From an uncultured bacterium (GTDB taxonomy: Bacteria; Chloroflexota; UBA5177; JANWHV01): DNA of 64,000 nt. Shown piece after piece: positions 1 through 64,000 of the stretch (position 1 is the stretch's first letter; each line of letters starts with the position of its first letter). Under the pieces are notes generated by a model that saw nothing but the letters and a program-made list of their open reading frames with translations, was not told the origin of the DNA and did not search any database. A program made the position numbers and the translations under genes. The stretch is taken from positions 96,001-160,000 of the forward strand of contig CAVSOU010000007.1 in the NCBI GenBank assembly GCA_963729625.1. Reading direction: 5' to 3'.

Positions 1-401
1 TCGATGTTGCAGCCCACGCTTGTCGCGTTCGCCTCGAACGCGCCGCGGTTTGCCGCCTCCATGACGCCCGGCCCGCCACCACTGATGATCGCGAAGCCCG
101 CTTCGCCAAGCAGATATGCAGTCTCACGCGCTGCCTCATAGTGCGGGCTACCTTCCGGCGTGCGCGCGGAGCCAAAGAACGTGACTGCGGGCCCTATGTG
201 CGCAAGAGTGTCGAACCCTTCGACAAACTCGCCGGTAATCCGGAGCACCCTCCACGGGTCCGTGTGCGTGAAATCAACCTCGTGCGCCAGGCCGGCAGGA
301 CTCGCGAGAAGCCGCTCGTCTTCGGTGACCAATCCGAGGTGCGCGGCTCTGTTCAGCGTAGGATTCGGTTTCATGCGATTGATAGGTCCGGACATCGTCA
401 T
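1..401 (-). CDS. LOG family protein (TIGR00730 Rossmann-fold nucleotide monophosphate nucleosidase-like); 5' part only, runs off window start
   Basis: Not in ORF track (truncated). Manual minus-strand translation gives DPWRVLRITGEFVEGFDTLAHIGPAVTFFGSART...SGGGPGVMEAANRGA...SVGCNI, typical LOG motifs. ATG at 401 or 395. Confidence 0.9.
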   Translation of the reverse strand, partial: MTMSGPINRMKPNPTLNRAAHLGLVTEDERLLASPAGLAHEVDFTHTDPWRVLRITGEFVEGFDTLAHIGPAVTFFGSARTPEGSPHYEAARETAYLLGEAGFAIISGGGPGVMEAANRGAFEANATSVGCNI

Positions 402-519
402 CTCGTTTCTCACCACGACTGCAAGAGCCGCTTCCGGCCGGCGCCTTACAGGCAGTCACGGCCATCTCTACGCTCCAAAGAATACGTGAAGTGATGGATT
501 CCCTGGTATCACACGTTTG

Positions 520-1494
520 TCAGCCAGAGAACGAAGCTTCATTGTAGTCGGGCTGGGAAGACGCCACGGCGACGGTCACGAACTGATCGCCTTTATGAAA
601 GCTGCCATGATGGCGCAAACCTGCGCCGGCAATTCGCAGCACCGTGCGGTCCGGCGTCCCTGCGGGAATGCGAAGCTTCTTCGGTCCTCGCAGCGTCGGG
701 ACCTCAACAGTACAGCCTGCCTCTGCGTCATGCGGGCTCAAAGGCAAGTTCATCAGAATGTCGATGCCACTGCGCATCAGCACGTCGTCGGGTCGCACAG
801 CTATGCGCAAAAGGAGGTCGCCGCGTGGCCCATTCCGCGGTCCCGAATCGCCTTCGCCCTTCAAGATGAGCTGTTGACCGTCGTCGACAGCAGGAGGGAT
901 CGTCACCGTAAGCGGCGTGTTGCCACGCTTCCTGCCATAGCCAAGGCAGTTGGGACAAGGAGGGTCACCCTTCACGCCGCTTCCCTGGCAGCTCGAGCAT
1001 TCACCTCCGCCGCTTCGCGTTCCGCCGGTGCCGTTACAGACGCCGCATCGAGCGCTGGTTCCTCCTTCGGCGACACCTCGACCCCGGCACGGGGCACATA
1101 CCTCGCGCCTGGGCACATGGACACGTACAGCAGTGCCAAACGCTGCCTCGCGCAAGGACAAAGTAATGGACAGCTCAACATCCGCGCCTCGAAGTACGCC
1201 GCGGCCGACGACAGCCGGTCTGCCCACAAGCGGGCTCCGCACGGGAACGCCGGGCGGGGGCCTGCGAGAAGCGTCGTATGCGCGACGTCGCTCGGGGTCG
1301 CTCAGCACGGCGTATGCCTGCGCCACGGTGACAAAACGCTGGACCGCGTCCTGCGAGGGATTGAAATCAGGATGGAGAATTCGCGCAAGAGAACGGAAAG
1401 CGCTTCGAACCTCTTCAGGGTCGGCGTTCGGTGCCACGCCGAGCACATCGTAGAGGTTGAGGCCGCCCAATGCCGCGTCCACGCTCATAGTCAT
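520..1494 (-). CDS. dnaJ: DnaJ-class chaperone (J domain, zinc finger, C-terminal domain); probable paralog
   Basis: LYDVLGV...LHPDFN J-domain with HPD; four CxxCxGxG repeats (CAPCRGRG, CGVCNGTG, CSSCQGSG, CPNCLGYG); C-terminal GDLLLRI and VEVPTLRG..LRIPAGT. Start moved to ATG 1494 (or 1488). Confidence 0.85.
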   Translation of the reverse strand: MTMSVDAALGGLNLYDVLGVAPNADPEEVRSAFRSLARILHPDFNPSQDAVQRFVTVAQAYAVLSDPERRRAYDASRRPPPGVPVRSPLVGRPAVVGRGVLRGADVELSITLSLREAAFGTAVRVHVPRREVCAPCRGRGVAEGGTSARCGVCNGTGGTRSGGGECSSCQGSGVKGDPPCPNCLGYGRKRGNTPLTVTIPPAVDDGQQLILKGEGDSGPRNGPRGDLLLRIAVRPDDVLMRSGIDILMNLPLSPHDAEAGCTVEVPTLRGPKKLRIPAGTPDRTVLRIAGAGLRHHGSFHKGDQFVTVAVASSQPDYNEASFSG

Positions 1495-1619
1495 CTTCCA
1501 GTGTACCGGCCGAGTGACGATTAGGGCACGGATCGCGTCTTGTCCCGGGAAACCGCCCCGGGTTCGAGAATCAACATTCGGCGAGACGTAGAACACGCGT
1601 CCTACTTACAGCTGCGGAC

Positions 1620-1648
1620 TTGCGTCCCGAGCAAAATGGCGCTATTCT
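1620..1648 (+). promoter_or_regulatory. Putative sigma-70 promoter for the CAP-SH3 gene
   Basis: TTGCGT-17 bp-TATTCT upstream of ATG 1734. Confidence 0.45.
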
Positions 1649-1733
1649 AGCTGCGGGTTGCGAGGCACGCGGAGTGGCTGACTCCGGGCGCGATGCTGAT
1701 TGGCGTGTTCATCGTAGAAGCTGCGGAGGCAAG

Positions 1734-2585
1734 ATGGCGGGAACTGCGGGATGGAAACGTTTCGTTCAGAGCGCACTTCTCGTAGCACCGTTCCTCGCTT
1801 TCACCAGCTCACCTGCGACAGCGTCCGCAGCCATGTCCGGCGCGCGCACGAGGAGCCTGTGTCCTACCACTCCATGGTCCGGGTCTCCATCGGTCCAGGC
1901 CGGACACCCATATCTTTCTTTGGCGTTTGATGCCTTGGCGCGCGATCGGCAGCGGTATGCCGGCCTGGGAGCAATGCGACGGAGCCTCACGCTGAGTGCC
2001 GTCGCGGAAGCCCATTCGGCCTATATGGCGTCGATCGGGGGTTGGTCCGACGGCGACCCCAATGGGTACATCCTGACGAGGGTCCAGGCCGCGGGCATCA
2101 ATGCAACGTACGCCGGCCAGAACGTCGTGACCGTAAACGGCGACACCGTTGCGCATGCCGTGCAGAACGGCGAAGCTTTCTTCGCCCGCGAGGCCGGCAC
2201 GACCGGACCGCACTGGGACAACATGACTAATCCTGATCACCGATACGTCGGCATGGGAATCGCCCTCCTTGGCGAGTCTGGCGACTATACCATCTATCTA
2301 ACTCAGGTCTTCGCGGATGCAGGCGGCTGCGCCCCTGCCTCCGGCTCCGATACGATTGTCCAGGCGGGCTCGGTGAGCGGGCCTCCTCGCATCGGCAGCG
2401 TGGTGCGCACGGGCACGGACTACCTGAGCCTTCGATCTGAGCCGGCAGGTAAGCTCATCCAGACGTTGCGTGCTGACCAAACGCTGAAGGTCGTCGCCGT
2501 CCGGGACGAGTGGGCGCAGGTCGAGGTTCTCGCTATCCATATCTACGGCTGGGTGTATATTCCGCTGCTGGGACCACCGGCGTAG
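1734..2585 (+). CDS. Secreted CAP (SCP) domain protein with C-terminal SH3b-like domain
   Basis: GGAGG RBS then ATG; signal-peptide-like N-terminus; CAP motifs AEAHSAYMA, AGQNV, PHWDNM..VGMGIA, YLTQVF; C-terminal LSLRSEP...EWAQV...GWVY SH3b pattern. Confidence 0.75.
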   Translation: MAGTAGWKRFVQSALLVAPFLAFTSSPATASAAMSGARTRSLCPTTPWSGSPSVQAGHPYLSLAFDALARDRQRYAGLGAMRRSLTLSAVAEAHSAYMASIGGWSDGDPNGYILTRVQAAGINATYAGQNVVTVNGDTVAHAVQNGEAFFAREAGTTGPHWDNMTNPDHRYVGMGIALLGESGDYTIYLTQVFADAGGCAPASGSDTIVQAGSVSGPPRIGSVVRTGTDYLSLRSEPAGKLIQTLRADQTLKVVAVRDEWAQVEVLAIHIYGWVYIPLLGPPA

Positions 2586-2759
2586 CCTGAAGTTGAGCGT
2601 GCGCTGCCGACTAGCGCTCGCAGATCTGCAGTGAGACTGCCGGCCTCCGACACGTGCGCGCATCCGACAGCGCCTGCGCTCCACGACCGACCCGCCGAAC
2701 CCCATCATGCGAGGGTGCGTCGTTGGACTGCGCCGCCGTGGACGACCGTTGCCAGACCG

Positions 2760-4100
2760 CTAGGAGTCCAGTATACGCAACGTCAGACCCGTCGCAGGCT
2801 TGGGATAGAAGTACGTCGACTTCTGCGGCATCACCGCGCCCGCCCGTGCAACGTTAAGCAGTTGGCTGACCGGCGTGGCCGCGAGCAGCACGGCGACCTG
2901 TTCCTCGCCGTGAGCAACTGCAAGGCCTGCCCTGCGAATGTCGCGCGTGTAGGTCAGGAACGTCTGCCGCTCCAACTGAATGGACGTAATTCCCAGGCAC
3001 TTCTCCAGGATCAATGATTGGACCAGCCAAGCGTCGAGAGCCGCCAGTTCAGGCGCCGGCGGAGTTCCTGCCAACGCGAGGTCGCGTGGTGTAATAACCA
3101 GAATGCGCCCAGCCTCGACACCCACCAGCGCGAAACGGTTTGCAGGCTCGCCCACACTCGGCGGGGCCAGCAGCGGCTCGACAACCGCCGCCAAGTCGTC
3201 CAGGGCGGGCGGAGCATCAATCCTTGTGATGGTGAAGTAGCGTTCCAGTATCGACGGAAGTTGCTCCAGCTGACTGGGTGTCAACCCATGGATGAGGCGA
3301 TGCGTTGGAAGAATCACCAGCCCAGGGTCATCGACAGCCGTCAACACCATCATCACGAAATCACGCGGCCCGACGTCGCGCGGCCCGGTGCCTAGCAACG
3401 CCTCGTCTCGATAGGCCAGCGCCGTCTCATACCGGTGATGGCCGTCCGCAATGAACAATGGATGTTCCACGAGCGCGCGGCGGATCGCATCGACCGCCGA
3501 ACGCGCGCTTATCGGGGCTACGGCGTGAGTTACGCCCTCGTCATCTTCTGCCAGATCTTCGGTGAGCAGCTCGGCCGAAATTGCCGCTTGCACGGCATGA
3601 TCCACGTGGCGGCCATAGTCTTCGTACAACGCCCAAATAGGGCTGACATTGGCGTTCAGGGCGCGAAGCAGCGCAAGTCGCTCGGCACGTGGCGCGGCGA
3701 GCGTCCGCTCGTGCGGGAGAATGCTGCCGCTGCTCCATGAGGACAGGCGAACATTCGCAAGCAAACTCTTGCGCTCGTAGCTCTGCCCCCCGTAACGGAA
3801 TGACTGGCGGTAGAGGTAAAATGCTGGCTCTGAATCCTTCTGCAGAATGGCCTCATCCTTCCACTGCTGCAAGATGGTGTGAGCTCGTGCATGGCGAACC
3901 GACTCACCGGCGCGACCTTCAGGGTCGCCTGGCTCGGAGGCCGTCAATTCCAGTCGCACGACATTGAACGGGCTTCGCTCATAAAGCGATCGTTGTTGTT
4001 CAGGCGAAATCACGTCGTACGGCGGCGCAATCAGCGTCGCAATGGGCCCCGCACGCTCGGTATCGTAGCGCCAAGCCCGAAATGGTCGGATTTCCGGCAT
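2760..4100 (-). CDS. DUF1015 family protein
   Basis: MPEIRPFRAWRY start; APPYDVIS, ILPHERTL, IADGHHRYETA, LVILPTHR, MPQKSTYFYPKP motifs. Confidence 0.92.
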   Translation of the reverse strand: MPEIRPFRAWRYDTERAGPIATLIAPPYDVISPEQQRSLYERSPFNVVRLELTASEPGDPEGRAGESVRHARAHTILQQWKDEAILQKDSEPAFYLYRQSFRYGGQSYERKSLLANVRLSSWSSGSILPHERTLAAPRAERLALLRALNANVSPIWALYEDYGRHVDHAVQAAISAELLTEDLAEDDEGVTHAVAPISARSAVDAIRRALVEHPLFIADGHHRYETALAYRDEALLGTGPRDVGPRDFVMMVLTAVDDPGLVILPTHRLIHGLTPSQLEQLPSILERYFTITRIDAPPALDDLAAVVEPLLAPPSVGEPANRFALVGVEAGRILVITPRDLALAGTPPAPELAALDAWLVQSLILEKCLGITSIQLERQTFLTYTRDIRRAGLAVAHGEEQVAVLLAATPVSQLLNVARAGAVMPQKSTYFYPKPATGLTLRILDS

Positions 4101-4203
4101 AGTCCCCCCGCGGCCCGAACATCGCATAGATTACATTCAGCCAGTACGGCATTACTGTACCAGTGCGGAGGACGATCTGGCGAGGGAAGCCCCTCGAGCA
4201 TCG

Positions 4204-4587
4204 CTATGAGGCGAGCAGGTCGCTTACAACCTTCACGAAGCTCTGAATATGGAACGGCTTCACGACCAGTGCAGTCAGCGGATCGCCGCTTAAGTCCCGG
4301 CGCGCGCCCAGCTCGAATACCGCGGCCGTACACACGACAATCGGCGTGCTCGTGGAGCCCGGCTCAGATCGCACCGCATCGAGTACCTGCAATCCGTCGC
4401 CGTCCGAAAGCATGACGTCAAGAACGATCAGGCGAAGCGGCTGTGATCGCACTACCCGCAGCGCGCTCTCCACTGAATCCGCAACAATCGTGTTGAACCC
4501 GATGTCGCGCAGTACATCGCCGAGGAGGTCGACGCACCCCTGGTCGTCCTCGACGATCAGGATGTCCAATGGAACCCCATCGCTCAT
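4204..4587 (-). CDS. Single-domain response regulator (receiver only)
   Basis: GGAGG RBS before ATG 4587; ILIVEDD, LIVLDVML (phospho-Asp), VVCTA, VKPF. Confidence 0.85.
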   Translation of the reverse strand: MSDGVPLDILIVEDDQGCVDLLGDVLRDIGFNTIVADSVESALRVVRSQPLRLIVLDVMLSDGDGLQVLDAVRSEPGSTSTPIVVCTAAVFELGARRDLSGDPLTALVVKPFHIQSFVKVVSDLLAS

Positions 4588-4804
4588 GAATCCTCCTGGG
4601 CCTTGTGCATGGCCCTTAGCTAACCTCATCCTAGTGCATGTCGCCGCGGCGCGCATTCCCGGAAGGCGTAAGGCCCGATAGAGTGACTTCCTCGGTGCAT
4701 GCCTTCCTATCGACAGCGCATAGGACGGGCGAAGCACCGGAACACCTAATCATCGCGACGGCTACGATCAAGATTGAAATTGAGCGTAAAGGGGCCATGC
4801 GAAG

Positions 4805-7435
4805 ATGACGGCGGAATACGAACGGCTCAACTCAGGTGGTGATGGCTGGAAGCGCTGGGGACCGTACCTGAGCGAGCGCGCATGGGGCACGGTTCGAGAA
4901 GATTATAGCGCCGACGGTGAAGCGTGGACCTATTTGCCTCACGATGCCGCAAGATCTCGCACGTACCGGTGGAATGAAGACGGTCTTGCCGGGGTCTGTG
5001 ATGACTGTCAGCGTCTATGCCTTGCCATCGCCCTCTGGAACACGCGCGATCCCATCCTCAAGGAGCGCCTGTTCGGACTTGCCGGCCCGGAGGGAAACCA
5101 TGGTGAGGATGTTAAGGAAGTCTATTACTACCTCGACAGCACGCCGACCCACAGTTACATGCGCATGTTGTACCGATACCCGCAGAGCGCATTCCCCTAC
5201 GCAATGCTTGTCGATGAGAATCGCCGCCGGACCCGAGACGATCCCGAGTTCGAGCTGATCGATACCGGCGTATTCGAGGACAACCGCTATTTCGATGTGC
5301 TAGTCGAGTACGCCAAGGCGGCACCGGAAGACGTGCTCCTCCGCATCACAATCGTCAACCAGGGCGCCGAAACAGCGCCGATTGTCGTACTGCCCACGCT
5401 CTGGTTCCGGAATACGTGGTCGTGGCGGGACACGCAGCGACCAGCGTTGCGCGCGGCCGACGAGCGAGGTACCCCGATCATCTGCGTCGATCACCCGGAC
5501 CTCGGCCCGCTGGTCCTCTGGACGGAGGGTAGTGGTGAGCTCATCTTCACAGAGAACGATACTAACCATGCTCGCCTCGACGGCACGCCCAACACCGCGC
5601 CGTTCGTCAAGGACGCGTTTCATGCGTATGTCGTCGACGGGCGGGAGGACGCAGCCAACCCGTCGCGAATCGGAACAAAGGCCGCAGCCGTCTACAAGGA
5701 CACCATCGCACCTGGTGCGTCGATGACCCTGCGGTTGAGACTCTCCCGACGCGACATCGAGCCGTTCTCCGGCTTCGACGATCTCATGGCTCTTCGAAAG
5801 CGGGAAGCCGACGAGTTTTACGCGGACCTGTTGCGCGACGTCCAGGATGCCGAGCTCCGAGGGATCGCCCGCCAAGCATATGGCGGCATGCTGTGGAGCA
5901 AGCAATACTACCACTACGATGTCAAGGTCTGGCTCGACGGCGATCCCGCGCAGCCTTCGCCACCGCCCGAGCGAGCGAACGGAAGGAACCACAAGTGGCT
6001 TCACCTGGCGAATGCCAATGTCTTATCGATGCCCGATACCTGGGAGTACCCATGGTATGCCGCTTGGGACCTCGCCTTCAATTGCGTCGCGCTGGCGCGA
6101 ATCGATCCGGACTTTGCCAAGGCGCAGGTAGAGCTACTTACGCGCGAGTGGTTTCAGCATCCGAATGGTCAGCTACCTGCGTATGAGTGGTCATTCGACG
6201 ACGTAAATCCGCCAGTCCTCGCCTGGGCAGCACTCCGCGTCTATGATATCGAGCGGCAGCTTCGCGGTAGCGCGGACCACGCATTCCTCAAGCGCGTGTT
6301 CCACAAACTGCTGTTGGATTTCACGTGGTGGGTCAACCGTGAAGATTCCGAAGGCAACAACATCTTCCAGGGCGGCTTCCTCGGACTTGACAATATCGGC
6401 GTCTTTGACCGAAGCAAGCCGCTGCCGACCGGCGGTTTCATTGAGCAGAGCGACGGAACGAGCTGGATGGGGATGTACTGCTTGAACATGCTGTCGATTT
6501 GTCTCGCGCTTGCTCGCGAAGATTCCACGTACGAGGATATCGCCGGCAAGTTCTTCGATCACTTCCTGTTCATTGCTGGCGCGATGCACAACATCGGTGG
6601 ACGGGGCATTCAATTATGGGACGAAGACGATGGGTTCTACTACGACATGCTGCATCTTCCAGACGGCAGCCATATCCCCCTGAAAGTGAGGTCGTGTGTT
6701 GGCCTTATTCCCCTCTTTGCCGTCGTACTGATCGATCCTCCTACGCTTGCCGCCCTGCCCCGATTCGCCGAGCGTATCCAGTGGTTTCTTTCGCTCCGGC
6801 CTGAGCTCGCGGCATTGATATCCCGATGGCAAGTGCCGGGAGAAGGCGACCTACGCCAATTGGCGCTCGTGCGCGGGCATCGCCTGAAATGTCTGCTCAA
6901 GTATGCGCTGGACCCGGAAGAGTTTCTGAGCGACCACGGCGTGCGAAGCTTGAGCAGATTCCATCTGCAACACCCATTCAGCGTGCCTGTCGAAGGATCG
7001 ACGTACACAGTCGCCTACGAGCCGGCGGAGTCGCGCAGCGGGACGTTTGGCGGCAACTCGAACTGGCGCGGCCCCGTGTGGTTTCCCATCAATTACTTGC
7101 TCATCGACGCGTTGCGTCGATTTCATGGCTACTATGGCGACGAGTTTCTCGTGGAATGCCCGACCGGCTCTGGTAAGAACATGACGCTGCTACAGGTCGC
7201 CGACTTCCTCGCGGACCGAGTGATCGCGCTCTTTCGACGAGATAGTACGGGAAACCGTCCTTTCAACGGGAGCAGACTCCTCCTGCAGCAAGACGAGCGC
7301 TGGCGCGATCTCCTGCTTTTTCACGAGTACTTTCATGCTGAGACCGGTCAGGGCCTGGGCGCCAGCCACCAGACGGGCTGGACCGGCCTGGTTGCCAACA
7401 TCATTCTGTCTATGGCCTCGGGCTCATGGCTCTAA
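4805..7435 (+). CDS. MGH1/GH63-like glycoside hydrolase (glucosidase)
   Basis: 876 aa; WKRWGPYLSERAWGTVREDYS, EGNHGEDVKE, SMPDTWEYPWYAAWDLAF, GGFLGLDNIG, GGNSNWRGPVW, GLGASHQTGWT. Confidence 0.9.
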   Translation: MTAEYERLNSGGDGWKRWGPYLSERAWGTVREDYSADGEAWTYLPHDAARSRTYRWNEDGLAGVCDDCQRLCLAIALWNTRDPILKERLFGLAGPEGNHGEDVKEVYYYLDSTPTHSYMRMLYRYPQSAFPYAMLVDENRRRTRDDPEFELIDTGVFEDNRYFDVLVEYAKAAPEDVLLRITIVNQGAETAPIVVLPTLWFRNTWSWRDTQRPALRAADERGTPIICVDHPDLGPLVLWTEGSGELIFTENDTNHARLDGTPNTAPFVKDAFHAYVVDGREDAANPSRIGTKAAAVYKDTIAPGASMTLRLRLSRRDIEPFSGFDDLMALRKREADEFYADLLRDVQDAELRGIARQAYGGMLWSKQYYHYDVKVWLDGDPAQPSPPPERANGRNHKWLHLANANVLSMPDTWEYPWYAAWDLAFNCVALARIDPDFAKAQVELLTREWFQHPNGQLPAYEWSFDDVNPPVLAWAALRVYDIERQLRGSADHAFLKRVFHKLLLDFTWWVNREDSEGNNIFQGGFLGLDNIGVFDRSKPLPTGGFIEQSDGTSWMGMYCLNMLSICLALAREDSTYEDIAGKFFDHFLFIAGAMHNIGGRGIQLWDEDDGFYYDMLHLPDGSHIPLKVRSCVGLIPLFAVVLIDPPTLAALPRFAERIQWFLSLRPELAALISRWQVPGEGDLRQLALVRGHRLKCLLKYALDPEEFLSDHGVRSLSRFHLQHPFSVPVEGSTYTVAYEPAESRSGTFGGNSNWRGPVWFPINYLLIDALRRFHGYYGDEFLVECPTGSGKNMTLLQVADFLADRVIALFRRDSTGNRPFNGSRLLLQQDERWRDLLLFHEYFHAETGQGLGASHQTGWTGLVANIILSMASGSWL

Positions 7436-7659
7436 ATGCATCCCGATGCTGCCTGTGGGGCTAGTGGGGACCGACGTGCGCTTGCTGTCGGGGCTGTGTC
7501 AAGCCTCTTGTGGCCACTTCGTACCAGGACGCGAGCATGGCGGACTGGATCGCGATCCAGCACCTTGCCTGTCGCAAGCCAGTCCGGGCCGTCAACTGCG
7601 TGCAGGCTGTCCGTCGATGGCCGGGTTTGCGTGCTCGCCTGCGATGCGCGATACATTGA

Positions 7660-8970
7660 ATGAGCACCCACGGCCGAAGGGGTAGCGCTCCGCGCCGCGC
7701 AGAACACGCCGGCCGCGCGCCACAGGAGAGATCGGAATCGCCCTTGCTGACGCAGCATCTCTTGCTTGAGCTTGCCGTCATTCTGGTCGTGGTGCAGGTC
7801 TGCGGCTATTTGTGCGGACTGATCGGGCAGCCATGGGTGATCGGCGAGGTGATCGCGGGCATTGTTCTCGGCCCGAGCGTGTTCGGAGCCCTGTGTTCCA
7901 GCCTCAGCGCACAGGTGTTTCCTCGTGATGTTTTGCCAACGTTGCAATCGCTAGGCGACCTGGGTCTGGTGCTCTACATGTTCACGGTCGGCGTGAGTTT
8001 GGATAGAGATCATCTCCTTCGTCAGAGCCGGCGAGCAGCCGTGCTATCCGCGTGCAGTATCGGGATGCCGATGGCCGTTGGCGCGACGCTAGCCTTCGTG
8101 CTCTACGCGCGGGCTGGTTACGCAGGCCCACATGCCACCAACCGGGGAACCTTCATGCTGCTGGTGGGTACGGCAATGGCGATAACCGCCTTCCCGGTCC
8201 TGACGCGCATCCTGGTCGATAGAGGGATGACGGGCTCCAGGATCGGCATGCTGGCGCTGACATGCGCCGCTGCCGGAGACGTTCTGGCCTGGTGTCTGCT
8301 GGCGTTGGTCGTCGCACTGGCGAACTCCGTGGGCGTCCCCACGGCAGGCATGCAAGTCCTGGAAACGCTCGTCTTCCTTGGAGTACTGGTTGTCGCCGTT
8401 CGCCCCTTGGGGGCATGGGCAGTACAGCAATTGTCCTCCCCGCGTCTGCAGCTGGTGCTGATCGTCACCTTGCTCTGGCTGGCGGCGGAGACCACCTCGG
8501 TTATCGGGATACACCCGGTCTTCGGCGCCTTCCTGATGGGCGTGGTGACGCCACGGTCGACGGCGATAACCGAATTCGCCCGGAACATCGACTCCGTCAA
8601 CTCGGTCATCTTCCTGCCCTTGTTCTTCATCTTCAGTGGGTTGCAGACAAGTATCGGGCTGATCGATTCACCGGAGTTGTGGATAGTCTGCTTGACGGTA
8701 CTCTGTGCAGCGGTGGCGGGCAAATTGCTGTGCTGTGCTCTGGCTATGCGCGCAACCGGCGCGAATTGGCGAGACTCTATGACGCTTGGCGTGCTGATGA
8801 ACACACGCGGCCTGGTCGAGCTGATCGTGCTGAACATCGGCTTGGCCGACGGCATTATCTCGCCGCGTTTCTTCAGCATGTTGGTGATCATGGCTCTGGG
8901 CACGACCATGATGACGTCGCCACTCTTGGATCTCCTTGGACACAGGGCCGTGAGCGAGCGGGCAGCGTGA
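7660..8970 (+). CDS. Cation:proton antiporter (CPA2 / Kef-type Na+/H+ exchanger)
   Basis: About 12 hydrophobic segments; GQPWVIGEVIAGIVLGPS, AITAFPVLTRIL, FGAFLMG, LMNTRGLVELIVLNIG. True start may be downstream (~7744). Confidence 0.88.
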   Translation: MSTHGRRGSAPRRAEHAGRAPQERSESPLLTQHLLLELAVILVVVQVCGYLCGLIGQPWVIGEVIAGIVLGPSVFGALCSSLSAQVFPRDVLPTLQSLGDLGLVLYMFTVGVSLDRDHLLRQSRRAAVLSACSIGMPMAVGATLAFVLYARAGYAGPHATNRGTFMLLVGTAMAITAFPVLTRILVDRGMTGSRIGMLALTCAAAGDVLAWCLLALVVALANSVGVPTAGMQVLETLVFLGVLVVAVRPLGAWAVQQLSSPRLQLVLIVTLLWLAAETTSVIGIHPVFGAFLMGVVTPRSTAITEFARNIDSVNSVIFLPLFFIFSGLQTSIGLIDSPELWIVCLTVLCAAVAGKLLCCALAMRATGANWRDSMTLGVLMNTRGLVELIVLNIGLADGIISPRFFSMLVIMALGTTMMTSPLLDLLGHRAVSERAA

Positions 8971-9207
8971 TGGTCACCCGCACCCGCGAAGGGATCGCCG
9001 GCGATGGCTCGAGCGCTGCAAGCTCGATACCTCGCGGTAGTCACTTCCTTTCTGCGCTCGCGGGCGTTGGTCGGGCCGTGGCGAAGCGACCAGTCGCTCG
9101 CGACAAGCCAACTCGGGACACCGCCTCTGGGATCGCCCGAATTCGTGCGACCTCGATGCTTGCCCGCGACACGTGCCAACGCAGAGCAGGCTGCATGGGA
9201 CGCGTGG

Positions 9208-9300
9208 TCGGAGCGTCAACGATTTACTACGGCGGGCGTTACACCAAACGGCCAAGAATGGTTCTGTAACCTCGTCCGTAGTGAACTCTGTTGCCGCCGA
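9208..9300. repeat. Long imperfect inverted repeat containing two outward-facing TGTAAC boxes
   Basis: caacgatttactacggcgggcgttaca (9217-9243) pairs with tgtaacctcgtccgtagtgaactctgttg (9265-9293); flanks extend the pairing to about 9208-9300. Confidence 0.7.
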
Positions 9301-9353
9301 TGTGACTTCGCCGGCAGGAAGGTAACAGTTAGCAATTGAGGAGGTTCGCCTGC

Positions 9354-10169
9354 ATGTCTCGAATACTTGGCTTGATTACCACCGTGGCAACTCTGGGCGC
9401 TCTCGCGATCAGCGTCGCGGCCTACCAGGGAGCCCTGGCTGCCACGCCGTCGGCCACCGCGCACGCTGCTGCTAGCGTTGCCATACAGGGCTTCGCCTTT
9501 GACCCGGTGACGTTGAAAGTGCCAGTGGGCACGACGGTAACCTGGACCAACAAGGATAGCGTCGCGCACACGGTCGTCAGCGACACCGGAGCTTGGCCAG
9601 ATTCAAGTCCGATCGACACCAACAAGACATTCTCGTTCACGTTTACCAAGCCAGGGACGTACAACTATCACTGCTCCATCCATCCATCTATGACGGCTGC
9701 GATCGTCGTGAGCGCGTCCGGCGTCGCGCCAACGGGCACCGGCCAGCAGCCGTCCGCCACGATGATGGCGATGGGCAAGGCAACCATGAGGTCGCTCAAT
9801 ACGTGGACAGGCTATTATGATGGAAAGGCCTCAACCTACGTCGTGACCGACACGTCGAGCAAGGCGGAAGCCGCTCAAGACCACATCAACTACTCGGCCA
9901 GCCTCGGCAAGACGCTCGCGGACAGCAGCCTGATCTATTTCGCCACGAACGGGACCTTCGCCGGCTATGGCGCTGTGTTCGGCACGGCCCCGGGGGAAAG
10001 CGACTACACGCCGATCTTTCAGAAGGTTTTGGTCACCTGGAAGGATCCCGCTAAAGCCGCAGCCCTGACCTCTGACAATCAGATCAACAGCCTAGCGTCC
10101 AAAGGACTGGTCTCACTGAACAGGACCGGCATCGTGCTCGACGCGCCGTACGTGTTCCCGGCGCACTGA
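9354..10169 (+). CDS. Secreted cupredoxin (amicyanin/plastocyanin-like) fused to a C-terminal domain of unknown function (DUF7482-like)
   Basis: GAGGAGG RBS; signal peptide; FAFDPVTLKVPVGTTVTWTNKDSVAHTV and YHCSIHPSM type-1 Cu ligands (H, C-x2-H-x2-M); C-terminal GYYDG...PGESDYTPIF..VTW. Confidence 0.85.
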   Translation: MSRILGLITTVATLGALAISVAAYQGALAATPSATAHAAASVAIQGFAFDPVTLKVPVGTTVTWTNKDSVAHTVVSDTGAWPDSSPIDTNKTFSFTFTKPGTYNYHCSIHPSMTAAIVVSASGVAPTGTGQQPSATMMAMGKATMRSLNTWTGYYDGKASTYVVTDTSSKAEAAQDHINYSASLGKTLADSSLIYFATNGTFAGYGAVFGTAPGESDYTPIFQKVLVTWKDPAKAAALTSDNQINSLASKGLVSLNRTGIVLDAPYVFPAH

Positions 10170-10323
10170 GCGAGCATCTGCGGTCGTCCTTGAGGGGCGC
10201 CGACGCCGGCGCCCTTCGCAGGCCGTCACATGCCGGCAGCACCACGGGACGGCCGGTTACTCCGGCCCACTGGGTGTACGGGATACGTCGACGAATTCTG
10301 GCACGACACTTTCGGAGGGGTCC

Positions 10324-10860
10324 ATGGGGTGGGAGGCGCCGGAACAGCAGCGCGTATCGCTGGATGGCGATGCCTTATACCGCGCGAACGTTCGGCCAGT
10401 CTATGGGTTCGTATACAGTAAGGTCGGAAACCGCGAGGCCGCGGAGGACCTCACGAGCGAGGTATTCGTGCGTGCTCTGGCCCACGTCGATCCGGACCGA
10501 GATGAACGCAGCGTCGTCGCCTGGCTGTTCCGGGTGGCACGAAACCTGGTCAATGACTATTGGCGAGCAGGGTACTCTGCACACGTCATCGATATCGACC
10601 AGATGCGCAATCTGCGAAGCCCGACCGTGTCTCCGGACATGGGCCGACAGGCTCAGGCTGCGCGGCGAGCTACCAGACTGCTGGAGATGCTGCCTGACAA
10701 CTATCGAGCAGTATTGCAATATCGACTGCTCGAGGGTCTCAGCGTCGCGGAGACCGCCGAGAAGATGGCAACGTCCCCTGCCAACGTCAAAGTGCTGCAA
10801 CACCGCGCGCTGAAGCGGGCTGCTGAGCTTCGAGAGAGCGATGATTCCAATGGAAGATGA
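10324..10860 (+). CDS. ECF RNA polymerase sigma factor
   Basis: GGAGG RBS; region 2 VYGFVYSKVGNREAAEDLTSEVF...AWLFRVARN; region 4 LPDNYRAVLQYRLLEGLSVAETAEKM...NVKVLQHRAL. Confidence 0.93.
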   Translation: MGWEAPEQQRVSLDGDALYRANVRPVYGFVYSKVGNREAAEDLTSEVFVRALAHVDPDRDERSVVAWLFRVARNLVNDYWRAGYSAHVIDIDQMRNLRSPTVSPDMGRQAQAARRATRLLEMLPDNYRAVLQYRLLEGLSVAETAEKMATSPANVKVLQHRALKRAAELRESDDSNGR

Positions 10861-11611
10861 AGTGGACCGGCTGTCAAGCGTCATCGACGATTTGGTGGCT
10901 GAGCACGATCCCTCCGCTCGCAAAGAACTCTCTGTGCAAGAGGCGGAGCTCGCCGCAACTGCGGCCATGCTGCGCGCGGCGGTCGAGAATCGGCTTGAGC
11001 CGACCGAGGAGTTTGTCGATTCGCTGGCGCGGCGGTTAGCGTCCGGCGAGGAGAACGCGCTCGCGCGGGGGGAATCTCGTGGGCGGACCGGCATCTCCCG
11101 GAGGTCGGCGCTCCGGCGCGTGGCAGCAGCCGTGGCCGGCCTTGCCGCGGGCGGCGTCGGCATTGGCGCCCTCTATGAGAAGGGGAAATCCGACGGTGGC
11201 CACGAGGAAGTAGCTAGCGCGCTCACGGCCCCGATGGTGCCGCAGGACCGCGGAACCTGGCAGACTGTCGGTTACACGATCTCGAGTGTTCCTGCCGGAT
11301 CCGCGGTGCGGTTCAGAGCGGGCGCTCTGGAAGGATTTGTGGTCAACCCAGGTCAAGGCGGGCCGCCCTATGCCCTATCGGCGGTGTGCACGCATATGGG
11401 TTGTATGCTCAGTTGGTTGAAAGATGCGGGCACGTTCCTCTGTCCATGCCATGGCGCGCAGTACGATGGCAATGGGGCGGTACTCTCCGGCATCGCTCGC
11501 CACCCCTTGCCGCGACTGCAGATCAACGTAGATGACGGTGGCGAAATATACGTCTGGACCGTGGGGGAGCTCCCCGCGAACACTACGATCGCCCCATATA
11601 GCCACGCGTAA
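10850..11611 (+). CDS. Membrane-anchored Rieske [2Fe-2S] protein with N-terminal cytoplasmic domain; putative anti-sigma factor
   Basis: Overlaps the ECF stop; ~80 aa acidic helical N-terminus, internal SRRSAL twin-arginine motif plus hydrophobic helix, Rieske boxes CTHMGC and CPCHG. Confidence 0.85.
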   Translation: MEDEVDRLSSVIDDLVAEHDPSARKELSVQEAELAATAAMLRAAVENRLEPTEEFVDSLARRLASGEENALARGESRGRTGISRRSALRRVAAAVAGLAAGGVGIGALYEKGKSDGGHEEVASALTAPMVPQDRGTWQTVGYTISSVPAGSAVRFRAGALEGFVVNPGQGGPPYALSAVCTHMGCMLSWLKDAGTFLCPCHGAQYDGNGAVLSGIARHPLPRLQINVDDGGEIYVWTVGELPANTTIAPYSHA

Positions 11612-11800
11612 TCGCCGCGATCTGCAGGATGGGACGGCCCGGTCCACCGGCCGGCCGGCCGGATCCGCCTCATCGTGCTATTGAGCGGGACCCGCTGGGC
11701 GACGACAATAGTGTCTCGGCGCCGATTGCCGGCGACCACCGCCGCGCTGGAGCAGTCGATGCGCGGTATTCTCCGCCTGGCCATGGCAAGGGGGATGTAG

Positions 11801-13360
11801 ATGCCCAGACGCATGGCTGCCATCACGTTCGTCCTGCTCGCACTCTCAGCCGTGCCATTCAACCAACACGCGATTCCAACGGCCGATGCGGGCGCTGCAA
11901 CGGTGCTCCCGGACGCTCCGAACTGCCCTGTCTTTCCGGAGAACAACGTCTGGAACGCAGACATCTCCCGACTGCCTGTCGCCGCGAACTCCGCGGCAAT
12001 GATCCAGTCCATCGGCCCCGCCACCGGATTGCACCCCGACTTCGGCTCCTACCTGGGCTACGGCATCCCATACAACGTTGTGAGCGAAAACCAGGTCAAG
12101 GTGCCGGTGACCTTCGACTACGCGAGCGAATCGGATCCCGGACCATACCCGATTCCCGCTGATCCAAAGGTCGAAGGGGGCGGCGACCGCCACATCCTGA
12201 TCGTCGACAAGGACCGTTGCGTGCTCTATGAACTGTACGACGCACGACAGAATGGCGGCGCGTGGTCGGCGGGGTCCGGGGCCATCTGGAAGCTGCGATC
12301 GAACGCCCTTAGGCCCGATAGCTGGACAAGCGCCGACGCGGCTGGATTGCCTATCCTGCCGGGACTCGTCCGCTACGACGAGATCGCCGCCGGGTCAATC
12401 AACCACGCGCTCCGCTTCACGGCTGCCCACACCGCCAAGATGCACATCTACCCGGCACGGCACGACGCCGGAGTAAACAGCCCAGGCTATCCGCCGATGG
12501 GCCTGCGCGTGCGGCTCAAAGCATCGGTGGACATCGGCCACTTCAGTCCACGCGTGCAGGTGTTGCTCAGCGCGCTGAAGAAGTACGGCATGATCCTGGC
12601 CGACAACGGATCGAACTGGTACATCTCCGGCACATCCGACCCCCGCTTTAACGACGACGAGTTCCACACCCTCAACCAGATCACCGGCGCCGACTTCGAG
12701 GTTGTGGACACCAGCGGCCTGATCAACGGACCTGACAAGGGCGGGGCCCCGCAGCCCAGCGCGGGCGCAACCGCCGCCGAGCCCACGCCGACAACGACCC
12801 ACCAGCCCTCGGTCGAGCGTGCAACGGCAGCAGTGCAGCACGTCGTCGTTCTGACACCGGTCGCCGATGCCTCGGTGCGAGACGGCGCGTATGCCACCAC
12901 GCACTACGGCGCGGCAGGATCCTTGCTCGCCGTGTGGTCGCCCGCGGCAGGATATCAGCGCCACATCTACGCGCGCTTCAGCCTCCAGAGCGTCGCTGGC
13001 GCCGTCAACACGGCAACTCTGCGCCTGTACGGACAACACCTGGCAATCGGCCCCGGTGCCGACAAGGTGAGCCTGTTCCCGGCAGCCCCCACCGCGTGGA
13101 CGGATGCGGGACCGAGCGGCATCACCTGGGCCACGCGGCCGGGAGCGGGAACGACCCCGCTGTCCACCGCCCAGATTGGCGAAAGGCTCCAGTACTACAC
13201 GTGGAACACGGGCGCGTACGTGACCGCGCAAGGTGCACGCGCGTCACAGGTCAGCTTCATGCTCGCCGTGCAGCCACCGCGCAGCTCGAATGGCATAGAC
13301 GTCTTCAACTCCCGAGAGGACGGCACGAATCCGCCGCAGTTGGTCTTGGTCCTGCAGTAG
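11801..13360 (+). CDS. Secreted conserved hypothetical protein with C-terminal CBM96/DNRLRE-like domain
   Basis: Signal peptide; CPVFPENNVWN, ESDPGPYPIP, GDRHIL, WTSADAAGLPILPGLVRYDE, LKKYGMILADNGS; Pro/Thr linker; PVADASVRDG...ATLRLY...ITWATRP...FNSRE...PQLVL tail. Confidence 0.75.
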   Translation: MPRRMAAITFVLLALSAVPFNQHAIPTADAGAATVLPDAPNCPVFPENNVWNADISRLPVAANSAAMIQSIGPATGLHPDFGSYLGYGIPYNVVSENQVKVPVTFDYASESDPGPYPIPADPKVEGGGDRHILIVDKDRCVLYELYDARQNGGAWSAGSGAIWKLRSNALRPDSWTSADAAGLPILPGLVRYDEIAAGSINHALRFTAAHTAKMHIYPARHDAGVNSPGYPPMGLRVRLKASVDIGHFSPRVQVLLSALKKYGMILADNGSNWYISGTSDPRFNDDEFHTLNQITGADFEVVDTSGLINGPDKGGAPQPSAGATAAEPTPTTTHQPSVERATAAVQHVVVLTPVADASVRDGAYATTHYGAAGSLLAVWSPAAGYQRHIYARFSLQSVAGAVNTATLRLYGQHLAIGPGADKVSLFPAAPTAWTDAGPSGITWATRPGAGTTPLSTAQIGERLQYYTWNTGAYVTAQGARASQVSFMLAVQPPRSSNGIDVFNSREDGTNPPQLVLVLQ

Positions 13361-13705
13361 CATCGCCGGCGGCGCTCGCGCACATGAGGGCGGGGCACTT
13401 GGCCGGCCACGGCGCCACTTGGTTTGACGGCGTTGGCGAAAGCCTTGGGTAGACCTGGTCCGCGGACCGCCACCGCGCATGAAACCGCCGTACACCCGGC
13501 CGCAGCCGGCGGGACCACACCGCTGTGGCGATCTCCTTCCACCCGGATGCATCCGGAGGCCGGTTTCACCGCGGCTAACTTGACGGACGTGTTCTCCTGT
13601 GCCGGGCCGGAAACGCAGTGACTCGACACCGCCCCGGAAAAGTGGGTGTGGGCTATCATGTGGGTGGACGTCCGTCTTGAAATCAGCCAGCGGACACGGG
13701 AGTAC

Positions 13706-15751
13706 GTGAAAGTGATTGAGACCACGGAAGACATACAGGCTCGTGAGGCCGACAGTCTGGACAATTTGTGCGTCAACGCGATTCGTACGCTGTCTATTGA
13801 TGGCGTGACCAATGCTAACTCCGGCCACCCCGGCATGCCGCTCGGCGCCGCCCCGATGGCCTACGTGCTGTGGACACGCTTTCGAAAACACTCGCCGGCC
13901 AAGCCAAACTGGATAGATCGGGACCGCTTCGTACTGTCAGCGGGTCATGCCTCAATGCTTCTCTACAGCCTCCTCCACCTCACCGGCTACGACCTTTCAC
14001 TGGACGACATCAAGGCCTTTCGCCAGTGGAACAGCAAGACGCCCGGACATCCGGAGCATCATCTCACGCCCGGCGTCGACACGACGACCGGCCCTCTGGG
14101 TCAGGGCTTTGGCAACGCGGTCGGCATGGCCATGGCGGAGGCGTATCTCGCGGCACACTTCAACCGGCCTGGGCACGAGATCGTCGACCACTACACCTAT
14201 GTGATGTGCTCGGACGGCGACTTGATGGAGGGCATCTCTTCCGAGGCGGCATCCATGGCCGGGCACATGCGCCTCCACAAGCTCATCGTGCTATACGACG
14301 ACAACACTGTGTCGCTGGACGGACCGACGTCGTTGACCTTCGATAACGAGGACGTCACGCTGCGTTTTGAGGCGCATGGCTGGAACGTGCTCTACGTCGA
14401 AGACGGAAACGATCTCGAGGCGATCGACGGCGCCATTCGCTCCGCGCACGATGAGCATGAAAAGCCGACACTGATTCGAGTGAGAACCCACATCGGGTTC
14501 GGCAGTCCGAAACAGGACTCGAGCAAAGCCCACGGCAGCCCGCTAACTCCGGATGAGGTGCTGGCGACCAAGCGGAACCTTGGCTGGCCGAGCGAAGAGC
14601 CTTTCTGGCTGCCGCCGGAAGCCATCGCGCACTTCCGCGAAGAGATCGAGAAAGGCGCCAGGGCCGAGCACGACTGGCAGGAGAGGCTTGCTGCCTACGC
14701 CCGGGCATTCCCGGACCTCGCCGAGCAGTGGGACGTGGCCACGACCGGCAGGTTGCCTGCAGGCTGGGATTCCGACGTGCCAGTCTTTGGTCTGGAGGAC
14801 GCTCAGGCCACGCGCCAGGCCAGCGGCAAGGTGCTGAACGCGATCGCTCCCAAGCTGCCTACGCTGATCGGTGGGTCTGCCGACCTGTCCTCGTCCACGG
14901 AAACGGACCTCAAGGGCTACGGCGTGTTTGGCCCGGGTAAGTATGCCGGACGCAACATCTACTTTGGCGTGCGCGAGCACGCCATGGCCGCCGCGGTGAA
15001 CGGAATGTCGCTGCATTGCGGCGTCCGGCCGTTTGGTGGCACGTTCCTGATGTTCTACTCGTACATGGCAAATCCGGTGCGCATGGCAGCACTGATGGCC
15101 ACTCCATCGATCTTCGTGTACACGCATGACTCCATAGGCCTCGGCGAGGACGGCCCAACCCATCAGCAGGTCGAAGTGCTGGCCGCACTGCGCGCGATCC
15201 CCAATCTGGTCACGCTCAGGCCGGCTGACGCCAATGAAACGGCCGAAGCCTGGCGGATAGCCATCGCTCGACAGGATGGGCCGACGGCGCTGTGCTTCTC
15301 GCGCCAGAAGCTGCCCATTCTGGATCACTCCGAAGGGGATCCGCTGGGCGCGACAAACAAGGGAGGCTACATCCTGGCACGTGAAACGGGCAAGGCCTCA
15401 CCGGACATCATCCTGATCGGCGCCGGATCTGAGGTGCACTTGCTGGTCGGCGCGCGCAAGGCACTGCAGCTGGAAGGCCTCGCCGTACGTGTTGTCAGTA
15501 TGCCTTCGCATGAGCTATTCCTGGCTCAGCCCAAAGCGTATCAGGATGCGGTGCTGCCACCGACAGTTCGGGTGCGACTGGCCTGCGAGTCGGCGGCAAG
15601 CCAGCCGTGGTATCGCTTTGTCGGTCTGGACGGAGAGGTACTCGGACTCGATCGCTTCGGCGCCTCCGCGCCGGCCAATGTCGTCTTTAAGCAGCTTGGT
15701 TTCACCGCCGAGAACGCGGCGGAGCGAGCTCGAGCCCTGCTAGGCAGATAG
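13706..15751 (+). CDS. tkt: Transketolase
   Basis: [59 protein letters not shown]; GTG start after GGGAG. Confidence 0.97.
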
Positions 15752-15757
15752 TGAGGT

Positions 15758-16900
15758 GTGGTAATGGCTGCGAACGCATTGGGAATACTGCAGGAGCACG
15801 GGCAGAGCCCGTGGATCGACAACATCACTCGTGGCATGCTAACCGGAGGCGAGCTTCAGCGGCTCATTGACCTCGGCGTGGTTGGACTCACCTCGAATCC
15901 GACTATCTTCCAGAAAGCGATCGGCGGAGGTGCGGATTACGACCAGGCCCTGGCGGATCTCGTCAAGCAGGGGAAGGACCTCGACGGTGTCTTTGAAGGC
16001 CTCGTCTTGTCCGATATTGCGGAGGCCGCGCGGATACTTCGCCCTGTCTACGACAAGACCGGTGGCCGCGATGGGTACGTGAGCATCGAAGTGTCACCGG
16101 AGCTGGCATTCGAAACCGAGAAGACGATCGCGGACGCACGGCGATACTTCGGTTTTCTCGCACAACCCAATATCATGGTGAAGGTTCCCGGCACCGTGGA
16201 AGGCGTCGCGGCGTTCAGGACGCTCATCGGCCTCGGGATCAACATCAACGTGACGCTGCTCTTCTCGCTTGAAAGCTACCGTGCGGTCGCGGAGGCGTAC
16301 GTCGACGGCCTAGAGGCGCTCGAACGCAGCGGCAAGCAACTGTCCGGGGTGTCGTCGGTGGCCTCGTTCTTCGTCAGCCGTGTCGACACCGCCGTGGATG
16401 CAATCCTGGTGCAAAAGGCCAAGAGTGATCCTGGTCAGGCGGATCGCTGTAACGCGCTGCTGGGCAAGGCGGCTATCGCGAACGCCAAGCTAGCCTACTC
16501 GGACATCTACAAGCAGGTCTTCAATGGAGACCGCTGGAAGGCGCTTTCCGCAAAAGGAGCAAAGAGACAACGACCGTTGTGGGCAAGCACGAGCACCAAG
16601 AATCCTGCTTACCGGGACGTCGTGTACGTTGAGGAGTTGATCGGCCCTGACACCGTTAACACCATGCCGCCTGCAACTGTCCACGATTTCCTCGACCACG
16701 GACGTGTGCGGAACTCCCTGGAGGACGATATCGACGGCGCGCGCAAGGTAATGCGGGGGCTGAGCGACGTCGGCGTCGACCTGACCCTGGTCACAGAGAA
16801 GCTTCAGCAGGACGGGGTCGCATCGTTCGCCAAGTCGTATCGCGACCTGCTGAGTACCATCGAGGCTCGCCGGAAGGAAATGGCCGCGAAGGTAGGCTGA
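15758..16900 (+). CDS. tal: Transaldolase (type 2)
   Basis: GQSPWID, GLTSNPTIF, GYVSIEVSP, NIMVKVPGT, SVASFFVSRVD, RPLWASTSTKNP. Confidence 0.96.
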   Translation: MVMAANALGILQEHGQSPWIDNITRGMLTGGELQRLIDLGVVGLTSNPTIFQKAIGGGADYDQALADLVKQGKDLDGVFEGLVLSDIAEAARILRPVYDKTGGRDGYVSIEVSPELAFETEKTIADARRYFGFLAQPNIMVKVPGTVEGVAAFRTLIGLGININVTLLFSLESYRAVAEAYVDGLEALERSGKQLSGVSSVASFFVSRVDTAVDAILVQKAKSDPGQADRCNALLGKAAIANAKLAYSDIYKQVFNGDRWKALSAKGAKRQRPLWASTSTKNPAYRDVVYVEELIGPDTVNTMPPATVHDFLDHGRVRNSLEDDIDGARKVMRGLSDVGVDLTLVTEKLQQDGVASFAKSYRDLLSTIEARRKEMAAKVG

Positions 16901-16993
16901 TGCGACGGTGGCGGCCGTCCACCCGTATCGACTGCTGGCTCGAGGCAAGCGCGCTACCATTATCGATGCGCGAAGGTCCTGCGAAGGGCTGCT

Positions 16994-17428
16994 TTGGTAA
17001 AGGAGAAGGAAGCAACGGAACCGAGAAGCGTTGATCCGGCGGGCCGCCATGCGTCTGTGCCCTATACAGGGGTCGATGCGGCGGAAATTCATCGAATCGC
17101 GCGCGCGGTCGAGCGTTGGGGCCAAAGATTCCTCGATCGCGTGTATACGCCCGCGGAGCAAAGTTATTGCGGATCCCGCATGCAGCGCCTCGCCGGGCGC
17201 TTCGCGGCGAAGGAGGCAATCAGCAAGGTGCTCGGTACGGGCGTGCGATACATTCGCTGGCGGGAGATGGAGATCCTGCCCGATCCCAGAGGCAAGCCTG
17301 TGGTTAGCCTTTACGGCAGGGCTCAGACGGTGGCCGCCGCTCTGCGCCTCGGCGAGATCAGCGTCAGTATCACGCATACCGGCGACCTCGCTCTTGCCTT
17401 CGCCATGGCTCTGGGAAGCGACGGATAG
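16994..17428 (+). CDS. acpS: Holo-[acyl-carrier-protein] synthase
   Basis: GVD, RFLDRVYTPAE, LAGRFAAKEAISK, GKP, VSITH; start may be GTG 17057. Confidence 0.93.
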   Translation: MVKEKEATEPRSVDPAGRHASVPYTGVDAAEIHRIARAVERWGQRFLDRVYTPAEQSYCGSRMQRLAGRFAAKEAISKVLGTGVRYIRWREMEILPDPRGKPVVSLYGRAQTVAAALRLGEISVSITHTGDLALAFAMALGSDG

Positions 17429-17432
17429 ACCG

Positions 17433-18968
17433 ATGAAGGCACTGGTCACGTCGGATGAAATGCGCGCGGCGGAGGCTGCCGCCGTTCTACGAGGCCTGAC
17501 ACTTCCCGCGCTCATGCAGCTGGCCGCGCACGGGGCCGCGGAAAGACTGCTGGCCGCGCAGCAGCCTGGTCGTGACCGCTACCTGATCCTTGCCGGTCCT
17601 GGCAATAACGGCGGCGACGCTCTGGTCGTCGCTGGCCTCATCCGTGACAGGGGGGCTCATGTTCGATTGTTTACCTACCGTCGCAACGCGCCTTCCCCTG
17701 TCGATCCCCCTGGCTTGACCAGCACCGTCCTCGGCGCGCCCGGCGCAGCGTTCGTCGAGGCATTGGCGTGGTGCGACGTCGTCGTCGACGGCTTGCTCGG
17801 GATCGGGCGCGCCCGGCCGATCGAAGCGGACCTGGCAGGCGTGCTGGCGGCGGTCAACGAGGCGCCGCACCGACCCCGCGTCGTCGCGCTCGACGTGCCG
17901 ACCGGCGTAGACGCAGATTCCGGACGCGTGGACGAGGCGGCCCTACGCGCCGGCGAGACGATCACCTTCGGCTACATCAAGCGCGGCTTGCTGCTCTATC
18001 CGGCCCGCGCGCTCTGCGGCACGATTTCCCTGGTGGATGTCGGGCTGCCTTTGGCCCCGGCTGTTCCCGTGGCTGCTCGGCAGCCCGAGCCGAGCGATAT
18101 CGCCGCGATCTTGCCGCGCCGAGAACCAACCACGCACAAGTATCGCGCTGGAGCGGTGCTTGCCCTGGCCGGCTCACCCCAGTACGTGGGTGCGCCGATC
18201 CTGGCAACGACAGCCGCACTGCGCGCCGGGGCGGGGTACGTGACCTTGGCAGCACGTCAGAGCGTCATCGACAGACTGGCGGCGCGATTGCTTGAAACGA
18301 CCATGGTCCTCTTGCCTGCCGATCACGACGGTGCGATGGCTGCTCTCAGCGACGCGGCTACGCGCTACGACGCACTGCTGATTGGTCCAGGGTTGGGACG
18401 GAGTGAGGAAGCCGGACGTCTCGTCCTGGGCGTGCTTGCTCGCCCGCCTCATGGCCCGCGCGCGGCGGTGGTCGATGCCGACGCACTCTATGCATTGAGC
18501 GCCTCGCCCGACTGGTGGTCGTCGGTGGCGCTACCTGTCGTGCTCACTCCACATGCTGGAGAAATGGCGCGCTTAACCGGACTTGCCGGTGCGGACGTCG
18601 AGCATCGCAGACTGGACATCGCCGCCGCGTACGCAGCGAAATGGGGCCAGGTCGTGCTTCTGAAAGGCGCGCCGACGATCGTTGCGTCGCCGGACGGCCG
18701 CTTGGCGATCAATCCGACCGGTAATCCCCTCCTTGCCACGGCTGGAAGCGGAGATGTCTTGACCGGAGCAATTGCCGCGCTCTTGGCGGGAGGCGTGGCG
18801 CCATTCGAGGCCGCGACGGCCGGCGCCTATCTGCATGGGCTCGCCGCGGACCTCGCTCTGCCGGTTTTTGGCGACCGCGGAATGCTGGCCGGCGATTTGT
18901 TCGAGTATCTTCCCAAAGCAATCCAGTGTGTGCTTCGAGAGGGCCGAACTTGGGCCGAGCTCTCTTGA
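17433..18968 (+). CDS. nnr: Bifunctional NAD(P)H-hydrate epimerase/dehydratase
   Basis: GPGNNGGD and DVPTG (YjeF-N); IGPGLG, VLTPHAGEM, LATAGSGDVL (YjeF-C); ATG 4 bp after acpS stop. Confidence 0.93.
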   Translation: MKALVTSDEMRAAEAAAVLRGLTLPALMQLAAHGAAERLLAAQQPGRDRYLILAGPGNNGGDALVVAGLIRDRGAHVRLFTYRRNAPSPVDPPGLTSTVLGAPGAAFVEALAWCDVVVDGLLGIGRARPIEADLAGVLAAVNEAPHRPRVVALDVPTGVDADSGRVDEAALRAGETITFGYIKRGLLLYPARALCGTISLVDVGLPLAPAVPVAARQPEPSDIAAILPRREPTTHKYRAGAVLALAGSPQYVGAPILATTAALRAGAGYVTLAARQSVIDRLAARLLETTMVLLPADHDGAMAALSDAATRYDALLIGPGLGRSEEAGRLVLGVLARPPHGPRAAVVDADALYALSASPDWWSSVALPVVLTPHAGEMARLTGLAGADVEHRRLDIAAAYAAKWGQVVLLKGAPTIVASPDGRLAINPTGNPLLATAGSGDVLTGAIAALLAGGVAPFEAATAGAYLHGLAADLALPVFGDRGMLAGDLFEYLPKAIQCVLREGRTWAELS

Positions 18969-19011
18969 ATACACCCGGGCGTCGGAAATCGGCAAGTGCA
19001 AAGGACGTTGT

Positions 19012-19497
19012 ATGAAAGTGCGCGCGATCATGGCGACTCCCCCGGTAACCGTTGATGCCGACACACCTGTGATGCAAGTGGCTAGAGTGATGCTCGAACA
19101 CCGGCTGCCCGGCGTTCCCGTGGTCGACGAACACGGAACCCTCCTGGGCGTCGTCACCGAAGCGGACCTCATTGTGCGAAACGCCAACCTTCATCTACCC
19201 CGGTTTCTGACCTTTGTCGATGCTTTGGCTCCGACAAGCGGCGTGCGCGAGTTCGAGGCGGAGTTGCGACGCATGCTTGCTACCTCCGCTCGGGAGGTTA
19301 TGAGCGACAAGCTCCATGCGGTGTCCCAGGACGCCGACGTGGCCGATGCGGCCACTACGATGTTTGAGAACCACGCAAATCCATTGCCGGTCACGGACGA
19401 CGGCAGGCTTGTGGGCACCGTCAGCCGGACCGATATTATCCGGCTCATGCTGCTCGAGGAGGATCAATCCGCCGGCGGATTGGCGCCCGCGGAATGA
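19012..19497 (+). CDS. CBS domain pair protein
   Basis: MKVRAIMATPPVTV, VPVVDEHGTLLGVVTEADL, LPVTDDGRLVGTVSRTDI. Confidence 0.9.
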   Translation: MKVRAIMATPPVTVDADTPVMQVARVMLEHRLPGVPVVDEHGTLLGVVTEADLIVRNANLHLPRFLTFVDALAPTSGVREFEAELRRMLATSAREVMSDKLHAVSQDADVADAATTMFENHANPLPVTDDGRLVGTVSRTDIIRLMLLEEDQSAGGLAPAE

Positions 19498-20645
19498 GCC
19501 CATCGCCCTGGACAGCCTCACGCGGCGGCGCATCTCGCCGTGCTACTCGTGCTACGGTGTTTCTTGACCGCATAGCGTCCAATGTGCGGGCTATCAGAGG
19601 CGTGGCCGGTCCCGGTGTCCAGGTGATGGCAGTTGTCAAAGCAAACGCATACGGGCACGGGGCGGTGCCGGTCGCGGCAGTGGCGCTCGAGGAGGGCGCG
19701 GGCTGGCTTGGCGCCGCGTGTGTCGACGAGGGACTGCAACTCCGCGAAGCGGGCATATCCGCGCCAATCCTGATTCTTGGCTACGTGGCGCCAGATGAGC
19801 TCGCGACTGCGGTGGAGGGCAATCTCTCTGTTGCCCTGGGGACCACCAAGCAGGGCGCCGCCATCGCAGCCGCCGCGCGCGGATTACGTGGCCGTGCGCG
19901 GGTCCATGTCAAGATAGATAGCGGCATGGGTCGCTATGGCATTCTGCCAGAGCAAACTGAAGGTGTTGCGCTCGTGTTGGCGAAGACGCCTGAGATTCAC
20001 GTGGAAGGCTGCTTCACCCATCTCGCGCGTGGCGAAGAGAACCCCGCTATCGCGACAGATTGCCAGCTTGCGCGCTTTGAGGATGCGCTCCAGGCGCTGG
20101 CCCGCCATGGCGTAAGGCCGGAGTTCGTTCACGCGTCAAACAGCGGCGCCACGCTTGCCGCGCCCCAGGCGCGTCTGAACATGATCCGTACCGGTCTGCT
20201 GCTGTACGGCTATCGGCCTGAGAGCTCTCTCGCGCCCGACGTGACGTTCAGACCGGCACTTGAGGTCGTCTCGCGTCTGGCACGCGTCCAGATGCTGCCC
20301 GCCGGCGCAGGTATCGGCTACGGACACACGCATGTCTTGCCGGAGGCAGCTATCGCGGGCCTGGTTCCGATGGGCTACGCCGACGGGCTGCAACGCGCCC
20401 TGTCCGGCAGGGGTTACCTGGTTGCCGGCGGCAAGCGGGTGCCGATCATCGGCCGTGTGAGCATGGACCAATGTATCGTCGACTTGTCGGATGCTGGGCC
20501 CGTGGTCGAAGGCGATCCCGTCGTGGTGATCGGCGCGCAGGGACTCGCCAGTGTGTGGGCAGACGACCTCGCACGGTGGGCAGGCACCATTTCCTACGAA
20601 ATCCTCTGCGGTATCAGTTCCCGCGTGCCACGCAGCTATTATTGA
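19494..20645 (+). CDS. alr: Alanine racemase
   Basis: AVVKANAYGHG PLP motif, HVKIDSGMGRYG, GYADG, GRVSMDQ, TISYEILC..SRVPR. Confidence 0.97.
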   Translation: MSPSPWTASRGGASRRATRATVFLDRIASNVRAIRGVAGPGVQVMAVVKANAYGHGAVPVAAVALEEGAGWLGAACVDEGLQLREAGISAPILILGYVAPDELATAVEGNLSVALGTTKQGAAIAAAARGLRGRARVHVKIDSGMGRYGILPEQTEGVALVLAKTPEIHVEGCFTHLARGEENPAIATDCQLARFEDALQALARHGVRPEFVHASNSGATLAAPQARLNMIRTGLLLYGYRPESSLAPDVTFRPALEVVSRLARVQMLPAGAGIGYGHTHVLPEAAIAGLVPMGYADGLQRALSGRGYLVAGGKRVPIIGRVSMDQCIVDLSDAGPVVEGDPVVVIGAQGLASVWADDLARWAGTISYEILCGISSRVPRSYY

Positions 20646-20678
20646 GGGCGCAAGCCTCTAAGCAAACTGCCGATCTCG

Positions 20679-20687
20679 TGCTATACT
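20679..20687 (+). promoter_or_regulatory. Extended -10 promoter element upstream of cvpA
   Basis: TGcTATACT. Confidence 0.5.
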
Positions 20688-20782
20688 GGCGCCATCCCGG
20701 ATTGGGTTGAGAGCGGTAGCGTGGATCGCGGCTCTCTGAACGCCGGCCCGCGGACGAAGCAGAAGGTCGAGAGGATCGCTCC

Positions 20783-21370
20783 ATGGTGTCGGTTGTTTTG
20801 AACATGCCGGATGGCCTGACGCATCTCAATTGGGTTGACTATTTGTTCCTGGTTGTGCTGGTGTACTCTGTGCTGTCAGGTGCGTGGATCGGGTTCTTCG
20901 CCGAGTGCCTGTCGCTTGCCGGGGTCGCAGGTGGCACGTTTGTCGCCGGACTCACCTATCATGACGCCGGCAAACTGCTGGCGCACGTGAACGTTCCTGA
21001 AGACGCCCGCGATTGGGCTGGGTTTGTCGCAGTATTTGTCGCGATCTCTCTCGTGTGCCGTCTGTTTTCCATCAAGGCGCACAAACTGTCAAGCGTCCTG
21101 GTCGCAGGCAGGGCGAACCAGTTGGCCGGCGGACTCATGGGGGTCATCGTCGGCTCTATAATCTGCCTGTTCGCCCTCGTTACCGTCTCCTACTTCCAGG
21201 TGGGCAAGGTTGTCGACCCGCTGTACAACTCGCAGATTGCCCTGAATTCGAAGGGCCTGGTGCAGGAGTATGTAACATTGCTTCCTGTCAAGATGCATAA
21301 GGTGCCGTGGCCGTGCCCGACAACCAGCGACAAGACCTATTACGGAACTTGCTACGTCGTTAGTAGCTGA
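20783..21370 (+). CDS. cvpA: CvpA family membrane protein
   Basis: NWVDYLFLVV...G..IGFFAE.LSLAG, NQLAGGLMG pattern, four hydrophobic segments. Confidence 0.8.
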   Translation: MVSVVLNMPDGLTHLNWVDYLFLVVLVYSVLSGAWIGFFAECLSLAGVAGGTFVAGLTYHDAGKLLAHVNVPEDARDWAGFVAVFVAISLVCRLFSIKAHKLSSVLVAGRANQLAGGLMGVIVGSIICLFALVTVSYFQVGKVVDPLYNSQIALNSKGLVQEYVTLLPVKMHKVPWPCPTTSDKTYYGTCYVVSS

Positions 21371-21427
21371 GCCACGTTCCTTGGACAGTCGCAAGAGGGC
21401 GGAAATCCACGTGTGCGGTCCATCCCC

Positions 21428-21456
21428 TAGACAGGCTACCTGAGGAAGTGTAAACT
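21428..21456 (+). promoter_or_regulatory. Sigma-70 promoter of the 69-aa gene
   Basis: TAGACA-17 bp-TAAACT. Confidence 0.6.
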
Positions 21457-21496
21457 GGCTCCAGCCTTTGGGAATTGTCAACCATGGGAGGACGAG

Positions 21497-21706
21497 ATGG
21501 CATTCGCGTACACGAACAAGAAAGGCCAGACGTACTACCTGCACGAGCAGCTCGTCACGCTCAGGGGTAACAATCGCCGGCAGCCAATATTCTTCTTCGC
21601 ACGGCAGGCAAGAGATGGCGTGTTGGAGGCCGTTCCGGATGGGTGGGAAGTGAAGGAGACCCCAAGTTCCGGGATGCCAGTCCTGAAACGAGTCGCCTCA
21701 CACTAG
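21497..21706 (+). CDS. Small conserved hypothetical protein (69 aa)
   Basis: GGGAGG RBS and own promoter; MAFAYTNKKGQTYYLH...VTLRG...IFFFA...GMPVLKR resembles a recurrent uncharacterised small family (from memory). Confidence 0.85.
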   Translation: MAFAYTNKKGQTYYLHEQLVTLRGNNRRQPIFFFARQARDGVLEAVPDGWEVKETPSSGMPVLKRVASH

Positions 21707-21814
21707 TTCGGGCAATGGTGGGCGCGTCCTTTGTGATTGGAGGGTTGTTGCGGCTGAACGGCGCGACAACCCTCCTTCGCTGCATGGCAGCCCAATCTGC
21801 GCGGAAGCTCTCCG

Positions 21815-22846
21815 CTATTGCGGCTCGCCGGTTTGTTCGTCGCGCATGAGCCGCGACAGTAGAGCTTCCATTGCCGCGCGCGGTTCCTTGCCGTCGAACA
21901 GCACGTCGCACACCTCGTTGGTAATCGGCATCTCGACTCCGTGGCGAGCGGCCAGTACCTGGGCAGCCCTCGCGGTATGCACCCCTTCGGCAACCATGGT
22001 CATGCTCGCCAGAATATCGTCAAGATTGCCACCGCGACCGAGGAGTTCGCCGACGTAGTGATTGCGACTCAATGGGCTCACGCACGTGGCAAACAGGTCC
22101 CCGTACCCGCTGAGACCGGCGAACGTATGCGGATCCGCGCCACAAGCCTGGCCGAGTCGGACGATCTCGGCCATTCCTCTGGTCACGATCCCGGCCTTGC
22201 CGTTCGTACCCATGCCAAGTCCGTCGCAGATCCCGGCCGCCAGGGCCACCACGTTCTTCAGCGATCCGCCTAGCTCCACGCCGATCACGTCTTCCGATGT
22301 ATAGAGCCGGAAGTGGCGGGTTCCGATAAGGGCCGCACAGTCGACCGCGACCGCGCGGTCGGCACAGGCAAGGACAGCGGCAGCGGGCAATCCGGACGCG
22401 ATCTCGCGCGCCAGATTCGGGCCTGAGAGAACGCAAAGGTTTGGCAGCTGGCCGAGCTCCGCCCGCATGACCTCGGAAACGCGCAGGCCGGTACCAGTCT
22501 CAAGACCTTTGACAGCACTCACTACCGGCTGGTGTTGACTCAGGTGCCGGACCAAGCCGGAGCACGTCGAGCGCACGTGCTCGCTCGGCACCACCACGAG
22601 TACGCAGTCGGCCAGCGCCGCGGGTTCGTAGCCGTTCACCACGGAGAGCGTGGAGGGGATCGGCACGCCCGGCAGCGAAGCCGTGTTCTCGCCATCCGTA
22701 AGAATCCGATGCGCTCGCGCCGGATCGCGCGTGCACAACACCGTGCGACGCCCGCTAGTTGCTTCGAGGATGGCAAGGGTAGTTCCCCAGTTGCCGGAGC
22801 CTATCACGCATATGTCGAACCGACTCAGTCGCGTAGACGCACGCAC
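21815..22846 (-). CDS. gpsA: NAD(P)H-dependent glycerol-3-phosphate dehydrogenase
   Basis: VIGSGNWGTTLA, KGLE, LSGPNLAREI, GVELGGSLKNVVA, GLSGYGDL, SRN, VAEG; start trimmed to GTG 22846. Confidence 0.96.
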   Translation of the reverse strand: MRASTRLSRFDICVIGSGNWGTTLAILEATSGRRTVLCTRDPARAHRILTDGENTASLPGVPIPSTLSVVNGYEPAALADCVLVVVPSEHVRSTCSGLVRHLSQHQPVVSAVKGLETGTGLRVSEVMRAELGQLPNLCVLSGPNLAREIASGLPAAAVLACADRAVAVDCAALIGTRHFRLYTSEDVIGVELGGSLKNVVALAAGICDGLGMGTNGKAGIVTRGMAEIVRLGQACGADPHTFAGLSGYGDLFATCVSPLSRNHYVGELLGRGGNLDDILASMTMVAEGVHTARAAQVLAARHGVEMPITNEVCDVLFDGKEPRAAMEALLSRLMRDEQTGEPQ

Positions 22847-22884
22847 CAGTAACCCCAATCGACGGCGTTCAAGCCCTCGGGCGG

Positions 22885-23511
22885 TCAGCCGACGTGCTGG
22901 GCAGGCTGTCCTATTTTGCGCTCGGTCCCCGCCAGCAACCGCTGAATATTGTCGGAGTGTCGGAAGATTATGAGCAGCGCTCCGGCGACGGTGTAGATCA
23001 GTACCCAGGGCGAATAGAGTCCAAGTACGACGAGCGGAATTGCCGCGACCATGGCGATGATCGCTCCGATGAGAACGCCAAACGATACCATCCTGCTGAC
23101 GACAATCAGCGTAACCCCGATGCAGGTGGCAACCAACGCCGCAGGCCAGCACAGCACAAAGAAGATTGCGAAGCTCACCAGGACTCCCCTGCCGCCTCGG
23201 AAACCCGCGTACACCGGCCAGTTGTGGCCAACCGCGGCGGCGAATCCGGCGAGCGCCGCCGCGGAGGCTGTATCGGCCAGTACGTGAGCGATGAGAATCG
23301 CCAGCAACCCTTTTCCAGCATCGCACAGCACCACGAGTACCGCAGGACCGTAACCCAACGTCCGCAGCGCGTTCGTCGCACCTGTTTTCCCGCTGCCAAA
23401 TTCGCGCAAGTCGACACCCTTGACGATCTTGCCCACGATCAGCCCGCTCGGAAAGGCGCCGAGCATATAGCCTATGCCGATCGACAGCACGTACGCGGCT
23501 ATTGCGCTCAC
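22885..23511 (-). CDS. plsY: Glycerol-3-phosphate 1-O-acyltransferase PlsY
   Basis: GYMLGAFPSG, DLREFGSGKTGATNALR, DAGKG, GHNWPVYAGFRGGRGV, RHSDNIQRLLAGTE. Confidence 0.96.
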   Translation of the reverse strand: MSAIAAYVLSIGIGYMLGAFPSGLIVGKIVKGVDLREFGSGKTGATNALRTLGYGPAVLVVLCDAGKGLLAILIAHVLADTASAAALAGFAAAVGHNWPVYAGFRGGRGVLVSFAIFFVLCWPAALVATCIGVTLIVVSRMVSFGVLIGAIIAMVAAIPLVVLGLYSPWVLIYTVAGALLIIFRHSDNIQRLLAGTERKIGQPAQHVG

Positions 23512-23550
23512 TGTGTCACCTCCCGTTCCCAGCAGAGGCTGCTCGGAGAG

Positions 23551-25038
23551 CTATGCCTTGGGCGCCGGTCGCTTCACACGTACCAGAGTTCTGGACCCCA
23601 AACGCTTGCCTCTTTCGCCTTTCGCCCTTCCGCCGGCCTTCGCGGGGCCTCGCTTCTCAACCGCCGCCCTCATGGTGCGCGGCGGGCTGACTCTCGGTAT
23701 TGCCACCGCATCGGCGGGCACTTCTCGCGACGATCTGAAATAGAGCCGTAGCGCGGTTCCTGCGAGCTTGAAGCTCGCGCGAAGCTGATTCTCTAGAAAC
23801 CGCCGATACGAAAAGTGCACAATCTCTGGATCGTTAACAAAGAAGACGAACGTAGGCGGGTCCGCCCTGACCTGGGTCACATAGCGAAGCTTGAGCATCT
23901 TGCCGCTGTGACTCATAGGTTGGTGCTTGCTCAGCGCATCCTGTATCACTCGGTTCAGCTCACCCGTAGGAACGCGCAGGCTTCGGACATCCTTCACATC
24001 GAGTGCGAGGTCTAGTATGCGGCGGACACGCTGCCTGGTCAATGCGGATGTGAAAAGTATGGGCACGTCGTGTACAAAGTGCAGTTGACGGTGGATCTTC
24101 TTCGTATAATCTGCCACGGAGTGGTCGTCCTTGGGCACGACAAGATCCCACTTGTTGACGACGACAACCAGGCCCTTGCCAGCCTCCCACACGTATCCGG
24201 CGATGTGGGCATCCTGCGAAGCGATCGGCTCAGTTGCGTCGATCACGAGCACTGCTACATCCGAGCGGCTGATCGCCCGCATTGCGCGCATCACGCTGTA
24301 GCGCTCGACCCCGCCTTCGATGTGACCCCGCTTTCGAATGCCGGCGGTGTCGACGAGAATAAGCTGTCGATCGGCATGCGCCACCAACGTATCGGTCGAA
24401 TCTCGCGTGGTACCTGGAATGTCGGATACCAGTGCGCGATCTTCTTGCAGAATGGCGTTCAGGAGACTCGACTTGCCCACGTTCGGCCTGCCGACAAGCG
24501 TGATTCGCGGCACGTGGTCCGGCTCGGGCTCTTCAACCTTCGGCAGGTGGCCGGCGATTGCATCCAGCAAGTCACCCGTGTTGAGGCCGTTGAGTCCGGA
24601 AATCGCTATCGGCTCGCCCAGTCCGAGCGCATAGAACTCCGCGGCGTCCAGGCGCCGCGTTTCATTCTCCGCCTTGCTCGCGGCCACGATGACCGGCTGC
24701 TTGGACAAGCGTAATTGATCGGCAACGTCATGGTCCATGGCGGTCAGACCGGAGCGCGCATCGACCATCAGAACGATCACGTCGGCCTCCTCTATGGCCA
24801 TTTCGGCCTGTCGGCGGATGTCGCGTGCCATATCGCTGGCGGCAGAGAAGTCTATCCCGCCCGTGTCGACCACCATGAATGGTTTGTCGTTCCACACGGC
24901 CGCACCGTAGACGCGATCTCTGGTGGTTCCAGGCTCATCCTCGACAATCGCCTGTGGGCGCCCCACGAGGCGGTTGAAGAGCGTAGACTTGCCCACATTC
25001 GGCCGGCCCACGAGGGCTACGATCGGCAGTCCACTCAT
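23551..25038 (-). CDS. der: Ribosome biogenesis GTPase Der (EngA)
   Basis: Two GRPNVGKS P-loops, GTTRD, DTGG/DTAG, NKWD; KH-like C-terminus PPTFVFF. Confidence 0.97.
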   Translation of the reverse strand: MSGLPIVALVGRPNVGKSTLFNRLVGRPQAIVEDEPGTTRDRVYGAAVWNDKPFMVVDTGGIDFSAASDMARDIRRQAEMAIEEADVIVLMVDARSGLTAMDHDVADQLRLSKQPVIVAASKAENETRRLDAAEFYALGLGEPIAISGLNGLNTGDLLDAIAGHLPKVEEPEPDHVPRITLVGRPNVGKSSLLNAILQEDRALVSDIPGTTRDSTDTLVAHADRQLILVDTAGIRKRGHIEGGVERYSVMRAMRAISRSDVAVLVIDATEPIASQDAHIAGYVWEAGKGLVVVVNKWDLVVPKDDHSVADYTKKIHRQLHFVHDVPILFTSALTRQRVRRILDLALDVKDVRSLRVPTGELNRVIQDALSKHQPMSHSGKMLKLRYVTQVRADPPTFVFFVNDPEIVHFSYRRFLENQLRASFKLAGTALRLYFRSSREVPADAVAIPRVSPPRTMRAAVEKRGPAKAGGRAKGERGKRLGSRTLVRVKRPAPKA

Positions 25039-26387
25039 GCAACCAACCTTTCGACATCTTGCACGCCCCGCGCGAGGCGCACCGGACGGTGCAGGAGATT
25101 CTCGAGCATGCTGACACTCATGTCGTCGAGCGTCACCTCGCCGGCTAGATCGAACATCACGCGCGGCAGTACCACTGTGTCGCCCAAACGCTCCCGCGCG
25201 AGGCGCTCGATCAGATCTCCCCCAGTGATCAGGCCAGACACCGTCACCTCCGCGCCGAACACCCGGTTCTCGATCGGAACGAGATCTACTCTCAAATTCT
25301 CTACCTCGTTGAGTCTTCGCGCAACCCCAAGCAGCACCGGGGCAATCAATTGCCCGCACGCGAGAGTTAAGTGGCGAGGCGCAGGGAGCGCCGGAGGCAG
25401 ACGGCGCTTCAGTCCGTGCCAGTCATCGACCAGAACGCGGACCATGCCCACCCCGTTTTCAAGCTGCGACAGATCCATGTAGTGCGCGCGTCCAGGTACC
25501 CGCATGCCCGCCAGGAGGTAGAATTCGTCCGCGAGATAGACTACCGGCTCTCCAAGCACGTCCTTGTTGCGTCGCTGATACGGCTGCACGGCGCGGACGA
25601 CGCCGCGAGCCTCACCGGCGCTGAAGCGTCGCAACGGGTTCTTCGACGATGCCGTTCGCTCCGTCCGCACCCGTGTCAGGCCGACGGGAACCACCGCTAC
25701 TGACCGCACGTGCGGATAGCGGTCAAGCAACTCCTCCACGCTTGCATGCAGGTCCTGGCCGTCGTTAATTCCCGGACACAGCACTATTTGCGTATGCACG
25801 ACGATGCCGAGCGCCGCGAGTCTGTCGAGCTGTTCGCGTATATCGGGAGCATGGCGGTTCCCCAGCAGCTTGCGGCGCAGCTCCGGATTCGTGCTATGCA
25901 CAGAGACATAGAGCGGCGAAAGGCGCTGTTCCGCGATGCGCGACCAGTCATCTTCAGACAAGTTGGTCAGTGTGACGAAGCTCGCGTTCAAGAAAGAGAA
26001 GCGATAGTCGTCGTCCTTGATGTGCAGAGAGGAGCGCATTCCCTTCGGAAGTTGGGTCACGAAGCAGAATGGGCAGTGGTTATTGCACTCAGAGATGTCT
26101 TCGAGTGTCAGCTCGGGCAGCTCAATGCCAAGATCGACATCCGGGTGCTTGCGAAGCCGCACGTCCTGGAGCGCACCCTCACGCCTGATTCGCAGGACGA
26201 GGCGATCCTCGGAGCTATAGAAGCGATAGTCGATGGGATCGCGCAAGGGGTGGCCGTTTATCGAGAGCACGACGTCACCCACCAGTAGCCCGGCCTCAGC
26301 CGCGAGGCTGTTCGACGAAACTGCCAGAATCGTGCCCGGATGCTCCGCCCGCCGCGCGAGCGAGTTGACGAGAGGTACCAGAGACAT
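25035..26387 (-). CDS. DUF512 radical SAM-like protein with N-terminal PDZ domain (TIGR03279-like)
   Basis: PDZ-like GDVVLSING; CNNHCPFCFVTQLPKGMR; KDDDYRFSFL; FVTLTN; ADEFY; QLENGVG. Confidence 0.9.
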   Translation of the reverse strand: MSLVPLVNSLARRAEHPGTILAVSSNSLAAEAGLLVGDVVLSINGHPLRDPIDYRFYSSEDRLVLRIRREGALQDVRLRKHPDVDLGIELPELTLEDISECNNHCPFCFVTQLPKGMRSSLHIKDDDYRFSFLNASFVTLTNLSEDDWSRIAEQRLSPLYVSVHSTNPELRRKLLGNRHAPDIREQLDRLAALGIVVHTQIVLCPGINDGQDLHASVEELLDRYPHVRSVAVVPVGLTRVRTERTASSKNPLRRFSAGEARGVVRAVQPYQRRNKDVLGEPVVYLADEFYLLAGMRVPGRAHYMDLSQLENGVGMVRVLVDDWHGLKRRLPPALPAPRHLTLACGQLIAPVLLGVARRLNEVENLRVDLVPIENRVFGAEVTVSGLITGGDLIERLARERLGDTVVLPRVMFDLAGEVTLDDMSVSMLENLLHRPVRLARGVQDVERLVA

Positions 26388-26409
26388 GCTTACACCCGGC
26401 CCGCGATCA

Positions 26410-26491
26410 TGATATGCTGAGATCAGACGAAAACGCGCCTGCGAGGGCACGGTTCGAGCCCCAACACCAGGCGCCAGTAGCTAGTATACCA
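26410..26491. promoter_or_regulatory. Pair of face-to-face extended -10 elements
   Basis: Plus strand TGaTATGCT 26410-26418; minus strand TGgTATACT 26491-26483. Confidence 0.45.
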
Positions 26492-26513
26492 GTCGCCGCG
26501 TGCATGTCGAAAC

Positions 26514-26759
26514 ATGATGCTGCGCGCCTTGTGGGTGTCCTTCGAGGAGGATGAAGCGGTGCTGAAGGGGTTCTTGGGACAGGCAGTCGGGGTCATCTCC
26601 ATACCGCTATGGCTGGGCGGCTCCGTATACTTCATGTCACGCGCGGCGGACCCCACTGCCACCGATACCGGCAACTGGTTTGCCTGCTTCATCGTTGCTA
26701 CCGTCGTGTTCCTCGGCATCATGGCATTCTGGAACCGGGTGTTCCGCGAGGAAAGCTGA
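26514..26759 (+). CDS. Small hypothetical membrane protein (81 aa, 2 TM)
   Basis: Two hydrophobic segments; GC3-rich codons; fills the gap between minus-strand genes. Confidence 0.6.
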   Translation: MMLRALWVSFEEDEAVLKGFLGQAVGVISIPLWLGGSVYFMSRAADPTATDTGNWFACFIVATVVFLGIMAFWNRVFREES

Positions 26760-26779
26760 GGGTTAGTGCAACCCTCGGT

Positions 26780-27442
26780 TCATGCGTCAGACGCATAGAC
26801 GCCATGGTAGGCGGGCGGCAACAGGGCGATGATCTTCCGCATTACCATATCCGCGGCCAGCTTCTTGGCCGCCCCGTGACTGCGCTCGCCCAAATAGATA
26901 GGCTCCCCCACATTCACGTGAAATTCCGGACGGGAGGCCAGCCGTCGCAGGAATCTGGGCAAGGGCTGCTTCAGGCGCAGATTCTCTGTGCCTGAGATAC
27001 CCACTGGCAGGATCGGGGAGTTGGTGCGGGTCGCGAGAAGCACCGCCCCGGCGCGTGCAGCCTGAGCGCCCCCGTAGTCGCTCCGGTGCCCTTCCGGGAA
27101 GACCATCACGACCTTGCCTTCAAGCAACAGCGACTCAGCACGCTTGATCGCGGTGCGGTCGACCTCCCCGCGGCGTACTGGGAACGTGCCGGCCTGGGTC
27201 AAATACCAGCCGAGCGGCGTGATCTTGAACAGCTCCTCTTTGGCCATGAAATGCAGTTGCCGGGGAAATAGCACGCCAAGAAGCCAGGGATCGAGCATAC
27301 TGAGGTGGTTGCAGGCGAGGACGACGCCTCCCGTTGCCGGCATCCTGCCTGTTCCCGTTGCCTGTGTGCGCGAGATCGTTGTGAACAGGATGCGCAAAGG
27401 CAGGCGGTGTCCATCGTAAAAGGAATTGACTTCGGCCGTCAC
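26780..27442 (-). CDS. plsC: 1-acyl-sn-glycerol-3-phosphate acyltransferase
   Basis: NHLSMLD (HX4D), FMAKEELF, FPVRRG, FPEGHRS. Confidence 0.92.
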   Translation of the reverse strand: MTAEVNSFYDGHRLPLRILFTTISRTQATGTGRMPATGGVVLACNHLSMLDPWLLGVLFPRQLHFMAKEELFKITPLGWYLTQAGTFPVRRGEVDRTAIKRAESLLLEGKVVMVFPEGHRSDYGGAQAARAGAVLLATRTNSPILPVGISGTENLRLKQPLPRFLRRLASRPEFHVNVGEPIYLGERSHGAAKKLAADMVMRKIIALLPPAYHGVYASDA

Positions 27443-28137
27443 GATACCTTCTCCGCCAGACGCTCTCGAACAATGCCGAGCACCAGGGCCACGGCCCGCC
27501 CCAAATCGTATCCCGTCGTGTCTACCAGTATGGCATCCTCCGCCGGACGGAGGGGCGACAGCGTCCTCTCGGTATCCAGCTTGTCCCGGCGCTTCAGATC
27601 GGCAAGAGTCGCCTCGAACGATGCCTCAAGGCCCATTGCCAGGCGCTCCTCAAAGCGCCGCCGAGCGCGATCCTCGACGCTGGCCGAGAGATAGATCTTG
27701 ACGTCGGCGTCGGGCGCAACCACGGTACCGATGTCGCGCCCGACCATCACGGTAGAACGCTCCTGCCGGATTTGGCGCTGCTGCGCCACCATGATCTCCC
27801 GAACTTCACCGTAACTCGAGATGAGAGAGACCATTTTATCGACAATCGGCGTCCGCAGCCGATCGGTTATATCGGCGCCGTCGGCCAGGAGCGGCGGGTT
27901 CACCGCCTGCGCCGTCGCCAGGGTCGGGAAGCTGAACGTAACCGATCGTGCTATCTCCGTCACGCCAGGCACGTCTGCCGGATCTATGCCCAGATCAAGA
28001 ACGAGACTGGTCACGCCGCGGTACATCGCCCCTGTGTCCAGATACAGGTATCCCAATGTCGCCGCCAGGTGCTTCCCTATCGTCGATTTGCCCGACGCCA
28101 CGGGCCCGTCGATAGCGATGCATACGCTCCGTGTCAC
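27439..28137 (-). CDS. cmk: Cytidylate kinase
   Basis: IAIDGPVASGKST, YLDTGAMYR, GRDIGTVV, RRDKLD; GGAGG RBS before GTG 28137. Confidence 0.96.
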   Translation of the reverse strand: MTRSVCIAIDGPVASGKSTIGKHLAATLGYLYLDTGAMYRGVTSLVLDLGIDPADVPGVTEIARSVTFSFPTLATAQAVNPPLLADGADITDRLRTPIVDKMVSLISSYGEVREIMVAQQRQIRQERSTVMVGRDIGTVVAPDADVKIYLSASVEDRARRRFEERLAMGLEASFEATLADLKRRDKLDTERTLSPLRPAEDAILVDTTGYDLGRAVALVLGIVRERLAEKVS

Positions 28138-28930
28138 TCGCCGCTGCCTCCAAGTCCCTGTCTTCTCCCATTTGCCTGTGTCCGATGGGCCAAGCTGAGG
28201 CGGCACGATGCCTGCGCCCCCGATTCGAAACGAGTGACTTGACCTCCTGAACGTCGAGATTTCTCCAGTGCCCGAGCGCCAACCAGCCCAATAGCACGGG
28301 TCCGATCCTGCGCCGTACCAGGTGCTTCACGCGCATTCCGGCCGACGCGCAGAGCATCCGCACTTCACGCTTTCGCCCTTCGAGCATCACGATTGTCATG
28401 GTGGCGGTCAAACCCGTCTGGTCGGTCAGTAGCACTGTGAGCGGTCGAGCCGGCTTGCCCTCCAGCATGATACCGTCGCGCAGCGCCGCCAGATCCTCGG
28501 GCCAGACAGGACCGGCCACTTGAACTTCGTATTCCCGCTCGACCTCATATCGCGGGTGCGCAACCTGCTCCGCCCACGAGCCATCGGTCGTCAGCAACAG
28601 GATGCCTTCAGTCTCGCGATCGAGCCGCCCTACGGTGAAGAGTCCGGGAATCTCCGGAACCAGCTCATAGACAGTCGGGCGACCCTCTGGGTCGTGACGT
28701 GTCGTCACGTACCCCGCGGGCTTGTGCAACATGATGTACGTATGCGTTGCTGCCCTGACGATCGGCCGGCCATCGACGGCGACAACCGCCGAATCCGGAT
28801 CCGCTCGTGTGCCGAGCTCGGTTACTACCACGCCGTCGACGCTCACGCGACCCGAGAGAATCAGCCACTCCGACGCTCGACGCGAGGCAACACCACCTCG
28901 TGCAAGTATCTTCTGCAGTCGCTCTTCCAC
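27995..28930 (-). CDS. rluB: rRNA pseudouridine synthase (RluB/RsuA family)
   Basis: S4 domain ERLQKILARGGVASRR; HKPAGYVTT; VGRLDRETEGILLLT; EGRKREVR; C-terminal tail overlaps cmk. Confidence 0.9.
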   Translation of the reverse strand: MEERLQKILARGGVASRRASEWLILSGRVSVDGVVVTELGTRADPDSAVVAVDGRPIVRAATHTYIMLHKPAGYVTTRHDPEGRPTVYELVPEIPGLFTVGRLDRETEGILLLTTDGSWAEQVAHPRYEVEREYEVQVAGPVWPEDLAALRDGIMLEGKPARPLTVLLTDQTGLTATMTIVMLEGRKREVRMLCASAGMRVKHLVRRRIGPVLLGWLALGHWRNLDVQEVKSLVSNRGRRHRAASAWPIGHRQMGEDRDLEAAASDTERMHRYRRARGVGQIDDREAPGGDIGIPVSGHRGDVPRRDQSRS

Positions 28931-28978
28931 GTATTCCGGTCCACCTTTTCCGCGAACCACGCATGCCGCGCGGATTGC

Positions 28979-30472
28979 CTACGCCGTGGCGAGATCCAGG
29001 GCAAATTGTACCAGCGTTCGCACGGGATGGCCCGTTGCAAGGCCCTTGGCGTAGTAGTCGCTCTCGGTGTCCGCGAATGCCGTGGGAGCAATATCAAGAT
29101 GCGCCCAAGGGCGGTCACCGGCAAACTCCGCGAGGAACATGGCCGCGGTGATCGCTCCGCCTTCGCGACCGCCGACGTTGCGCATATCAGCACAACTGGT
29201 ATCGAGCAACGTGCGGAAGTCGGGATCCATCGGCAGTGGCCACAGGCGTTCACCTGTGAGCTTCGACGCCGCGAGCAGGCCGTCACGAGTCCGATCGTCG
29301 CTGGAGAAGAGACCGGAGTAATAGGGGCCCAGTGCGATACCGCACGCGCCCGTCAGAGTGGCAGCATCGACAATCGGCGACAGTCCAAGCTCGACCGCGT
29401 AGCTCAGCGCGTCGGCAAGCACGATGCGTCCCTCAGCGTCGGTATTCTGGATTTCGATTGTCTTGCCGTTCATCGCGCGCAGGATATCACCCGGGCGATA
29501 GGCTGCGCCGTCCGGCATGTTCTCGGCGGTCGCAACCAAAACGGTCACGTTGAGCACGGGCTCGATGTCGGCAATCGCGTGCATCGCACCCAGCATCGCT
29601 CCCGCGCCTGCCATGTCTGTTTTCATAATGTGCATGTCCGCCCCGGGCTTCAGGGAGATGCCTCCGGTATCGAATGTGATACCCTTCCCCACCAGCCCAA
29701 GAGTGGGATGCTTTCCCTCGGGATCGCCCCTGTAATGCAACGCGATAAGCCGCGGTGGGGTTGCACTGCCCGAGCCCACGGCGAGGAGCGCGTTCATGCC
29801 GCGGCGCCGCAGTTCTTCGGGTTCAAATACCTCAATCTGCAGACCCTTATCAGCCGCAAGGATCCCTGCCCTGTGCGCAAGTACTGCAGGATTGAGTACG
29901 TTGGGCGGTTCATTGACGAGGTCTCGTGCGTAGTTGGTACCGGCCATCATCGCCTCCGCAACACGGATCACCGGTCCAAGGTCGGTCTCGGCGGGGCCGA
30001 ACAGCGTGACCTGCTCGAGGCGAAGGAGCGGCCGTTCTGAGCTGAAGTATGAATCAAAGCTATATGCCGCAAGCAGCAGGCCCTCCGTCGCAGCCCGGGC
30101 TGCTTCCTCGGCCGTCACCGTGCCGTTTGCCGCGATTTCTATTCCGACGGATGAATGGCCCGCATGTCGCAGCAGCTTCGTCGCCTTGCCCATTGCTCGG
30201 CGGACGGTCTCCGCACTGCATCGCGCCCGCTTGCCAAGTCCTGCAATGACGACGCGCTCCGTGGGCAGTGTGCCAAGGGTCAGTATCGAAGTGACCTCAC
30301 CCGCCGAGCCCTTAAGCTCTTTTCGCCCGACCATTGCCGAGATCGCGCCGCGAAGCGCCGCGTCAAGTTGAGCCACTGGCGCGGACAGCGGCTCATCTTC
30401 GAAGTGAAACACTACTATTGCGTCGAGCGCGGCATGCACGATGGCGCCGCCTTGCTGAGTGTCAATGCGCAC
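28979..30472 (-). CDS. pepA: Leucyl aminopeptidase (M17)
   Basis: GKGITFDTGGISLK, MKTDMAGA, ENMP, NTDAEGRIVLADAL, ATLTGA, WAHLDIA. Confidence 0.96.
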   Translation of the reverse strand: MRIDTQQGGAIVHAALDAIVVFHFEDEPLSAPVAQLDAALRGAISAMVGRKELKGSAGEVTSILTLGTLPTERVVIAGLGKRARCSAETVRRAMGKATKLLRHAGHSSVGIEIAANGTVTAEEAARAATEGLLLAAYSFDSYFSSERPLLRLEQVTLFGPAETDLGPVIRVAEAMMAGTNYARDLVNEPPNVLNPAVLAHRAGILAADKGLQIEVFEPEELRRRGMNALLAVGSGSATPPRLIALHYRGDPEGKHPTLGLVGKGITFDTGGISLKPGADMHIMKTDMAGAGAMLGAMHAIADIEPVLNVTVLVATAENMPDGAAYRPGDILRAMNGKTIEIQNTDAEGRIVLADALSYAVELGLSPIVDAATLTGACGIALGPYYSGLFSSDDRTRDGLLAASKLTGERLWPLPMDPDFRTLLDTSCADMRNVGGREGGAITAAMFLAEFAGDRPWAHLDIAPTAFADTESDYYAKGLATGHPVRTLVQFALDLATA

Positions 30473-30761
30473 GGATTACGCCTCCCATCCTGAATCTTCG
30501 TGGATCGGCAGTCAAATGCACCTGGAATCGGCCCGGAAGGCCCCGCCACGAGACGCTCCCGCGACCATCCCCGTGCGATCACCGGACTCACTCGCCGGCC
30601 GGTACATGAGGATCCTGCCACGTTCACGGAATCCGGTGCGGGCAAGCCTCGGTACACGTACCTGCCAGGGTAACACATCGCCCAACCCGGTGTCGGGCTG
30701 GCGGGCGGCCGGCGAACGTGCATCACACGGCCGGCGGGGATTGAGGACAGTGTGTCCTCCC

Positions 30762-31409
30762 CTACCGACTGCGCTCGTGTCGAACCAGCAGGCACCCGGT
30801 GTCCACGCCGATTGTAGCGTGCGTGTCGACGAGTTCGTTGCTGATGCCGCGTGTACTGCCTTGCATCAAGGTGTCCCCAGCTAGAGAGTACTTGAGCCCT
30901 GCCGTGACCACACCCGTCACGCAAGATGTCAGCGGCATGAGCGACACGTAGTCTCCCGCCATGCCGTCGATGGTACGTCGACTCCATACCGCAAGAGCCT
31001 CGCCTGACCGGTCCAGCATGCGCACGTCAATCGCCTTCAGAGACGGGAGGGCTAGCAGCATCACGTTCCCAAGCGTGTGATCGAGCCTGGCGCCACCCAG
31101 AGCCCCCAGGACCGTTATCCGCTGAGCGTCGAGCGTCAAGGCGAAGTCAAGAGCAAGCTCAAGGTCCGTCTTGTCCTTGTCGGGCGGATACTCGAGTATT
31201 CGCACGCGGCTGGCGTCAAGCCGCGCCCCGGCTGCAAGGGAAATCGAATCCATGTCCCCGATCACGGCCACGGGAACGATATGCGCGGAAAGCACGACAT
31301 CCGCCCCACCGTCCGCGCAAACAACCAGGTCCGCCGCTCTTGCGGCCCTTGTGAGGTCGCTGAGGTCAACGGGCGCGCTTCCGACAATCAGTATGTGTGG
31401 CACCATCAC
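30762..31409 (-). CDS. thiN: Thiamine diphosphokinase
   Basis: CADGGA, IGDMDS, KDKTDLELAL, GGARLDHTLGN, GLKYSL, GISNE. Confidence 0.93.
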   Translation of the reverse strand: MMVPHILIVGSAPVDLSDLTRAARAADLVVCADGGADVVLSAHIVPVAVIGDMDSISLAAGARLDASRVRILEYPPDKDKTDLELALDFALTLDAQRITVLGALGGARLDHTLGNVMLLALPSLKAIDVRMLDRSGEALAVWSRRTIDGMAGDYVSLMPLTSCVTGVVTAGLKYSLAGDTLMQGSTRGISNELVDTHATIGVDTGCLLVRHERSR

Positions 31410-32509
31410 GGCTGTCCGGCGCCATCCGCATCTTCGCGGGGCGCCGTCGCATCTTCCGGCGCCGGCGGCGACTCGGCGCTCTCCGACGCCAACTGCGCGG
31501 GCCGCACTCGCCCCGGCAAGCGCAATCTGCTTCCGATGGCGGCAGCGGCAATTGCCGCGCTTTGACCGGCGCCGACGACAAGCATCTTGCCGGCTCTGCG
31601 AGTGTGCGAGAGCACCGACGGGCTGGCATGACTCCCGCGAAAGGCTCTTCCGGCCAAAGCGCCCGCAAGTAATGTGCTGGATGCACTCAGGGCGGGCCGC
31701 GCTACATACGCTGCCAACTGACCGTAGAGTTTCCCGTATTTGCGACCGTCTCCTCCAGTCGCCAATCGTGATATTCCCGCCTCTGCACCGTCCAGGAGCA
31801 GCGTTGGTACGAGGGTAGACGCCGCGCGCTTGAAAATGGCGGTCTTATCGTCCAGGGATGATCCGGATATCGCCGCGACCGCTACGATCAGCGCCGCCTG
31901 GTGCATGAGAAGCTGAGCAGTGGCCGCGGTCGGGGCCCCCGTCCTGCCTGCTCCCGCGCCCGCGACCGATCCGAGCAGCACGCGAGGATCCTTGGACGCA
32001 GCTTGGGTCAAACGCCAACCAACGTGACGTCGCGTAGCGGGAAGGCCGCGCCCGAGCGCAAGCCGTCGTTCCCAGAGGGCGGTCGTGATCCGCGGCACGA
32101 GCAGCCGTCGAAGCAACGCCCGCTCGAGAGAGGGCATGACAATCGCACCTGGTACTTCGCCATCGCGAATACCGCCCGCGCTGACGATCGCGACGAGCGG
32201 AACTCCCGAGAACGCAGTTCTCGCCGCAGCAAGGAGCTCTTCGGTCGCGTGGATCGCGAGTATCAGCTCGGGCTTGGCCGCATCCGCCGGACCCGGTTGA
32301 CCGGGCACATGCCGCCAAATGTGGAGCCTGGAGTCGGCTGGCACGTCGCCGCCGCCGCGCAGAAAGTCTACGATGCGCTCGGCGGATTCCGAATCGCCCA
32401 CGACCACAATGCTCAGCTGCCGGCGCGCATCCTCCACCATCTTCTTGAAATCAAGGGTCGGAAGCGCGTCAAGGAACGCTTTGGCAACTGCCCCGGGTGC
32501 GTCACTCAC
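31406..32509 (-). CDS. Hypothetical protein, distantly DUF697-like
   Basis: 367 aa ORF overlapping thiN start by 4 bp; LALGRGLPATRR...HQAALIVAVAAISG echoes DUF697-type proteins (weak, from memory). Confidence 0.6.
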   Translation of the reverse strand: MSDAPGAVAKAFLDALPTLDFKKMVEDARRQLSIVVVGDSESAERIVDFLRGGGDVPADSRLHIWRHVPGQPGPADAAKPELILAIHATEELLAAARTAFSGVPLVAIVSAGGIRDGEVPGAIVMPSLERALLRRLLVPRITTALWERRLALGRGLPATRRHVGWRLTQAASKDPRVLLGSVAGAGAGRTGAPTAATAQLLMHQAALIVAVAAISGSSLDDKTAIFKRAASTLVPTLLLDGAEAGISRLATGGDGRKYGKLYGQLAAYVARPALSASSTLLAGALAGRAFRGSHASPSVLSHTRRAGKMLVVGAGQSAAIAAAAIGSRLRLPGRVRPAQLASESAESPPAPEDATAPREDADGAGQP

Positions 32510-32512
32510 GGC

Positions 32513-32623
32513 TCACCATCCGGCGACTGCGTGCGCCGCGACCACACTGCCAAACGGCGTGCACGGCGTGGAAAACAACCATGCGTGTATCGCGATAGGT
32601 AACGCCACGGAGAAGTTGTTCAT
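32513..32623 (-). CDS. Possible leaderless 36-aa ORF
   Basis: TGcTACGAT extended -10 (32638-32630), 6 nt, then ATG; stop 3 bp before the next GTG. Confidence 0.25.
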   Translation of the reverse strand: MNNFSVALPIAIHAWLFSTPCTPFGSVVAAHAVAGW

Positions 32624-32697
32624 GATTGGATCGTAGCACGCCCGCCGGTTCCCGACCGCAAGCAGGCGACCAGACCACAAAATCGGAGTTGCGCTCG

Positions 32698-32820
32698 CTA
32701 GCGGGTTCGGCGCCGCCGAGCCTCCACAACACGCACCTTTACGGGCACCGGAGCAGGCCGCTGTCGGATCCGGGAAACGACGATGACTCCCACGAGGCCC
32801 ACGACAATGGTCGTAATCAT
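32698..32820 (-). CDS. Small single-pass membrane peptide (40 aa)
   Basis: GGAG RBS 8 nt before ATG; MITTIVVGLVGVIVVSRIRQRPAPVPVKVRVVEARRRRTR. Confidence 0.6.
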   Translation of the reverse strand: MITTIVVGLVGVIVVSRIRQRPAPVPVKVRVVEARRRRTR

Positions 32821-33040
32821 GCTTGTGTCTCCATACCACACGAACAGGTCATCGCCGACCCGCCACTTCAGTGTACAGTTCCACTTGCGCAGCGGAATCA
32901 CCCAAATGGCACAATATCTCCCTGCCAAATGGCCCGACTTCGCGTGACTCGCAGAGAACCAGAACGATCACCTTCGGCCCCCACTGCGTGATGGTCGATC
33001 ACGGGACTGCACGCCTCTTGACGGTGGTCTTGCCATGCAG

Positions 33041-34492
33041 CTACAAGAGCAGCTTCGCTCCCTGAGCAAGCGTGAGCACCCCGGATGGCCACACACCTAG
33101 CACGATTGTACCGACAAAACCCACGCAGACTACTGTCCAAATTGATGCCGGAACCACAAGCTGACGGCTGTGAAACGCCACATCACGGAAATACATGGCG
33201 AAAATGACTCGCAAATAATAGTATACGGACACGAGGCTCCCGAGTACCCCGATTACAGCCAGCTCGCCGTGCCCATCTTGGAGCGCGGTTTGAAACACGT
33301 AGAATTTCGCCCAGAAGCCTCCGGTGAGCGGAAAACTGGCCAGGGAAAGCATGAAAAGCGCCATCGAGCCGCCGAGCCAGGGATGGCTGAAACCCAGGCC
33401 GGCGAAATCGTCTAGAGTTGTGCGATCCTCGTCTGTACGCGCGAGCGCCGCCACGACCGCGAAAGCGCCGATGTTCATGAAGGCATAAATCGCAAAGTAG
33501 AAGAGCAAGCTCGGAACGCCATCACCTGTCTTCCCATCGCCGTGCGCGGTATACAGGGCGATCATCATGTAGCCGGCCTGCGCGATACTCGAATATGCCA
33601 GCATTCGCTTCACGTTCGTCTGCACCACAGCGGCGATGTTCCCAACCGACATCGTGAATACGGCGAGCATCCAGATCAGCGCCAGCCAATGCGGATGCAC
33701 TGATGGAAGCGCCATGACGAACAGCCGCACAAAGGCAGCGAAAGCGGCCAGCTTGGTACCAACCGACATCAGGGCCGTGATCGGCGTGGGAGCGCCTTCG
33801 TAGACATCGGGGGTCCAGGAGTGGAACGGCACGGCCGACATCTTGAACGTCAGGCCGACCACCAGCAACGCGGCGCCGGCAAGCAGGATCGGGTCGTTGC
33901 CGGGGTTGCCTTTCTTCAAAGCATCGGCGATACCTGTGAACAGGGTCGAATTGGTCGCCCCATACACCAGGGCCATCCCGTAAAGCAAGAACGCCGAGGC
34001 AAACGCGCTGAGCAAGAAGTACTTGAGCGCGGACTCCTGAGCCTTGGCGCGGGTTCGCTCAAATCCGGCCAGCACATACAGGCAGATCGAGAACGTCTCA
34101 AGGGCCAGAAAGAGCACGATCAGGCTGTTCGCCGCTGCCATCAGCATCATCCCGCTCGTAGTCCCGAGCACGAGCACGTAGTACTCGCCGAGGTTGACAT
34201 GCTGGAGACCCAGGTAGTCGACTGAAAGCACGATTGTGAGGAACGCGGCGACCAGGAAGATTCCGTCGCAGAACAAGGAGAATCCATCCAGAGCAACGCT
34301 GCCGGAAAAGCCGAGCTTGTTCGTGGAGTGCTGCACGATAACGTCGATCCCGGCGATGGTCACGCCGGCAAGACTCAGAGCAGGAAGCAGCCATCGGAGC
34401 CGCTTTGTGACATATAGGTCAGCTACGAGCACGATAATGGCGGAAAAGGCCACTATCAGCTCGGGGAGAACCACCGTAAAATCAACGGTCAC
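33041..34492 (-). CDS. nuoN: NADH-quinone oxidoreductase subunit N
   Basis: LALETFS, ESALKYFLL, FKMSAVPFHSWTPDVYEGAPTP, KRMLAYSSIA; last gene of nuo operon. Confidence 0.96.
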   Translation of the reverse strand: MTVDFTVVLPELIVAFSAIIVLVADLYVTKRLRWLLPALSLAGVTIAGIDVIVQHSTNKLGFSGSVALDGFSLFCDGIFLVAAFLTIVLSVDYLGLQHVNLGEYYVLVLGTTSGMMLMAAANSLIVLFLALETFSICLYVLAGFERTRAKAQESALKYFLLSAFASAFLLYGMALVYGATNSTLFTGIADALKKGNPGNDPILLAGAALLVVGLTFKMSAVPFHSWTPDVYEGAPTPITALMSVGTKLAAFAAFVRLFVMALPSVHPHWLALIWMLAVFTMSVGNIAAVVQTNVKRMLAYSSIAQAGYMMIALYTAHGDGKTGDGVPSLLFYFAIYAFMNIGAFAVVAALARTDEDRTTLDDFAGLGFSHPWLGGSMALFMLSLASFPLTGGFWAKFYVFQTALQDGHGELAVIGVLGSLVSVYYYLRVIFAMYFRDVAFHSRQLVVPASIWTVVCVGFVGTIVLGVWPSGVLTLAQGAKLLL

Positions 34493-35988
34493 GGATGACC
34501 TCCGACCACTGTCACTACGTACTGGACCGACTGCCACGCCGGATCGAGCCAGCCACTGGGGACCACTCCAATCCAAACGATCAGCGCAATGAGCGGTAAC
34601 AGAGCCACATACTGTCCAAGCGACATCTCGGACCACCATGCGGCGACAGTGCCCGACTGCGCCGCCGAAGGCCCTGCGAGCCCTGCCTCGCCGATCGGAC
34701 CATGCATCACACCCTGGAAAAGACGCAGCATGTATGCGGCCGCCAGAACGACGCCGATCGTGCCGACGACGGCATCGGCGGCGTTGGCCTGAAAGGTACC
34801 CGCCAGAATGAGAAACTCGCCAACGAAACCATTCAGGCCGGGCAATCCCAGGGATGACAACGTAACCACCATGAATGCGGCAGCGATGATCGGCGCCTTG
34901 GTCGCCAAGCCACCGAGCTTAGCGATATCCGTGGTGCCCCAGCGAGCGGCGATAATGCCGACTATCGCGAACAAGGCCCCGATGGTGATGCCGTGGTTGA
35001 GCGCCTGCAGCGTAGCGCCCTGAATTCCCAGCGTCGTAAGGCTGAAGATGCCCAGCGTGATAAAGCCCAGGTGAGCAATGCTGCTGCACGCCACCAGACG
35101 CCGAATGTCTGTCTGCGCCAGCGCAAGCAGCGCACCGTAGATGATGCCTATTACCGCCAGCACCATGATAGTCGGTGCAAAGTAGCGTGATGCCGTGGGA
35201 AACAGCGGCAGGCAGAAGCGCAGGAATCCATAGATTCCCATCTTGCTGAGCACGCCGGCGACGATCACGGCGGTCGGAGGCGCCGACTCCGCATAGACGT
35301 CAGGCACCCAGCTATGGAACGGAAACACCGCCGCCTTGATGCCAAACGCGAGTGCGAAGACGAGAAATACTGCCTTTTCCATATCGCCGGTCAGCGGGTG
35401 CGCCGACAGAGCCAGCAGATCGAAGCTATGAACCGAGCTCTCGACATAGAGCATGAGGATGCCGACAAGCATCAACAGGCTGCCGGCCATCGTATAGATC
35501 ACATACTTAAACGCAGCGTATACACGGCGATCGCCGCCCCATGCGCCAATCATGAAGTATGCCGGGATAAGCACCGCCTCCCAGTAGAGGTAGAACACAA
35601 CCAGGTCGAGCGCGAGGAAGACGCCGATCAGCGCGCCCTCCAGTAGCAGAACCAATCCAAGGTACGTGCTGAGGCGCTCGTGGATGGTGAAGGCGGCCAC
35701 GAGAATGGTCACCGGAGTGAGAATCGATGTCAGCAGGACGAACAGCAGGCTTGTTCCGTCATAGCCAAAGTGGAGATTGATATTGAACTGCGAGATCCAC
35801 GACCCGTCCACTTCGTTGGCTCGCGACGTTATGGCGTCGCTGTGATAGCGAACGAACGCCGCGATGGCCACGCCGAGGGAAATCGCGGAGAAGCTCAGAG
35901 CGCCGCCGAGCGCGATTCGCGGAGTCACGCCCAGCAACAGGACTGCGAGCGCTCCCAGAATTGGTAGGAACAGTAAGAACTGAATCAC
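34489..35988 (-). CDS. nuoM: NADH-quinone oxidoreductase subunit M
   Basis: FYLYWE, KYVIYT, IKAAVFPFHSW, SKMGIYG, LGLPGLNGFVGEF. Confidence 0.96.
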   Translation of the reverse strand: MIQFLLFLPILGALAVLLLGVTPRIALGGALSFSAISLGVAIAAFVRYHSDAITSRANEVDGSWISQFNINLHFGYDGTSLLFVLLTSILTPVTILVAAFTIHERLSTYLGLVLLLEGALIGVFLALDLVVFYLYWEAVLIPAYFMIGAWGGDRRVYAAFKYVIYTMAGSLLMLVGILMLYVESSVHSFDLLALSAHPLTGDMEKAVFLVFALAFGIKAAVFPFHSWVPDVYAESAPPTAVIVAGVLSKMGIYGFLRFCLPLFPTASRYFAPTIMVLAVIGIIYGALLALAQTDIRRLVACSSIAHLGFITLGIFSLTTLGIQGATLQALNHGITIGALFAIVGIIAARWGTTDIAKLGGLATKAPIIAAAFMVVTLSSLGLPGLNGFVGEFLILAGTFQANAADAVVGTIGVVLAAAYMLRLFQGVMHGPIGEAGLAGPSAAQSGTVAAWWSEMSLGQYVALLPLIALIVWIGVVPSGWLDPAWQSVQYVVTVVGGHP

Positions 35989-35998
35989 AGCGACTCCT

Positions 35999-37918
35999 CT
36001 ACCGCTGCCCAACGGCGAGCAACACTACGAGCACGACCCCGACGACGATCGAGAGTGCGTACGCCCGAACGTAGCCGGACTCCGCCGGTCGAAGGTCATC
36101 GCTCACGTTGCGGACGCCACGCCCTACGCCATTGACCAGGCCGTCGATCACGCCGCGATCCAGCCACTGCCACGATGCGCTCGCCAACCAGTAACATGGA
36201 CGCTCGAAAACCAGCTCGTAGAGTCGATCGAAATACCACTTTTCAGTGAGGAACGTGTACAGTGGCGCCACGGAGCGCGCGGGGCTGGGGAGCGGGCCTC
36301 GCGCGTACAGCGCACGGGCAAGAAGGTACCCGATTGCAATAAGGCACAGCAGAATCACGAAAGCTCCCCACTGGAAGTTGACCTCCGCGTTCCGCGGATC
36401 GGGGAGGAAGTAGCGGCCCTTGAACGTGCCAAACACGGGATCTAGCCACTCGTGGAATGAGCCGTTGAACGGCATCTGAATGAACCCGCCGGCAAACGAA
36501 AGCGCTCCAAGCACGATCATCGGCGTCATCATGGTCGCGGGCGCCTCATGTACGTGGTCCAGCAGACGCTTCTCGACGCGTGAGCTTCCATGGAACGCGA
36601 GGTACCACAAGCGGAACATGTAAAACACCGTGAGCCCGGCAGTCACCACGCCCATTGCCCAGGGAATCACATGCCAGTCTCCCCACGCCCAGGCATGAGC
36701 GAGAATCTCGTCCTTGCTCCAGAATCCCGAAAATGGCGGAATCCCGGCAATCGCCAATACCCCGATCGTGAACAGGACATACGTGCCGGGCATCCGGCTT
36801 CTCAGGTCGCCCATCTTGCGCAGGTCCTGCTCGCCGCCGAGCGCATGAATGATGCTTCCGGCTCCCATGAAGAGCAGGGCCTTGAAAAACGCGTGTGTCA
36901 TCAAGTGGAACATGCCCGAGGCATAGGCGCCTGCGCCGACAGCCAGGAACATGTAGCCAATCTGGCTCATCGTCGAATAGGCAAGAACACGCTTGATGTC
37001 GTTCTGCACGAGCGCGATCGTCGCCGCGACAAGGGCGGTGGAAGCGCCGATGCCCGTCACGATGCCGGCAGCGACCGGCGAAAGGTCGTACAGTGCGTGG
37101 CAGCGCGCGATAAGGTAGACGCCCGCCGTCACCATTGTTGCCGCGTGGATGAGCGCGCTCACCGGCGTCGGTCCTTCCATGGCGTCGGGCAGCCAGGTGT
37201 GAAGCGGTAACTGCGCCGACTTGGCGATCGCGCCCACCAGCAGCAGCAGGCAGAGAGCCGTGACCACGTGGTCACCGCTGCCATGGGTCGCTGCTTTGGC
37301 GAAGACCCCGGCGTATGAGATGGTGCCGTACTCGCGAATCATCAGGAAGATCGCCAGCATGATGCCCACGTCGCCGATGACATTCATCACCAACGCCTTG
37401 CGAGCGGCAAGAACAGCAGTCATTCTCGTATACCAGAAACCGATCAGAAGGTAGGACGAGAGTCCCACGAGGCCCCAGCCGATGAGGAGCAGAACGAAAT
37501 TATTGGCGACCACGAGCAAGACCATGGAGAAGATGAAGAGGTTCATATAGGCAAAGAATCGCGAGAGGTCCGGATCTTCGCGCATGTAGCCGACAGAGTA
37601 GACGTGAATCAAGAATCCGACGCCGGTGACGATCAGCAGCATGACGGCTGTCAGCGGGTCGACGAGCATGCCGAAATCAATGGTCAGGTGGCCCGACGTC
37701 ACCCACGTGTAATAGGACACGTTGCCTTTGGCGAGCATCTCCTGCGGTGTATAGCTCAATAGCTGCAAGTACGCGTAGAGCGACACGAGAAAAGCCGCAC
37801 CCACCGATCCGCAGCCAACCCAGGCTACGCCAACTCTGGTGAAGCGCCGTCCGGCCGCGCCGTTGATCACAAAACCGGCCAGGGGCAGCGCAAGCAACGA
37901 CCACGCGTAGCTGTGCAT
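35999..37918 (-). CDS. nuoL: NADH-quinone oxidoreductase subunit L
   Basis: IHVYSVGYM, KSAQLPLHTWLPDAMEGPTPVSALIHAATMV, HLMTHAFFKALLF. Confidence 0.97.
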   Translation of the reverse strand: MHSYAWSLLALPLAGFVINGAAGRRFTRVGVAWVGCGSVGAAFLVSLYAYLQLLSYTPQEMLAKGNVSYYTWVTSGHLTIDFGMLVDPLTAVMLLIVTGVGFLIHVYSVGYMREDPDLSRFFAYMNLFIFSMVLLVVANNFVLLLIGWGLVGLSSYLLIGFWYTRMTAVLAARKALVMNVIGDVGIMLAIFLMIREYGTISYAGVFAKAATHGSGDHVVTALCLLLLVGAIAKSAQLPLHTWLPDAMEGPTPVSALIHAATMVTAGVYLIARCHALYDLSPVAAGIVTGIGASTALVAATIALVQNDIKRVLAYSTMSQIGYMFLAVGAGAYASGMFHLMTHAFFKALLFMGAGSIIHALGGEQDLRKMGDLRSRMPGTYVLFTIGVLAIAGIPPFSGFWSKDEILAHAWAWGDWHVIPWAMGVVTAGLTVFYMFRLWYLAFHGSSRVEKRLLDHVHEAPATMMTPMIVLGALSFAGGFIQMPFNGSFHEWLDPVFGTFKGRYFLPDPRNAEVNFQWGAFVILLCLIAIGYLLARALYARGPLPSPARSVAPLYTFLTEKWYFDRLYELVFERPCYWLASASWQWLDRGVIDGLVNGVGRGVRNVSDDLRPAESGYVRAYALSIVVGVVLVVLLAVGQR

Positions 37919-37919
37919 A

Positions 37920-38237
37920 CTATCCCTTCATCGAATTGACAGAATCGACGTTAATGTCCTCACGCGTGCGGAAAATCGACACGATGATCGCCAGGCCGAT
38001 CACGACCTCCGCCGCTGCGACCGTCATGACAAAGAAGACAAAGATCTGACCGTCCATCGAGTGCAGGTGCCGGGACAACGCGACGAAAGTCAGGTTGACG
38101 GCATTGAGCATCATCTCGATGGACATGAAGATGATCAGCGGATCGCGCCGGATAAGCACTCCCAGCGCGCCGAGTGAGAACAATATGGCACCTACTACCA
38201 GATAGGCCGAAGTCGACACCAAGCTACCGACCCCCAA
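37920..38237 (-). CDS. nuoK: NADH-quinone oxidoreductase subunit K
   Basis: [27 protein letters not shown]. Confidence 0.96.
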
Positions 38238-38302
38238 TCATGCCCGATCTTCCCGTTCAGATATGCGACGACACACCCTGCCGATGCCAGATGTGACCGC
38301 TA

Positions 38303-38848
38303 TCAGCTGACTTTGCGCTTAGCCAGAACCACGGCTCCCAGCATTGCCAGAAGCAGGAGGAACGATGTTACCTCAAAGGGAAACAAATATGTGCTGAACA
38401 ACTGATCCGCGATCGTTTGGACGCAGCCGAGACCTCCGCCGGTGTGACCGGGGTTCGGCGCCGGGCAGGATCCGTCTACCGTTTGCCCTGTCGTGTTGAT
38501 CACGCCGTGAAGCACGTTCCGCCCAAGGTCGAGCGCGAGAATCGCGGCCACGGCGACCGCGAGCACGAACGCCGGGATGCGGTACCTGACAAGGGGATCG
38601 TCTCCCGGTTCATCCCTGCCAGGCGACAGCAGAGTCAAAACGAAGAGGAACAGCACCATAATTGCGCCGGCATAGACGATGATCTGCACCGCGGCGAGGA
38701 ACTGCGCATCGAGCAGGATATAGTACACAGCCAGGCATGCGAAGTTGGCAACCAAAAACAGCGCACAGTATATCGGGTTGCGCTGCAGTATCACGTTAAG
38801 TCCTGAGAAGACCGCGACAATGGTTGTTATCCAAAACGCGACTGTCAC
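38303..38848 (-). CDS. nuoJ: NADH-quinone oxidoreductase subunit J
   Basis: [35 protein letters not shown]. Confidence 0.95.
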
Positions 38849-39345
38849 TTTCCTCCACCTGCCAACACTTGAGCCTTGCCAAGCTTCTCCTTCACCACGC
38901 TCGGATCAGGAACAAGCATCATCTCTTTCGTGTAGATCATGTGCGGGATATCATAGTCCGACAGCTCGTAGTCGTGCTTGAGCACGATGGCGCCGGTCGG
39001 ACAGGCTTCCTCACAGAGACCGCAGAAAATGCACCTGGCCATGTTGATTTCGTACCGTTCTGCATACCGCTCGCCCGGTGAGACCCGATGCGCGTCCGTG
39101 TTCTCGGCGGCTTCAACCAAGATGCATTCCGCCGGACATGCGCCCGCGCACAGCTCGCAGCCGATACACTTCTCCAGCCCATTGTCGTAGCGTTCAAGCA
39201 CGTGCCGGCCGCGATAGCGCGGCTTGACTCCAGGCCGCTCCTCGGGCCACTGGACCGTTACCTTCTTCTTGAACATCGTGGAGAAGGTCAGCGACATGCC
39301 TCGCGCTATCGCTAGAGTTCCCTCGATGAATGCGTTTCTGGCCAA
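38845..39345 (-). CDS. nuoI: NADH-quinone oxidoreductase subunit I
   Basis: [12 protein letters not shown] and [12 protein letters not shown]; start set at TTG 39345 after AGGGAG. Confidence 0.95.
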
Positions 39346-39395
39346 GATTCGACTCCCTGTTGCGCGTCTCCACACCGGAACCTCGGGAGACTGTG

Positions 39396-40415
39396 TCAAG
39401 CGGTCAGCGCGACTACGGCCCCTGTCCCAATAATGTTGAGCAACGCCAGCGGCAACAACCACCGCCACCCAAGCGTCATCAATCGATCGTACCGAACGCG
39501 CGGTAGTGTTGCGCGAATCCAAATGAACGTGAACAGAAGAATCGCGACCTTAATCGAGAACCAGATAAGCCCCGACAGCCACGACGTGACGATCGTGAAT
39601 GGGCCCAACGGGCCACCCAGGAACAGAGTCGTCGCGAAGGAACTGACCGTGATCATGTTGATGTATTCGGCCATGAAAAACATGGCGAATCGAAAGCTGC
39701 TGTACTCTATGTGGTAGCCGGCGACCAGTTCTTGCTCAGCCTCCGCGAGATCGAATGGCGACCGATTGACCTCCGCAATCGCGGCTATGCAATACAGCAC
39801 GAAGCCCAACGGCTGCCAGAAGATGTTCGGAATATGCCTGGCCTGAAAACTGACGACGTCTGACAGACTCAACGAGCCCGTGATCACGATGACGCCGACT
39901 ACCGCCATGCTCAGCGCAATCTCGTAGGAGATTACCTGAGCCGAGGATCGTATCCCTCCAAGCAGCGAGTACTTGTTGTTCGACGCCCACCCGCCCAGAA
40001 TGATGCCATAGACTCCAAGCGAGGTCGCCGCCAGCACGTACAGGATGCCGATGTTGATGTTTGCCAGAGCACCCGATGCCGAGATGGTCGCGCCATGAAT
40101 GGTGAACGAGAAAGCCGCGGTGAATGGAATGACTGCGAACGCCACCAGCGCAACGAACAAGGAGAGCATCGGCGCCAGGGTGAATACCGGCCGGTCGGCC
40201 TGCGCCGGCACGATATCCTCCTTGAACAGTAGCTTGACACCATCCGCCAGTGGCTGAAGCAGCCCGAACGGACCGACGCGGTTGGGGCCGAGGCGAACCT
40301 GCATGAGCGCTACCACCCGACGCTCAGCGTAGGTCATGTACGCAAATCCAGTCAGCAGCGCCAAGATGATCAGAGCGGCGAGGATCAGGTCAAAGATTCC
40401 CTGCTCCCAGGTCAT
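39396..40415 (-). CDS. nuoH: NADH-quinone oxidoreductase subunit H
   Basis: [51 protein letters not shown]. Confidence 0.97.
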
Positions 40416-42649
40416 CGCACTCCCCCAACGGCTGCCTTCTGAACCGCTTGTTCAATCAGACCAGCCCATGACTCCAGCCCGGTCACTCTGGCGATCTCTT
40501 GCGTGACTTCCTCACTCCTAACGTAACGGAAATCTCCACCGAGCGCGCGCGCGACCTCGCACACGACACGCCAGCCTTCCCGCACATCGTCGGGCAGGGT
40601 CAGGGCGCTGTGTACGCGTTGAACTCGACCCTCGGTGTTGGTCAGCGTGCCAGGCTCCTCTCCATACGTCGCGCAAGGAAGCACGACATCGGCGCTCGCC
40701 GTTGCCGCCGACGTGCGCGATGCCTGCACGACTTTGAAGGCCTTGCTTCCAATCGCAGCCATCGCCTCGGGCACGGCATCGGCGAGCGGGTCCAGATCCA
40801 GGATGTAGAGCGCCTGGATGCCGCCTTGCGCTATTGCCGCATACAGATCGCTCTCGGTATGTCCGATCGCCGCAACCGGTTGAGAACCCCAGGCCTGACC
40901 CAGCTTGGCGGCGGAAGCGGAGTCCGACGGTGTCGCGCCACCCGCAAGCCACTCGCCGTGCGCACCCATTTCAGTGGCGCCCCGTGTGTTTGCACCAGCG
41001 GCCAGGGCCAGAGGCAGCGCGGCGCCGCCGCCCTCAAGCAAAGGCGCGATCCGGCTGGACAATGCTTGCAGTGTCGCCAGCAGGTCCCTATCGTTTCGTC
41101 CTTGCATCAGCCGCTCGTCATACAGCACGACACCATTCCTGGCGTGTCGAAGCACAGCAACCGCCTGGTCAAAGGGATTGGGCGTTTCCGCGGCAGGTAG
41201 CGAGGCTGCGCTCTTGGCCGCGCCGATCGATGCAGCCTCCGAGTTCGGCGGGGTTATCTGGACACCACCGACCATGTCGCCCGCCGCCGCCGCAGCCGGA
41301 GGAGCACCCGGAGGATCACCGGGGTCGGCGTCCGCCTCGTGGAGCAGTGACAGCAGCGTGTATATGCTCTCAGCCGGATTCCCCGCGTTAAGAGGAGCTT
41401 TCGCAGTGCAAAGATAATCCAGACCGGTTTTCTCGGCGGAAAGGATAACCAGCGGCACTTCGCGGCGTTTGCCCTGCTTCTTGATCCGAAGGTCCAGAAC
41501 GTGCTGTCGAGCGACAGGATCCGCATCTACCAGTACAATCGCGTCGGCAGTCTCTAGGCTCGCAATGGCGCCACCGCCAAGAACCGCGGTCGGGGCCGGT
41601 GAACACCGCGGCACAAGCATGTTCGCCGAGCGCAGTACCGACCGGAAGAGCCGACCAAGCAGGTAGTACTCCTCGTTGGTCGCTCTTGGGCCGGCAAGAG
41701 CCGCCACGCCGGCAGGTCCGGCCTGACGCAGGCCCTGGGCAGCGGCCCGCAGCGCCTCCTCCCAAGAAGCTTCAACAAGCCTGCCGTTCCTGCGAATCAG
41801 CGGCGATGTGATGCGCTCGCCAAGACGCAGCCTCTCCAGCGTGCCGTACCGGCCCACATCGCACAACCAGCCGTCATCGACGTCCAGGTTCTCGCGAATC
41901 ATCAGGCGCATCAGCGCATTTCGGCGTGTGTCGAGCCGCACATTGCAGCCGACCGCGCACCCAGGGCAGACGCTTGGCGTGTGCTCGAGGTCCCAGGGGC
42001 GAGCGCGGAAGCGGTATTCGCGGCTGGTCAGCGCGCCGACAGGGCACAGCTCCGTGGTGTTTCCTGCAAAGATGGAGTCGAACGGGCGGTCTGGGAAGAC
42101 ATTCACTTCCGTCTTCCCGCCTCGATTCATGAGCACAAGCTGCGGATCGTCGGCAACGTCTTCCATGTACCGCACGCAAAGCTGGCAGACAATGCAACGC
42201 TCGCGGTCGAGCACGATTCGTGGCCCAATCGCCAGGTGCTTCTCGAAGTGTCGTTTCTCCTCGGTATATCTGCTCTTCCCGGGTCCGTACTTGAACGTCA
42301 AATTCTGCAGAGGGCACTCACCGCCCTTGTCGCAAATCGGGCAATCGAGGGGGTGATTGATCAGCAGGAACTCAAGGATACCCTGCTGCGTTTTCACCAC
42401 CTCTGGCGTTACCGTATGCACGACCATTCCTGGCGCAACCGGCGTCGCGCACGCAGGAGGAAAACCCTTCGTTCGCTCCACGGCCACCAGGCACATCCGG
42501 CACGCTCCCAGTGGCGCCATCTTCTTGCTGTAACAGAATGTCGGAATCTCTATTCCAAGTTTCTCGGCAGCATGCAGAATCGTCGTTCCGGGCGGGACAG
42601 AAACCTCGCGGCCGTCGATTGTCAGCGTGACAGGGTTCTGCTGTTGCAT
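40412..42649 (-). CDS. nuoG: NADH-quinone oxidoreductase subunit G
   Basis: IPTFCY..GACRMC, NHPLDCPICDKGGEC, CIVCQLC..LCPVGAL, N7 motif CPGCAVGC..WLCD. Confidence 0.95.
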   Translation of the reverse strand: MQQQNPVTLTIDGREVSVPPGTTILHAAEKLGIEIPTFCYSKKMAPLGACRMCLVAVERTKGFPPACATPVAPGMVVHTVTPEVVKTQQGILEFLLINHPLDCPICDKGGECPLQNLTFKYGPGKSRYTEEKRHFEKHLAIGPRIVLDRERCIVCQLCVRYMEDVADDPQLVLMNRGGKTEVNVFPDRPFDSIFAGNTTELCPVGALTSREYRFRARPWDLEHTPSVCPGCAVGCNVRLDTRRNALMRLMIRENLDVDDGWLCDVGRYGTLERLRLGERITSPLIRRNGRLVEASWEEALRAAAQGLRQAGPAGVAALAGPRATNEEYYLLGRLFRSVLRSANMLVPRCSPAPTAVLGGGAIASLETADAIVLVDADPVARQHVLDLRIKKQGKRREVPLVILSAEKTGLDYLCTAKAPLNAGNPAESIYTLLSLLHEADADPGDPPGAPPAAAAAGDMVGGVQITPPNSEAASIGAAKSAASLPAAETPNPFDQAVAVLRHARNGVVLYDERLMQGRNDRDLLATLQALSSRIAPLLEGGGAALPLALAAGANTRGATEMGAHGEWLAGGATPSDSASAAKLGQAWGSQPVAAIGHTESDLYAAIAQGGIQALYILDLDPLADAVPEAMAAIGSKAFKVVQASRTSAATASADVVLPCATYGEEPGTLTNTEGRVQRVHSALTLPDDVREGWRVVCEVARALGGDFRYVRSEEVTQEIARVTGLESWAGLIEQAVQKAAVGGVR

Positions 42650-42652
42650 GCT

Positions 42653-43939
42653 CTACACTCCAACCGCGGCGAGGACTTCGGGCCGCCGGCAAACATATCC
42701 CGCAACATGTCTCTCATAATCATCGCGGAAGTACTTCACACTGCTGGCGACAGGCCCGGTTGCGAACTCGCCGAGAGCGCAGAGGCTCTTGCCGGCGATG
42801 TTTTCGCATATGTTGAGTAGCAGGTCAAGGTCGGCCATTGTGCCCAAACCTGTTTCCATTCGCTCGAGAATCCTGGCCATCCAGGGGCAGCCTTCGCGGC
42901 ACGGAGTGCACTTGCCACATGATTCGTGCGCGAAGAATTGGGTCGCTCGCAGCGTGAAGTCGATGATGCACTGGCGATCGTCGAGCACAATCATGGCGCC
43001 GGCCCCGAGCGCGCTGCCGATCTTGGCGACCGCGTCGATGTCGGCGGGAGTGTCCTGCTGCGACGCCGGGATGATCGGCGGTTCCGCCCCGAGCATCAGC
43101 GCCTTGAGCGGGTGAGTCGGATCCTCCATGCCTCCGGCCATCTCGATCAGTTCGCGGAATGGTGTGCCCATCGGGGCTTCGTAGTTCTCGGGATTCTTAA
43201 CATTTCCCGATATGGAGAACACTTTCGTGCCGGGGCAGGTCGGGGACCCGATACCGAGGAACCACTCGGCGCCATTCAGCACGATGTGCGGCACGTTGCA
43301 CAGGGTCTCCACGTTGTTGACCACCGTGGGCTTCTGGTACAGACCCTTGATGGCGGGAAACGGCGGGCGCTGCCGCGGCTGACCACGACTGCCCTCCATG
43401 CACTCGATGAGCGCGGTCTCCTCGCCCACCTCGTATGATCCGGCGCCGCGCTGGACGATCACGTCCAGGTCGTAGCCGCTCCCCAAGATGTTCCTGCCCA
43501 GATAGCCAATCCTGTATGCCTCGGCAACCGCGGTTTCGAGGCGCTGCCTGGCGTGCAGATATTCGCCGCGGATCAAGATGAAGGCAAGGCGAGCCCCTAT
43601 CGCGAAGGACGTGATCATGCATCCCTCGAGCAGCTGATGCGGGCTGAACTCCATCAGCAGCCGGTTGTTGAAGGCGCCGGGCGTGCCCTCATCGGCATTG
43701 CACAAAAGGTATTTCTCAATTGCGGGGTCTTTAGGCAAAAAGCTCCACTTCCGGCCGGCCGGAAAGCCGGCTCCGCCACGCCCACGCAGATTCGCCTTGA
43801 TCACCATCTCGGTGATCTCTCTCGGCTGCATGTCCTTCAGTGCCCGGCGCAGCGCGGTGTAGCCGCCGTGTTGCTCATAGACGTCGATGCGTTCGATGCC
43901 AGGCACGCCTCGGTGCTTGGTCAGGATAAGATCCGGCAT
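42653..43939 (-). CDS. nuoF: NADH-quinone oxidoreductase subunit F (atypical active-site motifs)
   Basis: LRGRGGAGFPAGRKW, GEETAL, NNVETL, ESCGKCTPCREG..C. Confidence 0.95.
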   Translation of the reverse strand: MPDLILTKHRGVPGIERIDVYEQHGGYTALRRALKDMQPREITEMVIKANLRGRGGAGFPAGRKWSFLPKDPAIEKYLLCNADEGTPGAFNNRLLMEFSPHQLLEGCMITSFAIGARLAFILIRGEYLHARQRLETAVAEAYRIGYLGRNILGSGYDLDVIVQRGAGSYEVGEETALIECMEGSRGQPRQRPPFPAIKGLYQKPTVVNNVETLCNVPHIVLNGAEWFLGIGSPTCPGTKVFSISGNVKNPENYEAPMGTPFRELIEMAGGMEDPTHPLKALMLGAEPPIIPASQQDTPADIDAVAKIGSALGAGAMIVLDDRQCIIDFTLRATQFFAHESCGKCTPCREGCPWMARILERMETGLGTMADLDLLLNICENIAGKSLCALGEFATGPVASSVKYFRDDYERHVAGYVCRRPEVLAAVGV

Positions 43940-43978
43940 CCAACCCTCCGGCCCCGCCCTCAGGCAATGGGAGCTGAC

Positions 43979-44446
43979 TTATGAGAATCGTTCCAGCACA
44001 GCGTCGATGGACTCCGGTGTATCGAGCGGTCCGAAGGGCTCCAGATCGATCTCGAGCATCGGCGCTCGCTCGCACTGCCCCAGACACTCAACCGCCTGGA
44101 CGTAAAACCGGCCATCGGTGGTCGAGTTGCCAATCTCGACGTCGAGCTTCTTCAGCACGTACGCCACAACCTTGTCACACCCGCGCGCTTTACATGAGAG
44201 GTTCGTGCAAATATCGATCGTGTGCCGGCCAATCGGTTTCTTGAAGAACATGGTGTAGTAGCTGGCAACGGACTTGACGTCCGCGGGCGTTAGCCGCAAC
44301 AAGTCGCCCACTTCCGCCATCGACTCTTCGCTCACGTAGCCTGCCTCATCTTGAACCAGGTAAAGTGAGGGCAACAGCGCCGATCGTCGGTGTGGGTAGC
44401 GATCGATCAGCTCAACTATGCGATTGCGGGTCGCCTCTGAAAGCAT
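43979..44446 (-). CDS. nuoE: NADH-quinone oxidoreductase subunit E
   Basis: RSALLPSL, VASYYTMF, CTNLSC, ECLGQCERAP. Confidence 0.95.
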   Translation of the reverse strand: MLSEATRNRIVELIDRYPHRRSALLPSLYLVQDEAGYVSEESMAEVGDLLRLTPADVKSVASYYTMFFKKPIGRHTIDICTNLSCKARGCDKVVAYVLKKLDVEIGNSTTDGRFYVQAVECLGQCERAPMLEIDLEPFGPLDTPESIDAVLERFS

Positions 44447-44538
44447 TTCTTCTTACCTATACCTGCGCCGCCCCACTGGACGGCCCCCAACCCCAGCCCC
44501 TCGAACTTGTTGCCTTCGCCGTTTGGCAAGAAGTCCTG

Positions 44539-45780
44539 CTATCGATCGATTTCTCCCAGAATAATGTCGATGCTCCCGATGATCGCTACGACATCCGCCA
44601 CGAAATGGCCCTTGCAAAGAATCGGCAGCGCCTGCAAGTTCGCAAACGACGGGGCGCGAACGTGACATCTCCGCGGCTTATTTGTCCCGTCGCTCACGAC
44701 GTACACGCCGAGTTCACCTCTGGGCGACTCTGCTGATGCGTATGCCTCTCCAATCGGAGGATGGAGCCCCTCGGTAAGCAGCTTGAAATGATGGATCACT
44801 GCTTCCATGCTGGACGCAAGCTCCTCCTTCGGAGGCGGAATCACCTTTCGATTGTCCGACCGAATGGGACCTTCGGGCATCATGTTCAAGCACTGGGCCA
44901 CGATGCGCTGCGACTCGCGGAGCTCGGCTACCCGGCACAGATAGCGGGCGTAGCAATCCCCTTCCGTCCGTACTGGCACGTCGAAGCTCAGTTGATCGTA
45001 CACGAGGTACGGTTCCTTCTTGCGGATGTCCCAATCAATTCCGGACGCCCGGAGGGCGGGGCCAGTAACGCCGAATTGCAGCGCCTGTTCGATGCTGAGT
45101 TTCCCCACGCCCTGCAGGCGCTCTTTCCAGATTCCATTGCGCGTCAACAAGCGCTCGTATTCGTCTACCCGCGCCGGAAACGCATCGTTGAAGGCGCGAA
45201 CGCGCTCAAACCATCCGTCCGGCGCCTCCTGCTCGACACCGCCAAAGCGGATGTAGCTGGTCATCATGCGCTGGCCGGTCAGCTCCTCGAATAGGTCGAG
45301 CAGCTGCTCGCGCTCGCGGAAACAGTACAGGAACACCGTCATGGCGCCGAGATCCAACGCGTGCGTGCCCAGCCACACGAGATGACTGGTAATCCGAGTC
45401 ATCTCGACGAGGAGCGTACGCAACCACTGCGCCCTCGCCGGAACATCGAGCCCAAGCAACTTCTCCACCGCCATGCAGTACACCAGGTTGTTGCCGAGGG
45501 GGTTGAGATAGTCCATCCGATCCGTGCATGTGAGCGCGGCTTCATAGCGCTTGCACTGAATCGTCTTCTCGATGCCTGTGTGAAGGTATCCGATCTCCGG
45601 TTCGGCGTTGACGACGGTCTCCCCGTCGAGCGTGAGAATGACCCGCAGAACTCCGTGCGTGCTAGGGTGTTGCGGACCCATGTTGACGGTCATGTAGTCG
45701 GAACCATCGCGCACTTCCGGGCGCTCGACGATCGCCGTACGGCCATCCTCGCTCTCGACAATGCGTGTTTCAGTTGCCAC
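44539..45780 (-). CDS. nuoD: NADH-quinone oxidoreductase subunit D
   Basis: NMGPQHPSTHGVLR, IGYLHTGIEK, DRMDY, ESPRGELG, IGSIDIILGEIDR; start set at GTG 45780. Confidence 0.97.
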   Translation of the reverse strand: MATETRIVESEDGRTAIVERPEVRDGSDYMTVNMGPQHPSTHGVLRVILTLDGETVVNAEPEIGYLHTGIEKTIQCKRYEAALTCTDRMDYLNPLGNNLVYCMAVEKLLGLDVPARAQWLRTLLVEMTRITSHLVWLGTHALDLGAMTVFLYCFREREQLLDLFEELTGQRMMTSYIRFGGVEQEAPDGWFERVRAFNDAFPARVDEYERLLTRNGIWKERLQGVGKLSIEQALQFGVTGPALRASGIDWDIRKKEPYLVYDQLSFDVPVRTEGDCYARYLCRVAELRESQRIVAQCLNMMPEGPIRSDNRKVIPPPKEELASSMEAVIHHFKLLTEGLHPPIGEAYASAESPRGELGVYVVSDGTNKPRRCHVRAPSFANLQALPILCKGHFVADVVAIIGSIDIILGEIDR

Positions 45781-45826
45781 GGGTGTCGTCCAATTCACTG
45801 TGAGCACGCACAAGACATGCGCGCGG

Positions 45827-46366
45827 CTACGATGTAAACCCGACCTCTTCGCCGCCCATGGGATGGTCAAACCGAAGCGGATAGCCCTGCCAGTCCTCCG
45901 GCAACAGCAGCCGCCGCAAGTTGGGATGCTCGCTGAACCGAATGCCAAGAAGGTCGAAAACCTCTCGCTCGAACCAGTTCGCCCCCGCGTGGACCGACGT
46001 CACTGATGGCAGCTCCGGATTCGGAACGTCCTCGACCTCCACTTTGAGCCGAAATCGCGCCACGCGTGACGGAGAGAGCAGGTTGTAGACAACCTCCCAT
46101 CGCGGCGAACGCGGAAGCAGGTCTACGGCAGTCACGTCCAGCAGCACGTCGAGCTTCGTTGCCGGGTCGTCTCGAAGAGTCCTGCATGCGTCGACAATCA
46201 GGCCGGCAGGAACTATCGCCCAGTCCGCGCCAAACGCGCTCGCCGTCCGTATTGATGCCTCAGGGAACGCGGCGCGCAGAGCCTTTACGGCCACATTCTG
46301 CTCTGCCGCGCTGACCGTCACAGCCTGGTTGGATGCATTCTCGAGTTGCGCCGCGCTGACTCCCAT
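45827..46366 (-). CDS. nuoC: NADH-quinone oxidoreductase subunit C
   Basis: DVTAVD, ANWFEREVFDLLGIRFSEHPNLRRLLLPEDWQGYPLR. Confidence 0.95.
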   Translation of the reverse strand: MGVSAAQLENASNQAVTVSAAEQNVAVKALRAAFPEASIRTASAFGADWAIVPAGLIVDACRTLRDDPATKLDVLLDVTAVDLLPRSPRWEVVYNLLSPSRVARFRLKVEVEDVPNPELPSVTSVHAGANWFEREVFDLLGIRFSEHPNLRRLLLPEDWQGYPLRFDHPMGGEEVGFTS

Positions 46367-46369
46367 GCT

Positions 46370-46855
46370 TTAGCTCGCCCGCCGCGTGACCAAACGCTCG
46401 CGCGAGATCTTCTGCTGAAGCTTCAGCACCGCGTCCATCAGCGCTTCGGGCCTCGGAGGACAGCCGGGGACGTAGACGTCAACCGGCACAATCTTGTCGA
46501 CACCCTGAATCACCGCGTAGTTGTTGAAGATTCCGCCCGATGTGGCACATGCGCCCATCGAGATAACCCACTTCGGTTCTGGCATCTGATCGTAGATCTG
46601 TCGCAGCACCGGCGCCATCTTCTGGCACACGCGGCCAGAGACGATCATCAGGTCCGACTGCCGGGGTGAGGCACGAAACAACTCAGAGCCAAATCGCGCG
46701 AGATCGTACTTGCTCGCACCTGTCGACATCATTTCGATGGCACAACAGGCCAGACCGAACAGCGCCGGCCACAATGACGATTTGCGCCCCCAATCGGCCA
46801 CTTGCTCAATTGTAGAGGTAATAATGCTGTCGCCAAAGGCGGTCTCTAGTCCCAC
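46370..46855 (-). CDS. nuoB: NADH-quinone oxidoreductase subunit B
   Basis: [37 protein letters not shown]; start GTG 46855 overlapping nuoA end. Confidence 0.97.
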
Positions 46856-47211
46856 TCCAGCACTCCTTTTCGCCAGATATAGAGCAGGCCAAGGAAAAGA
46901 ACGGCCATGAACACCACCATCTCCTCGAACCCGAACACCTTGAGATGCTTGAGCCACACCGCCCACGGGTAGAGGAAAATGGCTTCGATATCGAACACGA
47001 TGAACAGCATGGCCATCAGGAAGAACTTCACGGGAAAGCGCTGCCGGGCCGGGGTCACCGGAACGATCCCACACTCGTACGGCGCCAGTTTTGCGGGCGT
47101 GGGCCGGCTTGGTCCAAAGAAGATGGAGACCCCGGTCAACGTCACTGCCAGCGCCACAGCCAAGCCCATGATGATCAGAATGGGCGCATACGCCGTAAGA
47201 CCGGTGGTCAT
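46846..47211 (-). CDS. nuoA: NADH-quinone oxidoreductase subunit A
   Basis: [30 protein letters not shown]. Confidence 0.96.
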
Positions 47212-47302
47212 GACGACCCCCTCTCCCGAGCCGTGTCCCGTGAATGGTCGATTTCATGCCTGCGCAACGGGCCATCCGCTGGATTAGGCGCAGCACCTTC
47301 TG

Positions 47303-47311
47303 AGTATACCA
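47303..47311 (-). promoter_or_regulatory. Extended -10 element upstream of the nuo operon
   Basis: TGgTATACT on minus strand, ~90 nt before nuoA. Confidence 0.5.
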
Positions 47312-47491
47312 AAAGCCTTGTGCTTCGTGGTTTCTTAAAAGAAGCGTATGCTTGAGCCGTTGCCTTGCGCAACTGACTTGCCTCAATTGACTGCGCGGTC
47401 GTATAGTTTCGAATGTCGGAGGTGGTACCTGGCTCTCGTGCGAGTTGGGACATTCGGTAGCGTCGACTGCGACCAAGAAACTGAGGAGAGC

Positions 47492-48604
47492 ATGCGACCA
47501 TTCGCGATAGACTGGGGGTTGGCGAGCCTGGCCCTTGGTCCGCTCACTGGCCGGCCTGTCATGGCGTACTACTATGTGACGTACAAGTGTACGGCGCGTT
47601 GTACGTTCTGCAACATCCCCGATGGGCCGATGGACGTCATCCCTGTGTCGAAGTATGCAACGACGGCGCAGAGCATCGAGCATTTCCGCATCCTCAAGAG
47701 CGTCGGCGTGCGAATAGTCGACTTCACCGGTGGGGAGCCGCTGCTCAAGAAGAATCTGCCTGTGCTGCTGAAGGCGGCAAAGGACATGGGGCTCGCTACG
47801 CAGCTGACGACGAACTGCACGCTGTATCCGCGTCGGGCGCGCGAGCTTCAGGGACTCGTCGACATTCTGAACTTCTCGCTGGTTGGCCCCACTGCATCGC
47901 TGCACAATCCTATCCGAAGGGACTGCAGCTTCGATGATGTTATCCGCAGCATGGGTATCGCGCGCGAGCTCGGTGAGCCATACCAGCTCATCTTTGTGCT
48001 CACTAACGGCAATATCGATCAGCTTGAGCCCATGATCGAGCTAACGCGCGAGCACCAGGCGATCCTCAAGATACAGCCCGAATTCGACCTCTTCGGCAAC
48101 GGTAACGTGGACCTCAGCAACGTGCGCGCGGCCGAGAAGTTGGCGCGACAGAACAACGTCTATGTCAATATGGCGGAAACTCGGATCTTTGAGACAGGCA
48201 ACCTCAAGGAAAAGCCGCGTTGCCGTGCGGCGAATGCTGTGGTCGTGGTCTCGCCAGACGGCTATGTCCTCTACCCGTGCTATCACATGGTAACGACCAA
48301 AATACCTCTGGACGGCAACTTTCCCAGGTTGATCCGCTCCAACAAGTGGAAGCAGATGCAGGATGAGGTGGGGACATTCAGCTTCTGCGACGGCTGTCGA
48401 AACCTCTGCTACCTGCACCCATCGTTTACGTACAGGTACGACCGTCTCTTTGTGCTCAACGCGTTGTCGGACTACCGTTACCTGCGCGAGCGCAAGAGGA
48501 TTGAGACGGAACGTGCGGCGACGTTAGCCCGACAGACTGCCGAGGATGCCGCGGAGGCAAGCGAAACCGCTCACGCGACCATAGCGATGGCCGCCGGCAG
48601 GTAG
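47492..48604 (+). CDS. Radical SAM protein with SPASM/twitch-like C-terminus
   Basis: GAGGAG RBS; [20 protein letters not shown]; C-terminal CRA..VSPDG..YPC...CDGCRNLC. Confidence 0.9.
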
Positions 48605-48769
48605 ACCTGGGTGTTCTCCCGTCTGCCGGGCTATGCGTCTCGTCGGCTGTGCCCTGCGGTGCTGCGCGCTTGTGCTTGCGAATTACGCTGCCCGCGTGCT
48701 ACACCGTCCTGTGAAGGGGCGTAGGCCCCGGCCCATGGCGCGGTGACCTCAACCAAGTAAAGGCGCTCG

Positions 48770-49951
48770 GTGAAGATCGCGATCGCGACCGATTTCCATA
48801 GTCCGTGGGTTGGCGGTCCCGCGACGTTTATAGACAACTTCTCGGCGTTTCTCGTAAGTCGCGGCCACCAAGTGGACATCCTGGCGCCGAGTGCGACGGG
48901 AAGGGCGTCGGTTGAGCGCGGACCGGGCAAGACCGTTCATCGCTTCCAGAGTGCAGCCCTTCCGTTTGGCTATGGCGTGCGAGCGGTGTGGCGGGTAGAC
49001 CGCGTCGGCGCGGCGCTACGCCGGATCGAGCCTGAAGTCGTTCAGATCCATCACCCATTTCCTCTGGGATCCGCGGCAATGATCGCCTCCCGCCGCCTCG
49101 GAATCCCGATCGTGGCAGTGAACCATACGATCCCCGAGTGCTCGCTCTATGGGATGCGACTCAGCCGCGCTTACCCGATCGCGCTCAACGCATTTCAATG
49201 CTACCTGGCCTGGCTGCTGGCTCACGCGACGGCGATATGCACACCCACGAGAACCGCTGCAAGCCTTCTGAGTGCCATGGGGATCAGCGCCGGCGTCGAG
49301 GTGATTTCTAACGGCGTCGACACCAGCCGTTTCAGGCCTGGTGCAGACAAGTCGGTCGCTCGCCGGAAGCTCGGACTCCCAGACAAGCCAATGGTGCTGT
49401 ACACCGGCAGACTGGACGCCGAGAAAGACATGGAGACTTGGCTGAGGGCCGGAGCCAAGCTGCTGGCGGCGGTGGACGCCCATCTCGTGGTCGGCGGAGA
49501 AGGCGCGGATAAGCCCAGGCTCCAGGACATCGTGCGCCAATTGGGCCTTCGGAGCAGAGTCACGTTTCCTGGTTACCTCCCGGTCGAGCAGCTCCCCTGC
49601 CTCTACCAGGCCGCCGATATCTATTTCATTACGAGCGCCGTGGAGCTGCAGAGCATTACGACGCTCGAGGCGTTGGCGTCCGGGCTCCCGGTCGTGGCTG
49701 CCGACGCGGCCGCGCTGCCTGAGCTCGTCATTCCTGGCGTCAACGGTTTCCTGGCAAAGCCGCGTGATGCCGCAACGTTTGGCGCAGCCCTGATCGATGT
49801 CTTGCGGTCGAGCGAAACCATCGCGCGAATGGGTGCCGCGGGCCGATTGATTGCAGAGCAGCACAGCCTGCAGACCGCGGCAGCTCGACATGAGCAACTA
49901 CTCGAGCGTGTGGCCGCGCGGACGTACGCCGCGAAAGTCGCGACCGCATGA
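48770..49951 (+). CDS. Glycosyltransferase family 4 (diacylglycerol glucosyltransferase-like)
   Basis: IAIATDFHSP..GG, HHPFPLG, NHTIPE, ISNGVD, YTGRLDAEK, ELQSITTLEALASG. Confidence 0.9.
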   Translation: MKIAIATDFHSPWVGGPATFIDNFSAFLVSRGHQVDILAPSATGRASVERGPGKTVHRFQSAALPFGYGVRAVWRVDRVGAALRRIEPEVVQIHHPFPLGSAAMIASRRLGIPIVAVNHTIPECSLYGMRLSRAYPIALNAFQCYLAWLLAHATAICTPTRTAASLLSAMGISAGVEVISNGVDTSRFRPGADKSVARRKLGLPDKPMVLYTGRLDAEKDMETWLRAGAKLLAAVDAHLVVGGEGADKPRLQDIVRQLGLRSRVTFPGYLPVEQLPCLYQAADIYFITSAVELQSITTLEALASGLPVVAADAAALPELVIPGVNGFLAKPRDAATFGAALIDVLRSSETIARMGAAGRLIAEQHSLQTAAARHEQLLERVAARTYAAKVATA

Positions 49952-51312
49952 ACAGGAAGCTGCGCCGGGTCGATCCTACGCCTCTCACGCGCCTCGACAC
50001 GCGCACAGGCCCTCTGAGTCCGCGCCAACCTGATACGCAGACTGCGAACGGGTTCATGGGCGTCCTGCGCAATCCTGCCTTTCTCAGGCTCTGGACCGCA
50101 CAGGCTCTGTCGCAGACCGCCCAGAACATGGTGTGGTACGCTCTCTTCCTGCAGATCGCTCGCCTCTCGAACGGCGCTCCTGCCGCCGTGGGCGCAATGA
50201 TCATGATGGTGCAGCTACCGACAATTCTGTTCGCGGGTCTCTCCGGCATCCTCGTCGATCGGTTCAGCAAGCACCACATTCTCGTCTTCAGCAATGTGAT
50301 GCGCACGCTCGGCTGTGTCGGCTACGTCGTATTTCTCAATCACGTGTCTGCCCTGTACGCGATTACCTTCTTCGTGGCCGTCGTGAACCAGCCGTTCCAG
50401 CCGGCCGAAAGCGCGACAATCCCACTGCTCGTAAGCGATCGCCTTCTGCTGCCGGCCAACGCGCTATTCCAGATTACCTTCATGTGCTCGCAGGTCCTGG
50501 GCTATGTTGCCGGACCGATTCTCGCCGGCTTTCCCGCCGTCGGCGTGCAGAAGACGATGATCATCAGCGCGGTTTTCCTCGCGATTTCCGCGCTCGTACT
50601 GGTCGGGCTGCCGGAGATAACGCGCAAAAGGCGGAAGATTGCCGGCAGCGAGAGCGCCCGGCACGCGGTCCTGCAAATGTGGCTTGAACTCGTGGAAGTC
50701 GCCAGAGTCGTGGCAAAGGACTCGCGCCTCGCCGTGGCCCTCATCCAGCTCAGTCTCGCTCCGGCCGTTCTGCTGGTGCTCAGCGAGCTGGGACCCAAGT
50801 ATGTCAAGGATCTCATGGCCACGAGCCAGTACAACGCTATGATCTGGCTCATCGCACCAGCGGGGGCCGGCCTCGGAGTCGGCATGTATCTCATCGACCG
50901 CATCGGCCACCGTATGCCCAAGGGACGCGTGGCATCCGCCGCGATGATCGCCACTGGGGTCGCGCTCGGTGCGCTGGCCATTGTGCCGAACGTCACGGGA
51001 GTCCTGCTCAGCTACGTCCACGTAAGCAGGACCCTCGGCGCGGCAAGCATGACCGTACCAATCAGCTTCGTGCTGGGCATCGCCACGTCACTCCTGGTTG
51101 CTCCCGCTCAGACAATCGTCCAGGAGCGCGCGGATGGCAACTTGCGAGGCCGTGTACTGGCCGTCCAGCAAGCGCTTGCCGCGGCCGTAACGATTCCGCC
51201 TTTGATCGCCGTGGCGGCTGTCGGCCAGCTGCTCAGCACGTCCGAGACCATGGGTATTCTCGCAGTCGTCGTCGTGCTCGCCGGTCTCCTAAGCCGGCGA
51301 GCCGTCTTCTAG
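49948..51312 (+). CDS. MFS transporter
   Basis: LRNPAFLRLWTAQALSQ, GILVDRFSK, PAESATIPLLV, QTIVQE..LRGRV; ~12 TM. Confidence 0.88.
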   Translation: MNRKLRRVDPTPLTRLDTRTGPLSPRQPDTQTANGFMGVLRNPAFLRLWTAQALSQTAQNMVWYALFLQIARLSNGAPAAVGAMIMMVQLPTILFAGLSGILVDRFSKHHILVFSNVMRTLGCVGYVVFLNHVSALYAITFFVAVVNQPFQPAESATIPLLVSDRLLLPANALFQITFMCSQVLGYVAGPILAGFPAVGVQKTMIISAVFLAISALVLVGLPEITRKRRKIAGSESARHAVLQMWLELVEVARVVAKDSRLAVALIQLSLAPAVLLVLSELGPKYVKDLMATSQYNAMIWLIAPAGAGLGVGMYLIDRIGHRMPKGRVASAAMIATGVALGALAIVPNVTGVLLSYVHVSRTLGAASMTVPISFVLGIATSLLVAPAQTIVQERADGNLRGRVLAVQQALAAAVTIPPLIAVAAVGQLLSTSETMGILAVVVVLAGLLSRRAVF

Positions 51313-51428
51313 CTTCCACGCTACCCGCTGCGTCCGCCGGCCAAGCCTCACATCGCCAATGCCATGCGATTTTTCATGGCCGGCAGAGGCAATGCTGACT
51401 CTCAGGGCTCTGCGAGCGACCTCGCATT

Positions 51429-52481
51429 TCAGTCGAGGAGACCCTGTTCCCGTAACAGCTCGGCGTTGAGCACTGAACCACCTGCAGCGCCGCGCATGGT
51501 GTTGCTGCCAAGCGCGACAAACTTGACGCCGAGGATCGCGCAGTCGCGGACTCGCCCGACGCTGACAGACATGCCGTTTCCGGCGTCGCGGTCGAGCCTC
51601 GTCTGCGGGCGATTTGGCTCCGAGCGAACAATCACCGGCTGCGCGGGCGCGGTCGGAAGACCGAGTTCCTGAGGCAGACTGGTATAGCTTCGGAACGCCT
51701 CCACCACGTCGTCCAGCGAGGCCGGGGTGCTCAGGGCCGCGGAGACGCATTCCAGGTGGCCATCGCGCGTCGCCACGCGGTTGCAGTGAGCACTCATCGT
51801 GATCTTGGCAAACTCGATGGCGCCGTCCGCGTAACGGCCCAGCATCTTCAGAGGCTCCTCCTCGAGCTTGGGTTCCTCTCCGCCGATATACGGAATCGCA
51901 TTGTCGAGGATGTCGAGCGACGGCAAGCCTGGATAGCCGGCGCCGGACACCGCCTGAAGCGTGGTCACTAACACCTTGTCCAGTCCGAATGTCCTCTGAA
52001 GTGGATGCAGAGCGGTCACCAATACGGCGGCACAGCAATTTGGATTGGTGACGATGTAGCCGGGCCATCCTTTGCGACGTCGCTGCTCACGCAGGATTGC
52101 CGAATGTTCGTGGTTGACCTCGGGCACGAGCAGGGGAACGAGTGGATCCATCCGGTGGTTCGAAGCATTACTGAAGACGTAGTGGCCTCGCCGAGCGTAA
52201 TCAGCCTCCACATCTCCCGCCACGTCCGATGGAAGCGCGGAAAACACGACACGTGCCTCGAGTTCGGCCCCGAGCGGGAGCACCTCGAGATCGCGAGCAG
52301 CGTGGGGAATCCCGGCGCCAAGGAGCCACCGACAGGCGTCTGCGTAGCGCTTGCCTGCCGAGCGATCCGACGCGACGACAGCCTTCAGCTCAAACCATGG
52401 ATGATCGGCTGTCAGGCCCACAAAATACTGGCCAACCATGCCGGTAGCGCCAAGGACGGCGACGGAAATGCGCTTGCTCAC
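51429..52481 (-). CDS. asd: Aspartate-semialdehyde dehydrogenase (archaeal/fungal-type)
   Basis: VLGATGMVGQ, SNAS.HRM, VPEVN, TNPNC, QAVSGAG, GAAGG. Confidence 0.96.
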   Translation of the reverse strand: MSKRISVAVLGATGMVGQYFVGLTADHPWFELKAVVASDRSAGKRYADACRWLLGAGIPHAARDLEVLPLGAELEARVVFSALPSDVAGDVEADYARRGHYVFSNASNHRMDPLVPLLVPEVNHEHSAILREQRRRKGWPGYIVTNPNCCAAVLVTALHPLQRTFGLDKVLVTTLQAVSGAGYPGLPSLDILDNAIPYIGGEEPKLEEEPLKMLGRYADGAIEFAKITMSAHCNRVATRDGHLECVSAALSTPASLDDVVEAFRSYTSLPQELGLPTAPAQPVIVRSEPNRPQTRLDRDAGNGMSVSVGRVRDCAILGVKFVALGSNTMRGAAGGSVLNAELLREQGLLD

Positions 52482-53878
52482 TGGATATCCTCCACGAACT
52501 CACGATGCGCGGCACGCACGGCTGCCAGCGCCTGGTCGTCGGACACAACCAGAGAAATGTTGTACTCGTTGGAGCCCTGGGCGATCGCCATGATGTTGAT
52601 GCCGATCACCCCGAGGCAAGAGAATAGCCGGCCGGCGATGCCCGGCGTGCCCGCCATTCCGGCGCCGACCACGGTGACGATCGCCACCGGACGCTGGGCG
52701 GTCACGGAGTCTACTGCATGCGTCCGCAGCTCGTCGGCAAGGTGCAGCTTGAGCGCCTCCTGAGTCTTCTCGACCTGTGACTCGGGAATAACGAAGCAGA
52801 TGTTGCTCTCGGATGATGCCTGCGAAATCATCAATACATTGGTGTTCGCCTGCGCGACAGCGCCGAACACCCGCGCCGCCGCGCCGATAACGCCCGACAG
52901 GCCAACGCCCTGGACTGTGACCAGCGCTTGATTCCTGATCGCCGTCACAGCTTTGACCGCGTGCGGAGTGATCTCGATCGTGTTGGTCAGCACAGTGCCC
53001 GGTTGATCGGGATTGAAACTGTTGACGATGCGATACGGCACGCCGGCCTCGACTGCCGGAAGGATGGAGGCCGGGTGGAGCACTTTGCTGCCAAAGTATG
53101 CGAGCTCCGCGGCCTCGGCGTACGAAAGGGCTGGCAAGGTCCGTGCCTCCGGCACGGCGCGCGGATCGGCGCTCATGATGCCGTCAGAGTCCGTCCATTT
53201 CCACACTTCGTCCGCGCCAAGCAACGCACCCAACACGGCCGCCGAGTAGTCCGACGCATTCCGTCCAAACGTCGTGGTAGCGCCATCCTCGGTGGCTCCG
53301 ATGAAGCCGGTCACCACGGGGATGATGCCGTCCTCGATCATTGGGAGGAGGCGGTCGCGGGTGCGGATTCGACTGGCAGGGGCAAGCACCCTGGCATTGC
53401 CGTGGTTGGCGTCTGTAAGGAGTAGCTCTTCAGCGCTCACCGGCGCGCTCCTATGTCCGCGTGCGTCGATCGCGGCAGCAACGATTGGCGCCGACAGCTT
53501 CTCGCCATAGCCACTTACTGCGTCGATCGACCGAACGGAAAGCTCACCCAGCAGGGCAATGCCCGTACATATCTCATGAAGCTCAACGAACGCCTCCTCA
53601 AGCCCGCGCTTCACTTCGGGCGCAGCGTTCGGTGCAACGTGAGCCAGGGCCTCGAGATGGCGTTCACGGAGCGCGCCGAGGTGTGCTTCCACCGACGACA
53701 GCACCTTGCGCCCCTGCAGGGCCAGACGGGCCACACCGAGCAAGCCGTCGGTGACTCCACCCATGGCCGACACCACGACAACCGGCGCCCTGTCACGATA
53801 GCGCAGGACGAGGTCCGCCGCATAGTGTATTCGTTCTCCGGTGGCCAGAGATGAGCCACCGAACTTCATTACGATCAT
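52478..53878 (-). CDS. lysC: Aspartate kinase with two ACT domains
   Basis: VMKFGGSS, VVSAMGG, TGFIG, GRNASDYSA, DGIMSADPR, KVLHP; ISQASSE and AQGSNE ACT motifs. Confidence 0.94.
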   Translation of the reverse strand: MIVMKFGGSSLATGERIHYAADLVLRYRDRAPVVVVSAMGGVTDGLLGVARLALQGRKVLSSVEAHLGALRERHLEALAHVAPNAAPEVKRGLEEAFVELHEICTGIALLGELSVRSIDAVSGYGEKLSAPIVAAAIDARGHRSAPVSAEELLLTDANHGNARVLAPASRIRTRDRLLPMIEDGIIPVVTGFIGATEDGATTTFGRNASDYSAAVLGALLGADEVWKWTDSDGIMSADPRAVPEARTLPALSYAEAAELAYFGSKVLHPASILPAVEAGVPYRIVNSFNPDQPGTVLTNTIEITPHAVKAVTAIRNQALVTVQGVGLSGVIGAAARVFGAVAQANTNVLMISQASSESNICFVIPESQVEKTQEALKLHLADELRTHAVDSVTAQRPVAIVTVVGAGMAGTPGIAGRLFSCLGVIGINIMAIAQGSNEYNISLVVSDDQALAAVRAAHREFVEDIQ

Positions 53879-53998
53879 GCATTCTCCTGATTCTCTCGGT
53901 GCGACCGACGCTGCCTCGTGCCGTCGCGAATCGTGAAACCATGCGTAGGATTGGCGTTGGCCTGCAGCGACCGCGGCACGGCTCCCTGTAGTCGATGC

Positions 53999-55762
53999 TT
54001 ACTGGGTCGCATTGCAGGCCTCGGCCGGCGAAACGTGCTGAGAACCGGCCGCGGGGCGAGCCGCTACCATTGTGAGGCGAACTCTGGTTCGCCCCTGCCA
54101 GGCGTCGACCGCCATTGTATATGCTATATCGTATCGTCCAGTCCCACGCCAGTCGGGATTGTGCCGCCACCACTTGAGTGCACGTTCAACGCCTCGGCGG
54201 TCGGCAAACACCAGGTCCGCGTGCACGCCTTCCCTGCCGAACTGTCGTCGTGCCACAAGAACTACATCTCGCGTCGCAAGCACCGGAGTTGCATTGCCCT
54301 CCGAGAAAGGCTCGAGCAGAGCTACCTGGCCGTACACCGTCTCGACGCCCACTTCGCCAGAGTCCTGCGACCAGTCGACCTCTCCGTCGACGTGGAGCTC
54401 GCCTTCACTAGCGCAACACTGCCGGCTCGCTACGGAGCCGGCAAACGCGGTTCGCAGAAGGTGGACATCTTCCGCCCGGAGCGTAAAGCCTGCCGCCCCG
54501 GCATGTCCGCCCCACTCGATCAACAAGTGCGAGTGCTCCGCCAGAACCGCGAGAATGTCGCACGAACCATTGCTTCGGACGGAGCCGCGCGCGAGCGACG
54601 CGCCGGGAAGCCGGCTGATGAGCATCGCCGGCCGACTGAGAAGCGCGGCATAGTGGCTCGCGGCTGGGCCAAGCAGACCCAGGTGCCAGTCATCTCCAAC
54701 TGCGAATACGATCGGCTCCTCTGTGCTGCTATTGGCCGCAAGCTGTGTGTCGACTTCGTTCTCGAGCAGCTCCGCAAGGCGCCGGCGCTCCGCGTTAAGC
54801 GCGTACAGTCGCTGGGCAAGGGTCCGGGCGCTGTCACTGTCCGTCGCCAGTAGCAGTTCGACGGCGAGGCTGGCATCTGCCAGGCGACCAGACGCGTTCA
54901 GGAGCGGCGCCAATTTGTAGCTGATCTTGGTCGAATCCAGGGCGCCGGCCGGGGTGCCGATTAGCTCGAGCAGCGCCACGAGGCCAGCACGGTGACTGTT
55001 CCAGAGCCGAGGCAGCCCACGGGCAAGAAAGGCGCGGTTAGCTATGGACAGGGGAGCCAGATCTGCGATCGTACCAAGCGCAACCAGGTCGAGATCACTC
55101 AGAACCTGGCTCGGGATCCCGCGGCGCGCATACAGGTCTCGTACCACGAGATACGCCATCGCCACGCCCGAAACACCCCAGATCGGATCGCTGCGATCGA
55201 CGTGCGAGGAATTACATATCGCCACTGCCGCCGGCGCCCGGCCCGTTTGCAAGTGATGATCGGTGACGATTACGTCGAGTGCAAGGGAGCGCGCGTAATC
55301 AATCATTGCGATGTCGTTGGTACCACAGTCGCAGGTGATGACCAGCGAGCAGCCTACAGAGGCAATCCGCTCGAGACCCTTGCTGTTGAGACCATGTGAC
55401 TCGGTGATCCGGTTGGGGATGTAGTAGTCCACGTTGCCGCCGACTCTCCGCAGCGCCCCGACCAGCAAAGCTGTCGCGGTCTGACCATCCACGTCGAAGT
55501 CGCCCCAGACATGTGTCTTTTCGTCACCGGCGAGCGCCGCGTCGATTCGGTCTACTGCCGCGGACACCGAAGGATAGGATCCCGGTGGTGGCAACCTGAA
55601 GTCCAGCGGGTGCAGGAATCGGTGAGCTTCCGCCTGCGTTCTGAAGCCTCTGCGCCACACGAGCTCACGCGTCAAGCGCGCGCAATCCGCGAGGTAATCG
55701 ACCGGCAGCTCCGCCGAGTCCGGCATCTGCCATCGCTGTGGACCTATCCCAAGAACCTGCAC
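53999..55762 (-). CDS. recJ: Single-stranded-DNA-specific exonuclease RecJ
   Basis: GDFDVDG, DCG, TDHH, LGTIAD, PLLNASGRL, GSVRS, GGHAGAAG, LEPF; start uncertain (55762 or 55726). Confidence 0.93.
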   Translation of the reverse strand: MQVLGIGPQRWQMPDSAELPVDYLADCARLTRELVWRRGFRTQAEAHRFLHPLDFRLPPPGSYPSVSAAVDRIDAALAGDEKTHVWGDFDVDGQTATALLVGALRRVGGNVDYYIPNRITESHGLNSKGLERIASVGCSLVITCDCGTNDIAMIDYARSLALDVIVTDHHLQTGRAPAAVAICNSSHVDRSDPIWGVSGVAMAYLVVRDLYARRGIPSQVLSDLDLVALGTIADLAPLSIANRAFLARGLPRLWNSHRAGLVALLELIGTPAGALDSTKISYKLAPLLNASGRLADASLAVELLLATDSDSARTLAQRLYALNAERRRLAELLENEVDTQLAANSSTEEPIVFAVGDDWHLGLLGPAASHYAALLSRPAMLISRLPGASLARGSVRSNGSCDILAVLAEHSHLLIEWGGHAGAAGFTLRAEDVHLLRTAFAGSVASRQCCASEGELHVDGEVDWSQDSGEVGVETVYGQVALLEPFSEGNATPVLATRDVVLVARRQFGREGVHADLVFADRRGVERALKWWRHNPDWRGTGRYDIAYTMAVDAWQGRTRVRLTMVAARPAAGSQHVSPAEACNATQ

Positions 55763-55984
55763 GTCACCGTTTGCCAAATAACTCACGAGCAATCCGGCGG
55801 ACACTCCCAGCCCGCAGGCCCGTCCGCGCTCTGCTTGTGCGTGCGAGAAGCCGCCGCGCATGCGCTGGAATCCGACGAGGGCAGTCCGGCGGTCAGGCAA
55901 ACGGCAAAGCAATGCTCGTATGGTAACGGATGGCGGCCGACCTTTGCGCGGGTCCGGTTGCCAATCGCATCGACACGGCCCCGA

Positions 55985-56785
55985 TCAGGGCCACCATCCT
56001 GTCCACGGCACGCGACGACGCTCGAATCCGGGGTCTGGGTAGACGCGCCCCCTCAACAAGCGAGACACTCGCGCCAGTACGGCGTCGATCTCGTTCTCGG
56101 ACACGAGCGACCGTAGTTTGGCATAGAGCTCACCACGCCGGCCCAGCTCATGGTAGAGCGCCGCGAGATCTGTCAACAAGTCGGCGGGAATCGGATCGCC
56201 GGCGAAATCCCAGATAACCGTGCGCAGCTTGGGTTCAGGATGGAATGTAAGTCCATGGTCGATCGCCCAGGTCCTCCCGGTGAGGTCCTGTATGCAGTGT
56301 TCCGCCTTCCGATCTGCGTTGTTCAGCACCCAGTCCAGTAGCGCAATCTGCTCGGAGGCATCACGATCCCGTTCCGCCGGAGAATCGAAGTAGTTGTTTG
56401 GGTCATGTTCGATGAACAACTGCACTGAACCCACCCCGTACGGACCGTTCCGCGCGACCGTGGGCGGCACCAGGGACCAGCCGATGCCCTCGCTCACGAT
56501 GTACGTAGCTACCTCACGTCGATAGAGAGAGCCAAGCGGGAAGTCCCAGAGCGGCGATTCGCCCCGTCGAGGCTTGTACACCGCGTGGCTTCTGCCCGAG
56601 CAGGAGTGTTCGAGGGTCACCAGAAAGGTGCTGTTGCTGCCCCACATGATCGGTCTGGCCTGCAGGACCTTCGCGGTGCTGAGGCAATCAAGAACGTCCG
56701 GCATCTCAGGTGACCAACTCGTCCCAGCCGGTTGACGGGTCTCGTCCTTGCTATCCGCCGGCTTCCGTCTTCGTTGGCGCGCCAC
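55985..56785 (-). CDS. SCO1664 family (PI3/PI4-kinase-like fold) protein
   Basis: GSNSTF, AVYKPRRGESPLWDFP.GSLYRREVA, LVPPTV, GPYGVGSVQ, NNADRK, IDHGLTFH..PKLRTVIW. Confidence 0.9.
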   Translation of the reverse strand: MARQRRRKPADSKDETRQPAGTSWSPEMPDVLDCLSTAKVLQARPIMWGSNSTFLVTLEHSCSGRSHAVYKPRRGESPLWDFPLGSLYRREVATYIVSEGIGWSLVPPTVARNGPYGVGSVQLFIEHDPNNYFDSPAERDRDASEQIALLDWVLNNADRKAEHCIQDLTGRTWAIDHGLTFHPEPKLRTVIWDFAGDPIPADLLTDLAALYHELGRRGELYAKLRSLVSENEIDAVLARVSRLLRGRVYPDPGFERRRVPWTGWWP

Positions 56786-56875
56786 TAATCACTCCCCTCA
56801 GGTTAGAACGTACCGGAAGAGCGAGGAAGGTGCGACCCACATCGCCAAGGAATCAGCTACTTTCGTGCCGTCACC

Positions 56876-56884
56876 TGTTATACT
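56876..56884 (+). promoter_or_regulatory. Extended -10 element upstream of dtd
   Basis: TGtTATACT. Confidence 0.5.
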
Positions 56885-56958
56885 GCCTCGCGAGCTTGGA
56901 GACACGCAGCCAGCGTGAGAGACGCGAGCATTCCCATCGGCGAAAGGCAGGATCCGCG

Positions 56959-57426
56959 GTGAAGGCTGTGCTGCAGCGCGTTTCTCGGGCGGCCGTGCGC
57001 ATCATTGATTCTGCCGGCGGATACAATCATTCAGCCGAGCGCATTATCGACGCAGGGCTTGTGGTGCTGCTGGGCGTGGCGGCTGATGATGATCTGACTG
57101 ACGCCAATCGACTCGTCGATAAGGTCGTCGGACTCCGTGTGTTTTCCGACGAGCATGGCAAGATGAATCTCAGCGTCGAGCAGGTCCGTGGCCAATTACT
57201 CGTCGTGTCCCAGTTCACGTTGATGGCTGACACTCGAAGGGGCAGGCGCCCAAGCTTCGCCGGCGCCGCGAACCCAGTTCTCGGCCGAACCATGTACGAA
57301 TATGTCGTCGACCGGCTGCAAGTGCGAGGTCTCAGCGTGGTGACCGGAGACTTTGGCGCCACAATGCAGGTGGAGCTTGTCAACGATGGACCCGTTACTA
57401 TCGTGCTCGACACCCGAGAAGCCTGA
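56959..57426 (+). CDS. dtd: D-aminoacyl-tRNA deacylase
   Basis: KAVLQRV, LRVF.D..GKMNLS, VSQFTL, GRRPSF, NDGPVT; GTG start at 56959. Confidence 0.96.
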   Translation: MKAVLQRVSRAAVRIIDSAGGYNHSAERIIDAGLVVLLGVAADDDLTDANRLVDKVVGLRVFSDEHGKMNLSVEQVRGQLLVVSQFTLMADTRRGRRPSFAGAANPVLGRTMYEYVVDRLQVRGLSVVTGDFGATMQVELVNDGPVTIVLDTREA

Positions 57427-57427
57427 A

Positions 57428-57712
57428 CTAGCTGGCAGGTGGAAGGCGACCGGCCCATAGCGCGCTCGCGGCGTCGCGGAGTTGCTGCGCCGTCGTGCGC
57501 GCTCCCGCGGGAACGGATGCATCCAGCTGGAGCGCCAGCCCAAGGCCGAGCGCGATCAACCGCTGATCCACGTCGTCAAGCTCAGATCGATCGTCATAGA
57601 ATGGGTGGTCGGTGGCCCAATCGGTGAGGTCTTCCGCCGACAGGCGCTGCTCGAGGAAATCTGCGATGCGTTCCGCGATCTCGGCTCGCCAGAGCTCTCC
57701 TTTGCGTGACAT
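57428..57712 (-). CDS. Hypothetical protein (94 aa) downstream of rpoD
   Basis: GGAG RBS; helical amphipathic sequence; fills the gap between rpoD and dtd. Confidence 0.65.
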   Translation of the reverse strand: MSRKGELWRAEIAERIADFLEQRLSAEDLTDWATDHPFYDDRSELDDVDQRLIALGLGLALQLDASVPAGARTTAQQLRDAASALWAGRLPPAS

Positions 57713-57748
57713 GGCGCGGTCTCCAGTGTTCCGGCTGAGCCGCTGTCG

Positions 57749-59581
57749 TCAATCAAGATAGTCTTTGAGCTTGCGGCTACGTGACGGGTGCCGGAGCTTT
57801 CGGAGGGCTTTCGCCTCGATCTGGCGGATCCGCTCGCGCGTCACACCGAATTCCTTGCCGACCTCCTCAAGCGTTCGCGTCCGGCCGTCCTCGAGGCCAA
57901 ACCGAAGCTGGAGCACCTTTCGCTCGCGCAGCGTCAGCGACGCAAGCACATCCTCGACTTGCTCCTTCAGAAGTTGATGCGAGGCTGCATCCTGAGGCGC
58001 GGTCGCGCCCGCGTCCTCTATGAAGTCGCCGAGATGGCTGTCCTCTTCTTCGCCGATAGGTGTCTCCAATGACACCGGCTCCTGGGACACCTTCATGATC
58101 TCTCGCACCTTCTCAGGCGCGATGTCCATCTTCAGGGCGATTTCCTCGGAGGTCGGCTCGCGACCGAGCTCCTGCAACAGTTTTCGCGACTCGCGAATGA
58201 GCTTGTTGATGGTCTCGACCATGTGCACCGGTATGCGAATCGTGCGAGCCTGGTCGGCAATCGCGCGCGTGATCGCCTGGCGAATCCACCAGGTGGCATA
58301 CGTGCTGAACTTGTATCCCTTGGTATGGTCAAACTTCTCCACAGCCCGAATGAGACCGATATTGCCTTCCTGGATGAGGTCGAGGAGGTTCATGCCGCGG
58401 CCAATGTACTTCTTGGCCACACTTACGACCAATCTGAGATTGGCTTCGGTTAAGCGTCGTCGCGCATCTAGGCCGCGATCGATGACGTCTTGGTTGAACT
58501 CCCAAGCCTGTATCATTGCGCGCGCCTGGTCAATGTCGATCTTCACGCGTCTCTCGAGCATCGTCGCGAGATCTTCATCGGTGACACTCGGACGCGATCG
58601 TTCATCCCAAATATCTGCGGCCTCCCGGTGACCGAGCCTCAGGAGCCGAACGAGCTCGCGCACGGCGCTCGATCGCTCAACCTCCTCGCCGCTCAAGCGC
58701 ACCACCCAGTAGGTATCTTCCTCGACCACCGATATGATCTCGTCGCCGTCGACCAGAGCCAGGTCGGGGTCGATCAGTACGTCGAGGTCGTCTGCCGCCT
58801 CGGGATCCACCGGGACCAATGGCTCGGCGGGAGCCGAAACGCGCAGTGTTACTGGGACGTCCGCGTCCTCCTCGTCAACGTCTACTGGAACGTCCTCCAG
58901 AGCCTCCAGGATCGCAGGCCGTTCACGCTGCTCGACTTCGATCAGCCCGCGCAGGCGAGCAAGCGCCGCGTCGACGATCGAATCGCCCAAATCGCAGACA
59001 CTCGCCAGAGAAGCGAGCGCGTGCGCGAGCGAGCCGTCTTCTGGTTTGTCTTCTTCCTGCTTCAACAGCCGCAGGGAATCGCTGCAGGCACGGTCGGCGC
59101 CCTGCTCGGTGAGACGGACCAGGGCATCAAGCTCGGCGCACGACGCGAGCGCGACCGGATCGTCGGCGCGAAGCAATGTGGCTAGCCGCCGAATCGCGGA
59201 CTCAATGCTCACGTCATCGAGGCCCAGAACCCTGGCCCAGACGGCTGCGGCACGCGTCGCCTCTCGGCAGTCCGGCGACGTGAGCCGGAAGAGCTTGATG
59301 CCTCGTGCGAGACTGGCTTGAGCTCGATCGACCTCGCGGTCGCCGGCTTTCATCGCGATCGCGTACTCGACCTCTTCCCTCCCTTTCAGAAGCTTGACGC
59401 GGCCAATTTCACGAAGGTACATGCGTACCGGGTCGTCGATATTGCCGCCTTCGTCATCGACCGGCTGATCCGCGTCGTCATCGATACTTGCCTCGAATTC
59501 GGGACGAGGATGCAGATCCGCCTCGGCGCGAGTCGTCCCTGGCCGGAACAGTGAATCGGTGTGCTCGCCGTCGTGAATCAC
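57749..59581 (-). CDS. rpoD: Primary RNA polymerase sigma factor RpoD/SigA with large non-conserved insertion
   Basis: [12 protein letters not shown] (1.2), [70 protein letters not shown]; GTG 59581 after AGGAAGGA. Confidence 0.96.
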
Positions 59582-59842
59582 GCGGATTCCTTCCTCTACG
59601 AACTCGGGAACGGTCTTGACGGGTCGACCATGCAACCACCCATGGAGAACATACGCTTGGGAGTTCGGGCTTCACATGTGTACATCACCTGGAACGGAGT
59701 GCTGGTAGCTTGCGTTCAGTCTGGAAGCAACATCGTGCTCCAACAACCCAATGCTGGCCCCGAAGCCATGCACTACACCTGCCCTGATGCCGCTCGAGGC
59801 CGGCACTCGAGTGTGCCGCGACCGAGGAACTGCGTCCCGGCC

Positions 59843-59882
59843 TGTGCTAGTGGTGATAGCACATCTCACAACATTTAGACAA
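59843..59882 (-). promoter_or_regulatory. Putative rpoD promoter overlapped by a 7-7-7 inverted repeat
   Basis: Minus strand TTGTCT-18 bp-TATCAC with TGn extension; TGTGCTA-N7-TAGCACA at 59843-59863. Confidence 0.45.
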
Positions 59883-59890
59883 TTACCGGG

Positions 59891-59932
59891 AAACGCGTGG
59901 GCGGGAGCGCCCTTACGGACTCCCCCGCCCAC
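59891..59932 (-). terminator. Putative intrinsic terminator after ppdK
   Basis: GTGGGCGGG...CCCGCCCAC stem followed by GCGTTT on minus strand, 25 nt after the ppdK stop. Confidence 0.65.
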
Positions 59933-59956
59933 ATGCCATTGTTAGCTACTCGCCGC

Positions 59957-62647
59957 TTACCTGTCGCGCTCTCCGCCGACGATCGCTGCTTGCGCCGCCG
60001 CCAACCGGGCGACCGGCACGCGGAACGGCGAACAGCTGACGTAGGTGAGCCCGACCTGATGACAGAATTCTATTGAGCTTGGGTCGCCGCCATGCTCGCC
60101 GCAGATACCAAGCGTGATTTCGGGCCGCACGGACCGGCCCTTTTCGACCGCCATCTTGACAAGCGCGCCGACGCCGTCGCGATCGAGCACCTGGAACGGA
60201 TTCTCGGGCAGGATCTTTTCTTCTACGTACCGCAGCAGGAACTTGCCTTCGGCGTCGTCGCGCGAAAAGCCGAACGTCGTCTGGGTAAGGTCGTTCGTGC
60301 CGAAGCTGAAGAACTCGGCGTGCCGGGCGATAGCGTCGGCGGTCAGCGCGGCGCGCGGAAGCTCGATCATAGTGCCAATCTTGAAGCTCACCTTCACACC
60401 TTGGCGCTCCTGCTCTTCGGCCGCTACACGCTCAAGCTGCTTCCTGGTGATTTCCAGCTCGTTCACATGGCTGACGAGCGGCACCATGATTTCCGGATGG
60501 ACGTCAACACCTTCCTTCTTCAGCTCGCATGCCGCACCGATGATGGCCCGGCACTGCATCGTGGTGATGCCCGGGAATGTCAAGCCCAGGCGAATGCCGC
60601 GAAGTCCAAGCATAGGATTCTGCTCGCGCATGCCCTCGATTGCGCGCAAGAGCTTCTCCTGCTTGGCAAGCTCGTCGGGGTTGTCCCCGCGCGTGCGCAG
60701 CTCGACGACCCTTGTCAGCGTCTCCTCGAACGAGGGAAGGAACTCGTGCAAGGGCGGATCGATCAACCGGATGACTACAGGGAGGCCCTGCATGGCCTTG
60801 AGAATCCCACGGAAGTCCGCTTGTTGCACCGGCAGCAGTATGTCGAGCGCCTTCTGCCGCTCCTCTTCAGTCTCGGCCAGGATCATCTGCTGCACTACGG
60901 GCAACCGCTCTTCTTCGAAGAACATGTGCTCCGTCCGGCAGAGACCGATGCCCTGGGCTCCGAACTCTCGAGCCTTCTGCGCATCGCGAGGGTAGTCGCC
61001 ATTCGCCCACACCTGCAGCCGGCGATACTCATCAGCCCAGCTGAGCAGGGTTTGCAGATCCTTCTCCTCCGAGAAGTTTGCCGCCTTCGTCTTGATGTCT
61101 CCGGCGAATACCTCGCCCGTCGTGCCGTCGATCGAGATGAAGTCGCCTTCCTTGACTACCCGGTCACCGGCTTGCATGGTCGATGTGCGCTCGTCAATCC
61201 GGAGGTCGCCGGCGCCGGCAACACAGGGCTTGCCCATGGAGCGAGCGACAACTGCGGCGTGGCTGGTCGCGCCGCCGCGAGCCGTCAAGACTCCGCGAGA
61301 CGCGATCATGCCATGGACGTCATCAGGTGAGGTCTCCTGGCGAACCAGTATCACCGCTTCGCCCTTGGATCCAAGCTCCTCAGCCCGATCGGCGGTGAAC
61401 ATCGCTTTGCCGGACGCGGCGCCCGGCGAAGCGTTCAGGCCCTTGGCCAGTAAGCGATTGTTTGCGGTTGCCTTCGCCTTGTCCTCTGAATCGAAACGGG
61501 GCAGCAGCAACTGCGAGATATCGTTGGCCGGCACGTACTTCTCGGTCAGGGCCGTCTTCCGGTCGATGATGCCCTCATTGGCCAGATCAACAGCGATCTT
61601 GACCGCAGCGGGGCCGGTGCGCTTGCCGGAGCGCGTCTGGAGCATGTAGAGCGTACCGCGCTCGATAGTGAACTCCATGTCCTGGATGTCCTTGTAGTGA
61701 CGCTCCAGCCGTGTGGCGATCTCCTCGAACTGCTTGTATACCGCAGGCATGTCCCGCTCGAGTGTGGCAATAGCGGCAGGGGTGCGGATGCCGGCAACTA
61801 CGTCTTCGCCCTGAGCATTGAGCAGGTACTCGCCGTACAGCTTCTTCTCGCCAGTGGAAGGATTCCGCGTGAATGCGACGCCGGTGCCGGAGTCGGCGCC
61901 CATGTTGCCGAACACCATGGTCTGCACGTTGACTGCCGTCCCGAGCGCATGTGAAATACGGTTGAAATTCCGGTAGTCGATGGCGCGCTTGCCGTTCCAG
62001 GACATGAATACCGCCATCACCGCGCGCTCCAGCTGGGCAAGTGGCTCGGTCGGGAAATCCTCGCCGGTCTCGCGCCTGACGATTGCCTTGAACTTGCCGA
62101 CGAGCTCTTTGAGACCATCGATGGTCAGATCCGCGTCGGTCTTCGCGCCAGACTTTGCCTTGGCCGCGTCGAGGTCGTGCTCGAACACTTCTCCCTTGAT
62201 GCCCAGCACAATCTTGCCGAACAACTGAATGAAGCGTCTGTATGCGTCGAACGCGAAGCGCTCATTATTGGTCAGCTTCGCCAGACCGCCGGCTACCTCA
62301 TCGTTGAGGCCGAGGTTCAGCACGGTGTCCATCATCCCAGGCATCGAGAACTTCGCGCCGGAACGCACGGATACGAGCAACGGGTTGCTGGGGTCCCCGA
62401 ACTTCTTGCCCGTCTTTTCCTCGACGACCTTGAGGTCGGTCAGGACCTGGTCCCAGAGCCCTTCCGGCAGCTTCTGTCCGCCCGCGTAGTACGCGTTACA
62501 TGCCTCAGTGGTGATTGTGAAGCCCGGCGGAACAGGTAGCCCGGCGTTTGTCATCTCCGCGCATCCCGCGCCCTTGCCGCCAAGCAAGTCTCGCATGGTC
62601 GCGTTGCCTTCGCTGAAGAGATAGACCCACTTCTTAGTGCCTGTCAC
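59957..62647 (-). CDS. ppdK: Pyruvate, phosphate dikinase
   Basis: LLGGKGA, PVPPGFTITT, SVRSGA..SMPGMMDT, AQGEDVVAG, GGATSHAAVVAR, GIGLCRTEHMF, FSFGTNDLTQ, GICGEHGG; GTG 62647. Confidence 0.98.
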   Translation of the reverse strand: MTGTKKWVYLFSEGNATMRDLLGGKGAGCAEMTNAGLPVPPGFTITTEACNAYYAGGQKLPEGLWDQVLTDLKVVEEKTGKKFGDPSNPLLVSVRSGAKFSMPGMMDTVLNLGLNDEVAGGLAKLTNNERFAFDAYRRFIQLFGKIVLGIKGEVFEHDLDAAKAKSGAKTDADLTIDGLKELVGKFKAIVRRETGEDFPTEPLAQLERAVMAVFMSWNGKRAIDYRNFNRISHALGTAVNVQTMVFGNMGADSGTGVAFTRNPSTGEKKLYGEYLLNAQGEDVVAGIRTPAAIATLERDMPAVYKQFEEIATRLERHYKDIQDMEFTIERGTLYMLQTRSGKRTGPAAVKIAVDLANEGIIDRKTALTEKYVPANDISQLLLPRFDSEDKAKATANNRLLAKGLNASPGAASGKAMFTADRAEELGSKGEAVILVRQETSPDDVHGMIASRGVLTARGGATSHAAVVARSMGKPCVAGAGDLRIDERTSTMQAGDRVVKEGDFISIDGTTGEVFAGDIKTKAANFSEEKDLQTLLSWADEYRRLQVWANGDYPRDAQKAREFGAQGIGLCRTEHMFFEEERLPVVQQMILAETEEERQKALDILLPVQQADFRGILKAMQGLPVVIRLIDPPLHEFLPSFEETLTRVVELRTRGDNPDELAKQEKLLRAIEGMREQNPMLGLRGIRLGLTFPGITTMQCRAIIGAACELKKEGVDVHPEIMVPLVSHVNELEITRKQLERVAAEEQERQGVKVSFKIGTMIELPRAALTADAIARHAEFFSFGTNDLTQTTFGFSRDDAEGKFLLRYVEEKILPENPFQVLDRDGVGALVKMAVEKGRSVRPEITLGICGEHGGDPSSIEFCHQVGLTYVSCSPFRVPVARLAAAQAAIVGGERDR

Positions 62648-62916
62648 GTTACCTGCCTTTTCATAAATCATCCGATATGCCACCCTGGCGGCGGCAGCTA
62701 TGCCACGAAAAAGGGCTCTGGCTACTGTGATTTCATCGCGACGCTGGAAGTCGCGGTCCCGATCAGCAGGCAGGCCCGCCGCGTAAGCTGGAACCCAAGG
62801 TAGGCCCAGTTCGTAGTGTACTGATTTGACACGGTCGCCGGGGTCCCTCCAGAGCCGCGTCCGCAACCCCAAAGGTCACCAATTCTCAGGGCCGGTCGTC
62901 ACAAGCGCCACGTCGG

Positions 62917-63705
62917 CTACCATGCGCTTCCCGCAGCCGCTGCGCGCAAGCTGCGCACCGCATCGAGGAAGCCCGTAGATCGAAGGCGTAGATCCAGCAG
63001 GTATTGGATGTACCCGAGCATTACGTGCTCTGCTTCGCTGAGCGCCTCCGCAGTGGGCTGAAGTCTCGCAAGTGCTGCATCTGGTCGAACCTGCAAATTG
63101 CGCAGTATTCGCAGCGGCTCAACGCCAATGGGAAATGCACTGGCGCTCTTTGCCGCGCAGTTCGGGCAGAGCACGCCTCCGTCTCTGGCGGAAAAGCAAT
63201 TTGCCACAGGCCGTATCTCGGACGCGCAGGACGCGCAGCGAAACAGCTCTGGACGATACCCCGCGAGACTCAGGAGATCAAGCTCGAAGGCACGCGCAGC
63301 AAGATCGACTTCAAGTCGCGGCTGATTCAAGCGGTTAAGGTGCAGGAGCAGTGAAGCAGCTATTCCGGGCACGCTGTGCTGCTCCTCCGTGAACCGATCG
63401 ACCAGTTCCGCGGCGTAAAACGCGTGGGACACGCGCCACAGGTCCGTATGCAGCAGGGGGAACTGCTGGATAGTCGCACCTTGCGTCACGAGGTCGAACG
63501 TGCGCCCGTGCACCAGAAATAGGTTGCTGTACGTGAATACCCCGACATGACCCGCGAGCCGACTCGACGTTCGCCGTACACCCTTGGCAAGCACGCGCAG
63601 CTTTCCGTATGCCGGCGTGAACAGCAGGAGCATACGATCCCGTTCGGCAAAGATAGAGCTCTTGAGTACGATGGCATCGGTTCGATAGGTGCGTGACGCG
63701 ACCAT
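62917..63705 (-). CDS. recO: DNA repair protein RecO
   Basis: TDAIVLK..FAERDR, GKL..LAKGVRR..SRL, FEL.LL..AGYRPEL..CASC...GGVLCPNC zinc finger. Confidence 0.95.
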   Translation of the reverse strand: MVASRTYRTDAIVLKSSIFAERDRMLLLFTPAYGKLRVLAKGVRRTSSRLAGHVGVFTYSNLFLVHGRTFDLVTQGATIQQFPLLHTDLWRVSHAFYAAELVDRFTEEQHSVPGIAASLLLHLNRLNQPRLEVDLAARAFELDLLSLAGYRPELFRCASCASEIRPVANCFSARDGGVLCPNCAAKSASAFPIGVEPLRILRNLQVRPDAALARLQPTAEALSEAEHVMLGYIQYLLDLRLRSTGFLDAVRSLRAAAAGSAW

Positions 63706-63740
63706 ATGCTCCGCCAGTCAGAACCACGAAAGCACGCTCC

Positions 63741-63749
63741 AGTGTAGCA
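63741..63749 (-). promoter_or_regulatory. Extended -10 element upstream of recO
   Basis: TGcTACACT. Confidence 0.45.
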
Positions 63750-63784
63750 TTGCTCGCGGATCTGTCCTCCAGCCCACGGACGGC

Positions 63785-63813
63785 AAAGGACCGCGCCGTC
63801 ACCGGCGCGGTCC
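63785..63813 (-). terminator. Intrinsic terminator after the flp pilin gene
   Basis: 11-bp stem GGACCGCGCCG/CGGCGCGGTCC, 4-nt loop, followed by TTT on minus strand. Confidence 0.75.
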
Positions 63814-63840
63814 CCGCGACACTCAACAGGGTGGCAAGAC

Positions 63841-64000
63841 TTACAGGCTGGCGGAAACAGTATTCAGAGTATTGGAGATCGACGGCTGCAAGAACTTGAG
63901 AGCGACGATCACCAAGATGGCGATGAGCGCCAGGATGAGAGCGTACTCTACCAAGCCCTGTCCTTCTTCGCGGCGAAGGTGACGTTTGATCCAGGCTTTC
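63841..64000 (-). CDS. flp: Flp family type IVb pilin (start lies beyond window end)
   Basis: Not in ORF track. Manual translation KAWIKRHLRREEGQGLVEYALILALIAILVIVALKFLQPSISNTLNTVSASL*, with the Flp G|xxxxEY motif. Confidence 0.93.
   Translation of the reverse strand, partial: KAWIKRHLRREEGQGLVEYALILALIAILVIVALKFLQPSISNTLNTVSASL

What the first reader, a model, noticed from the sequence alone, without database searches (positions are those of the whole stretch)
9208..11611. Cupredoxin / ECF sigma / Rieske anti-sigma module: candidate extracytoplasmic redox- or copper-sensing switch
Seen: three co-oriented genes - a secreted type-1 blue-copper protein, an ECF sigma factor, and a gene overlapping the sigma stop that encodes a cytoplasmic domain, a membrane helix and a Rieske [2Fe-2S] domain. 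No cytochrome b or dioxygenase subunit lies in the window. Known: ECF sigmas are usually held by an anti-sigma encoded immediately downstream, and Rieske proteins transfer electrons toward cupredoxins in some chains (cytochrome b6f to plastocyanin via cytochrome f; arsenite oxidase AioB to azurin). Inference: the Rieske cluster senses redox state outside the membrane, controls sigma release, and the cupredoxin is a regulon member and/or the electron partner. I recall Rieske-domain anti-sigma groups appearing in computational ECF classifications for Actinobacteria, so novelty must be checked; I know of no experimental characterisation.
Basis: partly seen in the sequence, partly recalled or inferred. 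Interest (0 to 1): 0.8.

Follow-up and report, generated by a model that had tools for sequence, protein, structure and literature searches.

The report
Rieske anti-sigma switch controlling cupredoxin
A Chloroflexota-like bacterium encodes a stress-type (ECF) sigma factor next to a membrane protein with an exported iron-sulfur (Rieske) domain that probably holds it in check, and the pair appears to switch on a blue-copper protein; the pairing is catalogued by bioinformatics (group ECF127) but has never been tested.

Summary
The three genes are real. They are a secreted type-1 cupredoxin fused to DUF7482 (9354-10169), an ECF sigma (10324-10860) and a 256-aa protein (10841-11611). That protein has a three-helix cytoplasmic head, an invariant twin-arginine signal-anchor and a bc1/b6f-type Rieske domain.

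- **Pair conservation.** In 68 of 69 related loci whose Rieske protein has the N-terminal head, a homologous sigma lies directly upstream. Among Rieske loci without the head this holds in 1 of 22.
- **Sigma clade.** Rieske-linked sigmas form one clade (100/99 support) that includes two Actinomycetota pairs.
- **Family match.** The features fit group ECF127 of the published ECF classification: Rieske at +1, a Tat signal and a GTAACCC motif. No experiments on that group are reported.
- **Head domain.** It is profile-homologous (hhalign 95%) to the heads of non-Rieske membrane proteins downstream of BldN-family sigmas.
- **Promoter motif.** The family motif GTAACC-N5/6-CGTA lies 88 nt upstream of the cupredoxin ATG here. 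It also precedes unlinked cupredoxin orthologues in two same-genus genomes, so the cupredoxin is a target.
- **Three-gene order.** It is not conserved: cupredoxin lies near 14 of 77 pairs.

Binding and redox sensing remain inferred, because the complex predictor was unavailable. Verdict: a new, non-actinobacterial member of a known but untested kind, with a newly defined cupredoxin regulon.

The parts
9265..9280 (+). Family promoter motif TGTAACC-TCGTC-CGTA, 88 nt upstream of the cupredoxin ATG. It is the presumed autoregulated ECF-dependent promoter of the three-gene operon.
   Evidence: The same motif is found upstream of 46 of 65 related sigma genes and on the reverse strand in 1 of 65. It is the only invariant block in the alignment with the upstream regions of the G003 and G004 cupredoxin orthologues. 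The strict motif occurs 10 times in the 5.4-Mb genome on both strands.
9338..9344 (+). Shine-Dalgarno GAGGAGG, 9 nt before ATG 9354.
   Evidence: Read from the sequence.
9354..10169 (+). Secreted type-1 (amicyanin-like) cupredoxin fused to a C-terminal DUF7482 domain (271 aa). It is the first gene of the operon and a target of the sigma.
   Evidence: Pfam Cupredoxin_1, Copper-bind and DUF7482. The NCBIfam amicyanin hit is sub-threshold. Orthologues in G003 and G004 are 55-58% identical over the full length.
10324..10860 (+). ECF sigma factor (178 aa), a member of the Rieske-linked (ECF127-like) clade.
   Evidence: Pfam r2 and r4_2. The best PDB hit is BldN, 6dxo_A, at 6.8e-17. The clade has 100/99 support. 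It is the only member of this family among about 10 ECF-like ORFs in the genome.
10841..11611 (+). Candidate anti-sigma factor (256 aa): cytoplasmic three-helix head, Tat signal-anchor and extracytoplasmic Rieske [2Fe-2S] domain. The start may be Met4 (10850).
10841..11074 (+). N-terminal head, residues 1-78, with predicted helices 4-19, 32-46 and 56-75. This is the putative sigma-binding (class III-like) anti-sigma domain. A41 and F58 are invariant; L18 and P54 are nearly so.
   Evidence: AF2 models, alignments and hhalign against the heads of proteins downstream of BldN-family sigmas (95% probability, E 3.9e-8).
11096..11173 (+). Twin-arginine motif S86-R87-R88-S-A-L plus the Ala/Gly-rich hydrophobic segment 94-111. 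This is the Tat signal-anchor, giving N-in, C-out topology.
   Evidence: R87 and R88 are invariant in 32 and in 36 sequences. The pattern [ST]RRxx-hydrophobic occurs in 67 of 68 unique homologues. TatC is present in the genome.
11255..11560 (+). Rieske [2Fe-2S] domain, residues 139-240. Box I is C183-T-H185-M-G-C188 (11387-11404) and box II is C201-P-C203-H204 (11441-11452), including the two disulfide cysteines typical of bc1/b6f-type Rieske proteins.
   Evidence: Pfam. Both boxes are present in 68 of 68 unique homologues. Model pLDDT exceeds 90. Foldseek hits are 8hn2_A, AioB, 9rk4 and PetC3.

Best explanation
This is an autoregulated ECF sigma / anti-sigma switch of the ECF127 type.

Proposed mechanism:
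1. The 256-aa protein is inserted N-in, C-out by the Tat pathway through its uncleaved twin-arginine signal-anchor.
2. Its cytoplasmic three-helix head sequesters the sigma factor at the membrane.
3. Its exported, cofactor-loaded Rieske [2Fe-2S] domain is the sensor.
4. A change in the state of the cluster (oxidation state, or loss or damage of the cluster) inactivates or destabilises the anti-sigma and frees the sigma.
5. The freed sigma transcribes from the GTAACC-N5/6-CGTA promoter at 9265-9280. That raises the secreted cupredoxin-DUF7482 protein together with the sigma and anti-sigma themselves.

In relatives the same promoter motif drives other cupredoxins and Lipoprotein_15 (PF03640) proteins.

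Shown here:
- the gene anatomy;
- cross-phylum conservation of the pair;
- monophyly of the Rieske-linked sigmas;
- homology of the head to the heads of other sigma-adjacent membrane proteins;
- the promoter motif and its presence before linked and unlinked cupredoxin genes.

Inferred:
- physical binding of the head to the sigma;
- Tat dependence;
- the nature of the signal.
For: Anatomy.

Coupling of the pair:
- 68 of 69 loci whose Rieske protein has the head carry a homologous sigma directly upstream on the same strand. The exception, L059, is cut by the contig end.
- Among Rieske loci without the head the figure is 1 of 22. That call examined 91 loci, and L007 and L018 are the same contig.
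- The genes overlap in 40 of 67 pairs, by 4 nt in 33 of them.

Cluster ligands and disulfide cysteines are present in 68 of 68 unique homologues, and the twin-arginine pattern in 67 of 68.

All 40 Rieske-linked sigmas, including 2 from Actinomycetota, form one clade with 100/99 support. That clade is separate from 4 of the 5 BldN-like sigmas and from 9 other ECFs of this genome. The fifth BldN-like sigma, L107, sits on a long branch as a weakly supported sister of the clade (63/17).

The head profile finds, in 201 Actinomycetota genomes, 2 full sigma-Rieske pairs. It also finds 5 non-Rieske membrane proteins, each directly downstream of an A2-like ECF sigma whose best family, where scanned (L106, L107, L108), is BldN. 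The profile-profile match is 95% probability, E 3.9e-8.

The sigma's best solved relative is BldN in the RsbN complex. [quoted passage not shown]

Promoter:
- GTAACC occurs in 49 of 66 sigma-upstream regions and on the reverse strand in 2 of 66.
- The bipartite motif occurs in 46 of 65, with fixed spacing.
- In the window it sits before the cupredoxin gene.
- It also precedes the unlinked cupredoxin-DUF7482 orthologues of G003 and G004 and the downstream cupredoxin genes in L034, L036, L050, L061 and L069.
- In G012 it occurs 5 times, on both strands, in the stretch that holds the sigma-Rieske pair, two cupredoxin genes and a Lipoprotein_15 gene. One copy is upstream of the sigma, one is upstream of a cupredoxin and one is just upstream of the Lipoprotein_15 ORF.
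- Of 7 cupredoxin-domain ORFs and 1 Lipoprotein_15 ORF in this genome, only the window's cupredoxin carries it.

The published description of ECF127 matches (supplement passages).
Against: - No direct evidence of binding exists. The complex prediction could not be run.
- The head has no detectable sequence match to any solved chain, RsbN (6dxo) included. The best E was 0.35.
- The isolated-head model is of low confidence (pLDDT 67.8, pTM 0.36) and found no fold match.
- The strict motif is not enriched genome-wide: 10 hits, against 1-8 hits for each of the other spacer lengths tested. No wider regulon could therefore be defined.
- The second motif block lies only 5-7 nt after GTAACC, which does not fit a normal -35/-10 geometry. 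The motif could in principle be an operator of another regulator.
- Cupredoxin adjacency is found near only 14 of 77 pairs.
- Nothing tested here bears on what the Rieske cluster senses.
Confidence: 0.68

Rival explanations
1. The Rieske protein is not an anti-sigma factor. It is simply a co-transcribed regulon member: a Tat-exported membrane electron carrier that passes electrons to or from the cupredoxin. Its N-terminal head would serve biogenesis (for example chaperone binding or holding before Tat export), and the sigma would be controlled by something else.
For: - The head has no sequence match to solved anti-sigma domains or to curated families. Only one sub-threshold NCBIfam 'antisigma' hit was seen: 23.6 bits against a cut-off of 100.
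- The Rieske boxes are of the electron-transfer (bc1/b6f, AioB) type.
- Cupredoxins recur next to the pair.
Against: - The head is present exactly where a sigma is adjacent (68 of 69) and is absent from Rieske proteins without a sigma (1 of 22 has a sigma).
- Translational coupling is frequent.
- The same head occurs on non-Rieske membrane proteins that are also directly downstream of related sigmas. That is the pattern expected of a sigma-binding module.
- No other candidate anti-sigma gene lies in the operon.
Confidence: 0.12
2. It is an anti-sigma factor, but the input is cofactor supply or integrity rather than reversible redox state. When Fe-S assembly fails (iron limitation), or when the exposed cluster is destroyed (by copper or oxidants), the apo-protein is rejected by Tat proofreading or is degraded. 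The sigma is then released and copper-based electron carriers (cupredoxins) are induced, giving an iron-to-copper switch.
For: - The twin-arginine anchor is invariant, so export requires a folded, cofactor-loaded domain. That requirement is established knowledge of the Tat pathway, not tested here.
- The targets are copper proteins.
- The full set of cluster ligands is conserved.
Against: No result here distinguishes this from redox sensing. No iron- or copper-responsive regulator site or transporter was found in the operon. Lipoprotein_15 targets have no known link to metals, and the literature search found nothing relevant.
Confidence: 0.3
3. The conserved GTAACC-N5/6-CGTA element is not the sigma's promoter. 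It would instead be the operator of a different regulator or an RNA element, so cupredoxin co-regulation would not depend on this sigma.
For: - The spacing of the two blocks (6-7 nt between GTAACC and GTA) is about 10 bp shorter than a normal ECF -35/-10 pair.
- In the Actinomycetota loci, start codons lie only 24-40 nt after GTAACC.
Against: - The element tracks the sigma family across phyla. It occurs upstream of the sigma's own operon in 46-49 of 65-66 loci, strand-specifically.
- GTAAC-type -35 elements are common among ECFs (recalled, not from a call).
- The published ECF127 -35 prediction is GTAACCC.
- No other regulator gene is conserved in the loci.
Confidence: 0.1

Closest known systems
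ECF group ECF127 (Huang et al. 2015 is recalled from the citation inside the supplement; Casas-Pastor et al. 2021, PMC7826278, supplementary group descriptions were read; the review PMC8999054 was read as passages)
   Same: - An ECF sigma with a Rieske [2Fe-2S] protein encoded at +1, sometimes with a Tat signal.
- The +1 protein resembles the anti-sigma factors of ECF121.
- The predicted -35 is GTAACCC and the -10 is not conserved.
- No experimental data exist.
- Two Actinomycetota sigma-Rieske pairs nest inside the same sigma clade as the window's gene.
   Different: - ECF127 is described as 100% Actinobacteria. The nearest relatives of this window are titled Chloroflexota, and the family also occurs in Dormibacterota, Ktedonobacteria and single MAGs labelled Solibacter, Eisenbacteria and Proteobacteria.
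- The published text calls the Rieske proteins soluble. Here a twin-arginine signal-anchor is invariant.
- The published conserved context is an acyltransferase and a calcineurin-like phosphoesterase. Here the recurrent neighbours and motif-bearing targets are cupredoxins and Lipoprotein_15 proteins.
- The ECF Hub HMM for ECF127 could not be run.
RsbN / sigma-BldN of Streptomyces venezuelae (class III anti-sigma domain; PDB 6DXO; PMC6101532)
   Same: - The sigma's best solved relative is BldN.
- Both anti-sigmas have an N-terminal cytoplasmic head of about 85-91 aa made of three helices with flexible, proline-containing linkers, followed by one membrane segment and an extracytoplasmic domain.
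- The head is profile-homologous to the heads of proteins downstream of BldN-family sigmas.
   Different: - There is no detectable sequence similarity to RsbN itself.
- The external domain is a cofactor-bearing Rieske domain exported by Tat, not the 272-aa RsbN domain.
- The sigma lacks BldN's N-terminal pro-extension (178 aa).
- The regulon is cupredoxin, not chaplins and rodlins.
Rieske subunits of cytochrome bc1/b6f complexes and arsenite oxidase AioB
   Same: - The CTHxGC and CPCH boxes with disulfide cysteines.
- The Tat signal-anchor.
- The fold.
- AioB and b6f pass electrons towards cupredoxins or cytochromes (established knowledge, not tested here).
   Different: - No cytochrome b or AioA partner is adjacent. 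The genome's cytochrome b sits with another Rieske gene on contig C8.
- An extra 85-aa cytoplasmic head precedes the RR motif.
- The gene is coupled to a sigma factor.
Iron-sulfur or redox-sensing anti-sigma factors such as RshA/RsrA (ZAS family)
   Same: A cofactor- or thiol-based sensor controls an ECF sigma. RshA binding a [2Fe-2S] cluster is mentioned in the supplement passage.
   Different: Those are soluble cytoplasmic ZAS proteins with an HxxxCxxC motif. Here the cluster is a Rieske type on the outer face of the membrane, and the sigma-binding head has no Cys or His motif.

Membership tests
ECF127 sigma/Rieske system | Sigma factor with sigma2 and sigma4 domains only (ECF type) | tested here: met
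   Pfam Sigma70_r2 and Sigma70_r4_2, 178 aa.
ECF127 sigma/Rieske system | Rieske [2Fe-2S] protein encoded at +1 | tested here: met
   PF00355 in the overlapping downstream gene. The pair is conserved in 68 of 69 loci.
ECF127 sigma/Rieske system | Tat signal on the +1 protein (reported for part of the group) | tested here: met
   R87 and R88 are invariant. The pattern occurs in 67 of 68 homologues. TatC is in the genome.
ECF127 sigma/Rieske system | Predicted target promoter with a GTAACCC-type -35 | tested here: met
   TGTAACCT at 9265-9272 heads the operon. GTAACC occurs in 49 of 66 sigma-upstream regions. The geometry relative to the second block is unusual.
ECF127 sigma/Rieske system | Sigma groups phylogenetically with actinobacterial Rieske-linked sigmas | tested here: met
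   One clade of 40 sigmas with 100/99 support, including L104 and L105 from Actinomycetota.
ECF127 sigma/Rieske system | Scores above threshold with the ECF Hub ECF127 group HMM | not testable with these tools
   No ECF-group HMM library is available. The best NCBIfam hit is the BldN family, sub-threshold at 103 bits against a cut-off of 206.
ECF127 sigma/Rieske system | Taxonomic range: Actinobacteria (100% in the published group) | tested here: not met
   The nearest relatives carry Chloroflexota titles. This is a descriptive property of the published set rather than a functional criterion.
Class III anti-sigma domain (RsbN type) | N-terminal cytoplasmic head of about 90 aa made of three helices with flexible linkers | tested here: met
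   AF2 predicts helices 4-19, 32-46/48 and 56-68/75. RsbN is described in PMC6101532.
Class III anti-sigma domain (RsbN type) | Sequence or profile similarity to RsbN | tested here: not met
   The head profile against all PDB chains gave a best E of 0.35 and no 6dxo chain. It is, however, homologous to the heads of proteins downstream of BldN-family sigmas (hhalign 95%).
Class III anti-sigma domain (RsbN type) | Binds sigma2 and sigma4 of the cognate sigma | not testable with these tools
   Complex prediction was full or unavailable.
bc1/b6f-type Rieske subunit | CxH...CxxH ligands with the two extra disulfide cysteines | tested here: met
   CTHMGC and CPCHG. Both boxes occur in 68 of 68 homologues.
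bc1/b6f-type Rieske subunit | Encoded with, and working in, a cytochrome b complex | tested here: not met
   Cytochrome b occurs only on C8 (next to another Rieske gene) and C10. None lies in the window.
Type-1 (blue) copper protein | Cupredoxin fold with His, Cys, His and Met ligands and a secretion signal | tested here: met
   Pfam Copper-bind and Cupredoxin_1. VAHTV and C-x2-H-x2-M are read from the translation. Copper binding itself was not tested.

The most novel reading that the evidence does not exclude
The Rieske domain is a true extracytoplasmic cofactor sensor. This would be the first anti-sigma factor whose sensor is a Tat-exported iron-sulfur cluster. It would couple the redox state or integrity of that cluster to the expression of blue-copper electron carriers, giving an iron-versus-copper or electron-flux feedback.

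In addition, the family would use a non-canonical compact promoter (GTAACC, then 6-7 nt, then GTA). That would imply an unusual mode of promoter recognition by an ECF sigma.
Probability: 0.3. Interest if true: 0.8.

Novelty: new member of a known kind. Interest (0 to 1): 0.5.

Why it matters
ECF127-type systems are catalogued but have never been studied at the bench.

This window and its relatives show three things:
- The system is not confined to Actinobacteria.
- The Rieske partner is a Tat-anchored membrane protein rather than a soluble one.
- The system's conserved outputs are secreted cupredoxins and Lipoprotein_15 proteins, behind a sharply defined promoter motif.

That turns a vague annotation ('Rieske Fe-S protein' or 'cytochrome b6-f subunit' in databases) into a testable hypothesis. 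An exported iron-sulfur cluster would act as the sensor of a transcriptional switch for copper-dependent electron carriers.

The pair also exists in cultured, harmless strains where it can be tested: Dictyobacter vulcani W12 (L068) and Thermogemmatispora tikiterensis T81 (L081), by the record titles.

Tried and rejected
- **Complex prediction (sigma alignment A2 plus residues 1-86 of A3).** Searches were not sent on. One search declared the tool unavailable. No fold was made, so there is no verdict on binding.
- **Head profile against PDB sequences and NCBIfam.** Nothing significant was found.
- **NCBIfam NF052375 'antisigma' on the whole protein.** E 4.4e-5, 23.6 bits against a cut-off of 100. 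This is too weak to use.
- **phmmer of two BldN-adjacent proteins against PDB, and of their head alignment A5.** No RsbN hit.
- **Model of the isolated head (pLDDT 67.8) against PDB by Foldseek.** No match with E at or below 0.001. The model's confidence is low, so this says little.
- **Genome-wide scan for GTAACC-N5/6-CGTA.** It gave 10 hits, not enriched over other spacer lengths. Only the window site lies a suitable distance before a gene, so no wider regulon is claimed.
- **RNA evidence.** No RNA holder was listed.
- **ESM Atlas on the DUF7482 part.** No usable hit.
- **Literature on PF03640, COG4315 or Lipoprotein_15.** Nothing relevant.
- **Literature searches for prior description.** The searches were 'Rieske + anti-sigma + ECF' (6 papers, none on topic by title or abstract), 'Rieske / anti-sigma factor / Chloroflexi', 'ECF127' (1 review), 'anti-sigma + twin-arginine + Rieske' (1 unrelated review) and 'ECF sigma factor + cupredoxin + anti-sigma' (0 papers). 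The only description found is the ECF127 paragraph in the Casas-Pastor supplement. The held copy of that supplement is cut, but it reaches ECF295 and holds 'Rieske' once.
- **Idea rejected: the Rieske gene is the bc-complex subunit.** The cytochrome b gene is elsewhere.
- **Idea rejected: a fixed three-gene module.** Same-genus genomes lack it.


Full report
**Observation.**
The region holds three co-oriented genes.

The first ORF is listed from TTG 9336, but ATG 9354 follows a GAGGAGG box by 9 nt and is the likely start. The protein has a hydrophobic N-terminal signal. It carries a cupredoxin domain (Pfam Cupredoxin_1 1.2e-10, Copper-bind 2.2e-10) with the ligand pattern His plus C-x2-H-x2-M, read from the translation.

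The second gene (10324-10860) is an ECF sigma with Sigma70_r2 and r4_2.

The third gene (10841-11611) overlaps the sigma gene by 20 nt. It encodes 256 aa with Rieske PF00355 at residues 147-223 and the boxes CTHMGC and CPCHG. NCBIfam places the Rieske part nearest b6f PetC, actinobacterial QcrA and AioB, all below threshold.

The genome's cytochrome b genes are on contigs C8 and C10. The C8 copy lies directly after another Rieske gene. No ring-hydroxylating dioxygenase alpha subunit was found in this 87%-complete genome.

**The Rieske protein has the anatomy of a membrane anti-sigma factor.**
Two alignments were made, one of 32 homologues and one of 36. Three features are conserved:
- a head of about 80 aa, with A41 and F58 invariant and L18 and P54 nearly so;
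- an invariant twin arginine (R87, R88) in an (S/T)RRxxL context, followed by an Ala/Gly-rich hydrophobic stretch;
- invariant cluster ligands together with the two disulfide cysteines.

Among 68 unique homologues, 68 have both boxes and 67 have the [ST]RRxx-hydrophobic pattern. TatC is encoded in the genome.

AlphaFold2 on the 36-sequence alignment gives a mean pLDDT of 77.9. The model has three helices (4-19, 32-46, 56-75), a low-confidence membrane and linker region, and a Rieske domain with pLDDT above 90. The Rieske domain's nearest solved folds are the Chlorobaculum Rieske fragment 8hn2, AioB, the Kuenenia Rieske proteins and Synechocystis PetC3.

Tat signal peptides insert N-in. The head therefore stays in the cytoplasm and the folded, cofactor-loaded Rieske domain is exported. 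This step is inferred from established Tat biology and was not tested.

**The sigma/Rieske pair is conserved; the three-gene module is not.**
I examined 91 loci from relatives and from one genome per species.
- 69 have a Rieske protein whose match starts within the first 30 residues of the query. Of these, 68 have a homologue of the window's sigma directly upstream on the same strand.
- The exception, L059, begins at the contig end.
- Of the 22 loci that match only the Rieske part (mostly Poribacteria and Acidimicrobiaceae), 1 has such a sigma. L007 and L018 are the same contig.
- With heuristic start codons, the two genes overlap in 40 of 67 pairs, by 4 nt in 33.

By record title the carriers are Chloroflexota (including Ktedonobacteria, with the cultured Dictyobacter vulcani and Thermogemmatispora tikiterensis), Dormibacterota, and single MAGs labelled Solibacter, Eisenbacteria, Proteobacteria and Actinomycetes.

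Same-genus genomes G001, G003 and G004 keep sigma plus Rieske only. Neither the cupredoxin gene nor the CBM96 gene lies within about 5 kb.

**Relation to known groups.**
The supplement of Casas-Pastor et al. 2021 describes ECF127 as follows (passages read):
- Actinobacteria only;
- 'soluble' Rieske proteins at +1, some with Tat signals;
- similarity to the anti-sigma factors of ECF121 (BldN/RsbN);
- a predicted -35 of GTAACCC and a non-conserved -10;
- 'might be regulated by' the Rieske protein.

A 2022 review lists ECF127 under unknown mechanism for lack of experimental data (passages). In the held, cut copy of the supplement, which reaches ECF295, 'Rieske' occurs once.

The window's sigma has BldN in the RsbN complex as its best solved relative (6dxo_A, 6.8e-17). 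Its best curated family is the BldN family, sub-threshold.

A profile of the head alone (A4, 76 positions) was searched against 201 Actinomycetota genomes.
- 16 of the 201 genomes had a match at E of 0.01 or better.
- Two were strong (E about 1e-16). Both are full sigma-Rieske pairs.
- Ten loci of weaker matches were fetched (L106-L115), from 17 weaker matches in all. In five of them (L106, L107, L108, L110, L113) the match lies in a 366-535-aa non-Rieske protein directly downstream of an A2-like ECF sigma. I scanned the sigmas of L106, L107 and L108 against NCBIfam. All three have the BldN family as best hit: 188.5, 105 and 179.8 bits against a cut-off of 206.

The heads of these proteins align with the Rieske-protein heads at 95% probability (hhalign E 3.9e-8, 62 columns). 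A shared head on different external domains, always beside a related sigma, is what a sigma-binding module looks like.

RsbN itself is a 91-residue, three-helix cytoplasmic head with flexible linkers, then one TM helix and an external domain. Helix 3 lies between sigma2 and sigma4 (PMC6101532: abstract, passages and one section). However, no sequence similarity to the solved RsbN chain was detectable.

In a maximum-likelihood tree of 54 sigmas, all 40 Rieske-linked ones form one clade with 100/99 support on a long branch. These are 38 from Chloroflexota, Dormibacterota and others, plus the 2 from Actinomycetota. Four BldN-like sigmas and 9 other ECFs of this genome fall outside. L107 sits on a long branch as a weak sister.

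I therefore file the window under the ECF127 kind, as a non-actinobacterial member. The group HMM itself could not be run.

**Promoter and regulon.**
The hexamer GTAACC occurs in 49 of 66 unique regions upstream of the sigma genes. It occurs in 2 of 66 on the opposite strand. The fuller motif, GTAACC followed by 6 or 7 nt and then GTA, occurs in 46 of 65 regions and on the opposite strand in 1 of 65. The spacing is 7 nt in 39 cases and 6 nt in 7.

The window's sigma has no such site directly upstream. Instead TGTAACCTCGTCCGTA lies at 9265-9280, 88 nt before the cupredoxin ATG. The strict motif occurs only 10 times in the whole genome on both strands. A chance hit in that 300-nt stretch therefore has a probability of about 3e-4 (my arithmetic). 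The three genes thus look like one autoregulated operon. No terminator-like or sigma-70-like site was found in 8900-12000.

The decisive point is that the full-length orthologues of the cupredoxin-DUF7482 gene in G003 and G004 (58% and 55% identity) lie on other contigs than the sigma-Rieske pair, yet carry the same motif about 85-100 nt upstream. In an alignment of the three upstream regions, CTGTAACC and CGTA are the main invariant blocks apart from the ribosome-binding site.

Elsewhere:
- Cupredoxin genes directly downstream of the Rieske gene have their own motif copy in L034, L036, L050, L061 and L069.
- In G012 the motif occurs five times, on both strands, in the stretch that holds the sigma-Rieske pair, a single-domain cupredoxin, a two-domain cupredoxin and a five-repeat Lipoprotein_15 protein. 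One copy is upstream of the sigma, one is upstream of the single-domain cupredoxin and one is just upstream of the Lipoprotein_15 ORF.

As a control, this genome has 7 cupredoxin-domain ORFs and 1 Lipoprotein_15 ORF, and only the window's cupredoxin carries the motif.

Across 77 distinct pair loci:
- 14 have a cupredoxin within -2.2 to +1.5 kb. These include both Actinomycetota pairs and a second, paralogous pair present in all four same-genus genomes.
- 17 have a Lipoprotein_15 protein; one locus has both.
- 47 have neither, and 16 of those have short flanks.

These loci are related to each other, so the counts are not independent events.

**How it most likely works.**
- Shown: the anatomy, the conserved coupling, the head homology, the monophyly, and the motif before linked and unlinked cupredoxin genes.
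- Inferred: the head binds and sequesters the sigma at the membrane; the Rieske domain is exported by Tat; and a change in the cluster (redox state, or loss or damage) relieves inhibition, which raises the cupredoxin and the pair itself.

I put about 0.68 on the anti-sigma and cupredoxin-regulon architecture. The input signal is open. Nothing here separates them.

The main rival is that the Rieske protein is merely a co-transcribed electron carrier. The strict head-sigma correlation and the head's occurrence on non-Rieske partners of related sigmas make this unlikely, at about 0.12.

**Unexplained.**
The second conserved block lies only 6-7 nt after GTAACC, about 10 bp closer than a normal ECF -10. 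In the two Actinomycetota loci, ribosome-binding sites and start codons lie only 24-40 nt after GTAACC. One of three things must hold: the starts are mis-set, CGTA is a spacer element with a weak real -10, or this family uses a compact promoter. TSS mapping is needed.

**What could not be done.**
The complex predictor was full and then withdrawn, so binding is untested. No RNA run holds the stretch. The ECF Hub HMMs are not available. bioRxiv supplements were not consulted.

Earlier notes of this scan on other genomes reached similar readings: ECF127, a Rieske anti-sigma and copper or redox envelope targets. These are unchecked AI notes and I do not count them as evidence.

**Verdict.**
This is a new, non-actinobacterial member of a known but experimentally untouched kind. 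What is added here is a sharper picture: a Tat-anchored sensor, cupredoxin and Lipoprotein_15 targets, and an odd promoter geometry.

Noticed in passing
window 9265-9280; loci L009-L095, L104, L105: The family promoter motif has an unusual geometry. GTAACC is followed after only 6-7 nt by GTA (39 cases with 7 nt, 7 cases with 6 nt). In the Actinomycetota loci, start codons lie 24-40 nt after GTAACC, which does not fit a -35/N16-17/-10 layout.
   Followed up: partly
L101 (G012:C208:6000-17000), about 3100-7600: The motif occurs five times, on both strands. The stretch holds a 152-aa unknown protein, a five-repeat Lipoprotein_15 protein, a two-domain cupredoxin, the sigma-Rieske pair and a single-domain cupredoxin. 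It may be a compact regulon island.
   Followed up: partly
L119 (G001), L120 (G002), L121 (G004), L122 (G003): All four same-genus genomes carry a second, paralogous sigma-Rieske pair (about 35% identity) with a cupredoxin 380-450 nt downstream. No such second pair was found in the window's own genome, which is 87% complete.
   Followed up: partly
L011, L025-L051 and others (Dormibacterota clade); L049, L058, L068 (Ktedonobacteria): A secreted Lipoprotein_15 (PF03640, function unknown) gene recurs near the pair, directly downstream of the Rieske gene in the Dormibacterota clade. It was found at 17 of 77 pair loci.
   Followed up: partly
window 9819-10154: The cupredoxin carries a C-terminal DUF7482 domain. 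Only positions 1-111 of the 257-position profile are matched. The fusion is kept in the G003 and G004 orthologues. The ESM Atlas gave no usable hit.
   Followed up: partly
L098 (G001:C18), 5713-6482: The sigma orthologue of G001 is split over two overlapping reading frames. This may be a frameshift or an assembly error. The Rieske gene downstream of it is intact.
   Followed up: no
L109 (G079:C70), 916-2277, minus strand: One open frame of 454 aa matches both the sigma profile (in two pieces) and the head profile. It could be a natural sigma/anti-sigma-head fusion or a read-through artefact in an Actinomycetota genome.
   Followed up: no
window 11801-13360: The gene downstream of the operon encodes a 519-aa protein with a C-terminal CBM96/DNRLRE domain. 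It is not conserved next to the pair in same-genus genomes.
   Followed up: partly
window 4805-7435 and 7660-8970: The upstream genes are an 876-aa MGH1-like/GH63-type glycoside hydrolase and a Na+/H+ exchanger family protein. Neither is linked to the pair in relatives.
   Followed up: no
proteins P0003-P0120: Public sources name members of this family 'Rieske Fe-S protein', 'cytochrome b6-f complex iron-sulfur subunit', 'nitrite reductase/ring-hydroxylating ferredoxin subunit' or 'cbcV'. None of these names reflects the sigma coupling.
   Followed up: no
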